Of a stretch of DNA of 64,000 bases, positions 1-64,000 are shown in pieces (position 1 is the first letter of the stretch; the number at the start of each line of letters is the position of its first letter). The DNA comes from an uncultured bacterium (GTDB lineage Bacteria > Verrucomicrobiota > Kiritimatiellia > CAIVKH01). The stretch spans positions 35,981-99,980 of the forward strand of contig CAIVKH010000124.1 in the NCBI GenBank assembly GCA_903906425.1. The letters run 5' to 3'. The notes under the pieces were generated by a model. It was not told the DNA's origin. It ran no database searches and saw nothing but the letters and a program-made list of their open reading frames with translations. Both the position numbers and the translations under genes were made by a program.

Positions 1-250
1 CGAGCGGCTGCGGCTCGACCGAAACGGTGAGCGGCACCGGAGAGGATTTCCAATCGCGCGCCCAGTCGGCCAGCATCACGGCCTTGTGGCCGGCGGCGAG
101 GTGAACCGACGTGATTCCTTGCGCGCAGAGCCACGCGATCTGCCGCTCGATGAATGGTTGCCCCAAGATTGGGACGAGCGCTTTCGGGCGGTCGGGATAA
201 AGTGTTTTTAATCGGGTGCCGAGGCCGCCGACCAGGATTATCGCTTGCAT
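1..250 (-). CDS. hddC: Sugar-1-phosphate nucleotidyltransferase, N-terminal part (gene runs off the left edge). HddC-like heptose-1-P guanylyltransferase.
   Basis: Hand translation of the minus strand from ATG at 250-248 gives MQAIILVGGLGTRLKTLYPDRPKALVPILGQPFIERQI, which carries the GxGTRL nucleotidyltransferase signature. The start overlaps the TGA of the upstream GT gene (TGATG). An HddA-type kinase lies in the same operon. Confidence 0.7.
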   Translation of the reverse strand, partial: MQAIILVGGLGTRLKTLYPDRPKALVPILGQPFIERQIAWLCAQGITSVHLAAGHKAVMLADWARDWKSSPVPLTVSVEPQPL

Positions 251-1458
251 CAGGGAAGTTCCTCCGTTGCCAGATTGTAAAGCATGTCCGCCGTCTGTTC
301 GGTCACGGTCTTCATATCGAAACATGCTTTCGACTTTTCCAGCGCGGCAGCACCGAGCCGCTTTCGCAACGCGGGATCGCCCGCCAGCCGCGTCAGTTTT
401 TGTTCGAAGATTTCCATCTGGTCGGGCGGGAAGAAAAGGCCGTTTTCATCCTCGGTCACGACTTCGGAAACGCCGCCGAGTCTTGCGGCGAGAATCGGCA
501 GGCCGCAAGCCATGCTGTGGACAAGCGCGCCGGTCATGTGAAAATCGTCCGACTGCTGGCCGATCCGCATGACCAGCCCGATGTCGCCCGCGTTGATCGC
601 CTCGTTGACGTCGCTGAGTTTCGGCAGCCAGCCGGTGAACTGGACGATGTCTTCGATGCCAAGTTCTTTGGCGAGTGATTTCAGATTTCCCAGTTCGGGG
701 CCGTCGCCGACGAGCAGGTAACGAAGTTGCGGGATTTGCGATCTGAGTTTCGCGAGCGAACGCAGGATTCGGTCGTTGCCTTTGTTCGGGTGCAAAATTC
801 CGTGGTGCATCAGCACGACCTGATCATGCGAATAGCCGAATCGTTTTCGCGCGGCGGCGCGATCAACCGGGCGGTAGATCGTCGTGTCGCACGGATCGTA
901 AATGGGAACGACGCGCGACGGATCAACTCCCTGCTTCGCCAGAAAATCCCGCGTCGCCTTCGCGCGGGTCATGATGACCGGCAGCGTTCGCCACGCTTTC
1001 AAATCGAAATCGCGAAGCTTCTGGCCGAGGTTCGCCTTCCAGCCCGGTTCGTTCAGATAAATCTCGACGAACAAATCCGCGACGGTGATCGCGACCCGCG
1101 GGCCGAAAAATTTCTGCGCGATCCAAGGTGTGAGCGGAATAGTTTCGTCAATGTACACGGCATCAATGCCGAGTTTGCGGCAATCGCGCGCGACGAACGG
1201 CAGCGACAAAATCCAGATCGCGGTCTTGACGAACTTGTCGCGCGTGGACGTGCGATCCACAAAGAACGGCAGCTGGTGGACGGTGGCGTTGGATGTGATT
1301 TTTTGCGGCGTGGGGTGCGGGCCGCCCATGCCAAAATAATGAACATCGGCGCGCTTGTTCAGTTCCTCGATGATTCTCGGAATCGCGTGGCAAAGCTCGG
1401 TGTGCTCGGCGGGGCCGTAGCGGAACCAGAACGCAATCTTTGGGCGCTTCGGTGTCAT
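250..1458 (-). CDS. Glycosyltransferase, GT1/GT4 family (GT-B fold).
   Basis: 402-aa ORF. The C-terminal half reads LLVGDGPELGNLKSLAKELGIEDIVQFTGWLP...ADIGLVMR...GLPILAARLGGVSEVV, typical of the Glycos_transf_1 domain. Confidence 0.8.
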   Translation of the reverse strand: MTPKRPKIAFWFRYGPAEHTELCHAIPRIIEELNKRADVHYFGMGGPHPTPQKITSNATVHQLPFFVDRTSTRDKFVKTAIWILSLPFVARDCRKLGIDAVYIDETIPLTPWIAQKFFGPRVAITVADLFVEIYLNEPGWKANLGQKLRDFDLKAWRTLPVIMTRAKATRDFLAKQGVDPSRVVPIYDPCDTTIYRPVDRAAARKRFGYSHDQVVLMHHGILHPNKGNDRILRSLAKLRSQIPQLRYLLVGDGPELGNLKSLAKELGIEDIVQFTGWLPKLSDVNEAINAGDIGLVMRIGQQSDDFHMTGALVHSMACGLPILAARLGGVSEVVTEDENGLFFPPDQMEIFEQKLTRLAGDPALRKRLGAAALEKSKACFDMKTVTEQTADMLYNLATEELP

Positions 1459-2444
1459 CCTTCGGGCGTCTGGAAGATGATCCGGCTGCCCTCGGGACAG
1501 AATCCGAACGGAATTTCTTTGAGCGCTTTCAGCTTCTCGCGTATCGCCGCGTGGCGCTCGGGTTCGGCGTACAGCAAGAGGAAGCCGCGGCCGCCGGCGC
1601 CGAGGAGTTTTCCGCCGGCCGCGCCGGCCGCGCGCGCGGCGGAGTAGGCTTCATCAATCTGCGTGTTGGAGATTCCCGACGAGAGCGATCGCTTGCGCAT
1701 CCACGATTCGTGAAGCAGCGCGCCGAATTCGCGGAGGTCGTCGTTGCCGAGCAAAATGTTTTCCGCGCGGTCAACCATCTGGAGCATTTCGAGCAGCGCG
1801 GGCGTGTTGTCGCCGGTTTTCTTTTTCTGTTCCTGCAAAATCATCTCGGCGGAAAGTTCGGTGCCGGTGAAAAACATCAGCAGGTTCGCGTTGAGTTCGA
1901 GCTTCCGCTGCGGCCGGATCGCGATCTTCTTTGCCGTCACGCCTTCGCCGGGGCCGAACTGGAAGCGATGGAAGCCTCCGAACGCCGCGGCATATTGGTC
2001 CTGAAGTCCGCCGGCATCATTCACGCGGACGCGTTCGACGTGGATCGCCTCCTGCGCGAGCGTGTCGGCATCGACCGTTTCGCCGCGCAGCGTGTGCAGC
2101 GCGTGAAGCAGGGCGACGCAGAATGACGACGACGATCCGATGCCGGTGCGGCCCGGCAGGTCGGACACGTGCGTGATTTCGAGGCCCTCGTTCACGCCGA
2201 GGTGCAGCAGGCATTCGCGGATGAGCGGGTGCTTGAATTCGCTCGCGTCGTTCACCAGTTCGGTCTGCGCGTAGCTCGCGCGCATCTTGTATTTGAAAAC
2301 GAGGCCGAGGCGGTGGACAGAGACGTAGCAAAATTTGTCAATGGCGGTGGCGAGCGTTGCGCCACCGTGGCCGCGGTAGAATTCCGCGAAGTCGGTCCCG
2401 CCGCCGAAAAAACTGACGCGAAAAGGCGTGCGGGCGATGATCAT
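1455..2444 (-). CDS. hddA: GHMP-family sugar kinase, D-glycero-D-manno-heptose-7-phosphate kinase-like.
   Basis: MIIARTPFRVSFFGGGTD start, the GHMP motif PGRTGIGSSSSF, and GGLQDQY. The ORF-track start at 2507 runs through a REP pair (SNDWK artefact), so I placed the start at ATG 2444. Confidence 0.8.
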   Translation of the reverse strand: MIIARTPFRVSFFGGGTDFAEFYRGHGGATLATAIDKFCYVSVHRLGLVFKYKMRASYAQTELVNDASEFKHPLIRECLLHLGVNEGLEITHVSDLPGRTGIGSSSSFCVALLHALHTLRGETVDADTLAQEAIHVERVRVNDAGGLQDQYAAAFGGFHRFQFGPGEGVTAKKIAIRPQRKLELNANLLMFFTGTELSAEMILQEQKKKTGDNTPALLEMLQMVDRAENILLGNDDLREFGALLHESWMRKRSLSSGISNTQIDEAYSAARAAGAAGGKLLGAGGRGFLLLYAEPERHAAIREKLKALKEIPFGFCPEGSRIIFQTPEG

Positions 2445-2469
2445 GATGCACCTCTGGACGCTTCGTGAT

Positions 2470-2516
2470 TTCCAATCATTGGAAGTTTGCGCGGCCGGAT
2501 TTTCCAATCATTGGAA
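2470..2516. repeat. REP cluster 1: two copies of the TTCCAATCATTGGAA palindrome.
   Basis: Exact copies at 2470-2484 and 2502-2516, 32-bp pitch. Lies between two same-strand genes. Confidence 0.95.
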
Positions 2517-2526
2517 GTTTTCGCTT

Positions 2527-3339
2527 TCACGCGAGCGCCTCCTGGCCGGCGAGCACGCGGGCGATGAAATTTGCGACGGTGTCGCGCGTGCGCGGGACGG
2601 CGATCAACGCTTTGAGTTTTTCGATGTTCGCCTCGTAGCGTTCGGGTGCGCCGGCGGGCGCATCGGGCAATTTGCTCCCGGGAATCAGCGCGGCGATTTC
2701 GCGAATGGTGATCAGGCCGTCGCCGCAGCAGTTGACGATTTCGTTGCGGCAGTTTTTCGCGAGCAGTTCGAAGGCGAGCGCGGCAAGGAAGCGGCTGTCG
2801 AGATATTGATAGGCGGAGTCGGGATGAACGCGCAGCGGCGTGCCTTTGAGCAAATCATAGATCGAATTTTTCCGCAGGCCGGGGCCGACGAAGCCGCCCA
2901 TGCGCAGGACGAGCCATTGCGGTGCGAAGTGCCGGACGAGTTGCTCGGCGAGAAGTTTGTGGAAGCCGTACGGCGAAAGCTTCGCGGTTTCGATGACGCA
3001 ATCCTCGCGGTTGTTCGCGGGATTCTTCACGTCGCTGTACACGTCAATCGTGGAAAGGTGGACGTGCATGACCGCCTTGAAGTCGTGGAGCGATGCGTGG
3101 ACGGAGCGGACGGACAGGTCGAAATCGAGCGGCGGATTTTCGCGCGCGAGAAACTTTTTCGAGTTGCCGTTGGCGTTGACGAGCAGGTCGCAGGACATGC
3201 CGCGATGCTGGTCGTAATTCTGGCGCGTGATGCCCGTGGTTTCGAAGCCGCGTCGCTGCGCCTCGGCGACGACGGCCGAGCCGATGAAACCGCCCGCACC
3301 AATCACGATACAAACGGGCCGCTGCGGGTTCGCGGCCAT
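2527..3339 (-). CDS. NAD(P)-dependent epimerase/dehydratase (SDR family).
   Basis: 270-aa ORF with an N-terminal Rossmann motif, CIVIGAGGFIGSAVV. Sits in the sugar-nucleotide operon. Confidence 0.7.
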   Translation of the reverse strand: MAANPQRPVCIVIGAGGFIGSAVVAEAQRRGFETTGITRQNYDQHRGMSCDLLVNANGNSKKFLARENPPLDFDLSVRSVHASLHDFKAVMHVHLSTIDVYSDVKNPANNREDCVIETAKLSPYGFHKLLAEQLVRHFAPQWLVLRMGGFVGPGLRKNSIYDLLKGTPLRVHPDSAYQYLDSRFLAALAFELLAKNCRNEIVNCCGDGLITIREIAALIPGSKLPDAPAGAPERYEANIEKLKALIAVPRTRDTVANFIARVLAGQEALA

Positions 3340-4292
3340 CAGAGGCGCGCCTCACCGCGCGCGCGCGCTGCAACGAACCATTCGGCGGTGCGCTTGAGCC
3401 CGGCCTCGAGCGTCGTGTCGCATGAGAGGCCGAGCGAGTGAAGCCGGCGCACGTCGAAAATCTTGTCGATCTGCCCGTCGGGCTTCGTGGTGTCCCAGAC
3501 TATTTCGCCGGGGAACCCGGTGACTTTCTTCACGGTGTCCGCAAGCTCGCGGATCGAAATGCGGCGGCCGGCGGAGATGTTCACCGGATCGCTGGAATCG
3601 TAGTTGGCGAGGAACCACGGGATCGTCGCGGCGACGTCGCCTGCGTATACGAAATCGCGCGTGGGACGGCCGGTGCCGAAGGCGGTCATTTCTTTGCGAC
3701 CGGCTTCCTTCGCCTCGATATATTTGCGGATCATCGCGGGGATGACGTGCGCCTGCTCAAGATTGAAGTTGTCCCATTCGCCGTAGAGGTTGCCGGGGAT
3801 CAGCGTGACGGCGTTGAAACCGTATTGCTTGCGATACGCCCACGATTGGATGAGCAGCATCTTCTTCGCGATCGAGTAGCCGAGGCTGTCGACCTGCGGA
3901 AGTCCATTCCACATCTGGTCCTCGTCGATCGGCGAGGTGGCCGTTCCGGGGTAGGAACAGCCGCCCATCAGCGCGAGGAATTTCTTCGCGCCGCCGCGCC
4001 ACGCCTCGTGCATGACGTGGGTGCAAAAAACGATGTTGTCGTAGTAGTACTGCGCCGGCCGGTTGCGATTGTCCACGATTCCGCCGGATTTCGCCGCGAG
4101 ATGCACGACGCAGTCGGGCTGGACATCTCGGATCATCTTTTCCGGCGTGCCGGGTTTGAGCAGGTCGTAGTCCTTGCTGCTCACGCAGACGAATTCGGCT
4201 TCGAACGTTTCGCGGAGCCTCGGCAAAATGTGGTGGCCGAGGAAACCGGTTGCGCCGGTTACCAGAATCCGTTTGAACCGCTTGTCTTTCAT
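3339..4292 (-). CDS. GDP-L-fucose synthase-like extended SDR (GDP-4-keto-6-deoxy sugar epimerase/reductase).
   Basis: ILVTGATGFLGHHI Rossmann motif, YSIAKK (YxxxK) catalytic motif, and the GNLYGEWDNF...HVIPAMIRK block typical of Fcl/WcaG-type enzymes. Confidence 0.7.
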   Translation of the reverse strand: MKDKRFKRILVTGATGFLGHHILPRLRETFEAEFVCVSSKDYDLLKPGTPEKMIRDVQPDCVVHLAAKSGGIVDNRNRPAQYYYDNIVFCTHVMHEAWRGGAKKFLALMGGCSYPGTATSPIDEDQMWNGLPQVDSLGYSIAKKMLLIQSWAYRKQYGFNAVTLIPGNLYGEWDNFNLEQAHVIPAMIRKYIEAKEAGRKEMTAFGTGRPTRDFVYAGDVAATIPWFLANYDSSDPVNISAGRRISIRELADTVKKVTGFPGEIVWDTTKPDGQIDKIFDVRRLHSLGLSCDTTLEAGLKRTAEWFVAARARGEARL

Positions 4293-4546
4293 GACGAGAC
4301 CGAATCACGGTAGCCCACATCCGATGGTGAGCAAGGACGGGTGATGATTAGCGGCGACGTGGCTGTTTTTGCGAATATTTTCATTTGCGATGCGTGCGCG
4401 CTTGTAGCATCCCGTCATTTTCCATGTCAATCGGGCGGCTGTGACAGACGCACGCGAGGGCTGCGAATGACGCCCGGAGGCGTTTAGTCTTGCGCTGGTT
4501 TTGCAGGGACTATTAACTGCGCCGCCTATCGACAGGATGAAACTGC

Positions 4547-6157
4547 ATGGTGAAGATCGCGAAGAAGAACAACAGGAATGAGCCTGCCGCGCTCGCGGAC
4601 GGGGCACCCGACAGCGAACGCCGGAAAGGCGTCGTCCGTTCTGTGCTGGCCGAATATCGCAGACTGTCGGGAGGGGCGAAGCTTCTTGTGTGGATTCTGC
4701 TGGCATCGCATTTGCCGCTGATCGCCCTGGTGCTGAATTCGCTGCCGCTGAGTTTCGATGTCTCGACGCCGCCGTATCAGCACATGGGCATGATCGCGCG
4801 GATCGTGGACGGGCTTCCGCTCTACACGGGGCCGTCGTCGGAACATTCGGTCGTGACCTACACTCCTCTTTACTGGGTGATCGTCGCAGGGCTATCGAAG
4901 CTCTTCGGCCTCACCTTCACCCTCGCGCGCCTTGTCAGCCTGAGCGCGTCGATCGCGATGTGGTTCACGGTGGCGGCGTTCGTGTGGACGAACACGGCGA
5001 AGAATCTGGTGCTCTCCATCGCGGCGCCGGCGGTCCTGTTCGCGTCGTCGGTGCTGATCGGGAACTGGGCGCTGGACATTCACGTCAACGCGCTGCACTA
5101 CGCGCTGGCGGCCGCCGGCTTCTTCTGCCTGCGCGCCCCGCTGACGAACCGCCGCGTGATTGCGGGCGCGGTCGTGCTGGCGCTGTGCACGCTGACGAAG
5201 CAGACGGGGCTGGCGTATGTGGCAGCCGCGGGCTTCATGGTGCTGCTGTCCGCGCCGAAACGCGCGCCGCTGTTTGCGATCATCGCGGGCGGAATCATCG
5301 CGGGCGCGTTTGTCATCCTACAGCAGACCTCGCACGGCGAGTTCTACAACCAGATCGGCCCGGCCAACGCGAAGCTGCCGTGGATGGGCAAGCGCATCAT
5401 CGACGAAATCCTCCTGCAATCGTTCTGCGGCTATGCGGGCATTCTCTTCGCCATGACGATCGTCTGCCTCGCGCTGGACTGGAAGCCGAACATCTTCCTG
5501 CTGGCGAAGCAGCCGCACTACATGCTGCTCGCCTCGGGCGTGCTGGTCGCGATCATCGCGCATCCGAAATATGGCAGCGGCAACACCCACGACGTCATCG
5601 CGCTGGCCGGCATCTGCATCTGCGGCTGCATCGGGATTCACCGTTTCGTCGCGCTGGCCGGCGATGGCAGCAGGCGATTCCTCGCGGTCCTGCCGCTGGC
5701 GCAGCTCGCGCTTGTGCTGCTGGCCGCGCAGGGCAAGTGGGCGACCTACACGGCCAGCGATGCGGACAAGGCGAAGTACGCGCACATCGCGCAATATTTT
5801 CAATCAGGCCGCGCGGTGCTCTTCGGCGTGCCCTACATCCAGCACGCGTTCAACCAGCCGTCGCTGGGCATCCCCGACGACGAGTTTTCGAAGTGGCGCA
5901 ATGGGCGGCTCGACTACAGCGCGCTGCCGGACTTCTACGTGAAGCCCTACCGCGACGAGGTGTTCGACTACGTCATCATCGCCGACTACTTCGACCCCTC
6001 GCATCCGGCCTGCAAGGCGATCATGGAGCACTACCCGACCGTCGTCGAAAAGATCCCCGGCAATCCCCCCTTCGAGACCTACCTGCGCCACGAGATGTAC
6101 GTCTTGAAACCCAAGCACGCATCGGGAAACCCGCCCTACGCCCACCCCGCCCGCTGA
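4547..6157 (+). CDS. Polytopic membrane protein, GT-C / GT39 (ArnT/PMT-like) glycosyltransferase candidate.
   Basis: 536 aa with more than 10 hydrophobic segments and a soluble C-terminal domain. A polyprenyl-phosphate GT2 gene lies nearby. The family assignment is from overall appearance only. Confidence 0.5.
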   Translation: MVKIAKKNNRNEPAALADGAPDSERRKGVVRSVLAEYRRLSGGAKLLVWILLASHLPLIALVLNSLPLSFDVSTPPYQHMGMIARIVDGLPLYTGPSSEHSVVTYTPLYWVIVAGLSKLFGLTFTLARLVSLSASIAMWFTVAAFVWTNTAKNLVLSIAAPAVLFASSVLIGNWALDIHVNALHYALAAAGFFCLRAPLTNRRVIAGAVVLALCTLTKQTGLAYVAAAGFMVLLSAPKRAPLFAIIAGGIIAGAFVILQQTSHGEFYNQIGPANAKLPWMGKRIIDEILLQSFCGYAGILFAMTIVCLALDWKPNIFLLAKQPHYMLLASGVLVAIIAHPKYGSGNTHDVIALAGICICGCIGIHRFVALAGDGSRRFLAVLPLAQLALVLLAAQGKWATYTASDADKAKYAHIAQYFQSGRAVLFGVPYIQHAFNQPSLGIPDDEFSKWRNGRLDYSALPDFYVKPYRDEVFDYVIIADYFDPSHPACKAIMEHYPTVVEKIPGNPPFETYLRHEMYVLKPKHASGNPPYAHPAR

Positions 6158-6173
6158 GCCCGCCCACCGCGGC

Positions 6174-6220
6174 TTCCAATGATTGGGAAAAGCGGCAGGG
6201 CAAACTTCCAATCATTGGAA
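6174..6220. repeat. REP cluster 2: two copies, the first with a 1-nt insertion.
   Basis: ttccaatgattgggaa at 6174-6189 and ttccaatcattggaa at 6206-6220. Confidence 0.9.
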
Positions 6221-6321
6221 CTTCTTTCAAGAACCCTGCGACGCAGGGCGGGGGTTCGGGAGGCCCGAAGGGCTGGCAAGCAGATAGCCCGGGCCAACGG
6301 CCTGGGGGGCCTGAAAACCAC

Positions 6322-6460
6322 GCCGGAGGCTTCTGTTTTTCAAGAAGCGGCCTTCGGTTGCGCGGAAGCGGATGCCGGGTCCGCGCAGACGGCCTCACGC
6401 TCCATGCCGGAGGCGTCCGTTTTTCAAAAAGCGGCCTTCGTTTCTATGGAAGCGGATGCC
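6322..6460. repeat. Two copies of a 55-nt direct repeat, 84-bp pitch.
   Basis: gccggaggcttctgtttttcaagaagcggccttcggttgcgcggaagcggatgcc (6322-6376) against gccggaggcgtccgtttttcaaaaagcggccttcgtttctatggaagcggatgcc (6406-6460). Confidence 0.85.
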
Positions 6461-6461
6461 T

Positions 6462-6650
6462 TGTGCGCATAACATGAATCTGTGTGCGCATAATAATCAT
6501 CGTTATCATCATAATAACGATCTGTGTGGCCGTAATATGAACTTGTGTATGCTGATGAAGACATGGTATGAGAATAATAACAATCTGTGTAAGCATAAGT
6601 AGAATCCGTATAAGCATAATCAGAATCCAATTGTGCGCGCACGGCGTCCT
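6462..6650. repeat. AT-rich array of nine degenerate 21-bp units (TGTGCGCATAA-type core).
   Basis: Unit starts at 6462, 6483, 6504, 6525, 6546, 6567, 6588, 6609 and 6630, all exactly 21 bp apart. The first two cores are identical. The minus-strand frame is open across the array and reads as Tyr-rich heptads (YAYTDST/YAYTDCY/.../YAHTDSC). Confidence 0.85.
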
Positions 6651-6728
6651 CTTTTGCGGCGCTAAAGGCCAGTTTATCGAAGGAAAAGCCGTATTTTTGA
6701 AATCTCAGGTGAAAGGACAAGCAAACCC

Positions 6729-7046
6729 ATGAACGATGCGAAAAGCGTGAAGCCTCCGGTGCTGGACGATAACGCAGTTTTCTCCGCACTGGCGAATCCC
6801 ACGCGGCGGATGATGCTGGCGATGATCTGCGATGGCGAACTTCCGACCACATCAGATTTCGCCGCGGCGCTGAAGATCACGCCGGGACAGGCCAGCAAGA
6901 ACGGCACCGCGCTGGTGGCGGCGGGAATTTGCCGCCGGCGCGGCACCATCCTGCAAATCGTCCCCGGCCTCCAGCCCGTCCCCGGCAAACGCGAACTGGA
7001 ACTCGGCCACTGCCTGCTGCGGCTGGATTACAAGCCGCCGGCGTGA
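6729..7046 (+). CDS. Winged-helix transcriptional regulator, ArsR-like.
   Basis: 105 aa. The segment FSALANPTRRMMLAMICDGELPTTSDFAAALKITPGQASKNGTALVAAG resembles the ArsR/SmtB HTH (xLADPTRxxIL...). Confidence 0.55.
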   Translation: MNDAKSVKPPVLDDNAVFSALANPTRRMMLAMICDGELPTTSDFAAALKITPGQASKNGTALVAAGICRRRGTILQIVPGLQPVPGKRELELGHCLLRLDYKPPA

Positions 7047-7056
7047 GGCGCACGGC

Positions 7057-7998
7057 TCAACTGAAGCCGTAGGTGTCTTTGACGATGAAGTTGGGGCGGC
7101 CCTTGATGTCGCGGTGGATCTTGCCGACGTAGATGCCGAGGATGCCGATGGTGAATAGAATCGTGCCGCCCAGGAAGATCATCGCGAGCGCCAGCCAGGA
7201 GACGCGCGAGCCGAAACCGAGGACGCTGGCGATGACGGCGAAGAACAGATAGATGAACGACAGGATCGAAACGATCATGCCGGCGAAGAGCGCGAAGTAC
7301 AGCGGCAGCGAGGAGAAGAGTGTGAGGCCGCGGATGAATTCCTTGTAGGGATTCGCGCTGCGCCACAGCGAAAACTTCGTCTCGCCGGCGAAGCGCGCCT
7401 CGCGTTCGTAGAACACCTGCACCTGCTTGAAGCCGACCCACGAGACCAGCCCGCGCATGAAAGGATCGAATTCGCCGAGCTTCAGAAGCTCAGACATGGC
7501 GCGGCGCGAGATGAGTTTGAAATCGCCGGTGTTTTCCAGAAGCGTGATGTCGGACATGGAGTTGATGGCGCGGTAGGCGGCCTTCGTGAGCGCCATCTTG
7601 AAGGCGTTCTCGCCGTGGCGGGCGGTGCGGGTGGTGTGAACGACATCGGCGCCCTTCTGCCATTCCGCGACGAGTTGCGGAATCAGTTCGGGCGGGTCCT
7701 GCAAGTCGCAATCCATGTACACGACCGCGTCGCCGGTGGCGTGATGGAATCCGGCGAGCACGCCGGGGGTGACGCCGAAGCGGCGGGACAGATTGACGAT
7801 CTTGACCTCGGGTGCGGTGGTTTCGTGCAGCTTGACGAGGATGTCGAGCGAGGCGTCGGTGGAGTTGTCGTTGACGAAGATGAATTCGCGGCGCAGCGGC
7901 AGCGGCGCGAGCGCGTCCTGCAGGCGCTTCACCAGTTCAGGAATGTTGTCGGCTTCGTTGCGGAACGAGAAGACGACGGACAGCAGCGGATTTTCCAT
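7057..7998 (-). CDS. Polyprenyl-phosphate glycosyltransferase, GT2 (GtrB/ArnC-like).
   Basis: MENPLLSVVFSFRNEADNIPELV...FVNDNSTD...YMDCDLQDPPE (DxD) plus two C-terminal TM helices. The ORF-track N-terminus (7999-8181) is REP read-through, so I placed the start at ATG 7998. Confidence 0.8.
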   Translation of the reverse strand: MENPLLSVVFSFRNEADNIPELVKRLQDALAPLPLRREFIFVNDNSTDASLDILVKLHETTAPEVKIVNLSRRFGVTPGVLAGFHHATGDAVVYMDCDLQDPPELIPQLVAEWQKGADVVHTTRTARHGENAFKMALTKAAYRAINSMSDITLLENTGDFKLISRRAMSELLKLGEFDPFMRGLVSWVGFKQVQVFYEREARFAGETKFSLWRSANPYKEFIRGLTLFSSLPLYFALFAGMIVSILSFIYLFFAVIASVLGFGSRVSWLALAMIFLGGTILFTIGILGIYVGKIHRDIKGRPNFIVKDTYGFS

Positions 7999-8088
7999 GA
8001 CAAACGGCCTCTCAAAATCGGCGGCAACTATGTTGATCCGCGAATCGATTGCAAGTCCCGATGCCAGCGCCGGCGCCGGGCCGATGGT

Positions 8089-8135
8089 TTCCAATGATTG
8101 GAAACTGCGGCAGCGCAGACTTCCAATGATTGGAA
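8089..8135. repeat. REP cluster 3: two copies of TTCCAATGATTGGAA.
   Basis: 8089-8103 and 8121-8135, in a divergent intergenic region. Confidence 0.95.
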
Positions 8136-8262
8136 ATTGCGATGTTTTGCGGCCGCTCGATCGCGCGGGGCGCAGGCGCATAATCGGGCCGGAAACCGGG
8201 GCGTTGGGGGCGGCTTGAGGATTGACAGGGGCGAAGGCGGACGTGTATGTACCGCGCCCTTT

Positions 8263-9501
8263 ATGACACCTTTTCCGGCCTCAAATTCTGTCGAAGATCC
8301 GGCCCTGACCGGCAAGACTTTCCGCAGCCAGCGTTACGATCTGGCGGTGGACACGATTTCGCGCGAGGAGATCGACGAGGTCATCAAGTGGCTGCAGGGT
8401 TATCCGCGCCTGACGATGGCCGACGAGACGAAGCGCTTCGAGGAGATGTGGTCGAAGTGGCTGGGCGTGAAGTACAGCGTGATGTGCAACTCGGGTTCGT
8501 CCGCGAATCTGCTGATGTACGCCGCCGCCGAGTCGTCGGGCCGCGCAAAGAAAAAGAAGATCATCGTGCCGGCGACGGGCTGGGCCACGACGATTGCGCC
8601 GGCCGTGCAATTCAACTGGCAGTCGGCGATGTGCGAGTCGTCGCGCAAGACGTTCGGCATGGATCCCGATCAGCTCGCTAAACTTTGCGAGCAGCACAGG
8701 CCGGAGGCGGTGATCGTTGTTCCGGTGCTCGGCGTGCCGTACGACGTGGACGCGATTCTGGAACTGAAGAAGAAATATGGTTTCATGCTTTTCGAGGATT
8801 GCTGCGCGAGCCACGGCGCGTTGCACAAGGGCCAAAAGATCGGAACGTTTGGCGACATGTCGTCGTTCTCGTTTTACTACGGCCACCACATGTCCACAAT
8901 CGAAGGCGGCGTCGTCAGCACGAATGACGAGGAGCTTTATCACCACCTGCTGATGCTCCGCAGCCACGGCTGGCTGAAGGATCTTCCGCAGGAGCTCGCC
9001 GACGCGACGAGGGCGAAATACGGGATCGATAATTTCCGGCAGCCTTTCACGTTCGTGATCCCCGGCTACAACCTGCGCCCGACCGATCTGAACGCGATCA
9101 TCGGCATGCTTCAGCTCAAGAAGCTCGACGCCACGGTGCAGCGCCGCGCTTCGAATCATCTCGTTTATCAGAAGGAACTCGCCGGCGTCGTCGAATTCGC
9201 GCCCGGGCTTCCCGGCGATACGATCAGCAGCATCTCGTTCTGCGCGGTGGCGCGCAGTTCGGCGGAGCGGAAGAAGATCGTCACCGAGCTCGACAAGAAC
9301 AAGATCGATACGCGGATTTTCACAGCTGGCAATCTCGGCTGTCATCCGTTTTGGTTTGAACGCTTCGGCAAGTTCTCGGCACCCGTCGCCGACTGGCTGA
9401 ACCAGGGTGGCTTCTTCCTGCCGAACAACCAGACGCTGGACCGCCCTGAAATCGAGTGGATTTGTGGTATCGTCCGCGATGCTGCAAAACGGAGCGGTTA
9501 A
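8263..9501 (+). CDS. DegT/DnrJ/EryC1/StrS-family PLP/PMP enzyme, RfbH (sugar 3-dehydrase)-like.
   Basis: LTMADETKRFEEMWSKWLGVKYSVMCNSGSSANLL...FSFYYGHHMSTIEGG. The NSGSSANL and xGHHxxxxEGG blocks are the RfbH/DegT pattern. Start moved to ATG 8263, downstream of the REP pair. Confidence 0.7.
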   Translation: MTPFPASNSVEDPALTGKTFRSQRYDLAVDTISREEIDEVIKWLQGYPRLTMADETKRFEEMWSKWLGVKYSVMCNSGSSANLLMYAAAESSGRAKKKKIIVPATGWATTIAPAVQFNWQSAMCESSRKTFGMDPDQLAKLCEQHRPEAVIVVPVLGVPYDVDAILELKKKYGFMLFEDCCASHGALHKGQKIGTFGDMSSFSFYYGHHMSTIEGGVVSTNDEELYHHLLMLRSHGWLKDLPQELADATRAKYGIDNFRQPFTFVIPGYNLRPTDLNAIIGMLQLKKLDATVQRRASNHLVYQKELAGVVEFAPGLPGDTISSISFCAVARSSAERKKIVTELDKNKIDTRIFTAGNLGCHPFWFERFGKFSAPVADWLNQGGFFLPNNQTLDRPEIEWICGIVRDAAKRSG

Positions 9502-9504
9502 TTG

Positions 9505-11007
9505 ATGTCTGCCAAGACTGACCTCGTCGTCATCTATCCCAACAACCGCGTCATCGCCTATGGCGACTTGATGCACGAAATCGCCGCGGTCACGCCGCCG
9601 GTCGATGCCGGCCTGATGGTCGCCTCGGTCCGCCACGCGGGACACAGCGTGATCATGCTCGATGCCGAGCAGAAGAATCTTTCCGCGCGCGAGGCCGCCG
9701 CCGAGGCGATCAAAGTTCATCCGCGCCTGATCTGCATCTGCACCGATTTCGTGAACTCCGGCGACGTGACCAAGATGGCCGCGGCGGTCGCCACGCTTCG
9801 CGAAATCAAGGCGGTCAACCGCGGGATTCCCGTGATCATGCAGGGCGTCGTGCCTTCCGCGTATCCCGAAAAGATGCTGAACGAGGAAGGTTGCGACCTC
9901 ATCTGCCAGGGCGAGCCGTACGAAGTGCTGCCCGACCTTCTCCAGTGGATGAAGGATCACGAAGGCGAGACGTGCCCGCCGCAAGACATGGTCGATGGAG
10001 TGTGGGGTTTCCGCGACGGCAAGCTCGTCACGAGCCGACGCCGGCCGATGATCGATCCGAATAAGATGCAGGATATGCCGTGGGACCTGATGCCGCCGAC
10101 GCTCTATCGCGCGCACCACTGGCACTGCTTCGACACGCTCGACCGCCGTACGCCTTACGCAGCCCTGTACACGAACCTCGGCTGCCCGTTCGGCTGCACG
10201 TTCTGCAGCGTCAACGTCGTCGCCGGCCAGTCGAACTTCCGCCAGCGCTCGGTCGATAACGTCATGTCGGAGATTGATCTGCTCGTGACGAAGTACGGCG
10301 TGCGCAACATCCGGCTTCTCGACAACGTCTTCACTATCCGCCTCGATCTCGTCGAGGAGCTTTGCGACAGGATCATCGACCGCGGCTACGACCTGAACTT
10401 CTGGGCCTACGCCCGCGTCGAAACGATCCGCAACATCGACATCCTCCACAAGATGAAGAAGGCCGGCGTCAACTGGCTGGCCTACGGCATCGAGGCCGCG
10501 AGCGAGCGCGTCCGCAAGGCCGTGGACAAGAACACGAATCCGAAATTCATCGAGCGCGCCATCGAGATGACGCAGCAGGCGGACATCGCCATCGTCGGCA
10601 ATTTCATCTTTGGCCTGCCGGAAGACGACATGGAATCCATCCAGATGTCGTTCGACATGGCCAAGCACTACAACTTCGAGTGGGCGAATTTCTACTGCGC
10701 GATGGCGTATCCCGGAACGATCCTCTACGACCAAATGATCAAGGAGGGTGTCGAACTGCCCAAGACATGGTCGGGCTTCGGCCAGTACTCCGCCGACGCG
10801 CTGCCCCTTTCGACGAAATATCTGAAGTCTGCCGAGATCCTGAAATTCCGCGACGAAGCGTTCGTCGAGTACTACACGAATCCGGCTTACTACAAGATGC
10901 TCGAAGCGAAGTTCGGCCCGGCCGCCGTGGACTTCGTGAAGAAGATTCTTTCGATCAAACTTCCCAAACGCAAACACGTCCAGGCCGAGACCCTCGCGGA
11001 GTCCTGA
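9505..11007 (+). CDS. B12-binding radical SAM enzyme (class B).
   Basis: The N-terminal roughly 150 aa look like a cobalamin-binding domain. The CPFGCTFC cluster (CxxxCxxC) follows YTNLG. The ATG lies 3 nt after the DegT stop. Confidence 0.75.
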   Translation: MSAKTDLVVIYPNNRVIAYGDLMHEIAAVTPPVDAGLMVASVRHAGHSVIMLDAEQKNLSAREAAAEAIKVHPRLICICTDFVNSGDVTKMAAAVATLREIKAVNRGIPVIMQGVVPSAYPEKMLNEEGCDLICQGEPYEVLPDLLQWMKDHEGETCPPQDMVDGVWGFRDGKLVTSRRRPMIDPNKMQDMPWDLMPPTLYRAHHWHCFDTLDRRTPYAALYTNLGCPFGCTFCSVNVVAGQSNFRQRSVDNVMSEIDLLVTKYGVRNIRLLDNVFTIRLDLVEELCDRIIDRGYDLNFWAYARVETIRNIDILHKMKKAGVNWLAYGIEAASERVRKAVDKNTNPKFIERAIEMTQQADIAIVGNFIFGLPEDDMESIQMSFDMAKHYNFEWANFYCAMAYPGTILYDQMIKEGVELPKTWSGFGQYSADALPLSTKYLKSAEILKFRDEAFVEYYTNPAYYKMLEAKFGPAAVDFVKKILSIKLPKRKHVQAETLAES

Positions 11008-11022
11008 CGGCGCACGAATCGC

Positions 11023-11634
11023 ATGATCACGAAACTAACCAAACAGGACCTGCTCGATTTCGAAACCGAAATCGCCGACATCTTCAACGCCGCGAAAATC
11101 CGCGCGCCGGTTCATCTTTATTACGGCAACGAAGACGCGATGCTCGAAATCTTCAAGGACATCCGCGAAGACGACTGGGTGCTTTGCTCTTGGCGCAGCC
11201 ATTACCAATGCCTGCTCAAGGGCGTGCCGCGCGAGGAACTCAAAACCGAAATTCTCGCGGGCCGTTCGATTTCACTTTGCTTTCCAAAGCAGCGCGTCTT
11301 CTCGTCGGCCATCGTGACCGGATCGCTGCCGATCGCCACCGGCATCGCGCTGGCGATCAAGCGCACCGGCGGCACGAACAAAGTCTGGTGCTTTGCCGGT
11401 GATATGACTTCGGAGACCGGGCAGTTCTATGAGTGCCTCAAGTACGCCACGAACTTCGACCTGCCGATCCACTTCATCGTCGAGGACAATGGCAAATCCG
11501 TCTGCACCGACACGCGCGAAACGTGGAACCAGCCGGTCCTGACCTATGAAGGCATGAAGCATCCGCGCGTGACCTACTACAAATATCAAACCAAATATCC
11601 GCACGCCGGCGCAGGCCAGCGGGTGCAATTCTGA
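11023..11634 (+). CDS. ThDP-dependent dehydrogenase E1 alpha-like subunit, short form (203 aa).
   Basis: GSLPIATGIALAIKRTGGTNKVWCFAGDMTSETGQFYECLKYATNFDLPIHFIVEDNG is the GDG-x24-NN-type ThDP-binding motif region. Confidence 0.65.
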   Translation: MITKLTKQDLLDFETEIADIFNAAKIRAPVHLYYGNEDAMLEIFKDIREDDWVLCSWRSHYQCLLKGVPREELKTEILAGRSISLCFPKQRVFSSAIVTGSLPIATGIALAIKRTGGTNKVWCFAGDMTSETGQFYECLKYATNFDLPIHFIVEDNGKSVCTDTRETWNQPVLTYEGMKHPRVTYYKYQTKYPHAGAGQRVQF

Positions 11635-11636
11635 CC

Positions 11637-12173
11637 ATGAAATATTTCGATGAACTGAAACGCAGCATGGACTTCCTCGCGCAGGATTCGCGCGTGATGT
11701 TTCTCGGCCAGGCCGTCGCGTGCGCCGGCACCGCGATGTCGAACACGCTCAAGGACGTTTCGAAAACGAAGCTGCTCGAACTTCCCGTCTGCGAAGAACT
11801 GCAAATGGGAATGACCAACGGCCTCGCGCTCGCCGGCCTCGTCCCCGTCACCATTTTTCCCCGCTGGAATTTTTTGGTGCTCGCCGTCAATCAGATTGTC
11901 AACCACCTCGACAAAATGAAAATCATGTCGAATGGCGGCTATCAGCCCAAGGTGATCATCCGGACCGGCATCGGCTCCGAGCGCCCGCTGCACCCGCAGC
12001 ACCAGCACGTCGGCGACTTCACCGCCGCCTTCCGCCTCATGTGCCAGAACATCGAAATCATCCGCCTCGACGAAGCCGACCAGATTTTTCCCGCCTACAA
12101 AAAAGCCCTCGACCGCACCGACGGCAAAAGCACGATCATCGTCGAATACGGCGACTACTATAACGAGAAGTGA
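11637..12173 (+). CDS. ThDP-dependent dehydrogenase E1 beta-like (pyrimidine-binding) subunit, short form (178 aa).
   Basis: VMFLGQAV...LELPVCEELQMGMTNGLALAGLVPVTIFPRWNF resembles the transketolase Pyr domain. Starts 2 nt after the alpha-like gene. Confidence 0.65.
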   Translation: MKYFDELKRSMDFLAQDSRVMFLGQAVACAGTAMSNTLKDVSKTKLLELPVCEELQMGMTNGLALAGLVPVTIFPRWNFLVLAVNQIVNHLDKMKIMSNGGYQPKVIIRTGIGSERPLHPQHQHVGDFTAAFRLMCQNIEIIRLDEADQIFPAYKKALDRTDGKSTIIVEYGDYYNEK

Positions 12174-12188
12174 TCGCGGCCCGATTTC

Positions 12189-12235
12189 TTCCAATCATTG
12201 GAACTTGCCCGCCCGATAACTTCCAATCATTGGAA
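12189..12235. repeat. REP cluster 4: two copies.
   Basis: 12189-12203 and 12221-12235, between convergent genes. Confidence 0.95.
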
Positions 12236-12254
12236 AATTCCGCCCTCGTCGCGG

Positions 12255-15200
12255 TCATGCCCATTCGCAAAGCGATTCGACATGCGCGGCGGAGCCGTCG
12301 CGGAGCCAGCCGTCGAGTTGCGACTGCTCCTTGAGCTGCTGGCCGCGCGAGCGCGGGACCACGATGTAGCGGCAATCCAGTTCGGGCAGCGCGGTCATGT
12401 CGCTCCACAATTTCTCGAATTGCGAAACCGGATAGATGTCTTCCTGTCCGTGACCCCAGCGCTTCTTCACGTCCTTGAGCGTGATGTACGTCGGAATCCG
12501 CGCGCCGACATCGCGGATCGCGGCCATGACGCGCGTTTCGTCTTTCAAATCACCGCGCGTAAGTTTGAAAAGCGCGAGCAGTTTGTCGATGTGGATCCAC
12601 GTGTCCATCGTGTTGTAATACGACAGCGCAAATTCAACCTCTTCGCGCGGCATCGCGAGGCCTTCGACGAGCCGCACGCGGCCGTTGACGCGCGCGAGTC
12701 CGCCGCCGCGGTCCTCCATTCGGCGCGCGATGACTTCGAACGTCAACGCCGCGCCGGATTCGATGTGCAGGCCGAGCAGCGCGGGATCAATGTCCGCGCC
12801 GACGGTGTCAATGTTGTGCAAAAACAAATGCTGCAGATTCGGATTTTCATCGAGCAGCCGCGCGAGAACTCCGTTGCGTAGCAGGTTCGGAATTTCAAAC
12901 CAGTGACCGACAGGATGCAGACATTGGCCGGGAAGATTGTCCGTGTAGTCGTTTCCTTCGCCCGCGCTCTTTGCCCAGCCAATCAGCGCGGTGTGCAAAC
13001 TCTCGCGGACTTTTTGCGCCTGCGCGTCGAGCATCTGCTGCGGCATTTCTTCCCACGCAAAACGGAGATCGCGTTCCATCGGAACCATGCGGACGCCGAC
13101 GGCTCGGCCCGGCGAAAGAACCAGCGGACCGGGATAACCGTAATTGTTTTCGCGCTTCAAATATTCCGCGATGGGATCGTGCGTCAGATAACTCGTCGTG
13201 AAAATATGCGGCAGTGCGTGACCCGCGAGACGTCCGATGCGACGGCTCTTCGCGAGATGAACTTCGACAAACGAACGGTGTTTTCCGCCGAGGCGGCAGA
13301 ATGGATGCAGCGCTTTGACGACGCCCGCACCCTGCGTCCATCGGCTGCCGACACCGGCGGCGAGCGAAACGACGGCAACTGCGCCGCGCGACAAAGCTTC
13401 AAGTCCAATTTTTTTTCCGCGCTCAGGAATGCCACTCGCACAGTTGATTACGTCGGACGGTTTCACGTCTTCGATAAGCGTGCTCGACGACAAGCGATTT
13501 TGCGCGAGGCCGAGACGGCCATCGCGAAGATCGCCGCGGATTTGCTCGTGAAGCTGCGGATCGAAACCGCTTTCTTCGAGCATCCGCGCGAGCGTCGTGC
13601 CGGAATCTCTTTCGCGGCGCGAGCGCGGGAATAGTTTATCGAAAAGCGTTTCAACCATTCCGTTGAACGATTGCGCGTGGCGGCTCGCGGAGCCGAAGCG
13701 TTCGAGTTCCGTTCGAATCGTCGGCGCGAGCGAACGCGGATCGGCGTGAAGCCACTGCGGGACTTTGATCGCGTAATAACCGGGCGGCAGCAGCGCGTCA
13801 TCGTCGCGAAGCAGCGCGGCGTGCGTTCCGTTTTCGTTGATCGCAAAATCATATACGACGGGGTCCATCGCGAACGGCAGCGCGTTTTCGAGTTCGCGTT
13901 TTGTCGAGCGCATCATCGTGCCGAGATAATCCTGCGCGGCGCCGCGAATCGTCGGATCGAAAATAAATCCCATGCCACCGCCGGACATTCCGCCGAGCAT
14001 CCAGAAGCCCCAGAACTTTTCGCCGAAATGTTCTCGGACGCGTTCGATCAACGTCTCCGTGTAATAATTGCTGGCCCACGGAATGATGGTTTGAATCGGG
14101 CCCTCGAAATTGAACGTCGTCGTTTTTCCGATCGCGCGGATGTCGCCATCGCGAAGATTTGCGAGAATTCGGTCGAGCACGCCGATGGCTTCCTTGCGGC
14201 CTTTCCATTCCGCTTCGGAACGCAGCAGATATTTCTCCGTCACCATTTCCAAAATCGGCCCGACGTTCTGCGCCATGCCGCCATGAACGAGCACGAGGCT
14301 TTGCTGCAATTTTTCGCGCGTCGCCTGCGATGCGTCGTTTTGATCGAGGATGCGATGTTGTGGCAGCAATCGCCCGCGGCTGATTCCGAATTCGGGATCG
14401 TCGGGACCGGCCCGAACGCCGCAGATGAGCTTCATCGCGGGCCACAAACCGCCGGAGTCCTGCCAGCCGCCGCCGGAGCCGGCGAGCCATTCTCCGAGAA
14501 TTGCGCGCGCGGCGGCGAGCCGCCGGTCGCTCTCTGCCAGCGGGCCGGTCAGCGCGGAGGCCTGGCTCGTCGCCCTCATGCAAACGGAAATCAAACCGGC
14601 GAGAAGATTCGTCGAGACGGCAAGCCGCGAACCTTTCGGAATGTTGTTCACGCTGCTGACGAGTTCGAGGCCAAGTCCCTTGCCAACCATCCGCGCGAGC
14701 AGATCGGAAAGCTGCTGGCCGGAACCTTCCATGCCGGGCGGCACGAGGCCGGACGCGATGACGGCGGCTTTCAGCAGGCCGAGATAATCCTTCGCGAAAT
14801 CAAAAACATCGGCGAGCTGCGTGATGTCAGCGCTCGCGCCGAGATCAACGCTCGTGAGCCGCAGCACCGGCTCGTCAATGACGCGGAGATATACTTCGAT
14901 CGGCGGTTTCGGCGCGGCATCGCGACCGCGAACGCCGAGATCAATCGAGACGTTGAGCACGCGCGCGCCTTCGGGAAAATCCATGCCGAGGAAAAAGATG
15001 TCGCTCCACGCGCTGTGCGAAAGATCCATCCGCACCGGCGTCAGTTCGCGCAAAACCGGGAACGGTCCATTTTCAGAACTGCGTTTCAAAAGCTCTGGAC
15101 GAATTCGCAACGGCTGGTCGGCGGGATGTCCGATACGAAACATCCACTGATTTCCGCGAACAGATTTCACGCTGCGGCGGACTTGGTTTACGAGTGTTTG

Positions 15201-15584
15201 AAACGCGAGCCGCTGATAGGCCGTCGAAAGCGCGCTGGCGATGGAATCGCTTGGACCCTGCTCGTTTTGCGCTCGAAGAAAGGAGCCGATGGCCTCCTCG
15301 AAACGCCGCATTAGCAAATGATGATAGCCTTCGAACGGCACGACGCCTTCGGGTTTCAGCTCAGCGCGGAGCGGAATGTGGAAACGATAAATTGCATAGA
15401 GGAAAAATAACGCGCGAACTTTTTCGTAGAGGTTTGTGCTGGTGCGGCTGAACGCGTCCAGTTCCGCGCACATCTTCAGCAAATCGTCGAGCAATGCGCC
15501 GCGACAAATCGCGTCGAGCGATTGATCGCGCACGGCGGGGTCGGCGCTGGTGATGATCTCGATCAGTTTTCCATTTGTGGTCAC
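12255..15584 (-). CDS. 1109-aa fusion protein: N-terminal/central fucokinase-like (degenerate GHMP) region plus a C-terminal UDPGP-family sugar-1-phosphate uridylyltransferase domain.
   Basis: GHMP-like blocks: [31 protein letters not shown] and [19 protein letters not shown]-like blocks: [22 protein letters not shown]...[11 protein letters not shown] placed the start at GTG 15584, which is preceded by GGAGAA and lies 23 nt after the upstream stop. The ORF-track ATG at 15716 would overlap the upstream gene by 110 nt. Confidence 0.6.
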
Positions 15585-15606
15585 GGCGTTCTCCGTTTGC
15601 TGCGGT

Positions 15607-16461
15607 TCACGCCGCGGATTTTTCGCGGGCGATGAGGAGTTGCGCGATTTGTTCGAGGACCTCGGCGCGGTCCGCGCCGCTGAGCGCGAGCGCCATCTGG
15701 GCGAGCAGCAGTCCATACTTCACGCCCATGTTGAACCGCTGTCCGGAAATTTCGATGGCGAGGTATCGCTCGCGCGTGGCCAGTTCCGCGAGCGCGGACG
15801 AAAGCTGGATGGACTGATTGGCGGGCGCGTCGCGAAGCTGCCGTTCGAGGATGTCGAGCACGGTTCCGTTGAGCACATGCATTCCGAAGAAGCAGAGGTA
15901 ATGACCGGCGCGCAATCCGGGCACGATCAACTCCTGTTCCGCCTGCGTCGGCGTCGGTTTTTCGCGAACAGTTTCGACGAGATACAGGTTCGAACTTTTT
16001 GGCACGCGGCGTCCGCCGACGGTCCCGTAAAGCGGCAGCATATTTTCGCGCGTTGCCTGCACGGCGCACACGGCACAGTTTTCCGCGGTCGCGGCTTCGA
16101 CGAGTTGCTGAGCGCAGCGGCGCGAGTCGGCACTGATGTAAAGGTGATCGCTGATGAGATGCAGAAACGGCTCGTTGTCGACGAGCGGGCGCGCGCACGT
16201 GAGCGCGTGGCCGTAGCCGCGCGGCTGGTTTTGCTCGACGAATTTCAAGCGGCCCGCGTGGCTGCCGGCGGCCTTCGCGTAGGCCTCGCGGTCGCCGGGG
16301 CAAATCACGACGCCGATTTCCTCGACGCCGGCGGCGAGCGCCTCTTCGATGATGACGCGAAATGCCGATTTCTGTTCGCCGTCGCGATCCACGAGCATGT
16401 GGAGTGGCAACATGCGCTGTTCGCGTCCCGCCGCGGTGATGACTGCCTTCGAAATTTTCAT
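15607..16461 (-). CDS. Sugar-1-phosphate nucleotidyltransferase, GalU (UTP-glucose-1-P uridylyltransferase)-like.
   Basis: [20 protein letters not shown]...QPRGYGHAL, a GalU-type N-terminal signature. Confidence 0.7.
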
Positions 16462-16578
16462 GTGTTCACCTATGGCTGCAACGCGGTCCCCGAGCCGGAA
16501 TGCATTGGACGCGGACTATAGCGGACCGCTTTCGCAAAACCAGTGGATTTTCCCCGCGTGCGGAATAGTCTTGCCGGC

Positions 16579-17658
16579 ATGTTGCGGCATTGGTTCACAA
16601 TCTGTTTGATTTCTGTTTTCACCGCCGGCGCGGAGGAGGTTCCGGTCTGGACGACCGGAACGGGCACGACAACGATTGTCTTTCAGCAGGGACTTTTGCG
16701 GATACTGGATTTCACTGTGCGTGGCGACTCGAACGGAGCCTATTCGGCAAATTTTTCCATGACGGCGGATTCGGCGATCAAATTCGTATCGCCGTGGGGA
16801 TCGCCGGATTCGTTTCTGGGCGGCTCGCTGAAATGCGATCACGGATTTGCGCTGACGGCGGCAAACGATGGCAGGACGAACAGCGTCGCGATTTCGCCGC
16901 TCGAACTTTTTGCGCTGAAGGACACGGATGTTTTCGAATTGCGCGACGAAGACGGCGAGCCCGTATTCACCATGGACGGGCTGGATGTTCATTTTGATCC
17001 GGGCCTGCACGCCATTTTTCTACGGCGCGGAAACCTGCGGATCTCGAAAGATTTTGCGCAGGCCATCGGGCGCGCCGAGTTGGCGGGCTTCGTCGTCGGC
17101 GTGGTGGATTGCGAAATCGAGGTCCGCGAACTGGACGCGCGGATTGCGCGCAAGCCCCGACCGTTGCCGGCGGCGTGCGGCCTGCCGGCGGGAACAAACG
17201 CGACATTGAAGCTCCGCGGCGTCGGAGAGGTACAGATGATCGACGAGCCGTCGCACGGGCTGTGTCCGGTGGCGGCGGACGTGGCGCTGGAGAATTCCGG
17301 GCCCGACGCGCTGGAGCTGGCGGCGCTGGAAAATACGCGCCTGGGTTTGAGTTTGCTGGTCGTCAAAGGCGGCGCGACCTCGGAGCTGGTTCGCGTCGAA
17401 CAGCCGATGCGCGTGGATCCGGCGGAGCGCTGTCCGTGCCCCCGACGAAACAAAATTTTATCCCGGTTTCGTCGCGCGCCGCTCGCTGGCCGACGTGATC
17501 GCGCAGAGCGCGTGGCTGCCCGTGCCGGTCGAAACGCTCGACGCGGCGGCGCGCGGCGATGCGCTTCTTTTTTTCGAGGCCCGGCTCGGCAGCGCCTCCG
17601 CCCGCCGCCCGGTGAAACCCGAACGCCGCGGCCCGGGGTGGATCTTCCGCTGAAGTGA
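16579..17658 (+). CDS. Secreted hypothetical protein; the 3' end is probably frameshifted.
   Basis: Signal-like start MLRHWFTICLISVFTAGA. After about 17430 the annotated frame turns Arg-rich, while frame +2 reads protein-like (DETKFYPGFVARRSLADVIAQSAWLPVPVETLDAAARGDALLFFEARLG...) down to TGA 17651-17653. Confidence 0.45.
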   Translation: MLRHWFTICLISVFTAGAEEVPVWTTGTGTTTIVFQQGLLRILDFTVRGDSNGAYSANFSMTADSAIKFVSPWGSPDSFLGGSLKCDHGFALTAANDGRTNSVAISPLELFALKDTDVFELRDEDGEPVFTMDGLDVHFDPGLHAIFLRRGNLRISKDFAQAIGRAELAGFVVGVVDCEIEVRELDARIARKPRPLPAACGLPAGTNATLKLRGVGEVQMIDEPSHGLCPVAADVALENSGPDALELAALENTRLGLSLLVVKGGATSELVRVEQPMRVDPAERCPCPRRNKILSRFRRAPLAGRRDRAERVAARAGRNARRGGARRCASFFRGPARQRLRPPPGETRTPRPGVDLPLK

Positions 17659-17677
17659 TTCGGCAGACTTGCGGAAC

Positions 17678-17789
17678 TTCCAATCATTGGAAAAACCCGA
17701 CGTCGAAATCTTCCAACCATTGGAAAACCCGCGGCGGCAATTTTCCAATCATTGGAAATGCGGCAGCCGGAATCTTCCAATCATTGGAA
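17678..17789. repeat. REP cluster 5: four copies.
   Basis: 17678-17692, 17711-17725 (ttccaaccattggaa, one mismatch), 17743-17757 and 17775-17789. Pitch 33/32/32 bp. Confidence 0.95.
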
Positions 17790-17802
17790 CTGCGCGCCCC
17801 GC

Positions 17803-18489
17803 CTATCCCGCCGCCGCCCGCGGCCGCCGGGTGGTTCTCTCCGTGGTGATCTGGCCGAGCGCCGCGGCGAGGACGGAGTCGGTGCGCGCTTCGGCGCTGA
17901 GCGCTTTGTAGAACCTTTTGTTGAGCCGGTCCACGTCCCGGGTCGCCAGGCGCAACGTTCTGCAGGCGGCCCTTTCGTCGCCTTCCACATCCGCGAGGTC
18001 CTGTTCCAGTTTGGGCAAGGACGCGATCAATGCCACCAGTTCCGCGCGACCCTTGCCGAAGACGGAAATCGCCGGGCGCTGCGGCGTGAGCGTGGCGAGA
18101 TACGCGTCGATCTTCGCGAGCGCGGCCACCAGCTTCCGCGCGCGGGCGGTGGCGTTGTTCGGCGTCCGCGGTTTGATCGCATACATGGCCGGGAGCAGTT
18201 CGAGCAGCATCGCCTCCGCCGGAATTTCGCCGCGAAGCTGCTTCTCCGCAACGTGCGGCAGACGCAAATCCAGATCCCGCACGCCGAGAAAGACCGTTTT
18301 CATCGCGTCCTTTGCCTGACGGGTGTTCGAACTGGTTTCTATGCAATTCTGAACCAATGCATCGAGTCCGTCGGCCGATGCCAGTAGGTCGGAAGCGGAT
18401 AGATTCGCAATGGTCAGCGTCGGAACATGGTTGTGAACGACTGCGGCCGTCTGCTGACTCCTGCTTTGTACCTTCTGAACGGCTTTCAT
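17803..18489 (-). CDS. Hypothetical protein (helical appearance).
   Basis: 228-aa ORF with ordinary composition. The overlapping 281-aa ORF in another frame is Arg/Gly-rich. No motif recognised. Confidence 0.45.
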   Translation of the reverse strand: MKAVQKVQSRSQQTAAVVHNHVPTLTIANLSASDLLASADGLDALVQNCIETSSNTRQAKDAMKTVFLGVRDLDLRLPHVAEKQLRGEIPAEAMLLELLPAMYAIKPRTPNNATARARKLVAALAKIDAYLATLTPQRPAISVFGKGRAELVALIASLPKLEQDLADVEGDERAACRTLRLATRDVDRLNKRFYKALSAEARTDSVLAAALGQITTERTTRRPRAAAG

Positions 18490-18815
18490 TGCTCTCGATT
18501 CGCCCGCTTTCTGTCAAAATATGGCTCAAATGCTATCGGGAATGATTCCCGATGTCAATTGAGCCATTCCCGAGGCGGAACAGGACGAGTCACAGGCCCG
18601 TCCATTGGCGTACGACCCCCAGCAAGGCAAGTCACGGCCACAAAAAGACGTTCCCAGATGGCGGCAAGTCATATCGGGGGCGCAGCAGGGCAAGTCCGAG
18701 ATGCATCAAGCCAAGTCGAAATGGCGACAAGACGGGTACAGATGGCAAAACATGGAATCGCTCTGGGAAACAGCCGGTCCGCAATGGCCCCACATCGCGC
18801 CGGGGCTTCTTCCAT

Positions 18816-18893
18816 TTTGGACTGCGGCAGTCCCCTGCCGCTATCGCCCGCGACCCGGCATTCCAAAGCGCCAGAGGACTGGCGCAGTCCAAA
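18816..18893. other. Structured element: twin GGACTG-NNN-CAGTCC hairpins with alternative pairings.
   Basis: GGACTG-CGG-CAGTCC at 18819-18833 and GGACTG-GCG-CAGTCC at 18876-18890. An overlapping alternative GCGCCAG-AGGA-CTGGCGC spans 18868-18885. An 11-nt long-range complement pairs TTTGGACTGCG (18816-18826) with CGCAGTCCAAA (18883-18893). Confidence 0.6.
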
Positions 18894-18994
18894 GCCCGTT
18901 TGCCCTCCGGCCCCATGCAGGCCCGCATCGCACGAGTTGCGCGAATGCACCGGCGCGTGATGGATGCCCGGGCGCGGCGAATCTGCTGGCAACC

Positions 18995-21181
18995 ATGAAA
19001 CAAACCCCGCTGATCAAACACCTATATATAGGAAAAGCGCTTTCCTTGATTCTGCTCGCCGCCGCCGCCCGCGCCGGCGACGCGCCCGCAATCTTCTGGG
19101 CCTCCGACCCCGTGCGCCCCGGCGAAACCGTCGTCCTGCAAGGCGCGAATTTCGGGACGAATGCGCGAGTGGAAATCATGGGACTGGCGGAAGGCGTTTC
19201 GACATTTGCCAAAGTTCTGCAACAGGACGATTCCAATCTGAAGTTCACGATTCCAGCCAGTTTCGCGATGGGAAATTTTATTTGCCGCGTCCTGGCTTCC
19301 GATCACGACGAGTGCAAAACAGTTTTGAATTTGCCGGACGTCTGGTGGCTTCAGGGCGACGGCGGCGACTTTGCGACGCCGGGCGGATGGATTCGCGCTT
19401 TTGGCAAATCCCTGAATTTTGGCGGAAAGAACAAGGTCGGTCTGGACGGACCATCCTCTCCGGCGGGATGTGTGTTGTCGGCCACCGGGGACTGCCATTC
19501 ACTTTTGGTCGAGGTGCCCTCAATTCTTAAGCCGGGTGAGTACCATTTTGAATTGGGCGACGGTTTTGGTGGTAAAGAAACATGGAAGACCGCTGGTTTG
19601 ATCCGCATCACAGTGCCGCCCGCGTGGCCGACGAACGTCTTCAGCGTGGTCGAGGCGCTGGGCAAGGACGCGGAAAAGGAGATGCGGAAGTCGCTGGTTA
19701 AATATCGCGAGGTGAAGGATGGCACGGCGGGAATTCTGGCGGCGCTGAAGAAGGCGAAGGATAACGGCGGCGGTGTCGTTTATTTTCCGGCGGGCCGTTA
19801 CGGCATCACGAACGAAATGGCGGTGCCGCCAAAAACGATTGTGCGCGGCGAGGGCGAGGGACTGGTCGTTTTGTGGTGGGGCAAGGGCCGCTTCAATCTC
19901 GATGGCGGTTCGGACTTCGGCTACGCGCGGAAGGAAAATGAGGCGAAGCCATCGGCAAGCCTGATTTCCGGCCGCGACTTCACGGTCGAGAACATGAGCA
20001 TCTACGTTCCGCCGGATTATCAGACGGTGATCGACGGTCAGGAGAACGTCCGCGTGCGTCACGTGCGGATGCGGATCGATCACTACTGGACGCTGCACAC
20101 GCAGCGCTACGAGGGATGGTTCGCGCGGCTCGGAAAAAACTGCGAGGTGACGGACTGCGACATTCAGGCGAAGGGCGGAGGAATTTCGCCGGGTTCGTAT
20201 TGCTGGATCGCGCGCAACAAAGTCACCGCGGGGAAAACTCCCTGCCCGCTCGGCGGCGCGCGGCAGGTGATCGTCGAGGACAACGAGTTCATCAGCACGC
20301 ATCCGACCGCGTACCAGAACATCGCGGGCCACGGGAAAAACATTTACTACGCGCGCAACACGCACACCGCGCTGAACACGCATCAGGCCGATTATTCGTT
20401 CACGTTCGACACCGGAATGTCCGCGTATGTCGGAAAAATCGCCGAGGCCGGCGGGACGAATCTCGTCCTCGCCGCCGATCCGGTTTTCCCGCCGTGGGCA
20501 AAGGAGGACAGCCGGTACTGGAAGGAAGCGGTCGTCTGCATCCTCGACGGGAAGGGCGCGGGGCAGTATCGCGATGTCACGTCGAATCACGGCCGCGCGT
20601 GGACGATCGACCGTCCGTTCGATGTCGCGCCGGACCAGACTTCGGCTGTGACGACCGTGCCGTTCAACGGACGCGTGCTCGTCATCGGCAACCGCTTCGA
20701 GGACGCGAACTGGGTGAACGCCGGCTTCGGAACCTCGATCGATGTGATCTACGCGAACAACAAGCTCGTCCGCTGCGCGCAGCTTCTGAACCACGGCCTC
20801 GAAACGAAGGGCCACATCCAGCCGTCGTGGTACGTGCAATATCTCGACAACGAAATGTCCGAAGGCCAGACCTCGCTCGACATCGGAGGCGACCAGCGCG
20901 GCCGCGACATCTACGCCGGCCCCATCACTCGCTGCGTCGTCGCCCGCCGCAATTCCTTTTCGTCCGACAACAGCGGCAGCATCAGCGTCGCCGGCAACGC
21001 GCGCGACGTGCTCGTGGAAGACAGCGTGTTTCGCCGCCCCGAATGCTTCATCAAGGCGGATGGTGACGCAACGGGCCTCGTATTCCGGAATAACAAGTTC
21101 GAAGCCGGCCCGCCGCGCTACGAAGGAAATCAAATCTCGAATGCGGTCGTCGTGCCCGCGCCGGTGATGGGGACGAAGTAA
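18995..21181 (+). CDS. Secreted right-handed beta-helix (pectate-lyase superfamily) protein.
   Basis: Signal peptide MKQTPLIKHLYIGKALSLILLAAAARAGDA. The GGGVVYFPAGRYGITNEMAVPPKTIVRGEG block is typical of Pectate_lyase_3 / tailspike-like domains. The ORF-track N-terminus (18605-18994) is noncoding-looking. Confidence 0.65.
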   Translation: MKQTPLIKHLYIGKALSLILLAAAARAGDAPAIFWASDPVRPGETVVLQGANFGTNARVEIMGLAEGVSTFAKVLQQDDSNLKFTIPASFAMGNFICRVLASDHDECKTVLNLPDVWWLQGDGGDFATPGGWIRAFGKSLNFGGKNKVGLDGPSSPAGCVLSATGDCHSLLVEVPSILKPGEYHFELGDGFGGKETWKTAGLIRITVPPAWPTNVFSVVEALGKDAEKEMRKSLVKYREVKDGTAGILAALKKAKDNGGGVVYFPAGRYGITNEMAVPPKTIVRGEGEGLVVLWWGKGRFNLDGGSDFGYARKENEAKPSASLISGRDFTVENMSIYVPPDYQTVIDGQENVRVRHVRMRIDHYWTLHTQRYEGWFARLGKNCEVTDCDIQAKGGGISPGSYCWIARNKVTAGKTPCPLGGARQVIVEDNEFISTHPTAYQNIAGHGKNIYYARNTHTALNTHQADYSFTFDTGMSAYVGKIAEAGGTNLVLAADPVFPPWAKEDSRYWKEAVVCILDGKGAGQYRDVTSNHGRAWTIDRPFDVAPDQTSAVTTVPFNGRVLVIGNRFEDANWVNAGFGTSIDVIYANNKLVRCAQLLNHGLETKGHIQPSWYVQYLDNEMSEGQTSLDIGGDQRGRDIYAGPITRCVVARRNSFSSDNSGSISVAGNARDVLVEDSVFRRPECFIKADGDATGLVFRNNKFEAGPPRYEGNQISNAVVVPAPVMGTK

Positions 21182-21235
21182 TCCGGCCAATTCCAGGCTT
21201 GTCGCGCCAGCGGTCTCAACGCCATTCTGCGCGCC

Positions 21236-22105
21236 ATGAAACGCATCCTTCTTTTTCTGGTTTTGTGGGTCCCGGCGCTCTGCGGTTTTGCCGTGCCCGA
21301 TGAGCAGACGCTGGTCAACGACACGAAGCAGAAGGTCCTTCCACCCGCGCAGCAGTTGCTCGACGAGGTCATCCGCGCGCTGCCGGCCATACCTCTGCAA
21401 ATCAACGGAACATTGCAATCGAAGACGACGGACGGAAAAACCGACCGCAAGATGCAGCTCGAAATGCTGCTGGACTGGCAGGCGCAGCCGCCGCAGGCGC
21501 GCTACACGATCCGCGACAATTTCGGCCGGCCGCTGAAATTTCTCAGCGTCACCTGGCCCGCCGGCGCGGAACCGGAATATCACTTCATGCAGGGCGATCC
21601 GCTCGTCGGCGCGCCGCTGCCGCCGCTCGGCGAACAGATCGAGGAAACGGACATCACGTGGATTGATTTGAGTCTGTCGTTCCTGCGCTGGAAGAACGGC
21701 CGCACGAGCGGCGGCGAGGAAGTCCGCGGCCGCGATTGCTACGTGGTGGACATTGACGCGCCGAAAGGCACGCCCGGCTATTCCGGCGTCCGCCTGTGGC
21801 TCGAACCGAAAATTCACATTTTGTTGCGCGCCGAGTCGTATAACGAAAAGGTCGAACTGATGCGCCGGCTCGACGTGAAGAGCTTCAAGAAAATCAACGA
21901 CCGCTGGTTCGTCGGCGAGATCGAGCTGCAAAGTTTTCCATCGAAGCACCGCACGTACCTGCGCGTGCAGTCGGTCTATGACCGCGAGCGCAAACAATAT
22001 CTCTCTCGCGATACCGCCGCGGGCGACGAACAGGCGCAACCGACAAATCAGGTCATGGACAAAATCGAAATCCCGGCGACCACGACTCCGCCGCCGGTGA
22101 AATGA
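21236..22105 (+). CDS. Secreted LolA-fold 'outer membrane lipoprotein-sorting' family protein (tentative).
   Basis: Signal peptide MKRILLFLVLWVPALCGFA. The block RGRDCYVVDI...LWLEPKIHILLRAESYNEKVELMRRLDVKSFKKINDRWF resembles that family. Confidence 0.45.
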   Translation: MKRILLFLVLWVPALCGFAVPDEQTLVNDTKQKVLPPAQQLLDEVIRALPAIPLQINGTLQSKTTDGKTDRKMQLEMLLDWQAQPPQARYTIRDNFGRPLKFLSVTWPAGAEPEYHFMQGDPLVGAPLPPLGEQIEETDITWIDLSLSFLRWKNGRTSGGEEVRGRDCYVVDIDAPKGTPGYSGVRLWLEPKIHILLRAESYNEKVELMRRLDVKSFKKINDRWFVGEIELQSFPSKHRTYLRVQSVYDRERKQYLSRDTAAGDEQAQPTNQVMDKIEIPATTTPPPVK

Positions 22106-22133
22106 GCGCTTGGATTTCGGAGAGGATCGGAAA

Positions 22134-23666
22134 ATGAAACGTTCTTGTTTGCTTGTCGCGCTGGTCGCCGTCGCGGCCTTGTCATCGCAGTCGCTGCTCC
22201 GGGCCGGCGATGCGCCGTCCATGCGGCCCAATATCATTTTCATTCTCACCGACGATCTCGGCTATGGCGACATCGGGCCCTTCGGCCAGAAGATCATTCA
22301 CACGCCGACGCTCGACAAGCTCGCCGCCGGCGGGATGAAATTCACGCAGCATTACGCCGGTACCGCCGTCTGTGCGCCGTCACGTTGCGTATTGATGACA
22401 GGCAAACATCCGGGCCACGCGTTCATCCGCGACAACAAGGAGGTTGGCACATGGTATTCCGGCGGCGGGCAGTTTCCGATTCCCGAAACCGAAACGACCA
22501 TCGCGACGGTTTTGAAAGCGGTCGGCTATGCGACCGGCGCGTTCGGCAAGTGGGGACTCGGCGGAGTCGGCTCGTCGGGCGATCCGCTCAAGCACGGTTT
22601 CGATCATTTCTTCGGCTTCAACGACCAGCGACAGGCTCACAATTATTTTCCACAGTACCTGAATGACGACGAAGAACAATTCCCGCTGCCCGGAAATTCG
22701 GGCGTCGTCACGACGGAGGGCTTGTCGCTGGCGAAAGGTTCCGACGCGAACGATCCGGCGAGCTACGCCAGCTTCATCGGCAAGCAGTACGCTCCCGATT
22801 TGTGCTGCGAGCGCGCGACGAAGTTCATCCGCGAAAACAAGGACAAGCCGTTCTTCCTTTATTATCCGACGACCGTGCCGCATCTCGCATTGCAGGTGCC
22901 GGAGGATTCGCTCGCCGAATACAAAGGCAAGCTCGATGACAAGCCGTACACCGGCGGCAACGGTTATCTGCCCCAGCAATATCCGCACGCCGCGTACGCC
23001 GCGATGATCACGCGGATGGACCGCGACATCGGCCGCATGATCGAACTCGTCCGTGAACTCGGCATCGAGGACCGGACGATCATCGTTTTCACGTCCGACA
23101 ACGGCGCGGTGTATCCGCTCTCCGGCTTCGATCCTGAATATTTCAAATCCAACGGCGATTTGCGCGGCTTCAAAGGTTCCTGCTACGAAGGCGGAATCCG
23201 CGAGCCGCTCATCGTCGCGTGGAAAGGCCACGTCGCGGCCGGAAAAGTTTCGGACCGCGTGACCGGCTTCGAGGACTGGCTGCCTACGCTGGCCGAGCTT
23301 TGCGATGAGAAGCACTCCGAACCAAAGAGCATTGACGGAATCAGCTTCGCGCCGACGCTGCTCGGCAGGGAACAGCCGCCGCGCGAATTCCTGTACCGCG
23401 AGCACCACGGCTACGGCGGCCAGCAATATGTCCGCTCCGGCGACTGGGTGGCCCTCCGCGAAAAGCTGCTACCGGCCGGAAAAAAGAAAACGCCCGCCCC
23501 GGTTTCGGTGCCGAAGACGATGCTCTTCGATCTCGCGAAAGATCCGCAGCAAAAAACCGACGTGGCCGCGGAACATCCCGACATCGTCGCGCGGCTCGAA
23601 AAAATCATGGCCGAACAGCACACGCCGTCACCGGAATTCCCGATTCCGGTGTTGGACGGGAAATAG
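22134..23666 (+). CDS. Arylsulfatase (formylglycine-dependent sulfatase family).
   Basis: PNIIFILTDDLGYGD...CAPSRCVLMTGK carries the CxPxR sulfatase signature. Signal peptide present. ATG 22134 is preceded by GGAGAGGA. Confidence 0.9.
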   Translation: MKRSCLLVALVAVAALSSQSLLRAGDAPSMRPNIIFILTDDLGYGDIGPFGQKIIHTPTLDKLAAGGMKFTQHYAGTAVCAPSRCVLMTGKHPGHAFIRDNKEVGTWYSGGGQFPIPETETTIATVLKAVGYATGAFGKWGLGGVGSSGDPLKHGFDHFFGFNDQRQAHNYFPQYLNDDEEQFPLPGNSGVVTTEGLSLAKGSDANDPASYASFIGKQYAPDLCCERATKFIRENKDKPFFLYYPTTVPHLALQVPEDSLAEYKGKLDDKPYTGGNGYLPQQYPHAAYAAMITRMDRDIGRMIELVRELGIEDRTIIVFTSDNGAVYPLSGFDPEYFKSNGDLRGFKGSCYEGGIREPLIVAWKGHVAAGKVSDRVTGFEDWLPTLAELCDEKHSEPKSIDGISFAPTLLGREQPPREFLYREHHGYGGQQYVRSGDWVALREKLLPAGKKKTPAPVSVPKTMLFDLAKDPQQKTDVAAEHPDIVARLEKIMAEQHTPSPEFPIPVLDGK

Positions 23667-23671
23667 AGAAG

Positions 23672-23719
23672 TTCCAATGATTGGAAAAGTCCGGTGGCGT
23701 AATCTTCCAATGATTGGAA
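23672..23719. repeat. REP cluster 6: two copies.
   Basis: 23672-23686 and 23705-23719. Together they fill almost the whole 61-bp intergenic gap. Confidence 0.95.
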
Positions 23720-23727
23720 ATTGACGC

Positions 23728-24957
23728 ATGAACAAAAACTCCGGCGAAACTTCTCCTGCGGGCCGCGCACGCTGGCTGAACCGCACCGTGCTGGGCATCG
23801 GGCTGGCATCGCTGCTGAGCGACTGGTCGCACGAAATGGCGACGACGGTCATGCCGGCGTTTCTCGCGACGATGGGCGTCGCCGCGGCGTGGCTCGGTTT
23901 GATCGAAGGCGTTTCGGACGGGCTTTCCAGCTTCGCGAAAATGGCGTCGGGCTATTACACCGACAAACTCCAGCGGCGAAAACCGATCGCGGTCGCCGGT
24001 TATTTCGTCACCGCGCTCGGCACCGCGTCGTTCGCGCTGGCGACGTCGGCGTGGCACGTCCTGCTGTCGCGCGCCTGCGCGTGGCTCGGGCGCGGGGTGC
24101 GCACGCCGATCCGCAAGGCGCTGCTGGCCGCGGCCGTCACGCGCGAAACTTACGGGCGCGCGTTCGGCTTCGAGCGGATGATGGACACGTGCGGCGCGAT
24201 CGTCGGGCCCGCGACGGCGTTCCTGCTTTTGCAGGCGTTTCATCATCATTACTCGAAGCTGTTCGCGGTCACGCTCATTCCCGGTCTCGCCGCCGCGGGC
24301 CTGATGGCATTTGTCGTGAAGGAAAAAGAGCGGCGGCCGGTCAAACATATTTCATTTGGCAAACGGCTGCGGATGCTGCCGGCGGCCTACCGCAAATTTC
24401 TCGTCGCGGTCGGACTTTTTGGCGCGGGCGATTTCGCGCACACGATGTTGATTTTGCTGGCGGCTCAAAAACTCGCGCCGGTGCTCGGCGCGACGAAGGC
24501 GGCCAGCATCGCGGTCGGACTTTATGTGCTGCACAATATTTTTTACGCGACGTTCGCGGGCGTCGCCGGCTGTCTGGCCGACCGCTTTCCCAAGCCGCGC
24601 GTTCTCGCCTGCGGCTACGCGCTCGGCGCCGCGATGGCGCTGACGATCATCGTCGCGCCGGCGGCGGTCTGGACGTTCGTGCTGATTTTTCTGCTCGGCG
24701 GAATTTATGTCGCGATCGAGGAGACGCTCGAAGATTCGATGTGCGCGGAACTCGTCGGCGAGGAACATCACGGCATGGCGTTCGGCGTGCTGGCGACGGT
24801 CAACGGGGCCGGCGATTTTCTGTCGAGCATCATTGTCGGCGCGCTCTGGAGCGGCATCGGGATCGGGGCGGCCTTCGGCTACAGTGCCGTGCTATTCGTC
24901 GCGGGCGCGGTGCTGGTGCTCGGAATCCGCGCGCCGGTTGCCCGCGCGGCTGCGTGA
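23728..24957 (+). CDS. MFS transporter.
   Basis: 409 aa with about 12 hydrophobic segments and a YYTDKLQRRKP loop between TM2 and TM3. Confidence 0.75.
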   Translation: MNKNSGETSPAGRARWLNRTVLGIGLASLLSDWSHEMATTVMPAFLATMGVAAAWLGLIEGVSDGLSSFAKMASGYYTDKLQRRKPIAVAGYFVTALGTASFALATSAWHVLLSRACAWLGRGVRTPIRKALLAAAVTRETYGRAFGFERMMDTCGAIVGPATAFLLLQAFHHHYSKLFAVTLIPGLAAAGLMAFVVKEKERRPVKHISFGKRLRMLPAAYRKFLVAVGLFGAGDFAHTMLILLAAQKLAPVLGATKAASIAVGLYVLHNIFYATFAGVAGCLADRFPKPRVLACGYALGAAMALTIIVAPAAVWTFVLIFLLGGIYVAIEETLEDSMCAELVGEEHHGMAFGVLATVNGAGDFLSSIIVGALWSGIGIGAAFGYSAVLFVAGAVLVLGIRAPVARAAA

Positions 24958-25003
24958 TTGACGCCGCGCGGCCCGGCGTGGTTTGCTACCCGCGACAAAT
25001 CTC

Positions 25004-25393
25004 GTGAGCAAACTCGTTCCATTTATTTTCGTCGGACTGGGCGGCGCGGCCGGCTCGCTGCTGCGCTACGGTTTCACGCTCATGCTCCAGCGCTGGACCG
25101 TCACGATGCCGTTCGGCACGCTTGCGTCGAATCTCATCGGCTGCTTCGTCATCGGCCTGATCACCGAAACCGCGGCGCGCGGCGGGCTGATCACGCCGAA
25201 CACGCGTCTGCTGCTGGCGACGGGTTTTTGCGGCGGGCTGACGACGATGTCGTCGTTCATTTATGAATCCGGAAAATTCTCGCAGGAATCCGAGTGGTTC
25301 CTCGGCCTCCTTTATTTCGGCGGCACGCTGATCGGCTGCATGGCCGCCTACCTCGCCGCCATCGCGGTGATCCGGACGCTTCTTCCACAATAG
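25004..25393 (+). CDS. crcB: Fluoride ion channel CrcB/FluC.
   Basis: FVGLGGAAGSLLRYG...FGTLASNLIGCFVIG...TGFCGGLTTMSSF. Start ambiguous: GTG 25004 gives a typical 129 aa, TTG 24983 is also possible. Confidence 0.85.
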   Translation: MSKLVPFIFVGLGGAAGSLLRYGFTLMLQRWTVTMPFGTLASNLIGCFVIGLITETAARGGLITPNTRLLLATGFCGGLTTMSSFIYESGKFSQESEWFLGLLYFGGTLIGCMAAYLAAIAVIRTLLPQ

Positions 25394-25401
25394 GTGAAAT
25401 C

Positions 25402-25755
25402 ATGGAACTCCAAGGCGAAGCCAAACTCCTGCGCATCTTCATCGGCGAGGCCGACAAGCTGCACCACACCGCGCTGCACGAGGTGATCGTGAAGGCCGCG
25501 CGCGCCGAACATCTGGCCGGCGCGACCGTCTGGCGCGGCATTCTCGGCTACGGCCCCACCAGCAAAATCCGCTCCGCAAAAATTCTCGACCTGTCCAGCG
25601 ACCTGCCGGTCATCATCGAGATCGTGGACGAGGAAAAAAAGATCGAGGCCTTCCTGCCGAAGCTGCACGAAATTTTTGAGCAGGCAGGCTCCGGCGGCCT
25701 GGTCACCGTCGAAAAAGTCCACATCATCCGCTACGTCCACGGCGACAACGCCTGA
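25402..25755 (+). CDS. DUF190 (PII-like) protein commonly linked to crcB.
   Basis: MELQGEAKLLRIFIGEADKLHHTALHEVIV...GATVWRGILGYG. Starts 8 nt after crcB. Confidence 0.7.
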   Translation: MELQGEAKLLRIFIGEADKLHHTALHEVIVKAARAEHLAGATVWRGILGYGPTSKIRSAKILDLSSDLPVIIEIVDEEKKIEAFLPKLHEIFEQAGSGGLVTVEKVHIIRYVHGDNA

Positions 25756-25774
25756 TCCCGCCGCGCACCGATTT

Positions 25775-25821
25775 TTCCAATGATTGGAAATTGCGGCGGC
25801 GGTTTTTTCCAATCATTGGAA
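25775..25821. repeat. REP cluster 7: two copies.
   Basis: 25775-25789 (G centre) and 25807-25821 (C centre), between convergent genes. Confidence 0.95.
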
Positions 25822-25854
25822 AACCCGCAGACGTCTGCCGGCCGGCGCTGAAAT

Positions 25855-26892
25855 TTATCGCGGCGGAGCGCCGGCGGGGCGCTCGCTGAGATCCTTGTCC
25901 GGGCGGAATAATTCGATCCAGCTTCCAATGCCGTAGGCCAGGTGCATGACGGGCACGACGAAAAGGAGCAGGGCGGTTTCGGCGCGTTTTGTTTGCGCGA
26001 GCATCGTCAGCGTCACGTAGAGATCAACGACGAGATACAGCGCCATGTCGAGGCCGAGAAGCGACCGCGCGAGTGGGAAGAAAAATGCGAGCGGGACGAG
26101 CGCTGCGAGCGACGCGATCCACGCCATCGGCGCGAGCGTCGAGATTTCATTTTCGACACCGGCGCGCACGAGGCGGATGCGGGTGGCGCCGTAGCCGTGC
26201 ATCTGTTTCCAGAATTTTTGCGGCGACTGGCGCGGATAGTGATAGACCCAGGCGTCGGGGTGAAACATCAGCTTGTGGCCTGCCTGCTGTGCGCGGAACG
26301 CGGCGATCATTTCCTCGCCGGGCCAGAAGTCGGCGGGAAAGCCCTTGATTTCTTCCCAGACTTTTTTGCGGTAGGCGGAATTGCAGCCGATGATTTTCGA
26401 CCACTTGATCGCCAGCGGCTGCGTCTTGCCGGCGGTGTAGCGGAAGGCGACGTAGCCGGCGGCGGGCGATGAAAGCGCCGTGCCCGCGAGCCGCGCAAAA
26501 AGTCCGACGTCCGGCGGCACGAGGCTCGGCCCGCTGCAAATGCCTACCGACGGATCGGAAAATACCGCCGTGATTTTTTCGGGCCAGTCCGGCGCGACGA
26601 CGACGTCGTCGTCGAGGAAAACAACGAGATCCGTTTTCGCCTCGCGCGCCCCGGCATTCTTCTTTTCGCTCGAATCGCCGGCGGGGAAGGAGACGGAAAG
26701 ATGTTTGATGTTCGGGAATTTCGCGACCAGCGCCCGGACTTCGCGCAGGACATTCGGCTCGTGAATTTCACCGCAGACATAAATATCGAGGCGGTCAAAG
26801 CCGATGCAGCGCGAAAGGGAATTCAACGTCTGGACCAAAATCGGACGGCCCAGCGTCGGGATGACGACGGAGATTCGCGGCTGAGTTTCCAT
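25855..26892 (-). CDS. GT2 glycosyltransferase with a C-terminal membrane domain.
   Basis: METQPRISVVIPTLGRP...VVFLDDDVVV (DxD), then 3-4 TM helices. Start ATG 26892 lies 1 nt after the upstream stop. Confidence 0.75.
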   Translation of the reverse strand: METQPRISVVIPTLGRPILVQTLNSLSRCIGFDRLDIYVCGEIHEPNVLREVRALVAKFPNIKHLSVSFPAGDSSEKKNAGAREAKTDLVVFLDDDVVVAPDWPEKITAVFSDPSVGICSGPSLVPPDVGLFARLAGTALSSPAAGYVAFRYTAGKTQPLAIKWSKIIGCNSAYRKKVWEEIKGFPADFWPGEEMIAAFRAQQAGHKLMFHPDAWVYHYPRQSPQKFWKQMHGYGATRIRLVRAGVENEISTLAPMAWIASLAALVPLAFFFPLARSLLGLDMALYLVVDLYVTLTMLAQTKRAETALLLFVVPVMHLAYGIGSWIELFRPDKDLSERPAGAPPR

Positions 26893-26893
26893 G

Positions 26894-29422
26894 TCAGGCG
26901 GCAGCGGCCGGTTCCGGTTTACGGGCGATGAACAGTTCGAGGAGCAGTGCGATGAGGGCAATGAGGCAGAGCGCGGTGCCTGCGACCTGGAGCCACAGCG
27001 TCGCGAGCGGCGGGGCGTATTTCAACGAGACTTCATGGTTTCCCGCGGGCACAAAGACGCCTTGGAAGAGGTAATCGCATCGCATGAGCGGCACGGGCTG
27101 GTTGTCGAGGGTGGCTTTCCAGTACGGCATGAACTTTTCGCAGGCGCGGAGGATCGAGGGCTTGTCGGAGGCGGTCTTGAGCGTGACCGCGCCGGTGCGG
27201 TACGAGGCGACATCGACCTTGCCGGCGATTCCGCTGCCGCTGCTCTCGGGGACGTTCGCGTCGGCGGGGACGTAGGCCTTTTCGAAGAGCGGCTTGTTCG
27301 GATCGGCGAGCGCGGCGAGGGTCTTATCGTCGTCGGATTTCTGCCAGGCGGCGAAGAGCGCGTAGCGCGGGGCGGGCGCGGTGATCTTCGCGAGCGTGTG
27401 CTGGCCGGGCGATGCACCGGTCGGGCTCACGATCGCTTCAACGCCGCGCTGCTGGACGTTGAACGACATCACCGGCTGGATTGTTCCCTTGAGAGCCGGG
27501 AGGGTTTCCAACTGCTTCTCGAACGGTGTCGGGAAAATCATCTGGCCAATTCCGCACAGCCGCCACATGCGGTCGGGGGTCGGGCCAAGTGCCGTGAGAA
27601 ATCGCTGGTAGTCATCCGGCATGCGAATCTGCGTGACGTTGAATGTGGAAATGTTGTGGTAGGGGAAAAGATAGGTAAGCCAGTGATTGTAAGTGATGGA
27701 GGCTTCCTGAAGTTCGCGGTAACGACCGGATTCCTGCATGAACAGGTATGCGCGCTGACCACCGCGGGTTGACTGGAGCGCATCGGTGACTTCGTTCCTG
27801 CCGATGATGTGCGATGCATCGACGGCCTCGACATAGTGCTGGCTGACGAGAAGTTGATCGACCGCCGCCAACGCGACGGCGATCCATGCGATGCGATTGC
27901 GCCACGCGGTCCATCCGGTTTTGTCGCGCGGCAAGAGCAGCATCAGGCCCCACGCGAGAAACATCATCCCCGCGCCTCGCAGAAGCGCACCGATCTGGAG
28001 CGAGACGATGACGGACGAGAAATTTCCCCAGCCGCGCGCCGCAAATTCCTGTGCACGAGCCGACTCGCCGGAGGCCGCGCCGAATCCCGCAAGCAGCAAG
28101 ATGACGGCAACGCCAAGCGCCGCCCATCGGAAGTTCTTGAACAGTTTGTTCCGCGCATCGGCCACGCTGACGTTGATGAGCCAGTCAAAGCCGACGGCCG
28201 CAAGAATGCCGAGCGCGAGCTGCGTGACTTGCATGAATTTCACCGGCGCGCGGATGGATGAGATGCCGGGAAGTGCGAAGAAGATTCGGTAGATCGGGCA
28301 GTATTTGCCGAGGCCGAGGATGAACGTCGCGAGCGCGACGGCTGACCAGAATAGAATTTCGCCGCGCGTGAACTTCATCTTCCTGCGTCCGAGGCCGAGC
28401 GCGATGGCGAGGAACGCGAACGCGACAGGAATCGCGCCGATGTAGAAATTTTCGAGTTTGAAGTTGTTTCCCGCCTGATGTTGATCCTCGGTTCCCGGCT
28501 GGCAGCCGAGCCTGCCCCAATACGGCCCTTCCTGCTCACCGGAGCGCCAGCCGTAGTAGCCGGGCGCGATCCACTCGATGGTTTCCTCGGGCGGCCAGCT
28601 CCATTGGGTGCAGTAATCCCACTGAGCTTTGTCATTGCCGCCAGCCGCGCCGGGCACGGCCGACGCAAAAAGTGATTTGCCCATCCATACCGGATGAAGT
28701 GCTAGCAAGGCGCCGACGATCATGGCGGGCGCGAAAACGCGAACCGCCATCTTCATGCGCCCTTCACCGGCGACGATGACACGATAGAGCGCGTAGCATC
28801 CGAACGGTAACGCGAAGAAGAGCGCGACGTCGGCCTGCTCGAGAAACATCCCTCCAAGTCCGCCGCCCGCGAGAACCGCGTTCGCCCATGACTTTCGACG
28901 GAATGCGGCTTCAATCTGCCAGAGATAGAACGCGGCGAAGACGAGCACACCGAATTTTCCGATGTGACCGGCGTAGGTCAGAAAGAACGAACTGCCGAGC
29001 CAGAACGCGGCCAGCACCGCGATCATCGCGGCGGCAGGATGGATCTTCCGCTCGCGGAAGAAGAGGATAAGGAAGATCGAGGCCGCGCAAAGATCGATGG
29101 CATGAATCCAATTTGCGAAGAAATTCACCGGCAACAGGCAGAGCAGGATGTTCGTCCACGTAATGTTCATGAACTCCGGCACGCCGCACAGGACGCTGTC
29201 GTTCCACCAACCCAAGAGCGAATACGGCATCGCCGCCTTGCGGAGCGCGAGCGCGCCGATGTTGTCGTCCGTGGTGAGGATGATGTGGCCGGGAACCAGT
29301 CCCGGCCGATAGACGAGCAGCCCGAAGACGATCGTCGCAACGATGGCCAGCGGCGTCGCCCACCAGGCAGGCGATGACGCGGGCGCTGCCGGCTGACCCG
29401 CGGAAGCGTTCTTGGATTTCAT
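26894..29422 (-). CDS. Large polytopic membrane protein, YfhO-like (GT-C type) candidate.
   Basis: 842 aa with many TM segments in the N-terminal two thirds and a single C-terminal TM. Tightly coupled to the GT2 gene. Family call is by appearance only. Confidence 0.45.
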   Translation of the reverse strand: MKSKNASAGQPAAPASSPAWWATPLAIVATIVFGLLVYRPGLVPGHIILTTDDNIGALALRKAAMPYSLLGWWNDSVLCGVPEFMNITWTNILLCLLPVNFFANWIHAIDLCAASIFLILFFRERKIHPAAAMIAVLAAFWLGSSFFLTYAGHIGKFGVLVFAAFYLWQIEAAFRRKSWANAVLAGGGLGGMFLEQADVALFFALPFGCYALYRVIVAGEGRMKMAVRVFAPAMIVGALLALHPVWMGKSLFASAVPGAAGGNDKAQWDYCTQWSWPPEETIEWIAPGYYGWRSGEQEGPYWGRLGCQPGTEDQHQAGNNFKLENFYIGAIPVAFAFLAIALGLGRRKMKFTRGEILFWSAVALATFILGLGKYCPIYRIFFALPGISSIRAPVKFMQVTQLALGILAAVGFDWLINVSVADARNKLFKNFRWAALGVAVILLLAGFGAASGESARAQEFAARGWGNFSSVIVSLQIGALLRGAGMMFLAWGLMLLLPRDKTGWTAWRNRIAWIAVALAAVDQLLVSQHYVEAVDASHIIGRNEVTDALQSTRGGQRAYLFMQESGRYRELQEASITYNHWLTYLFPYHNISTFNVTQIRMPDDYQRFLTALGPTPDRMWRLCGIGQMIFPTPFEKQLETLPALKGTIQPVMSFNVQQRGVEAIVSPTGASPGQHTLAKITAPAPRYALFAAWQKSDDDKTLAALADPNKPLFEKAYVPADANVPESSGSGIAGKVDVASYRTGAVTLKTASDKPSILRACEKFMPYWKATLDNQPVPLMRCDYLFQGVFVPAGNHEVSLKYAPPLATLWLQVAGTALCLIALIALLLELFIARKPEPAAAA

Positions 29423-29485
29423 GAGGGGCAGAAGATTGTCGGAGACGCACCGGCGATCAACCACGAAATGCTGTAATTCATCCGA

Positions 29486-30925
29486 TCATTTCGCGAGCTT
29501 CGTTTTGCCGGGCGTGTAGATTTCGTATGTGTCCATGCCGGTAGTTCCATCATCGCCTCCGAAAACCGCGATCCGGCCATCGGGCAACACGACGGTCGCA
29601 GAGCATACGCATCGCGCGCGATTCATCTTCGGCCAGGCGATCCATTCGTTCTTTTGCGCGTCGTAGGACTCGACACGATTCAAGGGCGCTCCGTAGGCGG
29701 CGACCGACGATCCACCGAGAACAACAAGATTGCCGTTTCCGATGGGAATACCAGCGTGATAAATGCTGCCCACGCTAATCTCGGGCCCCGGCCGCCATGT
29801 CTTCGTGCCCAAGTCGCCGAGCGTCGTCTCGATCATCGTCCCGGAAGAACTGTCGCCGCAGGCGAACATGATGCGCTGGTCTGGCAGCAGGACGGCAGAA
29901 TGATTTGCTCTTGCGGCGGGCATGTTGTCGGTGTCCAGAATCGAATCCGTCACCGGGTCATATCGAATCACGGTTGTAACCGGCTCTGTCGCGTTCGCAC
30001 CACCCGCGATTATGATCTGGCCATTTTCCAGTTCAGTGGCCGAGTGAGAAGATCGCGGCTCGAAATGCTGACGCGATGGCGTCCACTTGTCGGTGCCGGG
30101 ATTGAAAAACTCGGCGCTGCTCGAAATCTGCTGACTACCGATTGATCCGCCCATGAGGAAAATCCTGCCGTCATGAAGCGGTGTGGCAGAATGCAGGAGG
30201 CCATGCTTGAATACCGGACGAGTCGCGGTCCACTGCCCGATGGCCGGATCATATATGTCGGCGTCAGCAAGCCACTGCTGCGATGCGTTGTATCCTCCGA
30301 CAACAAGCACCCGCCCGTCATTCAGCAGCGTCGCGGAATGCAAATGCCGCCGTGCATGCATGGAATCGGTCTGACGAAATGTCTCCGTTGATGGATCGAA
30401 GATGCAACAAGTGGCCGTCTGATCATCGCGGCCTGCGTGCCCGCCTGCGATCAGCACCGTCCCGTCTTTCAAGACCGTTGCGGTGGCCCAACCGCGCGCG
30501 CCGGCGTCCATTTTCGCGATGCGCCACGATCCGTTTGTGGAGAGCGCGGGAAGACCGACGCACTTTGCCGGAACAGCAGCGATCCCGATGCGGGTGATAT
30601 TTGTCAGCAAAATGTCGATGGAGCCGATCATCGAAGCGATTGTGATTCGCTTTGCATCCCAGGTTCCGCTCAGGCTGTCGCCGTTCCGGAAAAGGAGCTT
30701 TGCATTTTTCTTCGCATCGAGCTGAACCTCGCGCAGCGATGACATCTTGATGGCGACATCGCCAAACTCCGCGGCGATTTTTATTTTTGCCGAGTCCGGC
30801 GTTCCGATGATCGTCGAGCCGTCGCGAAGACTGACCGTGAGCCGCAACGGCGGGTCACTCTCGGCGCGCATGCTCGCGCACGACGTGGCCAGAACGATCA
30901 ACATGCAACGAATGATCTTCGTCAT
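29486..30925 (-). CDS. Secreted Kelch-repeat beta-propeller protein.
   Basis: Signal MTKIIRCMLIVLATSCASMRA. Repeated motifs such as LKDGTVLIAGG, LNDGRVLVVGGY, LHDGRIFLMGG, LENGQIIIAGG and LPDGRIAVFGG. Confidence 0.8.
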   Translation of the reverse strand: MTKIIRCMLIVLATSCASMRAESDPPLRLTVSLRDGSTIIGTPDSAKIKIAAEFGDVAIKMSSLREVQLDAKKNAKLLFRNGDSLSGTWDAKRITIASMIGSIDILLTNITRIGIAAVPAKCVGLPALSTNGSWRIAKMDAGARGWATATVLKDGTVLIAGGHAGRDDQTATCCIFDPSTETFRQTDSMHARRHLHSATLLNDGRVLVVGGYNASQQWLADADIYDPAIGQWTATRPVFKHGLLHSATPLHDGRIFLMGGSIGSQQISSSAEFFNPGTDKWTPSRQHFEPRSSHSATELENGQIIIAGGANATEPVTTVIRYDPVTDSILDTDNMPAARANHSAVLLPDQRIMFACGDSSSGTMIETTLGDLGTKTWRPGPEISVGSIYHAGIPIGNGNLVVLGGSSVAAYGAPLNRVESYDAQKNEWIAWPKMNRARCVCSATVVLPDGRIAVFGGDDGTTGMDTYEIYTPGKTKLAK

Positions 30926-30972
30926 TTGAAACCCCGCTTCGTGAAACCGCACACCAAACTACACCCGCCGTC

Positions 30973-31416
30973 GTGGATGTCGATACCGGCGGGGAGCGGT
31001 TTCTTTACATGCATCCCAAGTGGGGCCACCCGGCCTGGCAGTCCGATTCGCGCACCATCGTCGAGGCGGGCAATCTGCTTTTCGACAGCGACACCGGCAG
31101 GAGCCGGAAGATCCCCGAACTGCCGTATTTCGGTTCCGGTCATCCCTCCGCCAGTCCGGACAGCACGCTTCTGGTCACCGACACGACGATGGATCGCGTC
31201 GGCGGGAATCCGAAGGAGTGGGGAATCGTCGTCGCCGACATGCGCGGGACAAACTTCGTCGTGGTTCATCACTTCGACAATTCACGCGGCGCACACTCAT
31301 GGCGCTCGTCGCATCCGCATCCCGTGTTCAGCGCCGACGGACGCCGCATCTATTTCAACGTGAGCAGCGGCCCCTGGACGCAATTGTTCGTCGCCGCCCA
31401 AGAGAAGTTCCAATGA
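30973..31416 (+). pseudogene. C-terminal remnant of a TolB-like / oligogalacturonate-lyase-like beta-propeller gene.
   Basis: The 147-aa ORF opens with GTG only 47 nt from the divergent Kelch start. It reads like the last blades only (SHPHPVFSADGRRIYFNVSSGPWTQLFV) and has no N-terminal domain or signal peptide. Confidence 0.4.
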
Positions 31417-31487
31417 TTGGAAACAAGCGATGACGGAAACTTCCAATCATTGGAACTCCACGCTGCGACAGCTTCCAAAGACTGGAA
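31408..31487. repeat. REP cluster 8: two canonical copies plus one variant.
   Basis: 31408-31422, 31441-31455, and the variant ttccaaagactggaa at 31473-31487. Confidence 0.9.
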
Positions 31488-31508
31488 GAAATGCACAGGC
31501 ATTCGCGG

Positions 31509-31646
31509 TCACGCGCCCGGCCGGTTGCGGCGGATCGTTTCGCCGTTGGTCGCGTTGCCCGCCACGACGTGATCCTTGAGCGGGAAGATGCGCTCGTGCA
31601 TCGCGCCGGAAATCCGCGCGGGCCCCGGGGGAAACGCGGCATTCAT
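31509..31646 (-). pseudogene. Relic copy C of the E1 gene 3' end (last 45 codons plus stop).
   Basis: Hand translation gives MNAAFPPGPARISGAMHERIFPLKDHVVAGNATNGETIRRNRPGA*. The intact E1 end reads [46 protein letters not shown] counted 30 mismatches over 138 aligned nt. Confidence 0.8.
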
Positions 31647-31712
31647 CGCGGCCCGGGGATATAAATTGGCGCATCCCTTGCATCTTCGCTCAAGTGGCGT
31701 ACCTCTTCGCCC

Positions 31713-32201
31713 ATGAATAAACTACTCGTCACAGCCATCGCCGTTGTCGCGCTTGCCATCGGTGCCACCGCCAAAACCTACAGCCTGCCCAAGGAGGACT
31801 CGATCGCCTCCGTCACCATCCCGGATGGATGGAAGGTGGAAGCCGAGGACGAAAGCCTCACGATTACGAGCAAGGATGAAACCATCGAGATCACGATGGA
31901 GATCCTCGGCGAAGACCAGCTCGAAGGCGCCATCATCGAAAACGTGGGCTACCTGAAGAAGCACAAGGTCAACATCGACGAGAAGTCCGAGAAGAAGACC
32001 TCCGGCGAGATCAACGGCCTGAAGGCCACCTTCTATGCCAAGACCGGCAAGGACGAAGACGGCCCGTGCAACATCAGCGAGATCTTCGTGCGCCTGTCCG
32101 ACAAGAAGCTCATTTCGATGCTCTACTGGGCCCCGGGCAAAATCGAGCAGGCCCAGCTCGATGACATCAAAACCATATTGAACAGCATCAAGAAGAAATA
32201 G
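31713..32201 (+). CDS. Small secreted hypothetical protein.
   Basis: 162 aa with signal peptide MNKLLVTAIAVVALAIGATA and Lys/Glu-rich mature composition. No motif recognised. Confidence 0.6.
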   Translation: MNKLLVTAIAVVALAIGATAKTYSLPKEDSIASVTIPDGWKVEAEDESLTITSKDETIEITMEILGEDQLEGAIIENVGYLKKHKVNIDEKSEKKTSGEINGLKATFYAKTGKDEDGPCNISEIFVRLSDKKLISMLYWAPGKIEQAQLDDIKTILNSIKKK

Positions 32202-32308
32202 CCCCCGCCCGAAGAATGGATGAAAGAGCCGGCCCTCGTGGACCGGCTCTTTGCTTTTGCCCCGCACGGCACCCCGGTCGGGGTTGCGCCAGACACTCAG
32301 ACCGCCGA

Positions 32309-32680
32309 CGCGCCCAAGTCCGCCGCCAACTTGCCCAAGTCCGTGACGAACTTGATCAAGGGCGTCGCCGCCGTGATCCGGACACGGCAAACTTGCCCAA
32401 GGACGCCGCAGTTTTGCCCACGCTCGCGATGTCCTCGACCGAGGACGCCACGAACTCGCCCAATGGAACGATGGACATGCCCTGGTTCGTCACCACCTTG
32501 CCCAAGGAAGCGGCGAACTCGCCTAAGGCCGTCGCCAGCTCGCCCAAAGAAACGGTGAACTTGCCCAAGGACGCGACAGACTTGCCCAAGGTGCTCGTGA
32601 ACTTGCCCAAGAAAACGATGGACTTGCTCAAGGACGCGGCAAACTTGCCTAAGTTCACGACGAACTTGCCCAAGTTTATC
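32309..32680. repeat. Array of about 18 tandem 21-bp units with core CTTGCCCAAG. It may encode a heptad-repeat protein.
   Basis: Core starts at 32309, 32330 and 32351, then 14 cores from 32392 to 32665 spaced every 21 bp. The 32351-to-32392 step is 41 bp, that is 2x21 minus 1. Seven cores are exact. Open frames exist on both strands (NLPKxxx on plus, LGKFxxS on minus). Confidence 0.9.
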
Positions 32681-32887
32681 GCGTCCGGAAGCTAAATCTT
32701 CGTCCGATTAGTCACGCAGACGGCTTAATTGCAGCGCCTTGCGTCACAAGTGGCAAAATCATCAAAAAATGCCGCCTGTCGGCTGGCAACCCGGCATCCT
32801 TCCTCGCCCCGGTTCGCCGGGACGCTCCCTTCAAAGATTTGTTCGATTTGTGTACTGGCTGAATTCATGAACCTCCGTGCGGAGCAC

Positions 32888-32934
32888 TTCCAATCATTGG
32901 AAATCACCGCCGCGACAACTTCCAAAGATTGGAA
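32888..32934. repeat. REP cluster 9: one canonical copy plus one variant.
   Basis: 32888-32902, and the variant ttccaaagattggaa at 32920-32934. Confidence 0.9.
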
Positions 32935-32994
32935 AAAATCAGGCGCGGGCATTTCTGCCCGCGCCGGTTCGCGTCCATTCGCGTTGATTCGCGC

Positions 32995-33180
32995 TTACAC
33001 GCCAAGTCTGTTGCGGCGGATCGCTTCGCCGTTGGTCGCGTTGCTGGTCACGCCGTGATCATTGAGCGGGATGATGCGCTCGTGGATGGCGTCGAGGATC
33101 CATGCGGGCTGCGGGAAGAAGTCGTTTTCCATTTCGGCGCAGGGCGTGATCCAGTTGCGCGAGCCGACGACGACGGGCGG
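32995..33180 (-). pseudogene. Relic copy B of the E1 gene 3' end (last 61 codons plus stop).
   Basis: Aligns without gaps to 34219-34404 with 12 mismatches over 186 nt (hand count). Ten of the 12 are synonymous. Homology stops abruptly after ...gacgacgacgggcgg. Confidence 0.9.
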
Positions 33181-33197
33181 CGAGTACAAAAGATCGA

Positions 33198-33887
33198 CTA
33201 TTTGCTCTTTATCAGCCACGCAAGTACCGCGCCGAGAACGGCACTGAAAGTTGCCAGCAGAACTTTGCTTTTAGTGTCTCTTGAAGCACGTTCAGTCTCG
33301 GTTTTGCGGCTGCGCTGTGTCCATTCCTGAAGTGCAGGAATTGCGGCGGCAATTCGAGACATGGCATCTGCCAATTCGGTCACGATTTTCCGGTATTCGC
33401 GGATAAGATCTAATGTCTCGTGTTTTGTAATGTCCTTGTTCGTGCGAATCGTGGCGACTTGCTGTGCGATTTGTTCCAGACGAGGGCGGATCGTGTGATA
33501 ATAGTCTGGAAACACCGCGGTGATGCATTCGTTTGAGTAGCCAGCAAGCATCTGAAGCGTCTTTTCGCGGAGCGAAATTTGCAGCCAGTCCGCCGCATCA
33601 AAGAACGCGCGAAATTCATGGCCTATGGCTTTGCGAAGCGACTGCTCGATATATTCAGAATCCGCCGGATTCCGCTGTTCGAGCATTCCCAATTCACAGG
33701 CCATGGCTCGCATGATGTGTTCGAGCGCGTGCCGCTGTTCCATCGCGGGCTGGAGAAAATCCAGCAATTCGGGATCTGTTTCTTCGGCGAGAATAAAAAG
33801 CGACTTGCAATGATTATGGATTTCAACCAATTCGCGCCAGAGTCGCTCGCAGGGCTTTGCGGAATTGCCCGGCTCCGCGCCGCTCAT
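33198..33887 (-). CDS. Hypothetical helical protein with a C-terminal transmembrane anchor (cargo gene 2).
   Basis: 229 aa with C-terminal VLLATFSAVLGAVLAWLI. Contains QRHALEH, which fits an Rx4H pattern. About 47% GC in the one 60-nt line I counted. Its ATG overlaps the stop of the upstream small ORF (ATGA). Confidence 0.6.
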   Translation of the reverse strand: MSGAEPGNSAKPCERLWRELVEIHNHCKSLFILAEETDPELLDFLQPAMEQRHALEHIMRAMACELGMLEQRNPADSEYIEQSLRKAIGHEFRAFFDAADWLQISLREKTLQMLAGYSNECITAVFPDYYHTIRPRLEQIAQQVATIRTNKDITKHETLDLIREYRKIVTELADAMSRIAAAIPALQEWTQRSRKTETERASRDTKSKVLLATFSAVLGAVLAWLIKSK

Positions 33888-34084
33888 GGGAGGCTGCGCG
33901 CCATCACGTCGCGCCGCTTAGTTTCAAACCTCTCCGTCGTGTAGATGCGGGATGATGAAATCCTCACACTACCGCGAAATCGTCCGCTTTCGTTCGTGGT
34001 CACCTGAACCGTACGTTCCGAGACCGGACGATCCGAAGGAAAGTCACGCGTCAGAACGGCTCGCCATTCCAAGAGTTTCGTCAT
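33884..34084 (-). CDS. Small basic hypothetical protein (66 aa, cargo gene 1).
   Basis: ATG 34084 is preceded by GGAGGA with a 6-nt spacer. Translationally coupled to the 229-aa gene. No motif recognised. Confidence 0.5.
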   Translation of the reverse strand: MTKLLEWRAVLTRDFPSDRPVSERTVQVTTNESGRFRGSVRISSSRIYTTERFETKRRDVMARSLP

Positions 34085-34218
34085 CACATTTCCTCCGCTG
34101 CTCATTGGCGGTGCAGTCTATTCAAGACATCACAACGATGTCCACCCGTAATTTGTAGTCTTCTAAACTCGATTGCAAGTTGGCACTCATTTCGTCTGCG
34201 CAGTGAAGTTTTGTCAAT

Positions 34219-36672
34219 CTATACGCCGAGCCGGTTGCGGCGGATCGCCTCGCCGTTCGTCGCGTTGCTGGTCACGACGTGATCCTTGAGCGGGATGATG
34301 CGCTCGTGGATGGCGTCGAGGATCCACGCGGGCTGCGGGAAGAAGTCGTTCTCCATTTCGGCGCAGGGCGTGATCCAGTTGCGGGAGCCGACGACGACGG
34401 GCGGGGCGTCGAGGTGGTCGAATGCAAGCTGGCCGAGGTTGGCGGCGATAGTTTGCATGATCGAACCGCGTTCGCTGGCGTCGCCGGCGACAAGCACGCG
34501 TCCGGTCTTCTTCACCGATTCGACGAGCGGTGTGTAGTCGAGCGGGTTGAGCGTGCGGCAGTCCCAGATGTCGGCGGTCATGCCGTATTTCTTTTCGAGA
34601 ATGTCGGCGGCTTCGATCGCGCGATAGAGCGTCGCGCCGATCGTGACGAGCGTGATGTCCTTTCCAACGCGGCGTTGCGCGGGCAGGCCGAACGGGATTT
34701 CGTAGTAGCCGGCGGGCACGGTCGGCTCGAACATTTCGCCGATGTCGTAGGTGCGCTGGCTCTCGAAGAACACGACGGGATCGCTTCCGGCGAGCGCGGT
34801 GTTGAGCAGGCCCTTGGCGTCGTACGGCGTGTTCGGGAACACGACCTTGAGGCCGGGGATGTGGTTGCAGATTGCGGTCCAGTCCTGCGAGTGCTGCGCG
34901 CCGTATTTCGAGCCGACGGACACGCGGAGCACGACGGGCATTTCGAGGACGCCCGCGCTCATGCTCTGCCACTTGGAAAGCTGGTTGAAGATTTCGTCGC
35001 CCGCGCGGCCCATGAAATCGCAGTACATCAGCTCGACGAGCGCACGCCCGCCGTCGAGCGCGTAGCCGACGGCCGTGCCGACGATCGCGCCCTCGGAGAT
35101 CGGCGAGTTGAAGAGGCGGTGATACGGCAGCGCCTCGGTGAGTCCGCGATAGCACGCGAACGCCCCGCCCCAGTCGCGATTTTCTTCGCCGTAGATCACG
35201 AGCGTCGGGTCGATCTTCGCGCGGTGGAGGATCGCTTCGAAGATGCCGTCGCGAAGCTGATAGACCTTGTTCTTCGGCGTCGGCTTGCCCTCGTGCATGC
35301 CGCTGCGGATCTTCTTCGCGATGGCGGCCACGCGCGGATTGTCGTCGCCGGCCTGCAGCAGATCGGGCTTGCGCGTCGTGTCGTACGATTCGACTTTGCG
35401 ATTCGAGAACATGAAGTCCTCGATCTTCGCGCCATCGAGCCGCGGCGAGATCGTCATGTCGCTCGCGAGCTTGAGCGACTTCGTGACGATGCCCTTGACG
35501 TTCGCGATGAGCTTCTGCTGCGCCGCGTCGTCGAGGATTTTGATCTTCTTGAGGTTCTCCGCGAACGTGATGATCGGATCAATCTTCGCCCACAGGTCGA
35601 GCTCCTCCTTCGTGCGGTACGACGACGCATCGGACGGCGAGTGACCGGAGAAGCGGTACGTCAGCGTGTCGAGCAGCACCGGCCCGTTGCCCTCTTCGAG
35701 AATTTTCCGCTTGCGCGCAATCGCGTCGGCGACGGCGAGCGGGTTGTAGCCGTCCACGCGTTCCGCGTGCATGCCGTCCTTGTTCACGCCGAGACCGAAG
35801 CGGGCGACGTAATCGTAGCCCATCGTCTCGCCGGACGTCTGGCCGCCCATGCCGTAGAAATTGTTCATGATGTTGAAAATGATCGGCAGCCCGCCGCGAT
35901 GCCCCTTTTCCCAGAGGTGATAGAGTTGGCCCATCGAGGCGAAGTTCATGCCTTCCCAAACCGGACCGCAGCCCATCGAGGCGTCGCCGACGTTGCAGAT
36001 AACCAGGCCCTTCTTACCGTTCACGCGTTTGAACAGCGCCGCGCCGGCGGAGATGTCGCCGGAGCCGCCGACGATTGCGTTGTTCGGATACACGCCGAAC
36101 GGCGGGAAGAACGCGTGCATCGAGCCGCCGAGGCCGCGATTGAAGCCGGCCTTGCGTCCGAAAATTTCCGCGAGCGCGCCGTACGTCAGAAAATCAACCG
36201 CGAGCTCCTTCACCGAGCCGCTGAAATGTTTTTCGACGATCGCGAGACACTCGCCGCCGAGATATTCCTTCATGATCTTTTGCAGCGACGCGTCGTCGAG
36301 CTTGTGAATCGCCGACAAACCCTTCGCGAGAATTTCGCCGTGCGAGCGGTGCGAGCCGTAGATGTGATCATCAACCGTCAGATGAAATGCCTGCCCGACG
36401 GCGGCCGCTTCCTGGCCCATGGACAGATGCGCCGGACCTTTGTGGTCATACGCGACGCCGTTGTACGAGCCTTCCGTCTTGATCGCGTGCAACATGCTTT
36501 CGAATTCGCGGATGAGGAGCATGTCCTCATAAATGCCGAGCAGCGCCTGTGCGCCGAGTGACTTCAATTCCTTCTCAATCGGCGTCGCATACTGGTTCAG
36601 CGGAATTTCCGGAGCCGTCAGCTTCGCGGGTTTACGTTCTTTTGCGGGATCTACAATTAGTGCCTTTGGCAT
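34219..36672 (-). CDS. 2-oxoacid dehydrogenase E1 component, fused alpha-beta subunits (ThDP-dependent).
   Basis: 817 aa. The alpha part carries [17 protein letters not shown]...[13 protein letters not shown]. The beta part carries [17 protein letters not shown]...[12 protein letters not shown]3 and E2 genes lie upstream on the same strand. Confidence 0.9.
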
Positions 36673-36722
36673 TTTCTATTTTCCTTTCAAACTATGTTTC
36701 AAAACTTCGTTCACTCTAAAAT

Positions 36723-36769
36723 TTCCAATCATTGGAAAACTCCGCCGCGCAAACTTCCAATCGTTGGAA
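36723..36769. repeat. REP cluster 10: two copies.
   Basis: 36723-36737 and 36755-36769 (ttccaatcgttggaa, one mismatch). Confidence 0.9.
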
Positions 36770-36824
36770 AGTCTTAATCAGAATCCTCGGCTACCAGATA
36801 TACTCAATTGTTTCGCTCTTTAGA

Positions 36825-39596
36825 CTATGTGATTCCATCCGCCGTCGTGTTGTTTTCTGCAAGTGGTAAGTGCATGTAGAAAACCGACCCAACTCCGGGC
36901 ACACTTTCCACATCTATGATTCCTTTGTGCTCATACACGATGCCGTGCGTGACGCTGAGACCAAGTCCAGTTCCGGTATTCTTTGTTGTAAAGAATGGAT
37001 CGAATATGTGGGGAAGATGATTGGGACCAATGCCCACTCCTTGGTCACGAATTGCAACTGTTAGGAATCTGCCTTTGTTAGCGGTCGTAATAGTAAGGCA
37101 CCCTCCGTTTTCCATAGCTTCCACACCATTGAGCATAAGATTAAGAAATGCCTGCTGTAACAAATCCGAGTCTCCAAGAACAAAATCATCGGGCGCACGC
37201 CAATCAGTTGACAAACGCACTTTCTTTTTCTCAAGATGACCACGAAAAAGACCAAGAGTCTGCTCAAGGATTGCGTGAACAGACACAGGCTTAAATATTG
37301 GCTGACGCGGACGAGCAAATCTGAGAAGACTATTCACCATTGAATCGATCCGCGAGATTTCTTGAGACATCAATGGCATGCCAGTCGCACGGAACTCTTC
37401 GTCATTATATCGTTCCGGGAGTAATTGGCAGAACGTCTTGAGAACTTGTAATGGGTTCTTGATTTCATGCGCCATGCCGGCTGCAAGCGTACCCACGCTA
37501 GCAAGCCGCTCCGTTCTTCTTGTCGCGCGTACTGATTCAGTCTTTTCGCGAGATGCAGAAATATATTCAATCAATTCTTTTTTGAGGTACTCCGCGTTCG
37601 CTTTGACCATGTCCTCGGCTTCATCAAGAAGACGGCCTTCTGGAATCAGAAGATCGTCCGGTTTGCGCTCAGCTTGCCATCGCGCCGCGTTCTCCGTTAC
37701 CCTTGCGCGTGTCTGTATGAACAGACGATTGTCACTAATCCATCTGGCCAATCGTGGCCACTTATCCAATAACACTTCGTGCGTAACATATACGATGGAC
37801 GCACCCGTGGTATCACGCTGGGTTGCCAATAGCCTACCATCGATGAGCTTCTCCACGACAGCTCGCATCTCTGTGTCACGGCAGATGTCTTCGGTTCGAG
37901 CATAAGTTCTGGATACGGTCTCCCGGTCTCCGGGGCCGGTACTAACAAGAGCATGGAATACGGCGGGCAGTTTCTGTCTAGCTTTGTCTGAAAGAGCCGC
38001 GACAATCTTTTCAGCGTGCGCGCAAACGGCTCCTTCCACACCACCTATTTCATCGTATGCCGCATTGGTGAGCACGCCTAATGAAGCACAACGCGCGTAA
38101 AGTTCAGTCAAGGTGAACTCAAGGAGGGGGAGACTCCCGGGGTTGTTAACAGCGGCATCTCTGAGCCGATCATCCAGAGGTTCTCCTGTGACGGGATGTC
38201 TTTCATAATGCAAGCCTGCCGCCGCCGCTGGCATTCTTACAGCGACACCGATGTCGGCCGGGGTCGGTGGTCCAAGATGATACTGTCCAAGTCCTTTCAT
38301 CAGCAACTGTAAGTCCGGAACTTCCTCGCAGCGATGGTAGAAATCGCTACGAAGCGTGGCCAATACCCAAATAACACCCGACTTCGATAACAGAGAGAGG
38401 ATTCGCGCAAAGACACGCCTTTCATCAGCACTGATTGTATCAAGAGTGAACATTTCTTCCATTTGGTCAATGACGAGTGCGATCCGCCAAGAGCTCCTGC
38501 TGATGCCAGTGTTTGGGACCGGCTCCCGAGACGACGGTGAAGCCAAGATCCGTGCGACGATCTCGCACGCAGCTTCAGGGCGTTCTCGCAGCGTACGATC
38601 AAAGTCCTCTGCGTCCATTCCGAGGCGGAGCATATTGTTCCGTAGAGGTATTGTGTTTAAGAGACAAGTGGCAAGTCCATCAATTAGGCTGCGCGGCGAG
38701 TCACTTGGGCGAAATATGCAATGCGCCCATGCTGTTGTTCCGTCGACAACGCCAGGTCTGACGAGTAGCGGTAAGACTCCTGCGCGGATCAAGGATGACT
38801 TACCGCAACCACTCATGCCCAGAACAGTCACGAACAAGGCTTCGCCGCGAGTAAGACTTCGCCGCCGAAGATTGCTGACAATGTCGGCTATTGCTTGAGT
38901 ACGACCAAAGAATATTTGCGAATGCTCGAACTCGAATACCTCGAGGCCACGAAATGGGCATCCATTCGTCCAAGACTTTGCGATGCTCCCAATTCTGGCC
39001 TGTTGTTCTCGGGCAGGAATTGCACGCTCTAACAACCTTCTGAGATGCATCTCGACCAACTTTTCAAACTCATCCGCGGTTGCGAAGCGATGAAGTGTAG
39101 CTGTGGGCAATCGGGTCTCTTCATGCTTAAACCAAGAATCGATGAAAGCATCGAGATTCTTCCTCTGTGACAGGCGTTGCAGGACCTCGACTTCTTCCGC
39201 GAGGCTCACTACGGGAATCTCCATCTTTCGATACACAAGCAAGTCCGGTTTCCCTCTCGCGGCGAAACCACGCGCAGCATCTTCGAACTCGAACGCGGTC
39301 CCGGACTCGTAAGCACTGCCGTCGGGGCGTCGGAAATGTGGTGGTAGTCGCGTTCCTAGACGGGACCATAAAATGCAGATCACGGCATCGCATTGAGATG
39401 GCAGCGTCAATTGATCCTGTGGATGCTCAACAGCGCTTAAGGGTTCCTGTTCCCAGAATATTGGCTCAATAGGCAAACCAGCAGCGAATTCTGCACGAAG
39501 ACGGAGCAAGACTCGCTCAACGAGGAGGCGTTCATGCTCTACGTCTCCGGGCGATGATACGAAAACCCGAAACATCGATTGGCCATTTTTCGTCAT
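36825..39596 (-). CDS. TIR-like/DUF4062 domain - nSTAND-type P-loop NTPase - histidine kinase (HisKA plus HATPase_c) fusion, 923 aa.
   Basis: N-terminus: FRVFVSSPGDVEHERLL...CDAVICILWSRLGT. NTPase: Walker A VLGMSGCGKSSLIRAGVLP (nt about 38793-38819), Walker B LVIDQMEEMFT, then LRSDFY, PGSLPLLEFTLTELY, YDEIGGVEGAV and THEVLLDKWPRLARWI. Kinase: H-box AAGMAHEIKNPL (His710, nt 37467-37469), N-box LNLMLNGVEAM, G-boxes DQGVGI and GTGLGLS. Start has RBS GAGGAG. About 47-48% GC in two hand-counted lines. Confidence 0.8.
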   Translation of the reverse strand: MTKNGQSMFRVFVSSPGDVEHERLLVERVLLRLRAEFAAGLPIEPIFWEQEPLSAVEHPQDQLTLPSQCDAVICILWSRLGTRLPPHFRRPDGSAYESGTAFEFEDAARGFAARGKPDLLVYRKMEIPVVSLAEEVEVLQRLSQRKNLDAFIDSWFKHEETRLPTATLHRFATADEFEKLVEMHLRRLLERAIPAREQQARIGSIAKSWTNGCPFRGLEVFEFEHSQIFFGRTQAIADIVSNLRRRSLTRGEALFVTVLGMSGCGKSSLIRAGVLPLLVRPGVVDGTTAWAHCIFRPSDSPRSLIDGLATCLLNTIPLRNNMLRLGMDAEDFDRTLRERPEAACEIVARILASPSSREPVPNTGISRSSWRIALVIDQMEEMFTLDTISADERRVFARILSLLSKSGVIWVLATLRSDFYHRCEEVPDLQLLMKGLGQYHLGPPTPADIGVAVRMPAAAAGLHYERHPVTGEPLDDRLRDAAVNNPGSLPLLEFTLTELYARCASLGVLTNAAYDEIGGVEGAVCAHAEKIVAALSDKARQKLPAVFHALVSTGPGDRETVSRTYARTEDICRDTEMRAVVEKLIDGRLLATQRDTTGASIVYVTHEVLLDKWPRLARWISDNRLFIQTRARVTENAARWQAERKPDDLLIPEGRLLDEAEDMVKANAEYLKKELIEYISASREKTESVRATRRTERLASVGTLAAGMAHEIKNPLQVLKTFCQLLPERYNDEEFRATGMPLMSQEISRIDSMVNSLLRFARPRQPIFKPVSVHAILEQTLGLFRGHLEKKKVRLSTDWRAPDDFVLGDSDLLQQAFLNLMLNGVEAMENGGCLTITTANKGRFLTVAIRDQGVGIGPNHLPHIFDPFFTTKNTGTGLGLSVTHGIVYEHKGIIDVESVPGVGSVFYMHLPLAENNTTADGIT

Positions 39597-39817
39597 GTAT
39601 CCCGCTCCTCTATTTCTTTGTGCCGATTCGCCTAACCGGGCCTATTTGACAATTCATTGGTGATTTTCTGCAGCCACAAACTTCCGTTTTCGGTTTTCCA
39701 TCCGTCTCGATCTTGTTTCTCCAATCATCAAAATGTGCGTGTCCCGAAGTTTCTATTGGTGGCTGTATCTTTTTCATGCTTGGGCTTCTTGCTTGTTTCG
39801 CATTTCGTGCTTCGGAT

Positions 39818-41158
39818 TTAATGCAGCGTAAAAATCGAGTCCCTGATCAACTCGCTCACCGTCGGATGCGGAAAAACAATCTCCTCGATTTCCTTCGCGC
39901 GGAATTCCGCTTCGATCAGCGCCGCCGCGCCCCAGATCATCTCCGAGCACGAATGGCCGATCATGTGGACGCCGAGCAAAACGTTCGTTTCGGCGTGCAG
40001 CACGACCTTGACCTGACCGCGCTCGCCATCGGTCTCCGCGAGGTAACGGCCGCTCGCGCCCATCGGCATCTTCGCGACCTTTACGGGAACGCCCGCCTTC
40101 TTTGCGTCGTCTTCGTTCATGCCCACCGTCGCCACTTCAGGCGACGTGTACACAACACCGGGAATCGCGTTCGCACGGTAGCGGTCGCTGCGGCCCGTCA
40201 TGTTGTTCACGGCCACTTCGCCCATGCGCGTCGCGGTATGCGCGAGCCACGCCTTGCCGGTGCAATCGCCCGCGGCCCAGACGCCGGGAATGTTCGTCGC
40301 GCAACGGTCATCAACTTTGATTCCGCGCCTGTCGAAATCTACACGCAGGTCTTCGAGGCCGAGGCCGCTGACATTCGGCACGCGGCCCGTCGAAACGAGT
40401 ACGATGTCGCGCTCGACGGATTCCTGTTTGCCGTCTTTTTCGAATCGCACGGCGTCCTTCGTAATTTCCAAAACCTTCGCGCCTGTGTGGAACGTGATGT
40501 TCTTTTTCGCAAGCTCGCTGCGCAACATCTTCGCGATGTCCCCGTCAATTTGCGGACAAATCTCCGGCAGCATTTCGATCACGGTGACGGGCACGCCGAC
40601 GGAACCGAAGAAGCACGCGAACTCGCAGCCGATCACGCCGCCGCCGATGATGACGATGCTCTTCGGCAGCTTATCCAGATTCAACACGCCCGTCGAATCC
40701 ACCACGCCCGGCAGATCGTGGCCGGGAATCGGCGGCTTCGCGGGCGACGAGCCTGTGCTGATCAAAATGTTTTTCGCCTCGTAAACCTGGCCGTTCACCT
40801 CGACCTTGCGATCCGCGCGCAGTTTCGCCGCACCGGTCACGACCTCGACCTTGAACTTCTTCATCAGCCCCGCGATGCCGCCGCGCAGCGTTTCGATAAT
40901 CTTCTGTTTACGCGCCATCACCTTCGAGAAATCGAACGCGACATTTTGCGCGGTGACGCCGAACGCCTCGCCGTGCAGCGCGTGGCTGTAGTACTTCGCC
41001 GAATTCAGCAGCGTCTTCGACGGCACGCAGCCGACGTTCAGACACACGCCGCCGAGCTGGCTCTTCTCGACGAGCAGAACTTTGAGTCCCTTTGCCGCCG
41101 CCCGCTCTGCCGGCACATAACCGCCCGGCCCGCCGCCGATGATGATCAAATCGTACAT
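39818..41158 (-). CDS. lpdA: Dihydrolipoyl dehydrogenase (E3).
   Basis: MYDLIIIGGGPGGY...GGVCLNVGCVPSK redox-active disulfide motif, 446 aa. Confidence 0.92.
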   Translation of the reverse strand: MYDLIIIGGGPGGYVPAERAAAKGLKVLLVEKSQLGGVCLNVGCVPSKTLLNSAKYYSHALHGEAFGVTAQNVAFDFSKVMARKQKIIETLRGGIAGLMKKFKVEVVTGAAKLRADRKVEVNGQVYEAKNILISTGSSPAKPPIPGHDLPGVVDSTGVLNLDKLPKSIVIIGGGVIGCEFACFFGSVGVPVTVIEMLPEICPQIDGDIAKMLRSELAKKNITFHTGAKVLEITKDAVRFEKDGKQESVERDIVLVSTGRVPNVSGLGLEDLRVDFDRRGIKVDDRCATNIPGVWAAGDCTGKAWLAHTATRMGEVAVNNMTGRSDRYRANAIPGVVYTSPEVATVGMNEDDAKKAGVPVKVAKMPMGASGRYLAETDGERGQVKVVLHAETNVLLGVHMIGHSCSEMIWGAAALIEAEFRAKEIEEIVFPHPTVSELIRDSIFTLH

Positions 41159-41178
41159 GGATGATTTTCCTTTCGAGT

Positions 41179-41225
41179 TTCCAATGATTGGAAGTTTGCG
41201 GGCCGCATTTTTCCAATCATTGGAA
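41179..41225. repeat. REP cluster 11: two copies.
   Basis: 41179-41193 (G centre) and 41211-41225 (C centre), between the E2 stop and the E3 start. Confidence 0.95.
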
Positions 41226-41232
41226 GTTTCAA

Positions 41233-42582
41233 TTATGCGCTCAGCAGAAGATCACAATTCTCCAGCGAGGTGCAGAGATCCTTCAGGAACCGCGCGGCGG
41301 GCGCGCCGTCAACGACCTGGTGATCGATTGTCAGGCTCAATGTGATCGCCTCGACGAATTCGACTTTGCCGTCTTTTTTCACCGGCTTCAGTTGAATGCC
41401 GCCGACACCGAGAATCGCGACTTCGGGAACGTTCAGCACGGGCGTGAACGTCTCGACGCCGGACGCGCCAAGGTTCGTGATCGTGAACGTGCCGCCGCTC
41501 AAATGATCGGGGCTGATTGAGCCCTTCTGGCACTGGTCGGCCAGCGAACGGACCGCCGAGCTCAGCTCGCGAATAGGCATCGCGTGCGCATTGCGGACGA
41601 CGGGAACCATCAGGCCGCGCGGCGTATCCACCGCGATGCCGAGATGAACCGCGCCGAATTTCACAATCTTGTCGGCGAGGAAATGCGCGTTCAAATCGCG
41701 ATGCTTCGGCAGCACGCGGCAGATCGCGTAGCAGAGCAGATCGTTGATCGTGACCTTCGGAGTACCGAACGTCTCGCCGTGAATTTTTGCGCGGGCGCGG
41801 TACGACTGAATCACCGACGCATCGAAACTCATCGTCATTGTCAACTGCGCCGTCGTCGCAATCGAAGCCTTCATGCGGTCCGCGATAATTTTTCTGATGC
41901 CTTTGACGGCGACGGTCTCGTCGGCGGCCGTGACAACGACAGGCTTCGCGGCAACGGCCGAGTCCTTTGTCATTTGTCCTTTGTCATTTGAAAGAACCAT
42001 TCCGCCGAGGCCGGTGCCGGTTGAACCGACGGTTGCGCCGGCCGCTTTCGCAGCCGCGCTAAGTTTGGGAGCGCCCGCTGCCGCGGCTTGAACATCGCGC
42101 TCGATGACGCGACCGCCTGGGCCGCTGCCCGCGAGTTGCGAGGCATCGACGCCTTGTTTGGCGGCGAGATTTTTCGCGCGAGGCGAGACGCCCGCGGTTT
42201 CTGCCGCGTCCGTCGTCAAATGTCCTTTGTCACTTGTCGGAGCAACTGCCAGCGTTGGTTCGGCGCCTTTCTGACTGACCTCCAACTTCTGACCGCCAAC
42301 CTCTGCGCCTGCGCCCGCAGGGCGAAGTGCCGACACATCCTCACCCGCCGCGCCAATCGCGGCGATGTTTGTGAGCACCGGAATGTCCGCGCCTTCGTCG
42401 AAGAAGAGTTCGAGCACGGTTCCCGCGGCGGGGGCTTCGATGTCGAACGACGACTTGTCGGTTTCGATACTGCCGACAGGCTGGCCTTGTGTGACGGTGT
42501 CGCCCTTCTTCACCTTCCACGAAACGAGAATGCAGCTTTCAACGGACTGGCCCAAACGGGGCATCAATACTGGGGTTGCCAT
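41233..42582 (-). CDS. Dihydrolipoamide acyltransferase (E2).
   Basis: Lipoyl domain with IETDKSSFDIEAP, a subunit-binding domain (SPRAKNLAAKQGVD), and a catalytic domain ending DHQVVDGAPAARFL. Confidence 0.9.
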   Translation of the reverse strand: MATPVLMPRLGQSVESCILVSWKVKKGDTVTQGQPVGSIETDKSSFDIEAPAAGTVLELFFDEGADIPVLTNIAAIGAAGEDVSALRPAGAGAEVGGQKLEVSQKGAEPTLAVAPTSDKGHLTTDAAETAGVSPRAKNLAAKQGVDASQLAGSGPGGRVIERDVQAAAAGAPKLSAAAKAAGATVGSTGTGLGGMVLSNDKGQMTKDSAVAAKPVVVTAADETVAVKGIRKIIADRMKASIATTAQLTMTMSFDASVIQSYRARAKIHGETFGTPKVTINDLLCYAICRVLPKHRDLNAHFLADKIVKFGAVHLGIAVDTPRGLMVPVVRNAHAMPIRELSSAVRSLADQCQKGSISPDHLSGGTFTITNLGASGVETFTPVLNVPEVAILGVGGIQLKPVKKDGKVEFVEAITLSLTIDHQVVDGAPAARFLKDLCTSLENCDLLLSA

Positions 42583-42593
42583 GTTGTGTTCTC

Positions 42594-43379
42594 CTAAACT
42601 TTCATCACTTGAAGTTGTTTGTGTGCTTTGCGCAGTTCGCGCTCGAATTTCGATTCGATCCGCGAGTCCGTGATAATCAAATCCACATCATCGAGTTTTC
42701 CGGCCTTCGCGAATGAGGCCTTGCCGAGTTTGCTATTGTCGGCGAGCAAAATGACTTTGTCGGCGTTCGCGGCGACGAGTTCCTTCGTGTAGGCCTCGCT
42801 CGGATCGCTGGTCGTGATGCCTTCGTCGAGGCTCAAGCCCATCGTGCCCATGAATGCTTTCGTGATGTGAACCTGTTCGAGCAAAAGTCGCGTGAACGCG
42901 CCGACAACAGTCTGGCTGCGGCGGCGAAGCTCGCCGCCGACGATGACGAGTTGCGGCCCGCGGCCTGAAAGTTCGATCGCCGCGCGAAGCGAATTGGTGA
43001 CGACGGTGATGTCCTCGCGATCCACGAGCAGCCGCGCGAGTTCGAGGACGGTGCTGCCGCCATCGAGATAAATGGTTTCGCCGGGCTGGATCATTCGCGC
43101 GGCGGCTTTGGCGATCCGCTGCTTTTCTTTTGAGTTGATCGAGGTTTTCGCATCGAACATCGGCTCGTCGAGCCGTGTCTCGATGCTCATCGCGCCGCCG
43201 TGGACGCGCTTGATGCGGCCCGAGGTTTCGAGCGCATCGAGATCGCGCCGCGCGGTTGCGCCGGAGACGCCGAGCTCGCTGATGATTTCGTCCACGCGCG
43301 CGACGCCGCGCTGCCGGATGAATTCCCGCAGCCGTTCCTGCCTTTCAGGCGCCAGATCGTTGTGAGCAGATGTGACCAT
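42594..43379 (-). CDS. DeoR/GlpR-family transcriptional regulator.
   Basis: N-terminal HTH (RLREFIRQRGVARVDEIISELGVSGATARRDLDALE) and a C-terminal sugar-binding DeoRC-like domain. Confidence 0.85.
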   Translation of the reverse strand: MVTSAHNDLAPERQERLREFIRQRGVARVDEIISELGVSGATARRDLDALETSGRIKRVHGGAMSIETRLDEPMFDAKTSINSKEKQRIAKAAARMIQPGETIYLDGGSTVLELARLLVDREDITVVTNSLRAAIELSGRGPQLVIVGGELRRRSQTVVGAFTRLLLEQVHITKAFMGTMGLSLDEGITTSDPSEAYTKELVAANADKVILLADNSKLGKASFAKAGKLDDVDLIITDSRIESKFERELRKAHKQLQVMKV

Positions 43380-43382
43380 TTA

Positions 43383-43430
43383 TGATCGAATCTAATCACA
43401 AATAATCATAGGTCAACAAAATTAATCATC
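43383..43430. promoter_or_regulatory. AT-rich leader with three phased TAATCA repeats directly upstream of the DeoR gene (possible operator/promoter).
   Basis: TAATCA at 43393, 43403 and 43423 (10- and 20-bp spacing), 14-50 nt upstream of the deoR-family start codon. Confidence 0.2.
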
Positions 43431-43589
43431 TTCCCAAGGCGGCGCGTCGCGGGAACGAAAGGCCCGCGCGGTCTTCCGAACTCCACAATCCAAGCCCGCG
43501 CCAGTCACTCATTCATGCTGCGACTAGCTTGGATTTCCCAATTGTGAAACTTGCATCTTGCAGGTGTGATTCGCTATCAACCATCGCTT

Positions 43590-44504
43590 ATGAACAAACC
43601 AACGTTGCTTGTCATGGCCGCCGGTGTCGGCAGCCGCTATGGTGGACTCAAACAGATTGATCCGGTCGGGCCGTGCGGTGAGATCGTGATTGATTATTCG
43701 ATCTATGACGCGATCCGCGCCGGCTTCGGCAAGGTCGTGTTCGTGATCCGCAGGGACATCGAAAAAGATTTTCGAGAGGCCATCGGCGACCGCATCGCGA
43801 AGCGCACGGAGGTCCAGTACGTTTTTCAGCAGCTCTCGAATGTCCCGCCGTGGTTCACCGTTCCCGCGACGCGCAAGAAGCCGTGGGGCACGACGCAGGC
43901 GGTGCTCACCGCGGTGGACGTGATTCATGAGCCGTGCGCGGTGATCAATGCGGACGATTATTATGGCGCGACGGCTTACAAAGTTCTGGCCGAGCACCTG
44001 AACAAATCCGAGGACAAGAACGGCGTCGGCGATTATTCGATGGTCGGCTTCACGATCCGCAACACGCTGTCGGAATTCGGCACCGTCGCGCGCGGCCTGT
44101 GCAAAGTGGATGCGGACGGAATGCTCACGTTCATCGAGGAACTCACCGCGATTGAGAAAGACGGCAGTGGCGCGAAATACAAGGACGCAAGCGGCGCGCT
44201 CATCCGGCTCGCCGGCGACGAGCCGGTCTCGATGAACATGTGGGGCTTCACACCGTCCATCTTCGGCCACTGCCGCCGCGTCTTCGAAGATTTCCTGCGC
44301 GCGCACGGCAACGAGGAAAAGACCGAGACGTTCATTCCGATGACCGTCGGCCAGCTCATCCGCGAAAAGAAGGCGCACGTGAAAGTTCTGCGCAGCCCCG
44401 ATGCGTGGTTCGGCGTGACCTACAAGGAAGATAAGCCGGCCGTCGTCGAGAGCGTTCGCAAGCTGATTGCGAAGGGCGTTTATCCCGAAAAATTGTGGGG
44501 CTGA
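43590..44504 (+). CDS. Sugar-1-phosphate nucleotidyltransferase.
   Basis: MNKPTLLVMAAGVGSRYGGLKQIDPVG carries an N-terminal G-x-G-x-R signature. Start moved to ATG 43590. Confidence 0.7.
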   Translation: MNKPTLLVMAAGVGSRYGGLKQIDPVGPCGEIVIDYSIYDAIRAGFGKVVFVIRRDIEKDFREAIGDRIAKRTEVQYVFQQLSNVPPWFTVPATRKKPWGTTQAVLTAVDVIHEPCAVINADDYYGATAYKVLAEHLNKSEDKNGVGDYSMVGFTIRNTLSEFGTVARGLCKVDADGMLTFIEELTAIEKDGSGAKYKDASGALIRLAGDEPVSMNMWGFTPSIFGHCRRVFEDFLRAHGNEEKTETFIPMTVGQLIREKKAHVKVLRSPDAWFGVTYKEDKPAVVESVRKLIAKGVYPEKLWG

Positions 44505-44508
44505 GAAA

Positions 44509-45660
44509 TTGTCGCGCCAAAATCCAAACCGCCACGACATCCCGGCCATCGCGCGGAATTTTGAAATCTTTGGCGAGTTTCTCGAATTCGAGCCGTTCGG
44601 CAACGGCCACATCAACGACACCTACGCCGCCTCCTACGTGCAGGGCGGCGCGGTCATCCGCTACATCCACCAGCGCGTCAATCACCAGGTTTTCAAGAAT
44701 CCGATCGCGCAGATGGAAAACATCCAGCGCGTCACGGCGCACGTCCGCAAAAAACTACGCCGGACAAACCGCCTCCGTTCGACGCGCGAAATTCTCACCG
44801 TCGTTTCCTCGCGCGCGGGCAAGCCGTACTTCATTGATGAGGACGGAAATTTCTGGCGCACGTACGTCCTGATCGAAGGAGCGCGGTCCTTCGATGTCGC
44901 GAACGATCCGGACCAGGCGTTCGAGGCCGCGCGCGCCTACGGAAAATTCCAGCGGCAGCTCGTGGATTTTCCGCCGCCACGCCTGCACGAAATCATTCCC
45001 GATTTCCACAACACGCCCAAGCGCGTCCACTCGCTTGAAATCGCGATCCGCGAAGACGTCGCCAAGCGCGTCAAAGGCGCGCGCAAGGAAATCGAATTTG
45101 CGCTGAAGCGCAAACCGTCAGCGTCGCGGTTGCTCGAACTGATGCACGCCGGCGCGATGCCGGAGCGCGTCGTCCACAACGACACGAAATTCAACAACGT
45201 TCTGCTCGACGACGAAAACGGCGAGGGCATCTGCGTCGTGGATCTCGACACCGTCATGCCCGGTCTCGCGCTCTACGATTTCGGCGACATGGTGCGCTCG
45301 ACGACAAATTCCGGCGCGGAGGACGAGCGCGATCTGAAAAGGATTTTCATGCGGCCCGACCTTTTCGAGGCGCTGCTGCGCGGATATCTCGACGAGGCCG
45401 GCGCGTTCCTCACCGACGCCGAAAGGAAGAATCTCGCGTTTGCCGGCCGGCTCATCACCTACGAAATCGGCGTGCGCTTCCTCACCGATCACCTCAGCGG
45501 CGATGTCTATTTCAAAACGCATCGCGAAGGCCACAACCTCGACCGCGCCCACACGCAGTTCAAACTCGTCGAGAGCATGGAAGAGCAGGAAGCCGAGATG
45601 GAATCGCTCGTCGCGCGCATCCTGAAGCCGAAGCGCCGGCATGCGCGCGCGAAGAAATAA
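44509..45660 (+). CDS. APH-fold sugar kinase, N-acetylhexosamine 1-kinase (NahK)-like.
   Basis: FGNGHINDTY near the N-terminus and the catalytic block VVHNDTKFNNVLLDD...VVDLDTVMPGLALYDFGD. Start uncertain: TTG 44509, or the ORF-track start at 44467. Confidence 0.6.
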   Translation: MSRQNPNRHDIPAIARNFEIFGEFLEFEPFGNGHINDTYAASYVQGGAVIRYIHQRVNHQVFKNPIAQMENIQRVTAHVRKKLRRTNRLRSTREILTVVSSRAGKPYFIDEDGNFWRTYVLIEGARSFDVANDPDQAFEAARAYGKFQRQLVDFPPPRLHEIIPDFHNTPKRVHSLEIAIREDVAKRVKGARKEIEFALKRKPSASRLLELMHAGAMPERVVHNDTKFNNVLLDDENGEGICVVDLDTVMPGLALYDFGDMVRSTTNSGAEDERDLKRIFMRPDLFEALLRGYLDEAGAFLTDAERKNLAFAGRLITYEIGVRFLTDHLSGDVYFKTHREGHNLDRAHTQFKLVESMEEQEAEMESLVARILKPKRRHARAKK

Positions 45661-45661
45661 T

Positions 45662-45708
45662 TTCCAATCATTGGAAGTTATCGCGCCCTCATTTTCCAAT
45701 CATTGGAA
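45662..45708. repeat. REP cluster 12: two copies.
   Basis: 45662-45676 and 45694-45708, between convergent genes. Confidence 0.95.
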
Positions 45709-45732
45709 AGCGCGAAAGCGCTCGCGAGGAAA

Positions 45733-46800
45733 TCACGCGGCGCCGGAGCCTTTGATATCAATGATGAAGATGTCGGGCTGGCAGTAGATACGAAAGGCCG
45801 GGCCGCTGGCGCCGACGCCGCTGGCGACGAAGAGGTGGGTGTCGCGCACGATGAAGTGGCCGTGATCGAAGCGGCGGCCATAGACGGAGGGCGCGACGAA
45901 CGGGCCGAAGTGCGGAATGCGGAACTGGCCGGCGTGGAGGTGGCCGGAGAAAACGCAGTTGGCGGTGGTGCGGGCGAGGCGATAGATGTTGTCGGGCGTG
46001 TGGGAGAGCACGAGATGGAGCGTGCCGGCGCCCGCGCTCGGGACTTCGAATCCGCGGTCGCCCCACGGGTGGTCGAGGCCGGTGATGAGAATGGAATCGC
46101 CGGCGGTGACCGATTCGCAATTCAATGTTTTGATGCCGGCCTCGCTGACGGTGCGCCGGACGGCGGGTGCGTCGGCGTAGTAGTCGTGGTTGCCGAGCAC
46201 GGCGAAAATGCCGCGGCGGCCAACCCGGCGCAGTATTCTTTTCACGATGGGCAGCGCGGCAGCATCGGAGATGATATCGCCGGTGACGAAAACGAAGTCG
46301 GGGCTGGTTTCCGCGGCGAGGTCGAAGACGTTCCGGAAATAGGATTCGGGAATCTGATCGCTGACGTGTAGGTCGGAGATGTGCGCGATGCACACGGAAC
46401 TGCCGCGCCATCCGGGGACGCGGATCTCGTAACGGTGGGTGACGATGTTGGTGGTGGTGAACGGGCGCGCGAGTTGAAATGGATGCGGCACGCTGTCAAC
46501 GGGCCGACTGCCCGCGTGGATGCGGCGGAGCAGGAGCCGGCGGCATTCGCCGGCGAGCAGCAGGAACAGCGTGCCGACGATCAAGACGCCTCGCGTGGGG
46601 CCGCCAATCACGAGTGCGATGGCAAGAAAGCTGCCGACGGAAAGCACGAAGGCGGTGAGGAGGGCGGCTTTCTTGGCCGGACCGTCGCGCATCAGCGTCA
46701 GGATGCGATTGGCGATGGTGAGAAATATGGCGGTACCCGCAGCGAGCGCGAGCAGCATTGCGACGAGACTTTGGAACGTTTCGGACATCTGGCGAAACAT
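45733..46800 (-). CDS. Membrane-anchored metallophosphoesterase.
   Basis: N-terminal TM helices, then HISDLHVS, VTGDIISD, LGNHDYY and GHLHAGQ calcineurin-like motifs. The ORF-track N-terminus above 46800 is REP read-through. Confidence 0.8.
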   Translation of the reverse strand: MFRQMSETFQSLVAMLLALAAGTAIFLTIANRILTLMRDGPAKKAALLTAFVLSVGSFLAIALVIGGPTRGVLIVGTLFLLLAGECRRLLLRRIHAGSRPVDSVPHPFQLARPFTTTNIVTHRYEIRVPGWRGSSVCIAHISDLHVSDQIPESYFRNVFDLAAETSPDFVFVTGDIISDAAALPIVKRILRRVGRRGIFAVLGNHDYYADAPAVRRTVSEAGIKTLNCESVTAGDSILITGLDHPWGDRGFEVPSAGAGTLHLVLSHTPDNIYRLARTTANCVFSGHLHAGQFRIPHFGPFVAPSVYGRRFDHGHFIVRDTHLFVASGVGASGPAFRIYCQPDIFIIDIKGSGAA

Positions 46801-46814
46801 AATCCCATCGGGCC

Positions 46815-46862
46815 TTCCAATCATTGGAAAACTGCGCGCCCGCTCTTTTCCAATGATTGGAA
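46815..46862. repeat. REP cluster 13: two copies.
   Basis: 46815-46829 and 46848-46862, in a divergent intergenic region. Confidence 0.95.
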
Positions 46863-46969
46863 AAGACCGCGCCGGCAATGCGGGCGGCGGCGCTGGATCG
46901 CCGGCGCGCTTGTGGCACGGGCCGGCGGATGATAGCGTCGCTCTCCGGCAAGTCATGGAGAGGTGGTCA

Positions 46970-49222
46970 ATGAATGTCTGGAAATTGGCGGTGGCGCTGG
47001 CGTGTTTTGCGGCCGCGGAGGCGATGGCGCAGGCGCCGCAGCTCATCAACTATCAGGGCCGCCTGCTGAATGGCACGAACCTGGCGAATGGAAACATCGG
47101 GCTGTCGCTCCGGCTGTTCGACCAGCCGACGAACGGCAACAGGCTCTACGAAGATTCCAACACGGTCGCGGTCGCCGATGGCCTGTATTCGACATTTCTG
47201 GGCGACAACACGACGGCCGGTTCGCTCGCGACGGCGCTCGGCGCGACGAATCTATTTCTCGAAGTGGCGGTGAACGGCGCGGCGCTCTCGCCGCGCGAAC
47301 GCGTCGTTTCGGTCGCGTATTCGTTCAACGCGCAGACGGCGCAGGGCGTTGTTCCGGGCGGCATCACCTCGCAAATGCTCGCCGCCGGCGCGGTCGCATC
47401 GGTGAACATCGCGACGGGTGCCGTGACGTCGTTGAGCATCGCGGCGGGTGCCGTCACCACGGCAAATCTCGGAAGCAACTCGGTGACGACGGCGACGCTC
47501 GCAGACGGCGCGGTGACTGCGGCAAAAGTTTTGCAGGCGGCGGTGAATCTGCCGCTGCTGGCGACCATCACAAATCCCGCACCGGTGCTGAATGGAAATT
47601 TTGGATATGCCGTGACGGTTCTTGGCACGAACCGCTTTCTGGTGACGGCCATCAACGACGGGACAAATTCAGCAGGCCAGGCATTTCTTTACGATCTGAA
47701 TGGCGGCTTCATTCAGGCGATCACGAATCCGATGTCGGCGTCAGGCGATAATTTCGGAACGGCCGTTGCGTGCGTCGGCGGAAACCGGTTCATCGTCGGC
47801 GCGCCGAACAACGACACCGGCGCGGCGAACGCTGGTTGCGCGCATCTCTACGACTTCAACGGAAACCTGCTGGCGACGATAACCAATCCGACGCCGCAGG
47901 CAACGGACAACTTCGGGCAGTCCGCCGCGGCCGTCGGGTCGAATCGTTTTGTGATCGGCGCGCCCGGCGATCGCACCGGCGCGCTGCAGGCCGGCTCGGT
48001 TTATCTCTACAACTCAAACGGCGTTTTGCAGACCACCGTCAACAACCCGTCGCCCTCGGCCACGGACAACTTTGGCCAGAGCGTGGCCGGCGTCGGAACC
48101 AACCGTTTCGTGGTCGGCGAACCGAATTTTGACGTGGGCACCAACGGCAATTGCGGCATCGCGCACCTCTACGATTTCAACGGAAATCTGATTGTCACGA
48201 TCACGAATCCCGCGCCAGCATCGGGCGATAATTTTGGCAGTTCCTTCGCGGCCGTCGGCGCGAACCGGTTTGTCATCGGCGCACCCAACGACAGCGCGGG
48301 CGCTTCCGGCGCGGGCAGCGTTTATCTTTACGACGTCAACGGCGCGCTCATCGCGACCATCACGAATCCGGCGCCCGTTGCGAACGAGAAGTTCGGAGCG
48401 GCCATCGCAGGTGTCGGAAACAACCGCTTCGCTGTCGGCGTTTCGGGTCTCAACGTCGGATCAACGGCGAACGCCGGCGGCATTTATGTTTTCGACTACG
48501 ACGGCAATTTGCTCGCTTCGCTCAAAAATCCCGCGCCGTCGCTCCAGGCCTCGTTCGGCTCTTCGATTGCCTTCGCCGGAAACGATCGCATCGTGATCGG
48601 AACACCGATGGACAACACCGGCGCGACGGGCGCGGGCGTGGCCGGGCTGTATCAGATGTCCGGCTATGCCGCCGGAATCATCGCCGAGGGCGTGCGTGCC
48701 GGCGGCGTCACCGTTGACATGCTCTCGTCGGCCGTCGAAACCCGTTATGTTCACAGCGCCGGCGACACGATGACGGGCAACTTGACGGTTCCATTGCTGA
48801 CGGCCACCGCCGAGATCGTCACGCCCTGGCTCACCACCGCCTCGATCAGCGCGAGCGGTCCGGTCAGCGCGTCGGCGATGGCGCCCGGCAACGCGGGCAC
48901 CAACATCGTTTCGCAGGTGGGCGAACTCACGCGCCGCACGGCCCCGATCGCGTATCTCGTTTCAACCGGCACGACGGCCATCGCAGCCACCAACATGTAC
49001 AACTGCACCGCCGCGCGCTTGGGCGGCGGCACATACCGGATCACATTCGCCGCACAGCCCGCCAGCGCGTTTTATTCGCCGGCCATCACGCCGGTGAGCA
49101 GCGCGCCGTGTTTCGTCAGCGTCACGAACACGACCGTGGCGAATTTCGACTTTGTGATTTTCGGCACGAACGGACTCCCGCAGGACGCGCCGTTTCGCGT
49201 CATCGTCTTCGGCGGCTACTGA
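46970..49222 (+). CDS. Secreted FG-GAP-like repeat (beta-propeller) protein with an N-terminal fibre-like region.
   Basis: Signal MNVWKLAVALACFAAAEAMA, with RBS GGAGAGG. About 8 repeats of ITNPxPxxxDNFGxSxAxVGxNRFVIGAPxD...YLYDxNG. Upstream region holds GAVTxxxIAxGAVT repeats. Confidence 0.7.
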   Translation: MNVWKLAVALACFAAAEAMAQAPQLINYQGRLLNGTNLANGNIGLSLRLFDQPTNGNRLYEDSNTVAVADGLYSTFLGDNTTAGSLATALGATNLFLEVAVNGAALSPRERVVSVAYSFNAQTAQGVVPGGITSQMLAAGAVASVNIATGAVTSLSIAAGAVTTANLGSNSVTTATLADGAVTAAKVLQAAVNLPLLATITNPAPVLNGNFGYAVTVLGTNRFLVTAINDGTNSAGQAFLYDLNGGFIQAITNPMSASGDNFGTAVACVGGNRFIVGAPNNDTGAANAGCAHLYDFNGNLLATITNPTPQATDNFGQSAAAVGSNRFVIGAPGDRTGALQAGSVYLYNSNGVLQTTVNNPSPSATDNFGQSVAGVGTNRFVVGEPNFDVGTNGNCGIAHLYDFNGNLIVTITNPAPASGDNFGSSFAAVGANRFVIGAPNDSAGASGAGSVYLYDVNGALIATITNPAPVANEKFGAAIAGVGNNRFAVGVSGLNVGSTANAGGIYVFDYDGNLLASLKNPAPSLQASFGSSIAFAGNDRIVIGTPMDNTGATGAGVAGLYQMSGYAAGIIAEGVRAGGVTVDMLSSAVETRYVHSAGDTMTGNLTVPLLTATAEIVTPWLTTASISASGPVSASAMAPGNAGTNIVSQVGELTRRTAPIAYLVSTGTTAIAATNMYNCTAARLGGGTYRITFAAQPASAFYSPAITPVSSAPCFVSVTNTTVANFDFVIFGTNGLPQDAPFRVIVFGGY

Positions 49223-49265
49223 GCGGACGCTGCGCAGGCGCGTCGTCCGCGACCCGAACCGCAAC

Positions 49266-49312
49266 TTCCAATGATTGGAAAATTGCGCGACCCAGTTTTC
49301 CAATCATTGGAA
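49266..49312. repeat. REP cluster 14: two copies.
   Basis: 49266-49280 (G centre) and 49298-49312 (C centre). Confidence 0.95.
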
Positions 49313-49341
49313 AACAGCGGGCCGTCCGCTACGGTGCCGCC

Positions 49342-50409
49342 ATGCAATTCAGCGCCGATATTCCTCGCCGCGTGATTGACCTCGACCTGCCGCCGGAGCG
49401 GCGCTGGGGCGAGGTCATCGCCGCCGACCTGGAAGTTGCGCGGGAGCTTCTGAAGACGGGCTGGGACGATGCGCTGCGCGGGGCGCATGAGCAGACTGGA
49501 AAGCCGCTGTGGCTTTTGCGTTCGGCCGCGGCCATCGCGCGCGTGCCTTTTCACGCGGCCTACCGGGCCGCGCGCGGGCGCTGCCTGCCGGAAATTTATG
49601 CGTGGGCCGACGCGCTCGGCGCGGAGCGCGGGCTGCTGGTGATGATGCAGTGCATGTACGAGCTTTCGCATCTCGATCCGGTGAAACCGCCGCCCGCCGG
49701 CTGCAGCGCGGGCGCGCGCTGGAGCGAGGCGCTCGGCGCGATGGTTCAAGTGCGGACGCTCGACTGGAACATGCCGCAGATCGGCCCGGCCACGCGCATC
49801 TTCGAATTTCACCGCGGCGCGCGAAAACATTTCGTTGTCGGGATGCCCGGACTTGTCACCGCGCTTTCGGGCATGGTGCCGGGCGGATTTTCGGTGACGC
49901 TCAACTGGGCGCCGCCGGCCGCGCTGCCGTTCTTTCATCCCGGTCCGATGATCGAAATCCGCGACGTACTCGAAACGTGCGACACGTATTCGCAGGCGGT
50001 GGAGCGGTTCCGGACCGCGCGGCTTTCAACGAGCGCATTCTTCACGGTGGTTGGCGCGCGGCGAGGCGAGGCGTGCGTGATCGAGCACGTGAAAACACGC
50101 ATGACCCGCGGGCATCAGGTCCGCGTTCGCGAAGCCGGCGACGGCGTCATCGCGCAGTCAAATCACTACCAGCATCCCGACTTCGAGCGGTTCAACGGGA
50201 TCGTCGGCACGGACCGGAGCTTGCTGATGCGAACGTCGCGCGAGCGCGCGGAAAAATTGCGCGCGGCGCTGGAAGCCGCGGCGGATTTCTCGACGGCCGA
50301 TGAATTCGCGAACTGCTTGAGTTGCCCACCGGTGGAAAACATCGAGACCCGGCAAAAGATGGTTTTCTGTCCGGCGCGCGGCGGGTTTCGCGTCTGGCGC
50401 GAAGTCTAG
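49342..50409 (+). CDS. Ntn-hydrolase, acid-ceramidase / choloylglycine-hydrolase-like (tentative).
   Basis: 355 aa. PAGCSAGARW...VRTLDWNMP...GLVTALSGMVPGGFSVTLNW resembles the Cys-nucleophile Ntn family. Start ATG 49342 lies downstream of the REP pair. Confidence 0.45.
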   Translation: MQFSADIPRRVIDLDLPPERRWGEVIAADLEVARELLKTGWDDALRGAHEQTGKPLWLLRSAAAIARVPFHAAYRAARGRCLPEIYAWADALGAERGLLVMMQCMYELSHLDPVKPPPAGCSAGARWSEALGAMVQVRTLDWNMPQIGPATRIFEFHRGARKHFVVGMPGLVTALSGMVPGGFSVTLNWAPPAALPFFHPGPMIEIRDVLETCDTYSQAVERFRTARLSTSAFFTVVGARRGEACVIEHVKTRMTRGHQVRVREAGDGVIAQSNHYQHPDFERFNGIVGTDRSLLMRTSRERAEKLRAALEAAADFSTADEFANCLSCPPVENIETRQKMVFCPARGGFRVWREV

Positions 50410-50627
50410 CGCGCGCGTTTGTAGCGGTGCTTGCGGCTGGGATCGCGGCGGGGAACGGTCTTGTCGCGCGATTCGACGTGGTAGATATCGTGGTTGACGT
50501 CCGGCGGCGGCATTTCGTGGGGCTTCTTCACATCAATGTCCCAAAGCTCTTTCAGCACCTCGACCATCGTCGTGTGCTGCTCAGGCTTCGGTTCTTCTTT
50601 CAGAAGTTTCTTGGTCCAGTTCCACAT
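50406..50627 (-). CDS. Small hypothetical protein (73 aa).
   Basis: Ordinary Lys/Glu/Pro-rich composition. Lies in a gap between two confident genes. No motif recognised. Confidence 0.35.
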   Translation of the reverse strand: MWNWTKKLLKEEPKPEQHTTMVEVLKELWDIDVKKPHEMPPPDVNHDIYHVESRDKTVPRRDPSRKHRYKRAR

Positions 50628-50707
50628 AAGTCATCGCCACGCCTGAAAGGCAATACCATGCCAGGCGCGCGCGACGCAATCATGTTCCCTGCCCGATCTT
50701 TTCCCGC

Positions 50708-51610
50708 CTATCGCGGCCGGATTTCGATGGTGATGGTCCGGTTGCGAATCTGGCTGAGCACATCGTCGCCGCGGTACGGCGGATATTTGTCACCGTTGGA
50801 ACGCGCAGAGACGCCGGTCACTGGCCACTTGACGATGCGAACCATCGCATCCACGACGGCCTGCGCGCGGCGCATGCCGAGGTCGTAGTTGTCCTTGTAC
50901 GGCGAGCCGGGCGGCAGCGGTCGGGTCGCGGTGTGGCCGACAATCGTGAGATAACATTCGCCCGCGTGCGGGGCGATCTGCACGAGCAGGTCGCGAAGAA
51001 GCTGGTCCGCCGCCGGCGTCCAGCGGATATCGCTGGCGAAAAACGGTCCGTCAAAAACGACCTTCGCATTCTTGTCCATCCTCTCGACGTGAACGCCGTT
51101 GCGCGCAAGCCCGGCGGTCCAGGCCAGCGGGTCGGCGTTGAGCGCATCGTGCGCGAGCCGCAGCTCCACGGTCGTGTTCTTGAGGTCCGTCTGCGCCTTC
51201 TTCAACTCATCGCGCGTCATCACAAATACGACGACGAGCCCCGCGACAATCAGCGCGAGCAGCCCGACGGCGGCCTTGGCCCACATGGGCAGAAACGGTT
51301 CTTTCACAGTCATGGTGTTCATAGTTTTCTCCTCAATTTGTACGGGCTGGTTGCTGTTCAATTCTTCATCCGACATACGTTCCTCGAAAATCACCGGCTC
51401 GGTGACCGCCGTCGGCGTCTCGTCGCGCGATGCATCGAGCGGGGATTGTGCCGCCTCGATCTTCACCGTCGGGTCCAGCATTTCCGCCGCAGGCTCAGGA
51501 TCTGTCGCCGGCCCGGCATCCGCCGCGGGCTGCGCCGGTACGGCGCGGACATCGGCCACTTCTTGCATCAGGTCGCCGAGGCCGCGGCCCAGGTTTCGTT
51601 TTTCAGGCAT
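50708..51610 (-). CDS. OmpA/MotB-like peptidoglycan-binding membrane protein with a ParB-like N-terminal peptide.
   Basis: N-terminus MPEKRNLGRGLGDLM, one TM helix (AAVGLLALIVAGLVVVFV), and a C-terminal OmpA-like block GHTATRPL...NYDLGMRRAQAVVDAM...RNRTITIEI. RBS GGAG lies upstream. Confidence 0.7.
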   Translation of the reverse strand: MPEKRNLGRGLGDLMQEVADVRAVPAQPAADAGPATDPEPAAEMLDPTVKIEAAQSPLDASRDETPTAVTEPVIFEERMSDEELNSNQPVQIEEKTMNTMTVKEPFLPMWAKAAVGLLALIVAGLVVVFVMTRDELKKAQTDLKNTTVELRLAHDALNADPLAWTAGLARNGVHVERMDKNAKVVFDGPFFASDIRWTPAADQLLRDLLVQIAPHAGECYLTIVGHTATRPLPPGSPYKDNYDLGMRRAQAVVDAMVRIVKWPVTGVSARSNGDKYPPYRGDDVLSQIRNRTITIEIRPR

Positions 51611-51656
51611 GGTGACAAGCTCCGTTCAAATTTCCGCAGCGGTGCGTGATCATAAT

Positions 51657-51703
51657 TTCCAATGATTGGAAGTTCCGGTTCCGGATTTTTCCAATCATTG
51701 GAA
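51657..51703. repeat. REP cluster 15: two copies.
   Basis: 51657-51671 (G centre) and 51689-51703 (C centre), between the parA stop and the OmpA-like start. Confidence 0.95.
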
Positions 51704-51740
51704 ATTTTCTTGAGCTGCTGCGGAAAGTTTTTTTCATGGT

Positions 51741-52601
51741 TCAAATTTTCGACAGAAATCCGATCGCCGGCTGTTCGTGGCGGAAGTTTGTGCCGAGTCC
51801 GCCGACGGCGGATTCCTCGGCTTCGTCGCCGCCACGGCGACGGAGAAATTCGCGGGCGAGCTGGCGGTAGGCGGCGGCACCGGTGGAATACGAGGCGTAG
51901 TGGATGATCGGCAGGCCGTGGCTGGGCGCCTCGCTGAGGCGGATGTTGCGCGGGATCAGCGTTTCGAAAACTTTGTCGGGATAGTGCGCGATGACTTCGG
52001 CAACGACCTGCTGCGAAAGGTTCGTGCGCGAGTCATACATCGTCATGAGAATGCCGTCGATTTCGAGGACGGGATTCGTGCCGCTGGTGCGGAGCTGATC
52101 GATGATGCGCTTCATGACGCTGAGGCCTTCGAGCGCATAATATTCGCACTGGATCGGCATGATGACGCTGTGCGCGGCGGTCAGCACGTTCATCGTGAGG
52201 ATGCCGAGCGACGGCGAGCAGTCGAGGATGATGAAGTCGTAGCGGTCGGAGGCGACGAGGCCGGCGATGGCCTGGCGGAGGCGGTGCAGATAATTTTCCA
52301 TGCGCGCGATTTCGATTTCGCAGCCTGCCAGATCAATTTCGGACGGGATCAAATCGAGGTGCTTGATCGTCGTCGTCTTCACGTGTGACTCCGCCTCGGT
52401 CTGGCCGATGAGCGCGCGATACAGGCTTGCGCCGGCTTCTTTGCGGAAGCCGAGGCCGCTGGTTGCGTTGGCCTGCGGGTCCAGGTCAATCAGAAGCACG
52501 CGCCGGCCGTGCTCGGCCAGGCACGCGGCGAGATTGACGGCCGTGGTCGTTTTGCCCACGCCGCCCTTCTGGTTCGCAATCGCTATGACATCCGTTGCCA
52601 T
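51741..52601 (-). CDS. parA: Chromosome-partitioning ATPase ParA/Soj.
   Basis: IAIANQKGGVGKTTTAVNLAACLA deviant Walker A and LLIDLDPQANAT, 286 aa. Confidence 0.9.
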   Translation of the reverse strand: MATDVIAIANQKGGVGKTTTAVNLAACLAEHGRRVLLIDLDPQANATSGLGFRKEAGASLYRALIGQTEAESHVKTTTIKHLDLIPSEIDLAGCEIEIARMENYLHRLRQAIAGLVASDRYDFIILDCSPSLGILTMNVLTAAHSVIMPIQCEYYALEGLSVMKRIIDQLRTSGTNPVLEIDGILMTMYDSRTNLSQQVVAEVIAHYPDKVFETLIPRNIRLSEAPSHGLPIIHYASYSTGAAAYRQLAREFLRRRGGDEAEESAVGGLGTNFRHEQPAIGFLSKI

Positions 52602-52707
52602 GTGTTTTCCAAAAGGTGTACTGTAGCCCCGCGCCGATTTCAGGAAAGCGGATTCTTGAGATTCATCGCGAGGTCAGATCAAGGTATTAAAACATCCGGG
52701 TGAAAAA

Positions 52708-53151
52708 ATGAAAAACATTCGCAACTTTCTGCTGGGTCTCATTGCCCTTTGTCTTCTCGCGGCCTGTGCCAGCACGCCGACATCGCGCATCAAGAAGAAT
52801 CGGGATTTGTTCAACTCCTATCCGCCGGAGGTGCAGACGAAGATTCAGAAAGGCGAAATTTCGCTGGGTTTCACCCCGGAAATGGTGCTCATGGCCAAAG
52901 GCGATCCGGACCGGAAATACACGCGCCAGACCGCGAAAGGCGCGACCGAAGTCTGGGCCTACACCGGAACCTATTCGACCACCGACCGGCAGCGCGTTCA
53001 GACCCGCGTCCATGCGCCGGATGTCGGCGGAGTCTGGCACGACTATAATGACTGGGTCACGGTGGACGTTCCGCGCCAGCACGAATTCGACCAGTTCCGC
53101 GTCGAATTCGAGGACGGAAAAGTCTCCGCCTTCGAAGCGCAGTCGAAGTAA
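52708..53151 (+). CDS. Lipoprotein, function unknown.
   Basis: Lipobox LLAAC in MKNIRNFLLGLIALCLLAACAST, 147 aa. Confidence 0.65.
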   Translation: MKNIRNFLLGLIALCLLAACASTPTSRIKKNRDLFNSYPPEVQTKIQKGEISLGFTPEMVLMAKGDPDRKYTRQTAKGATEVWAYTGTYSTTDRQRVQTRVHAPDVGGVWHDYNDWVTVDVPRQHEFDQFRVEFEDGKVSAFEAQSK

Positions 53152-53184
53152 GCCTGCCGCCAAATCTCTTCCGCGCGCTCGTCG

Positions 53185-54354
53185 TCAGTCGAATCCGAAT
53201 TGCCGCGCCACATTTTCCGCGCGATGAGTCTGCTTGTCACCGAGCAGCGACAGATTTTCCCAGCGGACAACATCGCCGCGTTCCGTTTTAAGAAAATCGC
53301 TCTTCTCGCCGCCTGAAAATTTGCGAGCCAGGATTTCATAACGGCGGATCAGACCGTCTGCCGCACAGCCGTCGCATTGAACGCGACCCTTCAAATTCAT
53401 CATCGGACTGACGAGCCGCGCGGGTTCCGCGACACTTTCGCCCGGTCCGGGCGCGCAATTTGCGATGGCGACAAAACTGTATTTCAAAAATTGAATCGTG
53501 CGAAACAACCGGCTGTTGAGGCTCTGAAGACTTGCCGGCGGCTTCCACCAGCGGACTTCGTGACAAAAATCTTCACGATGTTTGGCGAGCATCGGACACG
53601 GGCGTTGATGAAGGCACGGCGCAAGGATCGCCATTCTTCCGGCCGCCGAAATTCGATCGCGCAACCGTTCCAGCCGCTCGCTCGTAATTTTCATCGCAGG
53701 CTCGGAAATCAGCAGCAGTCCGCCGTCCGCAAGTTTTGCGGCGACGCGATCAATCCACGGGTCGAATTCCGATTCGGCCTTGCCGTGGAAACTTTCGTTG
53801 AGCGCAAAGCTCGCAAGAATGATGTCGAACTTTTCGTCCGTAGTTTCGTGAAATGTCAGCAAATCGGCGCATCGCGGCTGGTATTTCAATCGCGGCCACA
53901 GCTTGGAATTATCTGCCGCGATTTCTTCAGCGATCCCAAGGCTGGCGGAGGATTTTTCGATGGCGTGAAGTTCGACATCTCGCCCGACGGCGAGGCGGCT
54001 GGCCAGCGCGAAGCCGGCGCTGCCGGTGCCAGCGCCAAGATCGGCGATCCGCAGCGGATGGCTGTCGGGCGCCTTCCAGCCGCACCGTTGAACGATTTCA
54101 TCGAACACGAAAAGTGTCCGGACAAAAGTCTGCGGGAAGAAGAAGATTCCGTAGGCCAGCAGCATCTTTTCGTCCGTCGCGTAATCGCCAAAGCCTGCAT
54201 CGCGATCGGTGGTGAATCCGTCGCTGAGCTTCGCGACATCGGAATCGAGCGCGCGCAGGGCGACGGTGTTGTTGGCGGTGCCGAGCTTGCGTCGCGCCGC
54301 CGCGAGCCACCACTGTTCGAGGACCGCGGGATATTCGGGACGGGAAATCGTCAT
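53185..54354 (-). CDS. SAM-dependent methyltransferase, Rsm22-like.
   Basis: IADLGAGTGSAGFAL SAM motif and the downstream Cys cluster APCLHQRPCPML...FCHEV. Confidence 0.6.
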   Translation of the reverse strand: MTISRPEYPAVLEQWWLAAARRKLGTANNTVALRALDSDVAKLSDGFTTDRDAGFGDYATDEKMLLAYGIFFFPQTFVRTLFVFDEIVQRCGWKAPDSHPLRIADLGAGTGSAGFALASRLAVGRDVELHAIEKSSASLGIAEEIAADNSKLWPRLKYQPRCADLLTFHETTDEKFDIILASFALNESFHGKAESEFDPWIDRVAAKLADGGLLLISEPAMKITSERLERLRDRISAAGRMAILAPCLHQRPCPMLAKHREDFCHEVRWWKPPASLQSLNSRLFRTIQFLKYSFVAIANCAPGPGESVAEPARLVSPMMNLKGRVQCDGCAADGLIRRYEILARKFSGGEKSDFLKTERGDVVRWENLSLLGDKQTHRAENVARQFGFD

Positions 54355-55418
54355 TGGTCGTTCCGTAAAAATTTCATCGCGGCCTCGTAGGCGGGCTTCG
54401 GTTTGTACGGCTGTTTTTCGTCGCCAGTCTTCGCGTGCGAAACCAGGCCGAAATGGTGCTCCGGCTCCTTCGGATCGGTCCCGTCGTCATGCCAGTCGTA
54501 CCAGATCGTGACCGGAATTTTTTCCGCGCGGTTCACCGTGAATTCCTGCGTGACGCGCTCGGCCTGCTTCGCCTCGTCGTAATTTTTCCACGCCGCGGAG
54601 TAGCCCCACTCGCCGGCAAGAATCGGAATGACGCGGCCTGGCGGCGCATATTTCGCGATCATCGCGCGCAGCTTCGTATATTCATTCGTGACGTTCCCCG
54701 GCGCTTGCTGCCGGTAAGGATGAACCGAGACGGCATCCCAAAAATTCAGCAGCCCGGCCTGAAAACACGGCTCGATGAACTTGAAATCAATGAGCGACGT
54801 CGCCGGACCGACGAGCGCCTCGCCCGGCGCAGCCTCGCGGACGGCCTTCGCGGTCGCCAGCGCGAGCGCGGCGTAGTTCGTCACGTTTGGCGTCGGTTTC
54901 CAGAATCCGATATTCGGCTCGTTCCAAGTTTCCCAGATGTAGCCGCGGCCCGCGAAATGGTTCACGCTCGCGGCGGCCCAGCGCGCAAACGCGGCACGGC
55001 CCTCGTCGGTGAACGGCGACTCGCCTTTGTCGTAGTTGTGATTGCCGTAGTCGAAAATGAAATAGGCCTTCAGCCCGTTCTTTTCGAGATCGGCCACGAG
55101 CCCGTCGTAAGCCGAAAAATCATATTTGCCTTTTTCGCGTTCGATCGCGGCCCAATGAAAATCCATGCGGACCCACGTGAACCCCGCGCGCTGGATCATC
55201 GCCAGCTCGCCGGGAATCTGCTTCGTGAAATGAATGTTCACGCCGAATTCCGGCGCGCGCGGCAGCGACGAATGCATCTGTGGCATGGTCGCGCAGGCCG
55301 TGAGCGCGCCGCCGAGGATCAGAATTTCCAATGATTGGAAAATGCGGCGGCGGAAATTTCCAATGATTGGAAACCATCGCAGCGGGAGGATCGGGCCGGC
55401 GGAAACTGGATTTTGCAT
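54351..55418 (-). CDS. Clan GH-A glycoside hydrolase (GH5/GH39-like).
   Basis: FGVNIHF...GFTWVRMDFHW...YIWETWNEPN (acid/base Glu) and ILAGEWGYS (nucleophile Glu). Start uncertain: ATG 55418 includes two REP copies that would encode a lipoprotein-like signal, while ATG 55286 gives no signal. Confidence 0.65.
   Translation of the reverse strand: MQNPVSAGPILPLRWFPIIGNFRRRIFQSLEILILGGALTACATMPQMHSSLPRAPEFGVNIHFTKQIPGELAMIQRAGFTWVRMDFHWAAIEREKGKYDFSAYDGLVADLEKNGLKAYFIFDYGNHNYDKGESPFTDEGRAAFARWAAASVNHFAGRGYIWETWNEPNIGFWKPTPNVTNYAALALATAKAVREAAPGEALVGPATSLIDFKFIEPCFQAGLLNFWDAVSVHPYRQQAPGNVTNEYTKLRAMIAKYAPPGRVIPILAGEWGYSAAWKNYDEAKQAERVTQEFTVNRAEKIPVTIWYDWHDDGTDPKEPEHHFGLVSHAKTGDEKQPYKPKPAYEAAMKFLRNDQ
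55326..55372. repeat. REP cluster 16: two copies.
   Basis: 55326-55340 and 55358-55372 (both G centre). Confidence 0.95.
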
Positions 55419-55537
55419 GGGCGGGGAGGCTGGCACAAAAGGCCGCCCGGCGACAAGCATCGTGTCGCGTTTTGTTGTGTCGCGCTTGACGCCACGGGGC
55501 GGCATCGCGGATAAACGCCGCTCCGAAGGAATTTTTT

Positions 55538-56449
55538 ATGGCTGCAAAACCGACAGGACTCGGGCGCGGGCTGGGCGCGCTCATCAAAGACACGCAGGCG
55601 GGCGAATCCGAAACGCTGGCCGCTGCGCCGACGAAAGGCGGCGTCGCGCGCATCGCGGTCGGGCAGATCCGCCGCAGCCCGTGGCAGCCGCGGCATACGT
55701 TCGAGCAGGAGGCGCTGGGCGAACTCATCGCGTCGGTCCGTGAACGCGGCGTTTTGCAGCCGCTGCTCGTGCGCCGCAGCGGCGAAAAATTCGAGCTGAT
55801 CGCCGGCGAACGCCGGCTGCGCGCCGCGATGGACGCCGGGTTGATTGACGTGCCGGCCATCGTCATGGAGGTGACCGACCGCGAGGCGCTCGAAATTGCG
55901 CTGGTCGAAAATTTGCAGCGGGCCGATTTGAACCTGATCGAGGAGGCCGAGGGCTATCGCGCACTCTCCGAAAAATTCCAGATGACGCAGGAGCAGATCG
56001 CCACGCGCGTCGGCAAGGCCCGGCCGACCGTCGCAAACGTGATGCGGCTGCTCGAACTTCCCGACGCGGTGAAACAGTTCGTGGCCGAAAAACGGCTTAC
56101 GCCCGGCCACGCGAAGGCGCTGCTCGGCCTGGAAAACCGCAAGGAAATGGAGCTGCTCGCCGCGCGCGCCGTCAACGAGGACCTGTCGGTCCGCACGTTG
56201 GAACACATCGTCGCGCGGACGAAACGCGAGCCGTCGAAACCGCGCGAGGAAAAGTCCGACATTCCCGATCAGCACATAAAATATCTGGTCGAACGCCTGC
56301 ACCAGCATTTCGGAACGCACGTCCGCCTGACGCCGTGCCGCACGTTCGCGAACGGAAAGAAGGTCAAGGGCGTCATCGAACTGGATTACCATTCCAGCGA
56401 CGAACTCGATCGGCTCCTGGTGATTCTCGGGATCACGGAGTCGTTTTGA
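55538..56449 (+). CDS. parB: Chromosome-partitioning protein ParB/Spo0J.
   Basis: MAAKPTGLGRGLGALI N-terminus, the GERRLRAA ParB box, and an HTH (QEQIATRVGKARPTVANVMRLLEL). Confidence 0.92.
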   Translation: MAAKPTGLGRGLGALIKDTQAGESETLAAAPTKGGVARIAVGQIRRSPWQPRHTFEQEALGELIASVRERGVLQPLLVRRSGEKFELIAGERRLRAAMDAGLIDVPAIVMEVTDREALEIALVENLQRADLNLIEEAEGYRALSEKFQMTQEQIATRVGKARPTVANVMRLLELPDAVKQFVAEKRLTPGHAKALLGLENRKEMELLAARAVNEDLSVRTLEHIVARTKREPSKPREEKSDIPDQHIKYLVERLHQHFGTHVRLTPCRTFANGKKVKGVIELDYHSSDELDRLLVILGITESF

Positions 56450-57555
56450 GTTCCGATGAAAATACCGCCGACACCCGCGCGCAGGCCGCCGACACCGCAC
56501 GGGCACGGGTTTTTCTCCTGCGCGCCGCCGCCTCGTTCGTCGCGCTGGTCGCCTACCAGCTTTCCGGCGCGTCGGCACACCTGATCGCCGGGCTCGGCGC
56601 GCGCTTCAGCGGCTCGTGGTTTCCGGTTCACGCGATCTACATCGTCATTTCGCTCTTTGGCCTCGGCGTGCTGATGCTGCCGTTCAGCCTCTACGAAGAC
56701 TTCATCCTCGAAGCCCGCGAGACCGGCGAGGAAACGGATTTCGAGGAATGGACCATCGAAATCCTCAAGGTCATCGGCATGGATCTTCTGGCCGGATCGG
56801 CATTCTTCCTCGCGATCTACGGTCTGCTCGAATGGCTGCCGCGCGCGTGGTGGATCGTCGCCGCCGCGATCTACGGCGTCATCAATTGCGTCACGACAAT
56901 CCTTCCGATGCTGCAAGGCCCGGCCGAGGATGAACTGGCTGAACTGCGCGAGCCGGTCCTGCGCGAGCGTTTCTCCGCCATTTTGAAGCAATGCGGGCAG
57001 CGCGATTTCGAAGTGCTGCGCTGGCAGGGCGAGGGTTCGAACCAGCAATCCATGCTCGCGCTGCAAGGCATCGGCAAGCGCCGCCGGATCGTCATCAGCG
57101 AAGCGATGCTCCGCGATTTCACCGCCGATGAAATCGCCGCCCTGCTTGCACACGAAGCCTCGCATCTGCGCAGCTTCGACACGATGCGGCTGAACATTCT
57201 GAGTTTTATCGCCGCACTGCTCGGCTTTGCCGCCACGAACGCGCTGATGAAGATTTTCGGCGCGTGGTTCGATTGCCCGCCGAGCGGCGACCTCGCCGCG
57301 TTTCCGATTTTCACCGGCACGTTGCTCGCCGTCTCCTTTGCCGGCCTTCCGCTGCTCAATGCTTTTTCCCGCCGTCGCGAATATGTCGCCGACATTGTCG
57401 CCGCCCGGATCGCCGGCGAGATTCCGCTTCGCGAAGCGCTCGAAAAATTGAACGACGGCGGTCCCGCCGCGACGCCCGGCACCGTGCTCGACCTGTTTCT
57501 CGAAAGCCACCCCGGCCTGCATCAACGCCTCTGGCGGTTGAACAACAAGCGGTGA
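56446..57555 (+). CDS. M48-family zinc metalloprotease (membrane).
   Basis: HEASH (HExxH) zinc-binding motif, several TM helices, and C-terminal ESHPGLHQR. TTG 56446 overlaps the parB stop (TTGA), with GGAG 5 nt upstream. Confidence 0.7.
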   Translation: MSSDENTADTRAQAADTARARVFLLRAAASFVALVAYQLSGASAHLIAGLGARFSGSWFPVHAIYIVISLFGLGVLMLPFSLYEDFILEARETGEETDFEEWTIEILKVIGMDLLAGSAFFLAIYGLLEWLPRAWWIVAAAIYGVINCVTTILPMLQGPAEDELAELREPVLRERFSAILKQCGQRDFEVLRWQGEGSNQQSMLALQGIGKRRRIVISEAMLRDFTADEIAALLAHEASHLRSFDTMRLNILSFIAALLGFAATNALMKIFGAWFDCPPSGDLAAFPIFTGTLLAVSFAGLPLLNAFSRRREYVADIVAARIAGEIPLREALEKLNDGGPAATPGTVLDLFLESHPGLHQRLWRLNNKR

Positions 57556-57576
57556 GAGCGGCAGCAGAGGCGGCGG

Positions 57577-58410
57577 TTATTTCGCCGTCTGCCCGCAACG
57601 TGGCTGGAGAATTTTCTTCACGGCCGCGCCGGCATCCTTGCTGCGATAGATTTGCTGCTCGACCCAGTTGGCGGCCTTTTCGAAAACATCCGCCGGCGCC
57701 CATTCGTGTCCGCCATCGAACATGAACGTCTCGAAATGCCCGCTGCCGATCGCGGCTTTCATTCTCGGAACCTCGCTCTTGTTTTTGTCCTTTTCGCCCA
57801 TCGTCATCGCAACGAAGACGGCGTGGGACCCCTTGAGTTTGGCCACGTCATAAATTCCGCGCGAATCGGACGCGCCGCCCGCGCTCTGCATGATCAGGCC
57901 CGCGAAGCCGGGCCGGAGTTGTTCGAAAACGCTGCTGGCGCGCGCGCCGCCGGACTGGCCGGTCGCAAGTTTGAGCCCCTCCTGGATGCGCACGCGTTTG
58001 ACGACATCATCGTGCGCCGCGAGAAAATTTCCGATGATCGGCGGCCACGGCCCGTTCTTGGATTCGACGAGCATGACGACGACATAGCCGTTGACCTTCA
58101 GCCACGACGCCATGTTGCCCATGTTTGCGTTGCCGCCGGCCGACGCGATGAACATGCACGGCCACGCCTGCTTCGCATCAGCGTTGTAGCCTTTCGGCAA
58201 CCAGAGCTTGTAGTGGTAGGCGCCCTTCGCCGCGTCATAATCCTTCGCCGTGAACACCGGCACCTCGTTCTTCTTCGGCGCCTGCGTCAGTTCGCAGGCG
58301 ATCGTGATTTCCTTTTGCTCCTGCAATGCCTGATCGGGCGGCGTCGTTTCAGCGCGAACAGCGGGAGCGGAGCAAAGGCACAACAAGATGAACCATCGAA
58401 GAATTTTCAT
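57577..58410 (-). CDS. Secreted alpha/beta-hydrolase (esterase).
   Basis: Signal MKILRWFILLCLCSAPAVRA and a GQSGG nucleophile-elbow motif. Confidence 0.6.
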   Translation of the reverse strand: MKILRWFILLCLCSAPAVRAETTPPDQALQEQKEITIACELTQAPKKNEVPVFTAKDYDAAKGAYHYKLWLPKGYNADAKQAWPCMFIASAGGNANMGNMASWLKVNGYVVVMLVESKNGPWPPIIGNFLAAHDDVVKRVRIQEGLKLATGQSGGARASSVFEQLRPGFAGLIMQSAGGASDSRGIYDVAKLKGSHAVFVAMTMGEKDKNKSEVPRMKAAIGSGHFETFMFDGGHEWAPADVFEKAANWVEQQIYRSKDAGAAVKKILQPRCGQTAK

Positions 58411-58452
58411 GCGTGAAGAATTACCGGCCGGCCCCGCCAGGGGCAACATTCA

Positions 58453-58734
58453 TCAACGCGCGCCAGCGAGGCGTTTTTCCTTCCGCTTCTTCTTTTTGTT
58501 GTGCGCCGCGGGCCCGCCGACCGCCGTCTCGTGATACCACTCCCGGTGCGGCGAAAACTGGCCGCACTTCAGGCACTGCGTCTCCGCCCACGCGTGGCCG
58601 CACGCCGGACAAATTCCGCCCGTCTCAAACGTGTTCCAAGAATTCCCGCACTCCGGCTTGCAGAACCATCGCGACGCCGGATTCGGCCGCCACCTGCACT
58701 TCGGACAAAAGATTTCGATGCGCCGCGCGCTCAT
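58453..58734 (-). CDS. Small zinc-ribbon protein with a Lys-rich tail.
   Basis: CPKC...C..EC and CPAC...CLKC cysteine pairs, 93 aa. Confidence 0.45.
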   Translation of the reverse strand: MSARRIEIFCPKCRWRPNPASRWFCKPECGNSWNTFETGGICPACGHAWAETQCLKCGQFSPHREWYHETAVGGPAAHNKKKKRKEKRLAGAR

Positions 58735-58800
58735 TGTTTCGCCTCGTCAACGCGTGAATCTGTACACGATCCGCCCGCCGGGGCAAGCGGCCGCGATAAG

Positions 58801-58879
58801 TTCCAATGATTGGAAATTCCGCCGCCGCAAACTTCCAATCATTGGAAAAACACGGTTCGGAAATTTCCAATCATTGGAA
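58801..58879. repeat. REP cluster 17: three copies.
   Basis: 58801-58815, 58833-58847 and 58865-58879, exact 32-bp pitch. Confidence 0.95.
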
Positions 58880-58939
58880 CTCACGAAGCGAAACAGAAAA
58901 ATCGACATCGCGGCAGGCGTCGCATTTAATCGCGCGCCG

Positions 58940-59893
58940 ATGAAGAAAACCTGTCTTGTCATTTGTTCGCTTCTCGTTTTCGGCTGCACGGTGGAGAAGA
59001 AACCCGCTCCGCCGCCGCGGCAATTTGATCCGGCGCAGTTCGACGGGAAGAAGGCGCTGTTCGAGGCGGTCGGGCTCGTCGGCCAGGGCGCGCGCGATGG
59101 CGGAACGCCGGGCGCGGAGAAGGCGGCGAATTATCTGGCGAAGCGGTTGCAGGCCGCAGGCGTCGCCGCAGAAATTGACGCGTTCACGAACATGACGCCG
59201 CGCGGGCCGCGAATTTTCCGAAACGTCATCGGGAAATTGCCGGGCGATAGCACGAATCTGATTCTCGTCTGCTCGCATTTCGACACGAAGCCCGGCATCT
59301 GCGAAAATTTTCAGGGCGCGAACGATTCGGGTTCGTCTAGCGGCGTGCTGCTCGAACTGGCGCGCGTGCTCGCGAAACGCGAAAAGCGCGGACCGGAAAT
59401 TCAGCTCGTGTTCTTCGACGGCGAGGAATCTTTACACGAATATTCCGAAATTGATGGCTTTCATGGCAGCCGTTTCTACGCGCAGAAACTCGTCGAGCAG
59501 GGCCGCGCGAAAAACACGCAGATGATCCTACTGGACATGATCGGCGATCAGAATCTCACCGTCACCTTGTCGAACAACAACGATCCGAAACTGGCGACAA
59601 TGTTCCTGCAGGCGGCCGAAGCCGATGGCTCGCGGGCGCATTTTCAGTTGTGGCCATATCAGATCGGCGATGACCACTCGGCGTTTCTCGAACGCGGAAT
59701 TCCGGCGGTGGACATCATTGATTTCGACTACGGCAGCGCGCCGGGACGAAACGATTACTGGCACACGCTGGCCGACACGACCGACAAGCTTTCCGCCGAC
59801 AGCCTGCAAATCATCGGGCGCTGCACGATCCGCGTCTTGAACGCGCTGGTCGCCGAGGATGCGGTCAAAACCGCTTCAGCAAATTCAAAATAA
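58940..59893 (+). CDS. M28-family metallopeptidase / glutaminyl-cyclase-like lipoprotein.
   Basis: Lipobox LVFGC, then [27 protein letters not shown] and VFFDGEE metal-ligand blocks. Confidence 0.75.
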
Positions 59894-60074
59894 GCGTCAG
59901 CACGACGCTGACGATGATCATCGAGGTGATCGGAATGAAGATGAGGCCGTTTCCCTTTTCGATGCGGATGTCGCCGGGAAGTTTTCCGAACCACGACAGC
60001 GCGCCCGGCGCGAAAACCAGCAGCGCTCCGACCGCGGCGACGGCGAGACCGACAATGATCAGAAATTTTCCCAT
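59865..60074 (-). CDS. DUF2905-family small membrane protein.
   Basis: 69 aa with two TM helices flanking [14 protein letters not shown]. Confidence 0.65.
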
Positions 60075-60113
60075 CGGCTTTTCTTTGCGATGAATGACGG
60101 CTATTGTTCCCGC

Positions 60114-60425
60114 ATGAGCCTACTTGTTGTCCACGTTCAGGTGCATGTCAAACCGGAGTGCGTCGAGGCGTTCAAGGCCGCGACGATGGAGAACGCGCAG
60201 AACAGCGTCCGCGAGGCGGGCATCGCGCGGTTCGACGTCGTGCAGCAGGCGGACGATCCAACACGCTTCGTGCTCGTCGAGGCGTACAAGACGCTCGACG
60301 CTCCCGCGAAACACAAGGAAACCGCGCACTACACGAAGTGGCGCGATGCCGTTGTGCCGATGATGGCCGAGTCACGAACCAGCGTAAAATTCGCAAACGT
60401 TTTCCCAGTCGACGGCGGTTGGTGA
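60114..60425 (+). CDS. Antibiotic-biosynthesis-monooxygenase (ABM) domain protein.
   Basis: 103 aa, [21 protein letters not shown]...[21 protein letters not shown]...HKETAHY. Confidence 0.7.
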
Positions 60426-61594
60426 TGAACTTCGAATTCGCCACAGCCACTCGGATTGTTTTCGGGCCGGGTTCGATCCAGCAGCTCGAAGCGATTTCGA
60501 AATCGCTCGGCGCAAAGCCGCTTCTGGTCATCGGAATCGCCCCGGCGCGCGTGCCGAAATCGGCGGCGTTTATTTCAGCGGCGACGATGAGCGTCGCGGG
60601 AGAGCCGACGTTCGATCTGGTCCGCGCGGGCGTCGCGAAGGCGCGCGAGGCGGGTTGCGATTCGGTGATTTCAATCGGCGGCGGCAGCGCGATTGATACG
60701 GGCAAAGCCATCGCAGCGCTGCTGACGAACGGCGGCGATCCGCTCGATTATGCGGAAGTTATCGGCGAAGGAAAGCCGATCACGAAGCCGTCGCTGCCGC
60801 TGATCGCGGTGCCGACGACGGCGGGCGCGGGCGCGGAGGTGACGCGCAACGCGGTGCTGTGTTCGACAGAACACAAATTCAAAGTGAGCTTGAGAAGTCC
60901 GACGATGCTTCCGACCGTCGCGCTCGTTGATCCCGAACTGACGCTCGATCTTCCGCCGGCGATTACGGCGGCGACGGGAATGGACGCGCTTTCGCAAGTG
61001 ATCGAGCCGTTCGTTTCGATTCGTTCGAATCCGATGGTGGACGCGATCTGCCGCGAGGGAATCATCCGAATCGCGCGATCAATTCGTGTCGCGTTCGAGG
61101 ACGGAAAAAATCTTGAGGCGCGGACCGACATGTCGCTGGGCGCGCTTTTCGGCGGGATGGCGCTGGCGAATGCGGGCCTCGGCGCGGTTCACGGTTTTGC
61201 CGCGCCGATCGGCGGGATGTTTCCCGCACCGCACGGCGCGGTTTGCGCGGCGCTGCTGGCGCCGGTGATGGAAATGAACATGGCGGCGCTGGCGGTTCGC
61301 GGAGCGGGTTCGCCGGTTTTGAAAATGTGGGAACACGGCGGTGCAAAATTGAACCGCTACGAAGTGCTCGCGTGTCTGCTGACGCATCGCACGGACGCGT
61401 CGGTGGCCGACGGCGTGGAATGGCTGCGGCTGCTTTCGCGTGATTTAAAAATTCCGGCGCTGCGAAACTTCGGCATCGGCGAGGCGGATGTCGCGACGAT
61501 CTGCGAGAAGGCAGCGGCGGCCAGCAGCATGAAGGCGAATCCGATTGTGCTGACGAAGGACGAGCTGACGGCGATTCTGCGCGCGGCGCTTTGA
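60425..61594 (+). CDS. Iron-containing (group III) alcohol dehydrogenase.
   Basis: VISIGGGSAIDTGKA, AVPTTAGAGAEVT and GAVHGFAAP blocks. The ATG overlaps the upstream TGA (TGATG). Confidence 0.85.
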   Translation: MNFEFATATRIVFGPGSIQQLEAISKSLGAKPLLVIGIAPARVPKSAAFISAATMSVAGEPTFDLVRAGVAKAREAGCDSVISIGGGSAIDTGKAIAALLTNGGDPLDYAEVIGEGKPITKPSLPLIAVPTTAGAGAEVTRNAVLCSTEHKFKVSLRSPTMLPTVALVDPELTLDLPPAITAATGMDALSQVIEPFVSIRSNPMVDAICREGIIRIARSIRVAFEDGKNLEARTDMSLGALFGGMALANAGLGAVHGFAAPIGGMFPAPHGAVCAALLAPVMEMNMAALAVRGAGSPVLKMWEHGGAKLNRYEVLACLLTHRTDASVADGVEWLRLLSRDLKIPALRNFGIGEADVATICEKAAAASSMKANPIVLTKDELTAILRAAL

Positions 61595-61649
61595 GGCAAG
61601 CCGTGGCGGGCACGATGTCCGATGCGGGCTGGCGCGGCGCGGCGGTTTT

Positions 61650-61696
61650 TTCCAATGATTGGAAATTGGGGGGCCGCGTTTTTTCAATCATTGGAA
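61650..61696. repeat. REP cluster 18: two copies, the second with one mismatch.
   Basis: 61650-61664 and tttcaatcattggaa at 61682-61696. Confidence 0.9.
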
Positions 61697-61821
61697 ATTT
61701 TGCGGGTCGGGCGCGGGGGCGTGAATAAACGGGGCGGGGCCGCGTCTTAGGGCATAGAAGCCGGCTTGCGATGCCGGGGATTTGCGGGTAATGCTTTCGC
61801 GGTTCAATTGAGAGGAATGAC

Positions 61822-62439
61822 ATGAAAACAATGGTCCGATTTTTGATGATGGCTGCGGCGGCGCCGGCCGCGCTGATGCTCGGCGGGTGCGCGATGTTCC
61901 GCGCGGATGTTTCCGATGTGAACGTGGATCAGACAAAGCACATGGGCGCCCACTATGATTATTCCGACATGCGCGCGATGACGCAGGATTTTGCCGATTC
62001 GATGGTCAGCGAGTTTTTGGCGAAGCAGCCGTCGCCGCCGATCATGGTGACCGCGGGGCTTGAAAACCGGACATCGAAGCATGAGGACACGAAGCTCATC
62101 ACCGACCGCGTTCGCGACCTGATCCTGCCGACGGGCAAGGCGCAGTTCATCAATGAGGCGCGGCGCGCCGATTTGATGAAGGAGCAGGGCTACCAGGCCG
62201 CGAACGCGACGCCGGAAACGCAGGCGAAAATCGGGCGGCAGCTCGGGGCGAAATATATGATCAGCGGATCGCTGGCCGAGATGGAAAGCAAATCGCCGCG
62301 GCAGGTCCGCGTGTCGAGCCAGCAGATCATGTATTACCACATGGTCATCGAGGTGACCGACCTTGAAACCGGGTTGCTGGTCTGGAGCAAGCCTCGCGAC
62401 TTCGCGCGCGAAATCAGCAAGCCGATCATCGGCTGGTGA
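61822..62439 (+). CDS. LpoB-like (COG3417) lipoprotein.
   Basis: Lipobox MLGGC. The ENRTSKHEDTKLITDRVRDLIL and ISGSLAEM blocks resemble the penicillin-binding-protein activator LpoB family. Confidence 0.5.
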   Translation: MKTMVRFLMMAAAAPAALMLGGCAMFRADVSDVNVDQTKHMGAHYDYSDMRAMTQDFADSMVSEFLAKQPSPPIMVTAGLENRTSKHEDTKLITDRVRDLILPTGKAQFINEARRADLMKEQGYQAANATPETQAKIGRQLGAKYMISGSLAEMESKSPRQVRVSSQQIMYYHMVIEVTDLETGLLVWSKPRDFAREISKPIIGW

Positions 62440-62517
62440 AAATTGCGGCGCGGCCGCAAGGGCGCCGGCGATGACCGCCCCCGGCGGCGGCGCCGAAATC
62501 CGGCGGAGAAAGCGGCG

Positions 62518-63705
62518 ATGATTTGCGCAGCAAAAAGAATCTGGCGTCCGCGCGCGGCGATCGGCGGCGCGCTCCTGATTGCCGCGTCTCTCATTTCTGG
62601 ATGCGGAACGGCGTCGCTGAATTCGGCGCGCGCGCTTTTCTATGCGGGCCGGTTCAACGCGGCCGATGAAAAACTTTCGAAGGACGGGGACCGCGGCACC
62701 GACCGGGCTTTGGTGCTGCTGGAACGCGGCACGATCCGTCAGGCTGCCGGAAAATATGAGCCGAGCGCGCGCGATTTCGACCTCGCCTACGATGAAATCA
62801 ACAGCATGAACGCCATCAGTATTTCGCAGGACACCGGCTCGATGGTCGTGAACGACACCGTCCAGGATTACCGCGGCGAGCCGTTCGAGCGGACGCTCAT
62901 GCACGCGATTGATGCGAATAATTATCTGGGGCTGGGCAAGTGGGACGATGCCGCCGTCGAGGCGCGCCGCATCACGAAATCCCTCGAACCCGACGTGCGC
63001 GGCGATTATCCCGAGGACGCCTATTCGCGTTATGTCGCCGGCTGCTGCTTCGAGCTGGCCAGCGATTCTTCCGCGGCATCCTTTGAATATCGGAAGGCCA
63101 ATGCCGTTGCGAAGGGGCCGCACATTGACGATGCGACCGGGAAGATTTCAGCGAGCAGCAATCAGCCGCCGCCCGCGGCATCCGGCGGTGACACGGGCGA
63201 ACTGATCTGCTTCGTGGCGATGGGCCGGTCGCCAACCGGGGAAGATTTGCTGAACGGCCACCGGGCCTATGGCAGCGCGCCCTTCGCCGAAATTGTCGCG
63301 AACGGCCGCGTGCTCGGCCGGAGCATCAACCTGGCCGACACGGCGCACCTCGCGTTTGTCACCGCGCAAAAAGAGGCATTCAGGAAGGCGGCAAAAACGG
63401 TGGCCCGCGTTGCAGCGAAGGAGACCATTGCGCATCAGCTCGAAAAGCAGGACGAACTTCTGGGCGCGGTCGCGCGGCTGATTCTGATCGGCCTTCTCGA
63501 ACGGCCAGACACGCGCCGGTGGGAAACACTTCCGCGGTGGTTGCAGGTCGCCCGGCTGCCTTGCCCGCGCGACCTGCGGGAATACGATGTGATCTTCCGC
63601 AATTCCAACGGCACCGAATTTGGCCGCCAGCACATCATCGGGCCGCTCCAGCGCAACGGGCAGGTTTTCGTTTCGTTTTGCCGCGACATCACTCAGCGGC
63701 CCTGA
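62518..63705 (+). CDS. Hypothetical lipoprotein (COG3014-like).
   Basis: Lipobox LISGC. Often found next to LpoB-like genes; that statement is from memory, not verified. Confidence 0.45.
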   Translation: MICAAKRIWRPRAAIGGALLIAASLISGCGTASLNSARALFYAGRFNAADEKLSKDGDRGTDRALVLLERGTIRQAAGKYEPSARDFDLAYDEINSMNAISISQDTGSMVVNDTVQDYRGEPFERTLMHAIDANNYLGLGKWDDAAVEARRITKSLEPDVRGDYPEDAYSRYVAGCCFELASDSSAASFEYRKANAVAKGPHIDDATGKISASSNQPPPAASGGDTGELICFVAMGRSPTGEDLLNGHRAYGSAPFAEIVANGRVLGRSINLADTAHLAFVTAQKEAFRKAAKTVARVAAKETIAHQLEKQDELLGAVARLILIGLLERPDTRRWETLPRWLQVARLPCPRDLREYDVIFRNSNGTEFGRQHIIGPLQRNGQVFVSFCRDITQRP

Positions 63706-63786
63706 TGCCCGCTTTATGACCTGAATTTTTTTGAGTTATATTGACGGGTGATCTTTGCTAGCGTGCCGTTGCCTTTTATTGAGCCA

Positions 63787-64000
63787 ATGAACGGATCGAA
63801 ACCACAGGTGGGAGGCGTAGATGCGGCGTTGGGAAACGCGGGCGTCAGTGACGAGGTGTTTTCCTATACGGGCCGGATGGCGCTGAATGCAGTCTGCCTT
63901 TTCGTGGCAGAGTGCTCGATGCTGCTGTTGTCACTGCTTGCCGGCGGGCTGCTGCGCTGGTGGTGGAAGGGCGATCCGATGTTTTCATCATGGATGCCCC
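63787..64000 (+). CDS. Membrane protein, N-terminal fragment (gene runs off the right edge).
   Basis: Hand translation gives MNGSKPQVGGVDAALGNAGVSDEVFSYTGRMALNAVCLFVAECSMLLLSLLAGGLLRWWW... It could be the start of a polyprenyl-phosphate sugar transferase, but that is only a guess. Confidence 0.35.
   Translation, partial: MNGSKPQVGGVDAALGNAGVSDEVFSYTGRMALNAVCLFVAECSMLLLSLLAGGLLRWWWKGDPMFSSWMP

Follow-up and report, generated by a model that had tools for sequence, protein, structure and literature searches.

What is a single gene of lower GC doing between the E3 and E1 genes of a 2-oxoacid dehydrogenase operon in a bacterium of the PVC group, and what might be the function of its product, which joins a TIR-like domain, a STAND NTPase and a histidine kinase in one chain? 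We addressed this in the 64-kb stretch of DNA containing the locus (hereafter the window). The operon runs in the order DeoR-E2-E3-E1, with E2, E3, the fused E1 alpha-beta and DeoR identified by Pfam, and it is split between E3 and E1 by an ORF encoding 923 aa, with an ATG start, a TAG stop and an AGAGGAG Shine-Dalgarno sequence upstream. The site comprises:

34219..36672, minus strand: fused E1 alpha-beta, downstream flank of the insertion site (Pfam; synteny)
36723..36769, no strand: pair of REP-like palindromes of the host, a short way upstream of E1 and a mark of resident DNA (palindrome matches)
36770..36824, minus strand: AT-rich 3' spacer of 55 bp, distal edge of the insert (GC 0.38)
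36825..39596, minus strand: 923-aa gene, DUF4062 (TIR-like)-nSTAND1 NTPase-HisKA-HATPase_c (ORF list, Pfam, GC3, identical copy in at least five assemblies)
39597..39817, minus strand: AT-rich leader of 221 bp from the E3 stop to the gene start, foreign DNA with the Shine-Dalgarno sequence (GC 0.45)
39818..41158, minus strand: E3 (dihydrolipoamide dehydrogenase), upstream flank of the insertion site (Pfam; synteny in 80 loci)

An earlier note, made from the letters alone, had read this segment as a lower-GC, single-gene insertion splitting the E2-E3-E1 genes, and both composition and comparative genomics bear it out. In 400-nt windows the GC content is 0.45-0.55 over 36600-39800 versus 0.58-0.66 in the flanks, and GC3 is 0.50 for the 923-aa gene as against 0.85 for E1, 0.80 for E3 and 0.71 for E2. 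When the E3-E1 junction was compared as the note had proposed, about 55 related genomes proved to have the site without the insert: there the E3 stop is followed by 13-200 bp without a gene and then by the E1 start; the gene is absent by synteny from every relative of the host that was compared. The insert is fixed in the host species, with the identical sequence in at least five assemblies, and the 0 differences among these copies mark them as clonal. Together, the low GC, the empty site in the relatives and the fixation indicate a foreign origin by insertion: one PVC-group species has horizontally acquired a lone gene for an NLR-like STAND protein, a member of the nSTAND1 clade. The REP pair bordering the insert is likewise genuine: the window holds 79 strand matches (about 40 sites) to this palindrome family versus 0.09 expected, and its members, found genome-wide, are always paired at 32 nt from each other. 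The 221-bp leader has no Rfam match, and its promoter and terminator signals do not rise above shuffle expectation.

Pfam supports the domain order first read from the translation, with the N-terminal domain just below its cut-off, and all the motifs then quoted, including His710, lie where they had been placed. The N-terminal features are:

39276..39569, minus strand: DUF4062/TIR-like domain, residues 10-107 (Pfam, AF2, weak Foldseek hits, column counts)
39288-39290, minus strand: codon of the putative catalytic Glu, E103 (acidic motif; column counts)
39294-39296, minus strand: codon of A101, in place of a usual Glu (Glu in 38 of 42 aligned sequences)

DUF4062 (PF13271) scores 20.6 bits with the full protein and 24.2 bits with the isolated domain against a cut-off of 24.7 bits. 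The match spans the entire model (1-82 of 82), no other family matches the domain, and 16 of 18 homologous N-domains match DUF4062 as well (best E 9e-8). The AF2 model of the domain (pLDDT 85.5) predicts a beta-alpha-beta fold with parallel strands alternating with helices. Its Foldseek matches in the PDB are weak (TM 0.3-0.4) and generic, including the RUN1 TIR, the IL-18R-beta TIR and a 2-deoxyribosyltransferase; sequence searches of the PDB with the domain returned no hits. The acidic motif S98-G-T-A-F-E103-F104-E105 fits the pattern S-x-T ... E-[Y/F], and E103 and E105 are invariant in all 42 aligned sequences; position 101, Ala here, is the one usually occupied by Glu. DUF4062 proteins have been shown by experiment to be NADase defence effectors (bioRxiv 10.64898/2026.05.01.722283; 10.64898/2026.06.25.731849) that are activated by assembly (bioRxiv 10.64898/2026.05.01.722283). 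Among them, Swarozyc, Evangelion (single-gene defence) and human TEP1 share with our protein a TIR-like DUF4062 domain, probable here, and a Glu-aromatic catalytic motif (same two preprints): E103-F104 here would correspond to E87-Y88 of Eva01 and to E97 of KpSwz, the former pair being equated by the motif as the preprint describes it, with no superposition. Whereas activation by higher-order assembly is demonstrated for these proteins, the NADase activity of the 923-aa protein is only putative. They also differ in architecture: Swarozyc and Evangelion have neither a STAND NTPase nor a kinase, and TEP1 combines a NACHT module with WD40 repeats.

The central region is an nSTAND1 NTPase (Pfam PF20703; Kaur et al. 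2021), scoring 307.7 bits (E=2.4e-91, cut-off 27.1 bits) over model positions 1-378 of 379:

37656..38957, minus strand: nSTAND1 NTPase module, residues 214-647 (PF20703)
38793-38819, minus strand: Walker A, GMSGCGKSS, residues 260-268 (motif position)
38454-38477, minus strand: Walker B, LVIDQMEE, residues 374-381 (motif position)
37410..37637, minus strand: helix predicted to be unbroken, residues 654-729, joining the nSTAND1 tail to DHp helix 1 (AF2 full-length model)

An RSD motif, TLRSDFY, lies at residues 414-420 with R416 as its conserved Arg, and G263, G265, K266, S267, D377, E380 and R416 are invariant across the 42 aligned sequences. In STAND proteins, nucleotide-dependent oligomerisation activates fused effectors by induced proximity (Leipe et al. 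2004; Kaur et al. 2020, PMC7159879).

Pfam detects no C-terminal repeats or sensor array; the C-terminus is instead a kinase transmitter:

37302..37493, minus strand: HisKA (DHp), residues 702-765 (PF00512, 41.2 bits)
37467-37469, minus strand: codon of the phospho-acceptor His710 (H-box position)
36858..37175, minus strand: HATPase_c (CA), residues 808-913, with N, G1, F and G2 boxes (PF02518, 80.1 bits)

The boxes are AHEIKNPL (709-716), LNLMLNGVEA (818-827), DQGVGI (851-856), FDPFFTTK (865-872) and GTGLGLS (875-881). The top structural match is the ZraS core (9jfj, 34% identity), the top partial NCBIfam matches are to AtoS/ZraS, and DHp plus CA are 48-58% identical to cytoplasmic kinase cores of the ZraS/AtoS/NtrB type and to 7TM-GAF-PAS kinases (P0121-P0269), which likewise have all the boxes, including the H-E-x-x-N motif; for PAS-containing kinases the identity is 48-54%. 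Judged by sequence, the transmitter is complete, with PAS-containing ZraS/AtoS/NtrB-type kinases as its closest relatives. Those kinases take membrane, PAS or GAF sensor input and usually belong to ordinary two-component networks; the kinase of the 923-aa protein, if driven at all, would be driven by the STAND NTPase. As had been noted at the outset, the window encodes no response regulator: phmmer searches of all its stop-to-stop ORFs with the CheY, NtrC and OmpR receivers gave a best E of 0.18, whereas the EnvZ core, used as a positive control, matched the 923-aa ORF only (E 5e-10).

Where did this combination come from? The nearest relatives of the N-terminal half are DUF4062-nSTAND1-TPR (TPR_NPHP3-type) or -WD40 proteins (P0002-P0120) of Gammaproteobacteria, Bacteroidota, Acidobacteriota and other groups, which parallel in bacteria the eukaryotic NPHP3/NWD1/TEP1 layout and indeed carry TPR or WD40 repeats where our protein carries the kinase. 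They share with it the N-domain (51% identical), the nSTAND1 module (43%) and the post-NTPase helix to about S682, and they too are solitary genes in variable, unrelated contexts; they end in long sensor arrays, while the 923-aa protein ends in the kinase. The affinity of the N-terminal half with this group, that of the kinase with PAS-containing kinases, and the end of TPR homology near S682 indicate a chimeric ancestry, with the junction at about residues 683-695 (homology to histidine kinases starts near 690). Neighbour joining places the protein beside the TPR group as its sister, and nests it inside in 17 of 100 bootstraps; given this sister position, that a kinase replaced a sensor is something we infer. 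A second DUF4062-nSTAND1-histidine kinase protein was found neither among 5.8 billion clustered proteins nor among 1.84 billion representatives, the search being exhaustive for the representatives.

The earlier note had not recognised the coupling of a STAND switch to a histidine-kinase output as a described architecture. The exact combination with DUF4062 is indeed a singleton, but such fusions in general are not new: about 70 of the best 120 clusters are actinobacterial proteins with the Pfam-confirmed architecture Trypsin-nSTAND1-HisKA-HATPase_c, with or without a receiver, from Streptomyces, Kitasatospora, Nonomuraea, Actinoplanes and others (P0280-P0349; e.g. NZ_CP109497.1 660,113-663,616). 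As in the 923-aa protein, HisKA and HATPase_c directly follow nSTAND1 in place of WD40 or TPR repeats, the N-terminal domain is of the enzymatic effector type, and no response-regulator gene is adjacent. There are also differences: the actinobacterial N-domain is a Trypsin_2 peptidase and the gene adjoins a Trypco1 partner gene, whereas the N-domain here is DUF4062 and the gene has no partner (no Trypco1 match among the neighbours scanned, the adjacent genes being E3 and E1); most actinobacterial fusions have a fused receiver and ours has none; and the linker is about 120 aa there versus 55 aa here. We rejected common descent of the two: the nSTAND of the 923-aa protein is 28.5% identical to those of the actinobacterial fusions versus 43% to the TPR group, its kinase 27.5% versus 48% to PAS-containing kinases, and the nSTAND tree parts its group from the actinobacterial fusions in 100 of 100 bootstraps. 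Domain identities and the tree thus show that the two fusions have independent origins, and nSTAND1 followed by a histidine kinase is a rare order that has originated independently in many actinobacteria too. Within the actinobacterial set the phospho-His, N, G1, F and G2 residues are invariant in 42-43 of 43 members at kinase-region identities down to 17%, which suggests that the kinase of such fusions is kept as an active enzyme. The 923-aa protein nevertheless remains unusual in its DUF4062 N-domain, lack of a receiver, ZraS/AtoS-like kinase, PVC host and independent origin, and no paper on nSTAND1-histidine kinase proteins was found in the literature searched.

A singleton of this kind could be a recent neutral or decaying chimera, in which a recombination accident in a donor joined a truncated nSTAND1 gene to a kinase fragment, the product being, transferred, and fixed by drift or hitch-hiking with no coherent function. 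The missing sensor would fit this, as would the GC3 of the gene's two halves (0.52 versus 0.44, not significantly different), and selection cannot be read from clonal copies. We nonetheless regard it as very improbable: the 923-codon frame is intact behind a good Shine-Dalgarno sequence with all the catalytic motifs in three enzymatic modules, the junction is, in the predicted model, a helix-to-helix position compatible with folding, and the same domain order evolved independently and has been maintained in many actinobacteria, which suggests that the design is workable.

Tentatively, and at a little less than an even chance, we propose that the kinase is an output driven by assembly. The nSTAND1 core would act as an NTP-dependent oligomerisation switch, and assembly would draw the C-terminal kinase protomers together via the continuous junction helix. 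Histidine kinases of the HisKA type work as DHp dimers; assembly would thereby permit autophosphorylation at His710, and the phosphoryl group would then pass to a response regulator whose gene lies at another genomic locus. Since oligomerisation is what activates TIR-type enzymes, the N-terminal TIR-like NADase may be switched on at the same time. The kinase would thus be a proximity-activated output comparable to the effector domains of other STAND proteins, coupling an immune-type switch to a phosphorelay. The intact Walker A and B, R416 and H, N, G1, F and G2 motifs, the one-helix junction and the independent recurrence of the design favour this. Against it, DHp domains normally dimerise constitutively, and the kinase might just as well hold the protein in a dimeric state without responding to assembly; further points against it are the lack of a regulator in the 64 kb, the lack of a nameable sensor domain, A101, and the junction itself, where AF2 confidence is lowest (pLDDT 44-55 at 681-701; pTM 0.41).

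The position of the kinase permits the opposite polarity, namely that it is the input: a regulatory domain gating the NTPase by its ATP/ADP occupancy, by whether it is phosphorylated or by binding of a partner regulator, or an integrated decoy for a phage factor that targets host kinases, with release of the NADase, NAD+ depletion and abortive infection as the outcome. It occupies the exact place of the TPR/WD40 sensors of all close relatives, and sister architectures have PAS/GAF sensors at this same place; DUF4062, of the family with experimentally shown NADase defence effectors (bioRxiv 10.64898/2026.05.01.722283; 10.64898/2026.06.25.731849), holds the effector position with its invariant E103/E105; and the actinobacterial fusions keep an N-terminal trypsin effector with Trypco1 and often end in a receiver, an input-type module. 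Yet catalytic residues would be dispensable in a decoy, and the actinobacterial family, divergent as it is, keeps them invariant; neither a defence-island setting nor a significant PADLOC match was found, the Glu at 101 is replaced by Ala in the N-domain, and we can propose no phage-derived ligand. On this evidence we consider a kinase input unlikely.

The genomic context bears on whether conflict is involved at all. The neighbours are housekeeping genes (E1, E2, E3, DeoR, a nucleotidyltransferase, an APH-type kinase, a Kelch protein and a YfhO-like protein) and yield no PADLOC hits; the 923-aa protein itself has no significant PADLOC match, the best being PDC-S60 (E=2e-4), confined to the N-terminal 120 aa. 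Avs and other bacterial NLR-like proteins have the same tripartite plan of an N-terminal enzymatic effector and a central STAND NTPase, but their C-terminal sensors bind phage proteins and they are enriched in defence islands, unlike a protein that has a kinase at the sensor position, housekeeping neighbours and no matching PADLOC model. Hence the label of a defence system, suggested in the earlier note, is not supported, its only basis being the family ties of the N-terminal and central domains. Orphan kinases are frequent in bacteria, and the STAND core might simply integrate a metabolic cue such as nucleotide or NAD+ status, with DUF4062 as a ligand-binding input, and pass it by phosphorelay to an orphan regulator in a MalT- or AfsR-like manner, with no role in conflict. 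Besides the neighbours and PADLOC results, the ordinary ZraS/AtoS type of the kinase, the lack of a detected promoter or terminator of its own and the co-directional position inside an NAD+-dependent dehydrogenase operon agree with such non-immune signalling. It is quite improbable in our estimate: a foreign gene limited to one lineage and missing from all the host's relatives looks more like an accessory or conflict gene than like a core regulator, its nearest relatives are solitary genes in scattered contexts, and the DUF4062 and nSTAND families, i.e. both non-kinase parts, have been described only in settings of conflict and immunity (PMC7159879, PMC8195603, bioRxiv 10.64898/2026.05.01.722283, 10.64898/2026.06.25.731849).

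A bolder reading generalises the assembly-driven output: nSTAND1-histidine kinase fusions would form an undescribed class of NLR-like receptors, evolved at least twice, in which STAND assembly is read out as a His-Asp phosphorelay. This generalisation is speculative, its chances being well under even. Were it true, bacterial innate-immune sensors would be linked directly to two-component signalling, and the response would be transcriptional or behavioural, either replacing cell suicide or accompanying it. One origin would lie in the PVC group, where the N-domain is a TIR-like NADase, and another in Actinobacteria, where trypsin is paired with Trypco1; the 923-aa protein, lacking both receiver and partner gene, would represent the class in its minimal form. 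The actinobacterial fusions currently carry the public automatic names 'nSTAND1 domain-containing NTPase' or 'hybrid sensor histidine kinase'.

Sequence analysis shows a foreign single gene in the middle of a 2-oxoacid dehydrogenase operon, predicted to encode an intact STAND NTPase placed between an intact TIR-like domain and an intact histidine kinase transmitter, with neither sensor repeats nor a linked regulator. The gene and its surroundings are as follows:

34219-36672, minus strand: fused E1 alpha-beta gene, Pfam-confirmed flank
36825-39596, minus strand: 923-aa ORF, ATG start, the single long ORF between E3 and E1 in the ORF list
39818-41158, minus strand: E3, Pfam-confirmed flank
41233-42582, minus strand: E2, upstream, Pfam-confirmed
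42594-43379, minus strand: DeoR regulator, upstream, Pfam-confirmed

Windowed GC lies at 0.45-0.55 across 36600-39800 as against 0.58-0.66 on either side, confirming the AT-richer insert reported in the earlier note. GC3 is the sharper measure of foreignness: 0.50 in the 923-aa ORF versus 0.85 in E1, 0.80 in E3, 0.71 in E2 and 0.74 in the DeoR gene. The proposed extent of the foreign segment (approximately 36770-39817) stands, the adjoining REP pair being resident DNA. The leader of the gene (221 bp) has a GC of 0.45 and its trailer (55 bp) one of 0.38; a Shine-Dalgarno sequence, AGAGGAG, is present upstream of the ATG, while promoter, terminator and Rfam scans of leader and spacer stayed at background level.

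The REP pair, at 36723-36769, is itself real: it belongs to a window-wide family of a 15-nt palindrome, TTCCAATGATTGGAA, whose 79 strand matches (about 40 sites) in the window compare with an expectation of 0.09. With few exceptions the sites are grouped in pairs, or in threes or fours, at a 32-nt spacing within intergenic gaps (e.g. 2470/2502, 8089/8121, 17678-17789, 36723/36755, 41179/41211 and 58801-58879), and the E2-E3 gap also holds a pair. Since such pairs recur in the intergenic gaps of the window, the one at 36723-36769 marks resident DNA. The RNA fold of one REP pair is not unusually stable (z = -0.87). A candidate REP remnant with four mismatches at the E3-proximal edge of the insert (39719-39733) was discarded: chance alone would yield about 0.66 sites of this kind, so that it provides no evidence for insertion into a REP cluster.

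In a scan of one genome per species, the E1 protein matched 80 loci, which belong to MAGs of the PVC group, planctomycetes and spirochaetes; the nearest E1 is 83% identical. DeoR, E2, E3 and E1 are contiguous in about 55 of them, with 13-200 bp between the end of E3 and the start of E1 (3,145 bp in the window), and none of these contiguous loci has an nSTAND or kinase gene in the gap. The insertion hypothesis of the earlier note, which proposed to look for such an empty site in related genomes, is thereby upheld. Exact-protein look-ups with E3, E1 and the 923-aa protein recovered this organism from at least five assemblies (ERZ1426829, ERZ1426631, ERZ27313068, ERZ18624653 and Logan ERR4194907). 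The insert is carried by all five, the DNA of the copies showing one difference in 10 kb and none inside the gene; no empty-site allele was seen within the species, the insert being present on all contigs whose E3 or E1 is identical. Absence of the gene from every related species sampled, its fixation in its own species and its foreign composition together speak for horizontal transfer in the fairly recent past. The flanks of the insert showed no tRNA gene, integrase or direct repeats, and no close copy of the gene was found in plasmid and phage collections. As the copies are identical across the five assemblies, a selection test has no power. The locus provides a clean natural case of one gene inserted into the midst of a conserved metabolic operon.

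In two related genomes the same E3-E1 gap is widened, by a 572-bp insert with a small ORF (locus L005, 9430-10000) and in the presence of tandem GAAATCTGAAATC-type repeats (locus L006, 9803-10000). Insertions seem to recur at this junction.

Profile searches with Pfam recovered the domain order that had been read from the translation, with DUF4062 just under its cut-off:

residues 10-107: DUF4062, 20.6 bits (cut-off 24.7 bits)
residues 214-647: nSTAND1, 307.7 bits, E=2.4e-91, whole model
residues 702-765: HisKA, 41 bits
residues 808-913: HATPase_c, 80 bits

The motifs quoted earlier were likewise all found in place. Walker A (residues 260-268), Walker B (374-381) and the conserved Arg416 occupy invariant columns of the family alignment, and the protein is a member of the nSTAND1 family in all testable features. 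It is also a HisKA kinase in every feature save a linked regulator: the H-box makes His710 the predicted phospho-acceptor, none of the N, G1, F and G2 boxes is missing, the best partial NCBIfam matches of the C-terminus are AtoS and ZraS, and the ZraS kinase core is the best solved structural match of the full-length model (34% identity). The kinase further carries the H-E-x-x-N motif, which in HisKA kinases is associated with phosphatase activity. In the full-length AlphaFold2 model (pLDDT 77.8, pTM 0.41) the individual domains are confident, and one modelled helix (residues 654-729) runs on from the tail of nSTAND1 into DHp helix 1, the one bearing His710; confidence is lowest exactly at this junction (pLDDT 44-55, residues 681-701).

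The isolated N-terminal domain scores 24.2 bits for DUF4062 (cut-off 24.7), and 16 of 18 homologous N-domains match DUF4062 and no other family; on this borderline score and family-level support the protein is very probably a DUF4062 protein. The AlphaFold2 model of the domain (pLDDT 85.5) alternates strands and helices, and Foldseek against the PDB retrieved weak flavodoxin-like matches only (TM 0.3-0.4), including two TIR domains and one nucleoside 2-deoxyribosyltransferase. PDB sequence searches with the domain, as a single sequence or a profile, gave no match. The model is compatible with a TIR-like fold, while falling short of proof. In human TEP1, as in the defence systems Swarozyc and Evangelion, the DUF4062 domain acts as a TIR-like NADase with a catalytic Glu (E97 of KpSwz, E1008 of TEP1, E87-Y88 of Eva01), as shown in two 2026 preprints (bioRxiv 10.64898/2026.05.01.722283; 10.64898/2026.06.25.731849). 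The corresponding motif here is S98-G-T-A101-F-E103-F104-E105, in which E103 and E105 are retained (both invariant in 42/42 aligned sequences); going by motif description, not superposition, E103-F104 would be the putative catalytic Glu-aromatic pair. Position 101 (39294-39296), in 38/42 aligned sequences the first Glu of an acidic S-G-T-E-x-E-F-E motif, is Ala in the 923-aa protein, as it is in one WD40-type relative, P0041.

Among the best 120 full-length matches in a collection of 5.8 billion proteins, kinase domains are present only in the 923-aa protein itself. In all the others DUF4062 and nSTAND1 are followed by a C-terminal array of TPR (TPR_NPHP3-type) or WD40 repeats; these proteins are 42-47% identical along the first ~75% of the query, the homology extending to about S682. 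Conversely, with residues 501-923 as a HMMER query against 1.84 billion representatives, the best 150 matches, self excepted, cover the kinase core only and are mostly ~830-aa 7TM-GAF-PAS kinases (44-58% identity), and a junction query (residues 630-770) retrieved kinase fragments only. No second DUF4062-nSTAND1-HK protein occurs in these best 120, best 150 or junction matches. Two apparent sisters with two-stretch matches of the same geometry, P0180 (914 aa) and P0258 (917 aa), are PAS/GAF double kinases by Pfam. The nearest relatives (P0002-P0120; DUF4062, nSTAND1, TPR_NPHP3-type) have the same layout as eukaryotic NPHP3. Their genes are solitary and stand in unrelated neighbourhoods (loci L091 and L093), and one adjoins a MalT-like STAND regulator, near a gene with a faint SLATT_1 match.

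The core of the architecture, nSTAND1 followed by a kinase, is found again in actinobacteria. A tblastn search of plasmid records gave single alignments over residues ~204-912 in Streptomyces and Nonomuraea, the Pfam architecture of these ORFs being Trypsin_2 - nSTAND1 (~296 bits) - HisKA - HATPase_c - Response_reg. With one such fusion as query, about 70 of the best 120 clusters belong to the fusion family, in Streptomyces, Kitasatospora, Nonomuraea, Actinomadura, Saccharothrix, Actinoplanes and others; UniRef names them 'nSTAND1 domain-containing NTPase'. Variants are without the receiver or have a GAF domain before the kinase (nSTAND1-GAF-HK-REC), and sister proteins end in PAS-GAF-SpoIIE or WD40. 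Every fusion gene examined is preceded by a small gene for Trypco1, the trypsin-co-occurring domain defined in conflict systems by Kaur et al. 2020 (PMC7159879), giving a two-gene unit of Trypco1 and Trypsin_2-nSTAND1-HisKA-HATPase_c(-Response_reg) at loci such as:

L086, 4988-8817
L087, 5347-8775
L094, 4675-8387
L095, 4205-7427

The earlier claim of an undescribed architecture thus holds in part: the 923-aa protein is unique so far and our literature searches found no paper describing nSTAND1-HK fusions, but the nSTAND1-kinase design recurs in actinobacteria. Kaur et al. 2020 (PMC7159879) report no histidine kinases among their catalogued vWA-associated effectors, and Kaur et al. 2021, who named nSTAND1, do not mention such fusions.

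The HK regions of 43 actinobacterial fusions diverge down to a pairwise identity of 17%, yet 43/43 keep the phospho-His, the N-box Asn, the G1 Asp and glycines and the F-box Phe, and of the G2 glycines only G875 varies (42/43). Such invariance argues that in this class of fusion the kinase has been maintained as an enzyme and not as a dead decoy. This bears on a reading in which the kinase, standing where the sensor would be, serves as an input or a decoy gating the putative NADase: its position and the receiver and PAS/GAF modules of the actinobacterial proteins speak for it, but the invariant catalytic residues weigh against its decoy version. We consider the reading as a whole unlikely.

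The two kinds of fusion share design and not descent. In BLASTP comparisons the nSTAND domain of the 923-aa protein is closer to the TPR/WD40 group (43%, 375 bits) than to the actinobacterial fusions (28.5%, 107 bits), and its kinase domain closer to PAS kinases (48%, 216 bits) than to those fusions (27.5%, 51 bits). In a neighbour-joining tree built from 53 nSTAND domains (420 columns), 100/100 bootstraps set the 923-aa protein and the TPR/WD40 group apart from every actinobacterial protein, with the kinase-bearing actinobacterial members non-monophyletic, and the nSTAND1-HisKA linker is 55 aa long in the 923-aa protein and ~120 aa in the fusions. Domain identities, tree and linkers together show convergence; the 923-aa protein represents a separately evolved form, so far unique, of an nSTAND1-kinase design that recurs but is unstudied. 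With independent origins in two phyla, STAND-kinase coupling is no one-off accident. In the tree the protein branches as sister to the TPR/WD40 proteins sampled, its nesting inside their clade having bootstraps of only 17/100. From the shared flanking domains we infer that a kinase replaced the sensor array.

A partner regulator is not encoded nearby. A phmmer search with CheY, NtrC and OmpR receivers against all stop-to-stop ORFs found no receiver domain in the window (best E=0.18), bearing out the earlier observation, and an EnvZ kinase-core control matched only the 923-aa ORF (5e-10). Prediction of a partner through the donor-like kinase family failed, the contexts there holding further kinases and a REC-HK and no single conserved regulator. 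Seemingly stand-alone HK cores (P0270-P0279), considered as a split system, are pieces of 7TM-PAS kinases on frameshift-fragmented contigs with no nSTAND gene near them. PADLOC gave no significant model for the 923-aa protein, which is outside every catalogued defence system.

STAND/NLR-like proteins are understood to be sensor-switch-effector machines with destructive outputs (NADases, nucleases, proteases, pores). A STAND core joined to an intact histidine kinase suggests instead a non-lethal signaling output, or a phosphorylation-controlled input. We tentatively favour, at slightly less than even confidence, a model in which STAND assembly activates the fused enzymes and the kinase signals to an unlinked regulator. 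The STAND core would oligomerise upon nucleotide exchange and switch on the fused enzymes through induced proximity. HisKA kinases need a DHp dimer in order to work, which makes such a kinase a natural proximity-activated output. Phosphotransfer to the unlinked regulator would follow, and the putative NADase might fire alongside. We hold it improbable that the product is an ordinary metabolic signaling protein, and quite improbable that it is an inert recent chimera. The protein is compact, one gene with three separable predicted enzymatic modules, in which K266, E103 and H710 are the obvious residues to mutate, a layout that makes the role of a STAND-controlled kinase directly testable.

At the other end of E1, a 190-nt direct repeat (93% identical; 32996-33185 and 34220-34409) duplicates the last 190 nt of the gene and encloses a 1.03-kb lower-GC segment (GC3 0.57). 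Within it, a 229-aa ORF (33198-33887, minus strand) with a hydrophobic C-terminal tail matches nothing in Pfam or PADLOC. The arrangement looks like the work of another element, distinct from the first, that integrated in the 3' end of E1 and supplied a replacement end, and foreign segments would therefore lie on both sides of E1. Further downstream, 32413-32685 holds seven overlapping copies of a 63-nt unit (CTTGCCCAAGG...) at 21/42-nt spacing, which indicate that an ORF downstream of the E1 locus encodes a heptad-like peptide repeat.

Follow-up and report, generated by a model that had tools for sequence, protein, structure and literature searches.

A second ParA encoded beside a ParB-derived, OmpA-like membrane protein in Kiritimatiellia

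The parA-II locus and the partner protein

The window, meaning the whole 64-kb stretch of DNA that was analysed, carries on its minus strand a gene for a Soj-like ParA (ParA-II), followed by an ORF at 50708-51610 (-) for a 300-aa protein, hereafter the partner, with the N-terminus MPEKRNLGRGLGDLM (Table 1). The initial annotation had placed parA, a REP doublet and this gene in that order, and had divided the protein into an N-terminal peptide, one transmembrane (TM) helix and an OmpA/MotB-like C-terminus; all of these elements were present, each at the coordinates given for it. ParA-II has a deviant Walker A motif with the signature Lys (KGGVGKTT), together with Walker A' and Walker B (DLDPQ and ILDCSPS), and its C-terminal tail ends in ...GLGTNFRHEQPAIGFLSKI. 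The spacer between the two genes holds the palindrome TTCCAATSATTGGAA twice, at 51657-51671 and 51689-51703, and this REP element was found in 39 copies in the window, where chance alone would give 0.02. The minus strand of the spacer showed no terminator-like site, and a ribosome-binding GGAG lies 9 nt 5' of the ATG at 51610. In distant relatives the parA and partner genes overlap by 4 bp, so the REP pair is a local insertion. The 73-aa ORF directly 3' of the partner gene showed 53-58% identity and 26 invariant columns in comparison with the ORFs that follow the partner gene in two related loci (L086, L089), was absent from more distant loci, and is possibly a third operon gene restricted to the sub-lineage of the window. 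Besides the pair itself, the conserved neighbours were limited to this genus-level ORF and a lipoprotein, with no envelope machine linked.

Table 1. Coordinates of the features discussed in the text
Feature	Position	Strand	Evidence
ParA-II, Soj-like deviant Walker A ATPase, 286 aa	51741..52601	(-)	Pfam AAA_31 8e-60
Spacer between parA-II and the partner gene, 130 bp, REP doublet and RBS	51611..51740	(-)	
ParB-type ParA-interaction peptide, partner residues 1-28, MPEKRNLGRGLGDLMQEVADVRAVPAQP	51527..51610	(-)	Invariant alignment columns
Pro/Ala/Glu-rich linker, partner residues 29-107	51290..51526	(-)	Low pLDDT
Single TM helix and stalk helix, partner residues 108-158	51137..51289	(-)	AlphaFold2 model
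MotB/PomB/TssL-like OmpA_C domain, partner residues 163-299	50714..51124	(-)	Pfam, Foldseek, family profile
73-aa ORF directly 3' of the partner gene	50406..50627	(-)	Conserved in genus-level relatives
Canonical chromosomal ParB (context)	55538..56449	(+)	ParB_N, HTH_ParB, ParB_C

The N-terminus of canonical ParB contains a basic LG-R/K-GL peptide that interacts with ParA and activates it. Residues 6-14 of the partner read NLGRGLGDL, and the partner peptide aligned column for column with the canonical ParB N-terminus. In eight homologues that were 33-61% identical overall, N6-D13, E17, V18, V21, A23, P25 and P28 were invariant, and L7-L11 were at least 90% conserved across 42 family members, making the N-terminal peptide the best-conserved segment of the protein. 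A chance motif was rejected, with LG[RK]GLG occurring only four times when the open stretches of the whole assembly were read in six frames (6.3 million residues); two of the four occurrences are the N-termini of the partner and of ParB. The other N-terminal case (C192:19262) is the signal-anchor of a CtpA-like S41 peptidase. In another assembly the product is annotated as starting at Met97, with a length of 157 aa (P0011). This downstream start was rejected because the best-conserved residues, the first 28, lie upstream of Met97, and the invariant N-terminal columns in the eight homologues bore out the upstream, motif-containing start.

In the AlphaFold2 model, the peptide region had a low pLDDT with a short helix at residues 12-18. 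The linker that follows (residues 29-107) had a pLDDT of 49-58 and is predicted to be disordered; it is variable in length among homologues, bears a small conserved EERPxDAE patch, and occupies the place of a ParB_N domain in the longer relatives described below. A long helix at 109-158 (pLDDT >90) comprises the TM helix at about 108-132, whose sequence FLPMWAKAAVGLLALIVAGLVVVFVMT contains no Asp, and its continuation as a periplasmic stalk helix. The OmpA-like domain at 163-299 was also modelled with a pLDDT >90. It scored 27.2 bits against Pfam OmpA (PF00691), exactly at the cut-off, and its best structural match by Foldseek was the periplasmic domain of PomB (PomBc, 3wpw; TM 0.77, E 1.5e-10), with the family profile matching PomB at 8e-18. 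In OmpA-like domains, the Asp of GHTD and the Arg of L-x-x-RA contact peptidoglycan. Arg248 of the L-x-x-RA motif is invariant in the homologues and kept in the window protein. The GHTD motif, present in most family members, reads GHTA in the window protein and has Ala or Gly in its nearest relatives. Because of this substitution and the threshold Pfam score, wall binding of the window copy seems, from its sequence, less certain than that of most family members.

The basic residues flanking the TM helix number three on one side and four on the other, and the positive-inside rule gives no decision. The N-terminus is probably cytoplasmic, since the protein has no signal peptide, OmpA-like domains are periplasmic, and the ParB_N domain of the long relatives is cytoplasmic. 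With an N-terminal cytoplasmic tail, a single TM helix, a stalk and an OmpA_C-like domain, the partner resembles MotB, PomB and TssL, which also gave its best sequence and fold matches. It differs from them in a TM helix that has no conserved Asp, in a cytoplasmic tail that is a ParB-type peptide, in the GHTA of the window copy, and in having no MotA, PomA or TssM gene with it; a MotA-like neighbour was found neither in the window nor in related loci. A MotB/PomB stator or a Zorya-like unit was rejected on the missing TM Asp, the missing MotA/ZorA gene and a PADLOC match to ZorB of only 22.5 bits.

ParB ancestry and the second ParA

At the loci L009, L010, L011 and many others, the gene after parA encodes an LGRGLG peptide, a ParB_N domain, a TM helix and an OmpA domain, and in these long-form proteins ParB_N scored 62-65 bits and OmpA 44-52 bits. 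The alignment of the long forms to canonical ParB extends from the peptide as far as Box II, with identity of up to 50% over residues 3-131 (E 1e-32), and the AlphaFold2 model of a long form matched ParB-CTP and ParB-CDP structures as well as MotB/PomB. Their ParB_N reads G[ARHG][RKQ]R, and the Glu of GERR is never kept. A Pfam scan of 42 family members found OmpA in all 42 and ParB_N in 15. No match to ParB_N (PF02195) was found in the window protein, and neither an HTH (PF17762) nor the ParB C-terminal dimerisation domain was found in it or in the other 41 members. Since the parA-adjacent gene of its relatives encodes the peptide together with ParB_N, the TM helix and OmpA, the window protein is a derivative of ParB that lost ParB_N and kept the peptide. 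The peptide, described in the initial annotation as being of the ParB type, is so through descent and not by mere resemblance.

The canonical ParB of the window is a complete ORF with the N-terminus MAAKPTGLGRGLGALI and an intact GERR. It is the only HTH-bearing ParB in the assembly, and each of the 34 genomes checked had exactly one canonical ParB. The initial annotation had pointed out that parB is unlinked. The true ParB does lie 3 kb away on the opposite strand, but this is not special to the locus, as ParB is usually not beside either parA in genomes where both genes could be placed, and in G008, G003, G307, G048 and L089 it was either on a different contig or separated by at least 10 kb. 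The partner reads [N/S/T]LGRGLG[D/E]L and ParB reads GLGRGLGALI, and this consistent difference in the residue that follows LGRGLG (D/E versus A) suggests that the two peptides have separate specificities.

The assembly encodes another ParA outside the window (ParA-I; contig C164:5660-6451), which is 66% identical to ParA-II. In a tree of the ParAs, ParA-II fell with moderate support (86/84) into a clade of partner-linked ParAs, and the single-copy ParAs formed a separate clade (93/91) that included the C164 protein; by this tree, ParA-II is not orthologous to the housekeeping chromosomal ParA. The two copies differ at two diagnostic positions beside Walker B: ParA-II has S129 and V139, both fixed, and ParA-I has P and A. 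ParA-I was present in the genome of the window and in all the genomes of the class that were examined for it. Two ParAs were found in 20/20 genomes with a peptide-bearing partner and a single ParA in 14/14 genomes without one, and class-wide 25 of 326 near-complete genomes had two ParAs, 22 of them in pair-carrying families; these copy numbers carry some error, since all the genomes, including that of the window (93% complete, 5.4% contamination), are MAGs.

The gene pair, whose conservation the initial annotation had asked to be examined, was conserved in at least seven families of the class. In 24 of the 29 best class-wide loci, which span the families f1, f25, f27, f31, f48, f58 and f62, parA is immediately 5' of the partner gene on the same strand, and it is directly 5' also in the close relatives (L086-L091). 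In a phylum-level sample of 301 genomes, strong matches were found only in the window's own class. Matches in f29, f36 and other families share the OmpA-like domain but have unrelated N-termini and no parA. The adjacent ParA, which had been taken for the housekeeping Soj, is instead a lineage-specific paralogue found only in partner-carrying genomes. For this reason the OmpA-like protein, proposed earlier as a second partner of that ParA, is more plausibly the cognate partner that belongs to a second ParA.

It could still be argued that ParA-II is the chromosomal partition ATPase and that the OmpA-like protein is an extra envelope partner, which competes or cooperates with ParB in tethering or regulating this segregation ATPase and serves as a landmark, much as HubP, TipN or PopZ do. 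LGRGLG is identical in the partner and ParB peptides, ParB is just 3 kb from ParA-II in the window, and the ParB_N of the long forms might conceivably interact with the corresponding N-domain in canonical ParB. The two ParAs are also about 60-66% identical, so cross-talk with canonical ParB or with ParA-I is conceivable. We nevertheless consider this reading unlikely, given that a separate and universal ParA-I exists, that ParA-II is found only alongside the partner, that the 3-kb proximity of ParB is not conserved in the genomes named above, and that the residue after LGRGLG differs so consistently.

The losses of domains also speak for a cognate pairing of ParA-II and partner. ParB_N disappeared at least twice with the peptide retained, in f1 and again within a sub-clade of f25, and family f23 kept ParB_N, the TM helix and OmpA without the peptide and without ParA-II. 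On a more tentative reading, this natural deletion series (peptide only, peptide with ParB_N, ParB_N only) suggests that the peptide of about 28 residues may suffice for the link to ParA-II, and that the function of the CTPase-fold domain may be separable from it. The peptide might otherwise be a functionless leftover of ParB in what is simply a wall-associated structural protein of the inner membrane, incidentally adjacent to parA. The clear ParB descent of the partner makes such a relic conceivable, and elsewhere in the class the same OmpA-like domain carries quite different N-termini. However, the peptide is more conserved than any other segment, with the adjoining linker varying freely in length and sequence; it outlived at least two independent deletions of ParB_N and is missing exactly where ParA-II is missing, all of which makes a relic improbable. 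Least credible is a mobile element or defence system, either a plasmid-type partition cassette or a ParA-based immune module: ParA-like NTPases and ParB-like partners with variable C-terminal domains have been proposed as immune systems (bioRxiv 10.64898/2026.10.19.760177) and the partner weakly matches the MotB-like ZorB (22.5 bits), but the surroundings are chromosomal, with synteny in relatives that takes in an Rsm22-like methyltransferase and the lipoprotein; no effector domain and no ZorA/MotA partner accompany the pair, the partner lacks a DNA-binding domain, ParA-II is closely paralogous to Soj with a tree that mostly follows host families, and PADLOC returned nothing specific.

Comparison with known ParA partners

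The closest comparison is with ParB (Spo0J) and ParA (Soj). The basic LG-R/K-GL peptide has the same position, the gene directly follows a Soj-like parA, and the long-form relatives share the N-terminal CTPase-fold domain of ParB. In contrast to ParB, the partner has no HTH, no C-terminal dimerisation domain and no capacity to bind parS, and the window protein has also lost ParB_N; a TM helix and a MotB-like domain stand in their place, and its ParA is a paralogue. HubP of Vibrio and FimV-type polar landmarks span the membrane once, bind peptidoglycan with a periplasmic domain and contact ParA-family ATPases from the cytoplasm. The partner has a similar plan, with a single pass, a periplasmic domain predicted to bind peptidoglycan and a cytoplasmic part that would contact a ParA-family ATPase. 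HubP, however, has an N-terminal LysM and a large acidic C-terminal cytoplasmic region, and thus the opposite topology; it carries no ParB-type peptide, is not derived from ParB, and is not co-encoded with a dedicated ParA.

PadC anchors to cytoplasmic bactofilin polymers and engages ParA via a ParB/Srx domain. This ParB-like adaptor of Myxococcus xanthus, which brings ParA to the bactofilin scaffold (PMC5703909), is like the partner in being derived from ParB, in having no centromere role and in tying ParA to a fixed subcellular structure. PadC uses the single housekeeping ParA, whereas here the anchor would be the membrane and cell wall, the contact an N-terminal peptide and the ATPase a dedicated ParA paralogue. 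ParA/MinD ATPase partners act through a charged, disordered N-terminal peptide (PMC10241942), and the partner has such a peptide, encoded beside its ATPase. McdB, ParP/CheW, PomXY and MinE (PMC10241942) likewise combine an ATPase-adjacent gene and a cargo-bound partner with a short, charged N-terminal peptide, but they show no sequence relationship to ParB and serve cytoplasmic or mobile cargos; the peptide of the partner, by contrast, is a homologue of the one in ParB, and its 'cargo' is an envelope anchor. Noc is also derived from ParB and links the nucleoid to the envelope; it keeps the DNA-binding and CTPase domains without the ParA-binding motif and binds the membrane through an N-terminal amphipathic helix (PMC12704722), so that the partner retains the reverse set of ParB parts.

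A search of the literature on ParB-OmpA, membrane-anchored ParB and Verrucomicrobia ParAB found no description of the partner architecture, in agreement with the initial annotation, which knew of no OmpA-family ParA partner. The available parts of a 2025 survey of ParB-CTPase-fold fusions do not mention OmpA or TM fusions, and they name only one fusion type (DUF3850) that is consistently co-encoded with parA. Measured against those parts of the survey, the peptide/TM/OmpA family would be the second ParB-fold fusion type to be consistently co-encoded with parA.

A proposed module and its significance

Architecture, homology, synteny, paralogy and co-occurrence were observed directly for the pair, and we think it likely that parA-II and the partner gene make up a dedicated module of ParA and ParB origin, in which an ATPase bound to the nucleoid is coupled to a fixed anchor in the envelope. 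The module most likely originated from a duplication of a parAB pair. In the proposed course of events, the duplicated ParB copy would have lost its HTH and C-terminal dimerisation domains and gained a TM helix and a periplasmic MotB-like domain, giving the long form. The lineage of the window would then have lost ParB_N, giving a short form in which about 80 residues of flexible cytoplasmic linker join the peptide of about 28 residues to the TM helix and the OmpA-like domain.

We infer the working of the module, namely binding of the partner to ParA-II, ATPase stimulation, DNA binding, wall binding and the cellular output, as follows. ParA-II with ATP would dimerise and bind the nucleoid, like Soj. 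The partner would be an inner-membrane protein whose N-terminus is cytoplasmic and whose C-terminus is periplasmic, probably a dimer held to the wall. Its LGRGLG peptide could reach ParA-II dimers at the nucleoid surface, bind them and stimulate the ParA-II ATPase, with the conserved Arg9 as the putative activating residue. The outcome would be transient bridges of DNA, ParA-II, partner and envelope and a local turnover of ParA-II at fixed envelope sites, and this might serve to keep the nucleoid in place or position it with respect to the envelope, or else to spread the envelope protein across the nucleoid.

A wall-fixed cargo fits oddly with the usual ParA model, in which the cargo is mobile. 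As a more tentative proposal, PVC-group members of the class may run a second, non-segregation ParA system, in which the wall-fixed ParB-derived activator would be a device for coupling nucleoid to sacculus. Immobile envelope anchors would read a gradient of DNA-bound ParA-II, and would thereby keep the nucleoid in place, position it, or set out envelope sites along its length.

ParA/MinD ATPases are general positioning machines of bacteria, and it is of interest how short partner peptides direct a single fold to different cargos. The family described here offers a natural case, in which ParB was rebuilt as a membrane and wall anchor with its ParA 'luggage tag' kept. The subset of ParB parts that is kept varies from lineage to lineage and follows whether or not the dedicated ParA paralogue is there. 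These subsets make it possible to test the sufficiency of the peptide, the specificity of the paralogues (D/E versus A; S129 and V139) and the role of a non-hydrolysing ParB CTPase fold. A peptidoglycan-anchored member would join the short list of structures that engage ParA, and the presence of chromosome-type ParA genes in PVC bacteria should not be assumed to indicate a segregation ATPase.

Gene layout and fold of the partner protein

The ORF list, the sequence and Pfam/NCBIfam searches reproduced the three-gene layout of the initial annotation, namely a parA gene (parA-II), an OmpA-like ORF encoding the putative partner, and a separate ParB gene. The REP palindrome between parA-II and the partner gene was present in 39 copies in the window versus 0.02 expected, and the partner ATG was preceded, within the same spacer, by GGAG at 9 nt. 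The 73-aa ORF directly downstream of the partner gene was found at the same position with 53-58% identity in genus-level relatives (L086, L089); it was absent from more distant partner loci and had no family match. It is a candidate for a third operon gene specific to this lineage.

Locations of the features discussed, in the window unless another contig is named
Feature	Location	Strand	Observation
ParA-II, Soj-type, 286 aa	51741-52601	-	AAA_31 8e-60 (Pfam/NCBIfam)
ParA-II codon 129	52215-52217		DC-S-PSLG vs DC-P-PSLG in all 18 ParA-I sequences
ParA-II codon 139	52185-52187		TMN-V-L vs TMN-A-L in all 18 ParA-I sequences
ParA-II C-terminal tail	51741-51870		window: ...PAIGFLSKI; f25: GFKLKSPFEK...APAFV; f31/f58: RPALGAALRRVF
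REP palindrome, two copies	51657-51703		in 130-bp spacer between ParA and partner ORFs
Partner ORF, 300 aa	50708-51610	-	Pfam OmpA 27.2 bits
73-aa ORF	50406-50627	-	MWNWTKKLL...LWDIDVKKPHEMPPPDVNHDIYHV...
ParB, 303 aa	55538-56449	+	ParB_N, HTH_ParB and ParB_C all present, complete ParB (Pfam/NCBIfam)
ParA-I, housekeeping-type, 263 aa	own genome, C164:5660-6451		5' rmuC-like gene; 3' secreted 210-aa protein
S41 peptidase, CtpA/Prc-like	own genome, C192:19262		starts MSIKMLGRGLGWMIVAMLL...
ParB/Srx-like protein, locus L053	G003:C16, ~3100-4000		MIATKRFDYVPIDAIHEHPN...GGFHRLNAIRS
f23 ParB_N-TM-OmpA protein (example)	G113:C1:3545470-3546522		
Two Soj-like ParAs of genome G030	C65:87507-88280 and 143299-144075		56 kb apart

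The OmpA score of the partner was exactly at the Pfam cut-off and its TssL/MotB similarities were weak. The family profile matched PomB at 8e-18, and the closest fold matches of an AlphaFold2 model (mean pLDDT 81.5) were the periplasmic domains of PomB, MotB, TssL and YfiB (TM-score up to 0.78), so the OmpA/MotB-like C-terminal domain assigned earlier was upheld. In the model, the N-terminal 105 residues were poorly ordered with a short helix at 12-18, followed by a single long helix (109-158) and a confident OmpA-like domain (163-299). OmpA-like domains work in the periplasm, and this, together with the absence of a signal peptide and a ParB_N domain in long-form relatives that must be cytoplasmic, predicts an N-in, C-out orientation. 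The Asp of the GHTD motif was replaced by Ala in the window orthologue, and its wall binding may therefore be altered. Among the profile matches in representative proteins, the MotB-like domain was also widely joined to a TPR-like N-terminus that is itself conserved (...LARAGRYxEAE...LDLLARIRAQQGRLxEAE...) and precedes a TM helix (P0017, P0020, P0021 and dozens more), or lay behind other recurring N-termini (MSKIYDDLKR... and GYF-like); none of these families is annotated.

Conservation of the pair and descent from ParB

A class-wide profile search covered 401 genomes, and the 29 best related loci were inspected. In 24 of the 29, a ParA with 58-72% identity to that of the window was encoded immediately upstream on the same strand, confirming that the pair noticed in the window is conserved. 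These ParA-linked loci span families f1, f25, f27, f31, f48, f58 and f62, and all carry an N-terminal LGRGLG-type peptide. The pair was also present in close relatives from metagenome contigs, and strong partner matches were confined to the window's class in a phylum-level sample of 301 genomes. Neither gene context nor PADLOC supported a mobile or defence origin. At one locus (L053), in a genome of the same family as the window, a small ParB/Srx-like N-terminal-domain protein is encoded just upstream of the pair.

ParB binds and activates ParA through an LG-R/K-GL peptide in which one basic residue is critical, reportedly Arg10 in Thermus Spo0J (Leonard et al. 2005). Among eight partner homologues with an overall identity of only 33-61%, residues N6-L7-G8-R9-G10-L11-G12-D13, E17, V18, V21, A23, P25 and P28 were invariant, and the linker after the peptide varied freely in length and sequence. 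When every six-frame open stretch of the 6.66-Mb assembly was searched for LG[RK]GLG, four occurrences were found, two of them at the N-termini of ParB and of the partner. The invariant residues and the rarity of the motif place the start codon upstream of it, which removes the concern that translation begins downstream. The conservation pattern contradicts the view that the peptide is a functionless relic, and the alignment indicates that the LGRGLG motif is under selection. A CtpA/Prc-like S41 peptidase carrying LGRGLG inside its signal-anchor was set aside as probably a chance match.

One genome was scanned for each species, which yielded loci L009-L011. There, parA overlaps a gene for a 433-aa protein that starts MxKPGNLGRGLGDL... 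and continues with PF02195, the N-terminal domain of ParB (62-65 bits); a linker, a TM helix and OmpA (44-52 bits) come after it. When 1.84 billion representative proteins were searched with the profile, at least 38 clusters (50% identity) with the N-terminal motif were found among the best 150 matches. All 42 members scanned contained OmpA and 15 contained ParB_N, which separates long forms of 350-475 aa from short forms of 240-310 aa that lack ParB_N; the window partner is a short form. The alignment of long forms to the window's ParB starts at the peptide and takes in Box I and Box II, with up to 50% identity over residues 3-131, and none of the long forms kept the GERR Glu. In a long-form model, the N-terminal half matched Noc and the crystal structures of ParB with CTP and with CDP, and the C-terminal half matched MotB/PomB. 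The partner is thus a remodelled ParB.

A second ParA and its link to the peptide

Another Soj-like ParA, ParA-I, was encoded on contig C164 of the assembly and was 66% identical to ParA-II; no parB was found after it. Each of 34 genomes examined for ParA and ParB had exactly one canonical ParB, and its gene, where both could be placed, was mostly beside neither parA. Two ParAs were present in 20 of 20 genomes with a peptide-bearing partner and a single ParA in 14 of 14 without. In a maximum-likelihood tree, all partner-linked ParAs fell into one clade (86/84), and all single-copy ParAs together with the second copies formed the other (93/91). Class-wide, 25 of 326 near-complete genomes had two Soj-like ParAs, 22 of them in pair-carrying families. 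Genomes G030, G603 and G651 had two although they lie outside partner-bearing families, in G030 on the same contig; independent duplication or contamination could account for this.

The initial annotation suggested that the OmpA-like protein could be a second ParA partner. As a second partner of the segregation ParA it has become less likely, since a separate ParA-I exists and ParA-II and the partner strictly co-occur; some cross-talk may still take place. The proposed link between peptide and ParA is well supported by the comparative evidence, but the ParA concerned is a dedicated paralogue and its partner a ParB derivative. Just after Walker B, ParA-II has a fixed S129 and V139 where ParA-I has P and A, and these are candidate determinants of partner specificity. 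The C-terminal tails of ParA-II (L012-L036) were longer and had lineage-conserved short motifs, whereas ParA-I tails were plain Pro/Ala-rich; the motifs might form a membrane- or partner-contact element.

ParB_N-TM-OmpA orthologues in family f23 (33% identity over most of their length, E 1e-34) start without the LGRGLG peptide (L079, L080, L082; ~350-411 aa). No parA neighbour was found for these genes, and their genomes hold ParA-I only. Conversely, ParB_N was lost with the peptide kept at least twice, in an f25 sub-clade and in f1, a family with both short forms (the window, G008) and long forms (G001, G003). The peptide thus tracks ParA-II and not ParB_N, and this natural deletion series is the strongest available evidence for a functional coupling of peptide and ParA-II.

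Known systems and a proposed mechanism

The initial annotation knew of no described OmpA-family ParA partner of this kind, and our literature searches likewise turned up no description of this architecture. In the accessible part of a 2025 survey of ParB-CTPase-fold fusions, a DUF3850 fusion is the sole type consistently co-encoded with parA, and OmpA or TM fusions are unmentioned (PMC12704722). Closest in principle is PadC, which resembles ParB and serves as an adaptor bringing ParA to bactofilins (PMC5703909). HubP is closest in envelope logic, MotB/PomB/TssL in the fold of the anchor, and ParB in descent. The window partner is not a member of the ParB family, as it lacks the CTPase fold, HTH and dimerisation domain, nor of the MotB-type stators, as the TM Asp and a MotA are both missing.

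A charged, disordered N-terminus allows the partners of ParA/MinD ATPases to bind and activate these enzymes (PMC10241942). ParA-II and the partner probably form a cognate module of this kind, in which ParA-II-ATP dimers would bind the nucleoid. The MYDSRTNL segment of ParA-II retains the Arg used by Soj for DNA binding. From a partner oriented N-in and C-out, the peptide on its ~80-residue flexible linker would touch ParA-II at the nucleoid surface and trigger hydrolysis. As an output, the nucleoid could be anchored or positioned relative to the envelope, or the envelope protein itself could be spaced with the nucleoid as template.
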